Source: Octopus sinensis
Lineage: Eukaryota
Direction: 5' to 3'
DNA: 16,651 nt
Assembly (NCBI RefSeq): GCF_006345805.1
Contig: NW_021825128.1
Location: 1-16,651 of the forward strand
The stretch's first letter is position 1. Every line of letters starts with the position of its first letter. The notes beneath the pieces are model-generated. The model was given only the letters and a program-made list of their open reading frames with translations, did no database searches and was not told where the DNA came from. Position numbers and translations under genes: made by a program. Below, piece after piece: positions 1 to 16,651 of the stretch.

Positions 1-234
1 CGGTGTCAAGTAATGCTAGGGGGACAACACAGACACACAAACACACATACATATATATATATACATATATACGTCGGGCTTCTTTCAGTTTCCGTCTACC
101 AAATCCACTCACAAGGCATTGGTCGGCCCGGGGCTATAGCAGAAGACACTTGCCCAAGATGCCACGCAGTGGGAGTGAACCCAGAACCATGTGGTTGGTT
201 AGCAAGCTACTTACCACACAGCCACTCCTGCGCC
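1..234 (-). mobile_element. tRNA-derived SINE, family A (head, CORE-like segment, internal TA/TG microsatellite); 3' part runs off the window start
   Basis: Minus strand reads GGCGCAGGAG-TGGCTGTGTGG (A box)...GGTTCACTCCC (B box)-...CTTGGGCAAGTGTCTT. Near-identical to 3123-3356+5595-5626 and to the reverse complement of 14125-14370. Confidence 0.9.
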
Positions 235-265
235 TATATACAACTGTATACAAAATGTATTGTAA

Positions 266-410
266 TTCTTTTCTACTCTAGGTACAAGGTTCGAAATATT
301 TGGGGAGGGCGCCAGTCGATTAGATCGATCTCTGTACGCAACTGGTACTTAATTTATCGACTCCAAAAGGATGAAAGGCAATGTCGACCTCGGCGGAATT
401 TGAACTCAGA
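266..410 (-). mobile_element. SINE family C fragment (B box to tail; central domain resembles the Meta-SINE domain)
   Basis: Reverse complement GAGTTCAAATTCCGCCGAGGTCGACATTGCCTTTCATCCTTTTGGAGTCGATAAATTAAGTACCAG...CCTTGTACCTAGAGTAGAAAAGAA matches 7090-7234. The Meta-domain assignment is from memory of that superfamily. Confidence 0.85.
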
Positions 411-555
411 TCAAAATGTATTTTTAATAATTCGTCGAACGTGTTTTGCGACTCAGATGACACTGTAAAGGCAAGCACACACTGATGATTCGTTTCTCAG
501 TTAAATGGTTCAAGGTTCGATCTCAGCGCCAGAGACTTGAAGAATTATCTACACT

Positions 556-943
556 GGGAAGCACTCCGTCGGTTACGACGACGAGGGTTCCGGTTGATCC
601 GAATCAACGGAACAGCCTGCTCGTGAAATTAACGTGTAAGTGGCTGAGCACTTCACAGACACGTGCACCCTTAACGTAGTTCTCGGGGATATTCAGCGTG
701 ACACAGAGAGTGACAAGGCCGGCCCTTTGAAATACAGGTACAACAGAAACAGGAAGTAAGAGTGAGGAAATTTGTGGTGAAAGAGTACAGCAGGGATCAT
801 CACCATCCCCTGCCGGAGCCCTCGTGGAGCTTTAGGTGTTTTTCGCTCAATAAACACTCACAACGCCCGCGGCCGGGAATCGAAACCGCGATCCTATGAC
901 CGCGAGTCCGCTGCCCTAACCACTGGGCCATTGCGCCTCCTAG
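556..943 (-). mobile_element. Full-length 388-bp tRNA-derived SINE, family B (possibly octopus OR1-type)
   Basis: Reverse complement of 9311-9698 along its whole length. A box TGGCCCAGTGG, B box GGTTTCGATTCC. Perfect 10-bp TSD TATCTACACT at 546-555 and 944-953. Confidence 0.93.
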
Positions 944-1289
944 TATCTACACTAGACCTGTGGTCAAAATGGGTTGATGAATAGACGGGACGGAAGTCTC
1001 TGGAAGGGAATGGCCTTATCTCTGGTCGTAGACTTAATTTGTCTTCGCCTAGTTTACTGTTTGGATTTTGGTGGGCTTTAATGGAGTCAACTCTGTCGCA
1101 AAACAGTGTAGACAGAGTCTCCTTCAGAGGATAACTTCATCCCCCCTTCTTTGCACCCCACAATAAAGGTCATGACCCCTAATCTTACTTCCAAACTAAA
1201 AAAAAAATGAGATCATGTCGCTGAAGTTCTTATCAAATCTAATCTTGCTCCAATCGTTTAATACACTTTCTCCCACCGCATACAGTCAT

Positions 1290-1406
1290 AATTTCTCTCT
1301 CCCCCCATGTCTTTCTCCCCTTCTCTCTTCTCTCCTTTCTTTTTCTCCCCCTCTCTCTCTCCCTTTTCTCTCCCCTCCTTTCTCTCCCCCCTCTCTCTCT
1401 CTTTCT
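1290..1406. repeat. Polypyrimidine (CT/CCT) low-complexity tract
   Basis: Almost exclusively C/T on the + strand. Confidence 0.9.
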
Positions 1407-2049
1407 GTATTTGTTTTACAACTAATACACCACCGTATTCTGATCTTGCAGACAATAAACAACTCTTAAAACCATTCGACCGCTTTTTTTTTTTTTAAGG
1501 TTTTAATCCAACAAATAACCCCCACCTCCTCCATAATCCTCGAATTTACTGATCGTCTCTAATAACGATTTCGCAAACATAATCAAAGCTGCACGACAAA
1601 ACTAGTCTTCAATTTTAAAACCAGAGAACACTTCCTCGCCCAGCCTGCAGTTGACTCATTTCGAAAGCAGAAGTAGTGAGACTCACAATAGTTCACTGTT
1701 CCTTCGTCTTTGACGGAATTGCAGTAACATATACAAACATTACAGACGACACCTCCAAAGAAAACCATCCATTTGAAATGCAAGGATATAGCTCACAAAT
1801 ACAAACATGATAAGGCTCTTCTATACACAGTGACCTCTGGTCTTCAGAACACCCATTTCTCCTCATTCTGGATCAATCACCTTAGCCTCACCGCTAATCG
1901 CTACGGCCAGTATATTTCCTCCTCAGTCCTCCGAAATTCCGTTTCCCCCCCATTTTGCACCTAAAAGTTGATGTCCTGTTGTTCAAAAACACGACTTTCA
2001 CCGGTTTGGGTGGATCTTCGAAGTTTATGGCCGTAAACCCATCCTCTAT

Positions 2050-2190
2050 ATCGAATAAGACACATTGGGGGATTAAGTCCAAAACACATTGTCAGAAAAT
2101 AAAGGATACGGGACTGCTACGGATGGAATGCTTTTGATCATTATTTTGCTAGAATGACACGAACCTAGGGCTAAGCATCAACAACAAAGA
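2050..2190 (+). mobile_element. Degenerate 3' part of an interspersed repeat with a CAA-type tail (family D), copy 1
   Basis: Shares colinear blocks with 2300-2445: GACACATTGG/GATACATTGG, GGAATGCTTTTGATC/GGAATGCATTTGATC, CCTAGGGCTAAGCATCA/CCTGTGGCTAAAAACATCA. Ends in CAACAACAA. Confidence 0.5.
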
Positions 2191-2299
2191 ATAACTTATT
2201 AAAAATCAGTAGAGATTAAACACGGGTACCGCTAACCCACCCACTTATACAAGATGAAAACAAACGAACTAACAGGGATGATTAAAAGTAGTTCCAGCT

Positions 2300-2445
2300 G
2301 CAAGAAACAACAGCCAAATCTCCGTTATTTGTACTGGATACATTGGATAATGTCGTCTGGGAAACACTATGTCTGAAGAAAACTTCGCGGAATGCATTTG
2401 ATCCTAGGTTGATCGGGATTGGCCTGTGGCTAAAAACATCAGATA
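2300..2445 (+). mobile_element. Degenerate family D repeat, copy 2
   Basis: Colinear with 2050-2190. Its 5' block AGAAACAACAGCCAAATCTCC recurs at 15469-15489 as AGAAACAGCAGCCAAATCTCC. Confidence 0.5.
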
Positions 2446-2550
2446 AAAACAAATGACTGGTAAAAGATCTGTTGAATGCTTTCACTTGTGATTGGAGTTT
2501 AACGTTTAATGGTTCGGATGACACTCATTGATTTTATGATATTTATACGC

Positions 2551-2597
2551 TTTTTATTTTATTTTATTTTATTTTATTTCATTTTATTTTATTTATT
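2551..2597. repeat. (TTTTA)n microsatellite
   Basis: Direct tandem pentamers. Confidence 0.9.
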
Positions 2598-2954
2598 ATA
2601 TCATTGTAAGCCGTGTTTTCACAACGAATTAATCACTGAACAGGAAAGAACAAATCGATTTATCATCTTCAAACCTTCGCTACTTCGGGGATTTTGAGAT
2701 GAAAGACTTTTAGATTTTCCATTCTCTTCGATGCCATCAATATTTCAGCACTATTAAATTCTTCAATTCTGAACCAATCAACAGATTGTGTTTAACTCTC
2801 TACCAATAATCCATCCTTGAGACTCGAACCAAAAGACAAGTACGTTGTCAAGTACGTTGTCAAGCGAAAAAAAGTGGATACTGCATTTAGCCTGTTTCTT
2901 TCATATTTTGAGTTCAAATCGTATCAGAATCAAACTTTGGCATCCATCTTCACT

Positions 2955-3146
2955 CTCTTTTACTCTTTTACTTGTTTCAGTCATTTGACTGCGGCCATGC
3001 TGGAGCACCGCCTTTAGTCGAGCAAATCGACCCCGGGACTTATTCTTTGTAAGCCCAGTACTTATTCCATCGGTCTCTTTTGCTGAACCGCTAAGTAATG
3101 GGGACGTAAACACACCAGCATCGGTTGTCAAGCAATGCTAGGGGGA

Positions 3147-3183
<37 letters not shown>

Positions 3184-3356
3184 CACACACACATATATAT
3201 ACATATACATATATACGACATACTTCTTTCAGTTTCCGTCTACCAAATCCACTCACAAGGCATTGGTCGGCCCGGGGCTATAGCAGAAGACGCTTGCCCA
3301 AGATGCCACGCAGTGGGACTGAACCCGGGACCATGTGGCTGGTTAGCAAGCTACTT
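2955..3356 (-). mobile_element. SINE family A, body and tail; head interrupted by the 3357-5594 insertion
   Basis: Matches the reverse complement of 14147-14525. Tail is (GTAAAAGA)2. The sequence breaks after GTTAGCAAGCTACTT and resumes at 5595. Confidence 0.92.
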
Positions 3357-3527
3357 TATTTCAAAACATTTGCCATAAAGGCAGTACACAGATTAAGTTA
3401 GCTTTGCGGGCTGGACGAGGACATTAATGAGGTGAATGATAATGAAAGAAAGATGATAAGGATGGAGAAGACAAAAGCGCCCGCCGACTTTCGCTTCTCT
3501 AAACATTTGTTCTTTTTAAAGATAAAC

Positions 3528-3654
3528 ACAAAACGAGGTATTAAACCTCTTACCATTTTTCCAATTTTTGGACTTAGCAGTCCATTATTAATACAAAACG
3601 AGGTATTAATCCTCTTACAATTTTTCAATTTTTGGACTTAAGTCCATTACTAAT
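3528..3654. repeat. Two tandem ~65-bp units in the element's 3'UTR, each with two short hairpins
   Basis: ACAAAACGAGGTATTAA(A/T)CCTCTTAC...TTTTTGGACTTA(GC)AGTCCATTA starts at 3528 and at 3593. Confidence 0.9.
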
Positions 3655-4893
3655 AATACATATCGTCCTCGAAATAGCTTGTGCCCGCGCCCTCCACCAT
3701 CAACCACGCCTCCCTCAGAACGTAATCAAGTTCCGAGTTCGCGTCGCCCGGGACCAAGTTATAATCTTCATTGAGCTCCCCTAGCCCAAGCGTCACGTCG
3801 AACGCCACGGCCTCCACAGCTACCTGCGGAGGCCATTCGGGGTCCTGTGTGAAGGCCAAAGGTGCTCTCCTGTAGTGCTCCTCCATCACCCCTTCAACTT
3901 CTCCTCCTCTATAGAAGAGGACCAATACGTTCAGTTCTTTCGTTGGCGGCACAGTTCCCGCCAACGGTATTCCTTCTCTTGTCGGTGGCACAACCCCAAC
4001 CGACGTAGTTCCGGGACATTCCGGTGCTTCACTGACAGCCGGTAATGTCCCGTTTTTCTTCCTCTTTTTCTTTTTTTTTCCCTTTTCAACTGAGGGAGGG
4101 TGCGTCTCCTCCGTGGCTGGAAGATTCGCCTCCTCTCCTCATCCCTATTATCCTTTGGTGAGCACCCTTGTTGCTCACCTTCCTCTTTCGGCCTCTGTTT
4201 GAGGAGTCCTCTGCTTTCTCGGCCGTTATCGTTCCCTCTTCTAGAGGGGTTTTACTTAACTGTTCCGGGATCCTATTTTGTTCCCGAGGACAGTTCTTTT
4301 ATGTGGCCGGACTCCAAGCACCGATGACACTTAGGGGGGTACCCTCAAGCATCCCCGGGTACCTGCACCCGGCCTTTTCCAAAAAATCTCTGGAAGAACC
4401 AGATTGGCTGATTGGGTCCACAGGGTCAAAATTGCTTTTGACCCAACCCAAGCAGCCGCAGGAAGAACTTTTACATTGAGGAGCTTAGTTTCGCTGTCAC
4501 CCACCCACCCCGGCGGATAGTCTCCTCTATCCACTCGGGTTCTATGTCGGGTGGCAATCCGCAAATCCAAGCTTTCATCAATTTCTTTTTTTTGTACGTG
4601 GGCAGGAATAAGATTCCTTACCCTCCAGGGGTTTGCTAGCAAATTTGCAAGCCTCTTCAGGGGTGTCAAATAGCAACCACACCGTTGCATATTTGACACC
4701 CCTGGAAATGAATTAATTGTTGGCAAATACTCTTCCAACTCCTCCTCAATTGCCGTCTTTTCGAATAGGCGATGGTCTGTGTCGAGTGCCTTGGAGTAGG
4801 TTCTCAACACCACCGTCCTATCTTCACGGTCTTTTAACCACTTTTTAGGTGGTATGATTTCCCACTCCAAAATTTTGTAATTTTCATTGCCAT
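3650..4893 (-). pseudogene. Frameshifted LINE ORF1p/gag-like protein (~400 aa): RRM-like region, CCHC zinc knuckle, basic NLS-like patch, acidic C-terminal domain
   Basis: Manual re-framing from ATG 4893 (context AAAACATGG) gives MAxNENYKILEWEIIPPKKWLKDREDRTVVLRTYS...EEYLPTI/FISRGVKYATVWLLFDTPEEACKFASKPLEGKE/LFLPTYKKKKLMKAWICGLPPDIEPEWIEETI.../PPKCHRCLESGHIKxNCP (CX2CX4HX4C, 4329-4290). A further open frame at 4138-3650 contains KGKKKKKRKK and ends EDDMYY*. Needs several 1-2 nt indels. Confidence 0.72.
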
Positions 4894-5483
4894 GTTTTTT
4901 TTAAAATATATTAAATTAAACTCAAAAAGCAGGAAGAAAAAAGTTCAAAAGTCCAAATAAAAATTTGATAGATTTTTGAAAAACAAAAAGGAAAGGAGAA
5001 AGCACAACAGAAGGAAGAAATCAACGGAAAGTCGCAATAAAGAAAAAAAACAAAAGGGGGAGGGAGGTAAATGAAGTTCAAAAGAAAGTAATAAAACAGA
5101 AAAAAACACAGCAAAAATATTTTGGCCTTGCGGTACTCCCGGCCTGGGTTGAACCTGGAACGCCGCAACTGCAACACAACCTCCACAAAAATGGGTCCGA
5201 AAGGTAATCCAATAGTGGCTTATTTTTAAATTTTCTTGCGAAGTACTCTGACAAGGGAATAATTCAACAACCCAAACACAGCACTGGCTACCGCCAACGG
5301 TAATTTTAACAGTAACTGTATTGAATTCGAGGATACGCCCCTCCACTATTTTTTCTTTTTTTTCAATGAACACAAAAACGGCAGCCGCCGAGAGCAGGCG
5401 AAATTGTCTCAGAGTTGGACACAACTTACTGAAATAATAATTGGCACGCAATAAATTATGCCCAACTCACAATAAACAAAATC

Positions 5484-5594
5484 ACTTACCTCGACAACTT
5501 TCCGTTTTTGGTCTTTTTTCTTTAATTGGACGGAGCTGGTTGATTCGCGTCCACTCTGGCTGAACAGGAAGCAACTGACTAACTGCGCATGTGC
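5484..5594 (-). promoter_or_regulatory. Putative internal Pol II promoter/first exon of the element and a consensus 5' splice donor
   Basis: The element starts GCACATGCGCAG (NRF1-like), TTAGTCAGTT (Inr-like), GCTTCCTG (ETS-like). GAG|GTAAGT with the intron G at 5489. Confidence 0.4.
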
Positions 5595-5626
5595 GTTAGC
5601 AAGCTACTTACCACACAGCCACTCCT
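5595..5626 (-). mobile_element. SINE family A 5' head (A box) separated from its body
   Basis: GTTAGCAAGCTACTTACCACACAGCCACTCCT is identical to 198-229. Confidence 0.9.
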
Positions 5627-5813
5627 TATTAGAACGAACCGTAAAATTAGAGTTGGTTGGCCTATTGAGCTACCACATAGCGTAGACAAAACCCACACTT
5701 TGAAATATAACACTTCAAAAAGTCTATGCGAAGTTTATATTCTGGCCGTTTTATGTAAGGTTTAAATTTGATCCCATTTCCTTCTAGCTCCCTTTGTAGT
5801 TCAGAGATAGATA

Positions 5814-5897
5814 ATTTTATTTATTTTTATTTTATCTAGTTTCAGCTCACGAGCTGTGGCCATGCTGGGGCACCGCCATTTGCTGGGGCACTGCCAT
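5814..5897 (-). mobile_element. Isolated retroposon 3' tail related to the SINE A tail (probable LINE 3' end)
   Basis: Minus GGCGGTGCCCCAGCATGGCCACAGCTCGTGAGCTGAAACTAGATAAAATAAAAATAAA versus SINE A GGCGGTGCTCCAGCATGGCCGCAGTCAAATGACTGAAACAAGTAAAA. TGCTGGGGCAC(C/T)GCCAT is duplicated. Confidence 0.65.
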
Positions 5898-5922
5898 ACA
5901 TAAATGTATTTAGATATTGTAA

Positions 5923-6124
5923 TTACTGTTTCAAATTTTGGCACAAGGCTAGCGATTTCGAGGCAGCGACTAAGTCGATTACATCGACCACCAGTTTCAA
6001 CTTGCACTTATTTTATCGAAAGGCAAAGTCGACCTCGGCAGAATTTGAACTCAGAATGTAAAAACGGACAAAATGCCACTCAGAATTTTGCCCGGCGTGC
6101 TAACGATTCTGCCAGCTCACCACT
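5923..6124 (-). mobile_element. SINE family C, near full length with an internal deletion and a different tail
   Basis: Minus head GGTGAGCTGGCAGAATCGTTAGCACGCCGGGC...GAGTTCAAATTC, homologous to 6844-7000. Tail CCTTGTGCCAAAATTTGAAAC. Confidence 0.85.
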
Positions 6125-6134
6125 TTTATACATA

Positions 6135-6376
6135 TTGTAATAATAAAGTCAGACCAAATAGAGATATTTTGAAATTATTCAATACGTACGTCTAATACAT
6201 AATATGTGTAATACATAATAGGAGATGTATTCATTACGTAAGATATTTCAATGCTTTAACTGAGAAAGATCTTACGTAATGGATGCATTTCCAATTATAT
6301 AATGCGCAGGCTTGAAACGTACGTATTAAATGATTTCAAAATACCACTGTTTGGTTTGACTTAAATATTATTACAA
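6135..6376. repeat. 242-bp imperfect fold-back palindrome (MITE-like or inverted Penelope-type repeat)
   Basis: Arms pair throughout: TTGTAATAATA/TATTATTACAA, AAGTCAGACCAAATAG/CTGTTTGGTTTGACTT, TATTTTGAAAT/ATTTCAAAATA, AATACGTACGT/ACGTACGTATT, CATTACGTAAGAT/ATCTTACGTAATG. Confidence 0.88.
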
Positions 6377-6518
6377 CTAAAATGACTCGATGCCTGTACA
6401 AACAAGCTGGTCTTGACTCTACTCAAGCGGTACTCTAACCACGATTTGGAGTAGTTTCTTATATTTGACTCGAGTCGAAAATTCTAGTTCCCTGCACAAA
6501 ATATGTCCTGATCTGTTA

Positions 6519-6725
6519 TCCTTTACTTGTTTCAGTCATTAGACTGCGGCCATGCTGGGGCACCGCCGGGAAGAATTTTCAGTCGAATGAACTGAGACCC
6601 GTACTTCTTTTTAAAGCTTGGTACTTATTCTATCAGTCTCTTTTGTCGAACCGCTAGCTTACGGGGACGTAGATACACCAATACCGGTTGACAAGTGGTG
6701 AGCGGGACAAACACTGACACACACA

Positions 6726-6802
<77 letters not shown>

Positions 6803-6831
6803 CATATATACGACGGGCTTCTCTCAGTTTC
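6519..6831 (-). mobile_element. SINE family A, headless (tail, microsatellite, short central part)
   Basis: Homologous to 2966-3236. Homology stops abruptly at CTCAGTTTC (6831). Confidence 0.88.
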
Positions 6832-6843
6832 AATCTCCAAATA

Positions 6844-7238
6844 AGGCGAGCTGCCAGAAACGTTAGCACGCCGGGAGAAATGCTTAGCGGTATTTCGTCT
6901 GTCGCTACGTTCTGAGTTCAAATTCCGCCGAGGTTGACTTTGCCTTTCATCCTGTCGATTAAATAAGTACCAGTTGCGCACTGGGATCGATATAATCGAC
7001 TTAATCCGTTTGTCTGTCCTTGTTTGTCCTCTCTGTGTTTAGCCCCTTGTGGGTAGTAAAGAAATAGGTATTTCGTCTGCCGCTATGTTCTGAATTCAGA
7101 TTCCGCTGAGATCAACTTTGCCTTTCATCCTTTCGGGGTCGATAAATTAAGTACCAGTTACGCACTGGGGTCAATGTAATCGATTGGGCTCCCTCCCCCA
7201 AAATTCCGGGCCTTGTACCTAGAGTAGAAAAGAAAAGA
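6844..7238 (+). mobile_element. Composite/dimeric SINE family C: head + unit 1 with a stem-loop tail + headless unit 2 with a different tail
   Basis: GGTATTTCGTCTG...GA(G/A)TTCA(A/G)ATTCCGC...AAGTACCAGTT...AATCGA is repeated at 6889 and 7067 (period 178). The two tails are unrelated. Confidence 0.88.

Positions 7239-16651: not shown

What the first reader, a model, noticed from the sequence alone, without database searches (positions are those of the whole stretch)
3342..5609. Complete ORF1-only 'half-LINE' with a 15-bp TSD: candidate undescribed non-autonomous retroelement
Seen: 2,238 bp bounded by a perfect 15-bp TSD, with a ~700-nt 5'UTR, one ~400-codon reading frame (RRM-like region, CX2CX4HX4C, K/R patch, an unfamiliar acidic C-terminal domain), a ~290-nt 3'UTR and a terminal AATAAA. 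There is no room for, and no trace of, RT or endonuclease. Established: normal LINE truncation removes the 5' end and keeps ORF2's 3' end (as at 14760-15386), which is the opposite of this structure. ORF1-only elements are known as HAL1 in vertebrates. Inference: a non-autonomous family that supplies its own RNA chaperone and borrows ORF2p from an L1/Tx1 partner. I do not know of one described in cephalopods.
Basis: partly seen in the sequence, partly recalled or inferred. Interest (0 to 1): 0.8.

Follow-up and report, generated by a model that had tools for sequence, protein, structure and literature searches.

The report
Half-LINE family targeting an octopus SINE
This is one broken copy of a large family of jumping genes that encode only a predicted RNA-binding protein, sit at one exact spot inside a very common short repeat in every copy checked, and likely borrow their copying enzyme from a full-length LINE found at that same spot.

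Summary
The insert (3357-5594, minus strand) is real and is not a one-off deletion. The genome holds at least 152 exact 3' ends of its family. 65 full-length copies examined are ORF1-only, with unique flanks.

30 of 30 copies picked by element sequence alone end at the same base, between the A- and B-box-like motifs of an abundant SINE (at least 67,951 empty sites). A 5.45-kb LINE with endonuclease and RT (L1/Tx1 group; one intact copy, L225) ends at the same base in 30 of 30 copies and shares the last ~37 nt. Several sister ORF1-only families share the site. Their ORF1s form one deep lineage, only ~27% identical to the partner's, under purifying selection (dN/dS 0.09-0.28).

Corrections: this copy's ORF is broken by 11 indels; only ~9-11 bp of the '15-bp TSD' is true duplication; AATAAA is completed by target bases; there is no poly(A). 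Trans-mobilisation by the partner is inferred. It works like HAL1 or HeT-A but is neither. No description found in nine literature searches; Repbase and Dfam could not be searched.

The parts
5610..5625 (-). 5' half of the host SINE head, with an A-box-like motif
   Evidence: matches the intact SINE copy near window 41-236; same flank in most copies. A-box label is recalled knowledge
5595..5609 (-). upstream 15-nt repeat: about 9-11 nt duplicated target plus about 5 nt of SINE-like leader that travels with the element
4894..5594 (-). 5'UTR, 701 nt; at least three alternative 5' starts exist in the family
3650..4893 (-). ORF1 (414 aa in intact copies): two predicted RRM-like domains, CCHC knuckle, K/R-rich linker, C-terminal alpha/beta domain; broken here by 11 indels
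4290..4329 (-). CX2CX4HX4C zinc-knuckle codons; a 2-nt deletion near 4299 breaks the frame in this copy
   Evidence: Pfam zf-CCHC in L011 E=0.0077, below the gathering cut-off
3357..3649 (-). 3'UTR, 293 nt, with a 65-bp tandem duplication (3528-3655); no poly(A)
3357..3392 (-). terminal ~37 nt shared with the autonomous partner (78% identity) and with sister families
   Evidence: E=0.036, the best DNA match between the two elements
3342..3356 (-). downstream copy of the SINE target site
2960..3341 (-). rest of the host SINE (B-box-like motif, body, CA/TA repeat, likely tail); left end approximate

Best explanation
The insert is a frameshifted copy of an ORF1-only retroelement family that sits at one fixed base inside the head of an abundant SINE, and it is likely copied there in trans by the endonuclease and reverse transcriptase of a 5.45-kb L1/Tx1-group LINE found at the same base. 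Shown: copy number, fixed termini, site, partner anatomy, shared 3' end, selection on ORF1. Inferred: the element's RNA is coated in cis by its own ORF1p (predicted two RRM folds plus knuckle); the partner's ORF2p recognises the shared ~37-nt 3' end, nicks the SINE bottom strand at CTACTT/ACC and primes reverse transcription at the AA of the junction rather than in a poly(A) tail; the second nick lies about 9-11 nt away; the cDNA ends in a few SINE-derived bases carried from the donor locus, which anneal to the target and make the duplication look like 15 bp. Insertion separates the A- and B-box-like motifs, so it would likely silence that SINE copy while avoiding genes.
For: 19 other full-length copies at 94-95% identity among 40 candidates scored of 3,142; 152 exact 3' ends; 30 of 30 followed by the SINE site; 1,115 exact element-target junctions against 29 for the reversed control. 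Partner: 83 exact 3' ends, 30 of 30 at the site; ORF1 467 aa plus stop-free ORF2 1,130 aa with EN, YADD and zinc-finger motifs in L225; Pfam Exo_endo_phos, RVT_1, zf-RVT; best PDB match human L1 ORF2p E=1e-54 against R2 1e-18. Older partner relatives (L218, L219, L228) end at the same site, while the more distant families whose 3' ends could be read (L211-L214, L220-L223, L226, L229) end elsewhere. ORF1 homology to the partner 27-28%, E about 1e-19. Of 30 junctions in genome order, 20 have ORF1-only-type and 10 partner-type 3' ends. dN/dS 0.09-0.28 between lineages. 5'-truncated partner copies with a SINE 5' half directly upstream (L063, L170). Contigs of public runs under other organism codes cross the 3' junctions (X13 record 11; X20 record 32).
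Against: No assay shows trans-mobilisation; sharing of site and 3' end is circumstantial. The shared 3' match is short (E=0.036). Most between-lineage dS values are near saturation (pS 0.59-0.72). Selection on the C-terminal domain is unclear (0.32-0.49 in three distant pairs, 0.64 and 2.5 in two close pairs with few changes), and sister copies L011/L012 give 1.1 on 10 differences. L022 shows a 15-nt match that includes a rare variant, so duplication can reach at least position 11. No autonomous element with an ORF1 close to the short elements was found among 20 loci, so the parent is unknown. Tx1 membership of the partner was not tested with named references.
Confidence: 0.87

Rival explanations
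1. Composite hitchhiker: the ORF1 cassette landed once in a SINE and the whole SINE-cassette-SINE unit has since moved as one, mobilised by the SINE's own LINE, so the common site is inherited.
For: Every copy has SINE halves on both sides, and the upstream junction bases follow the element subfamily.
Against: The downstream SINE half varies among copies of one subfamily and mirrors the empty SINE pool (main variant 12 of 30 occupied, 45 of 100 empty, Fisher p=0.68). The partner, its older relatives and several short families all use the site. 5'-truncated partner copies sit in the site. Head-to-tail arrays of different elements lie inside one SINE.
Confidence: 0.05
2. Recent or recurrent internal deletion of ORF2 from the partner LINE, with a passive ORF1.
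For: Shared 3' end and target; HAL1s arise by internal deletion (PMC4494074 passage).
Against: ORF1s are only ~27% identical to the partner's and form their own side of a 100/100 branch of length 1.58; almost no DNA similarity apart from the 3' end; dN/dS well below 1; a C-terminal domain not detected in 3 autonomous ORF1s or 153 other homologues.
Confidence: 0.05
3. Processed pseudogenes of a host RNA-binding gene, or an LTR/retroviral gag remnant.
For: CCHC knuckle; one annotated Octopus gene model (P0001) is 64% identical; an Atlas look-alike cluster carries ZCCHC3 RNA-binding domains (score 0.91).
Against: Fixed non-poly(A) ends, one target site, several diverged families, no terminal repeats, and the closest homologues in the genome lie upstream of APE/RT ORF2s. 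P0001 groups inside the short-element ORF1s. Its exon structure was not checked.
Confidence: 0.02

Closest known systems
HAL1 (half-L1) of mammals
   Same: Non-autonomous, encodes only ORF1p, forms families (PMC5753468 passage).
   Different: Here ORF1 is RRM+CCHC type with no Transposase_22 hit, there is no poly(A), insertion is sequence-specific, and the host is an octopod. The original HAL1 paper (PMC2923044) was not held.
Tx1-clade target-specific LINEs (Tx1L in Tx1D; Keno; Kibi; Koshi; Tx1-Mar) and SINEU
   Same: APE-type LINE inserting into another repeat; a non-autonomous passenger inferred from shared target; tandem insertions; flank-derived 5' extensions (PMC4494074 passages).
   Different: Targets named in the passages read are DNA transposons, LTR elements, snRNA/5S genes, satellites and microsatellites, not a SINE head. 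[quoted passage not shown]
HeT-A of Drosophila
   Same: ORF1/Gag-only, targeted, conserved Gag, borrows Pol from a partner at the same location, head-to-tail arrays (PMC5537684 passages).
   Different: HeT-A is telomeric, has an oligo(A) end and a host function; this family is dispersed, interstitial and of the L1 group.
Octopus L1-Tx1 repeats in automated annotations
   Same: L1-Tx1 families are listed as recently active in O. vulgaris (13 families, 421 insertions; PMC13282606).
   Different: Parts 1-2 of 3 of that text and a term search of its one supplement mention no ORF1-only families or SINE targeting; its sequence library could not be seen and may contain these families unlabelled.

Membership tests
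HAL1 | Encodes ORF1 only, no ORF2 | tested here: met
   65 full-length copies, 1.96-2.40 kb
HAL1 | Amplified as its own family with fixed termini | tested here: met
HAL1 | ORF1 of mammalian L1 type (Transposase_22: coiled coil, one RRM, CTD) | tested here: not met
   only zf-CCHC in Pfam; model has two RRM-like domains plus knuckle
HAL1 | 3' poly(A) tail (feature recalled, not from a call) | tested here: not met
   0 of 30 copies
Tx1 clade (partner LINE) | ORF2 with APE endonuclease, RT and C-terminal zinc finger, L1-group affinity | tested here: met
Tx1 clade (partner LINE) | ORF1 of RRM/CCHC type | tested here: met
   zf-CCHC E=2e-5; homology to the modelled RRM region; called consistent with Tx1 in PMC5203782
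Tx1 clade (partner LINE) | Target sequence preference | tested here: met
   30 of 30 at one base
Tx1 clade (partner LINE) | RT phylogeny groups it with named Tx1 elements | not testable with these tools
   no informatively named relatives among the hits looked up
HeT-A | Telomeric location | tested here: not met
   copies dispersed inside chromosome-size contigs
tRNA-derived SINE (host repeat) | tRNA-like head with A and B boxes | tested here: inconclusive
   box-like motifs seen by eye; no tRNA hit in Rfam; ARAGORN calls a tRNA only at a relaxed threshold
Octopus OR2 CORE-SINE (host repeat) | Match to the published consensus | not testable with these tools
   name seen in PMC4758252; no sequence on hand
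LTR element or provirus | Terminal repeats, pol/integrase | tested here: not met
   no terminal repeat beyond the target repeat and no pol in the insert

The most novel reading that the evidence does not exclude
A three-tier parasite system new to description: a LINE lineage that has long targeted the promoter head of the dominant octopus SINE, exploited by an old clade of ORF1-only elements that outnumber it about two to one, keep their own ORF1 under selection, and use a private C-terminal domain to capture the partner's ORF2p, with target-derived bases at both RNA ends guiding the exact junctions.
Probability: 0.3. Interest if true: 0.82.

Novelty: new variant of a known kind. Interest (0 to 1): 0.63.

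Why it matters
It makes two open questions testable. Why a non-autonomous element keeps ORF1: here several lineages keep it under selection beside a known partner, so cis need for ORF1p and ORF2p capture can be assayed. How APE-type LINEs achieve base-exact targeting: an intact natural partner, a defined site with tens of thousands of natural variants, and passengers that share only ~37 nt define the minimal signals. It also shows that an apparent TSD can be partly carried by the element, and that an abundant SINE can serve as a safe harbour.

Tried and rejected
Expression: no RNA holder on record; the runs laid were contigs only, so transcript ends, splicing and poly(A) site could not be read. 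Rfam found no tRNA in the SINE. The C-terminal domain gave no usable hit in Pfam, the Atlas, Foldseek PDB or viral (none at E<=0.001) or VIA-align (best Z 5.1, rmsd 2.8, 66 aligned, generic ferredoxin-like folds); this does not show a new fold. The whole-ORF1 model is poor beyond residue 205 (mean pLDDT 48). Search for a parent with a close ORF1: none among 20 loci picked by endonuclease similarity (18-36% identity in the pieces found). One degenerate junction pattern was mis-sized and gave only 24 hits; replaced. No paper holds ZCCHC3, Tx1 and ORF1 together. Earlier scan findings: none in three look-ups. The ORF2 fragment near window 14,980-15,360 is only ~55% identical to the partner's ORF2 and does not end at the SINE site, so it is not the partner. 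Two homologues without a recognisable knuckle (P0228, P0245) were left out of the tree.

Full report
Observation. The insert lies on the minus strand, 5594 to 3357, between two exact 15-nt repeats. The flanks are the two halves of a SINE; an intact copy of the same SINE lies near window 41-236. Many of the indels sit in short base runs and may be assembly errors (inference). AATAAA is formed across the junction and no poly(A) follows.

A family, not a deletion. A DNA search of the own genome (G000) scored 40 of 3,142 candidates and returned 19 other copies spanning the whole insert at 94-95% identity, plus copies that share only positions 350-2238. A 25-nt pattern from the element's own 3' end has 152 exact matches. 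Among 70 loci examined (30 best-scoring, 40 in genome order), 65 distinct full-length copies were found, 1.96-2.40 kb, in three 5'-end subfamilies, none with an ORF2, with unrelated outer flanks except in tandem cases; 6 have an ORF of 390 aa or more. In the 40 genome-order loci, 36 of 41 3' ends had a 5' junction about 2.0-2.4 kb upstream, so truncation is rare.

Site specificity. The first 30 matches of the element-only pattern are all followed by the same SINE base. The empty site has at least 67,951 exact matches. The element-target junction 16-mer has 1,115 matches against 29 for the control. The downstream SINE variant is the common one in 12 of 30 occupied and 45 of the first 100 empty sites (counted by hand; Fisher p=0.68). 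So insertions sampled the existing SINE pool, which argues against a composite unit.

The TSD. In 47 copies of the two subfamilies closest to the window copy, 20 have a downstream variant at positions 10-15; 18 of these keep CTAAC upstream, one (L022) matches the variant, one differs on both sides. All 13 copies of the third subfamily carry their own upstream motif whatever the target variant. Some junctions show one extra base. The duplicated part is therefore about 9-11 bp and the rest arrives with the element (inference: SINE bases in the RNA's 5' end, as discussed for SINEU and R2 in PMC4494074).

The partner. Of the first 30 of 231 exact junctions, 10 have the 3' end of an ORF2-coding LINE and 20 have ORF1-only-type ends from several families (sorted by eye). 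Full-length partner copies are about 5.45 kb with the same two junctions. The partner's own 3' pattern has 83 matches and 30 of 30 examined are at the site, mostly 97-99% identical to L069. L225 holds a stop-free ORF1 (467 aa) and ORF2 (1,130 aa) directly upstream of a short element in one SINE. ORF2 has Exo_endo_phos, RVT_1 and zf-RVT and is closest to human L1 ORF2p among solved structures. The best DNA match between short element and partner is the last 37 nt, 78%. Of 20 loci taken by endonuclease similarity, the closer relatives L218, L219 and L228 end at the same site, ten distant ones end elsewhere, and the remaining older loci had no readable 3' end. Named homologues come from Octopus species and Argonauta.

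The protein. AlphaFold2 on nine sequences gives two alpha/beta domains (residues about 17-205, block pLDDT 45-85) that match tandem RRM proteins (Foldseek best E=9e-5; VIA-align La RRM Z 9.3, rmsd 2.8, 84 aligned), then a low-confidence tail. The C-terminal ~95 aa are conserved across families (7 invariant residues in 13 sequences) and fold with pLDDT 74, without a specific structural match. The short-element ORF1s (7 rows, including P0001) form one side of a 100/100 branch, away from 4 autonomous ORF1s and 9 other homologues (midpoint root only). My Nei-Gojobori count on natural intact copies gives dN/dS 0.09-0.28 between lineages over the N-terminal ~200 codons, including 0.14 and 0.21 for unsaturated pairs, 0.24-0.39 over the whole ORF across subfamilies of this family, and 1.1 for two sister copies. 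ORF1 has thus been needed by the master elements; the C-terminal domain's selection is unclear.

Mechanism. Most likely (0.87): target-primed reverse transcription in trans by the partner's ORF2p, with ORF1p supplied in cis. Endonuclease-determined targeting follows established knowledge of Tx1-type LINEs (PMC4494074). RNA recognition through the shared 3' end, priming at the junction AA and read-through into the SINE are inferences. Unexplained: 7 of 65 copies have another guild member directly upstream, against about 1.6% site occupancy (p=9e-5; the occupancy figure rests on exact matches), while none of 30 has one directly downstream.

Comparison and novelty. It works like HAL1 and HeT-A but fails membership of both. 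The partner meets three Tx1 features; its RT phylogeny was not testable. Nine literature searches listed no paper describing an ORF1-only Tx1-type family, a SINE-head-targeting LINE, or either in cephalopods. Seen as passages: PMC4494074, PMC8869645, PMC4758252, PMC5753468, PMC8967140, PMC5203782, PMC3747384, PMC4640811, PMC5035012, PMC5537684, 10.1101/445429. Seen as parts 1-2 of 3 plus a supplement term search: PMC13282606. Not seen: PMC2923044, Kojima and Fujiwara 2004, Repbase, Dfam, and supplements of the other papers, any of which may hold a prior entry. Verdict: new variant of a known kind; interest 0.63.

Noticed in passing
   Followed up: partly
window 5546-5552 and L069:3192-3198: The heptamer GGACGCG lies at the same distance (positions 43-49) from the 5' junction in the short element and in the partner; similar motifs occur nearer the start in sister families. 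A promoter element is possible.
   Followed up: no
window about 5486-5495 and partner 5'UTR: Splice-donor-like GGTAAG near the start of both 5'UTRs; no RNA data to test it.
   Followed up: no
L005, L016, L019/L225, L023, L078, L114, L135, L140, L230: Head-to-tail arrays of different elements of the same target guild inside one SINE copy.
   Followed up: partly
L080, L050, L054 and the 350-2238 group: Mosaic elements: the 3' part of the window's family joined to other 5'UTRs or another ORF1 N-terminus, suggesting recombination or template switching between families.
   Followed up: partly
L211, L226, L212, L221, L222: Other Tx1-like families, three copies with stop-free ORF2s of 1,129 aa (L211, L212, L226), ending in AATAAAG and inserted outside the SINE; their targets were not studied.
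   Followed up: no
window 41-236, 6609-6950, 14122-14463: Further copies of the host SINE in the window, without an insert.
   Followed up: partly
window 11842-12445 (minus): Decayed RT-like reading frames of another LINE by eye; no Pfam hit for two pieces.
   Followed up: partly
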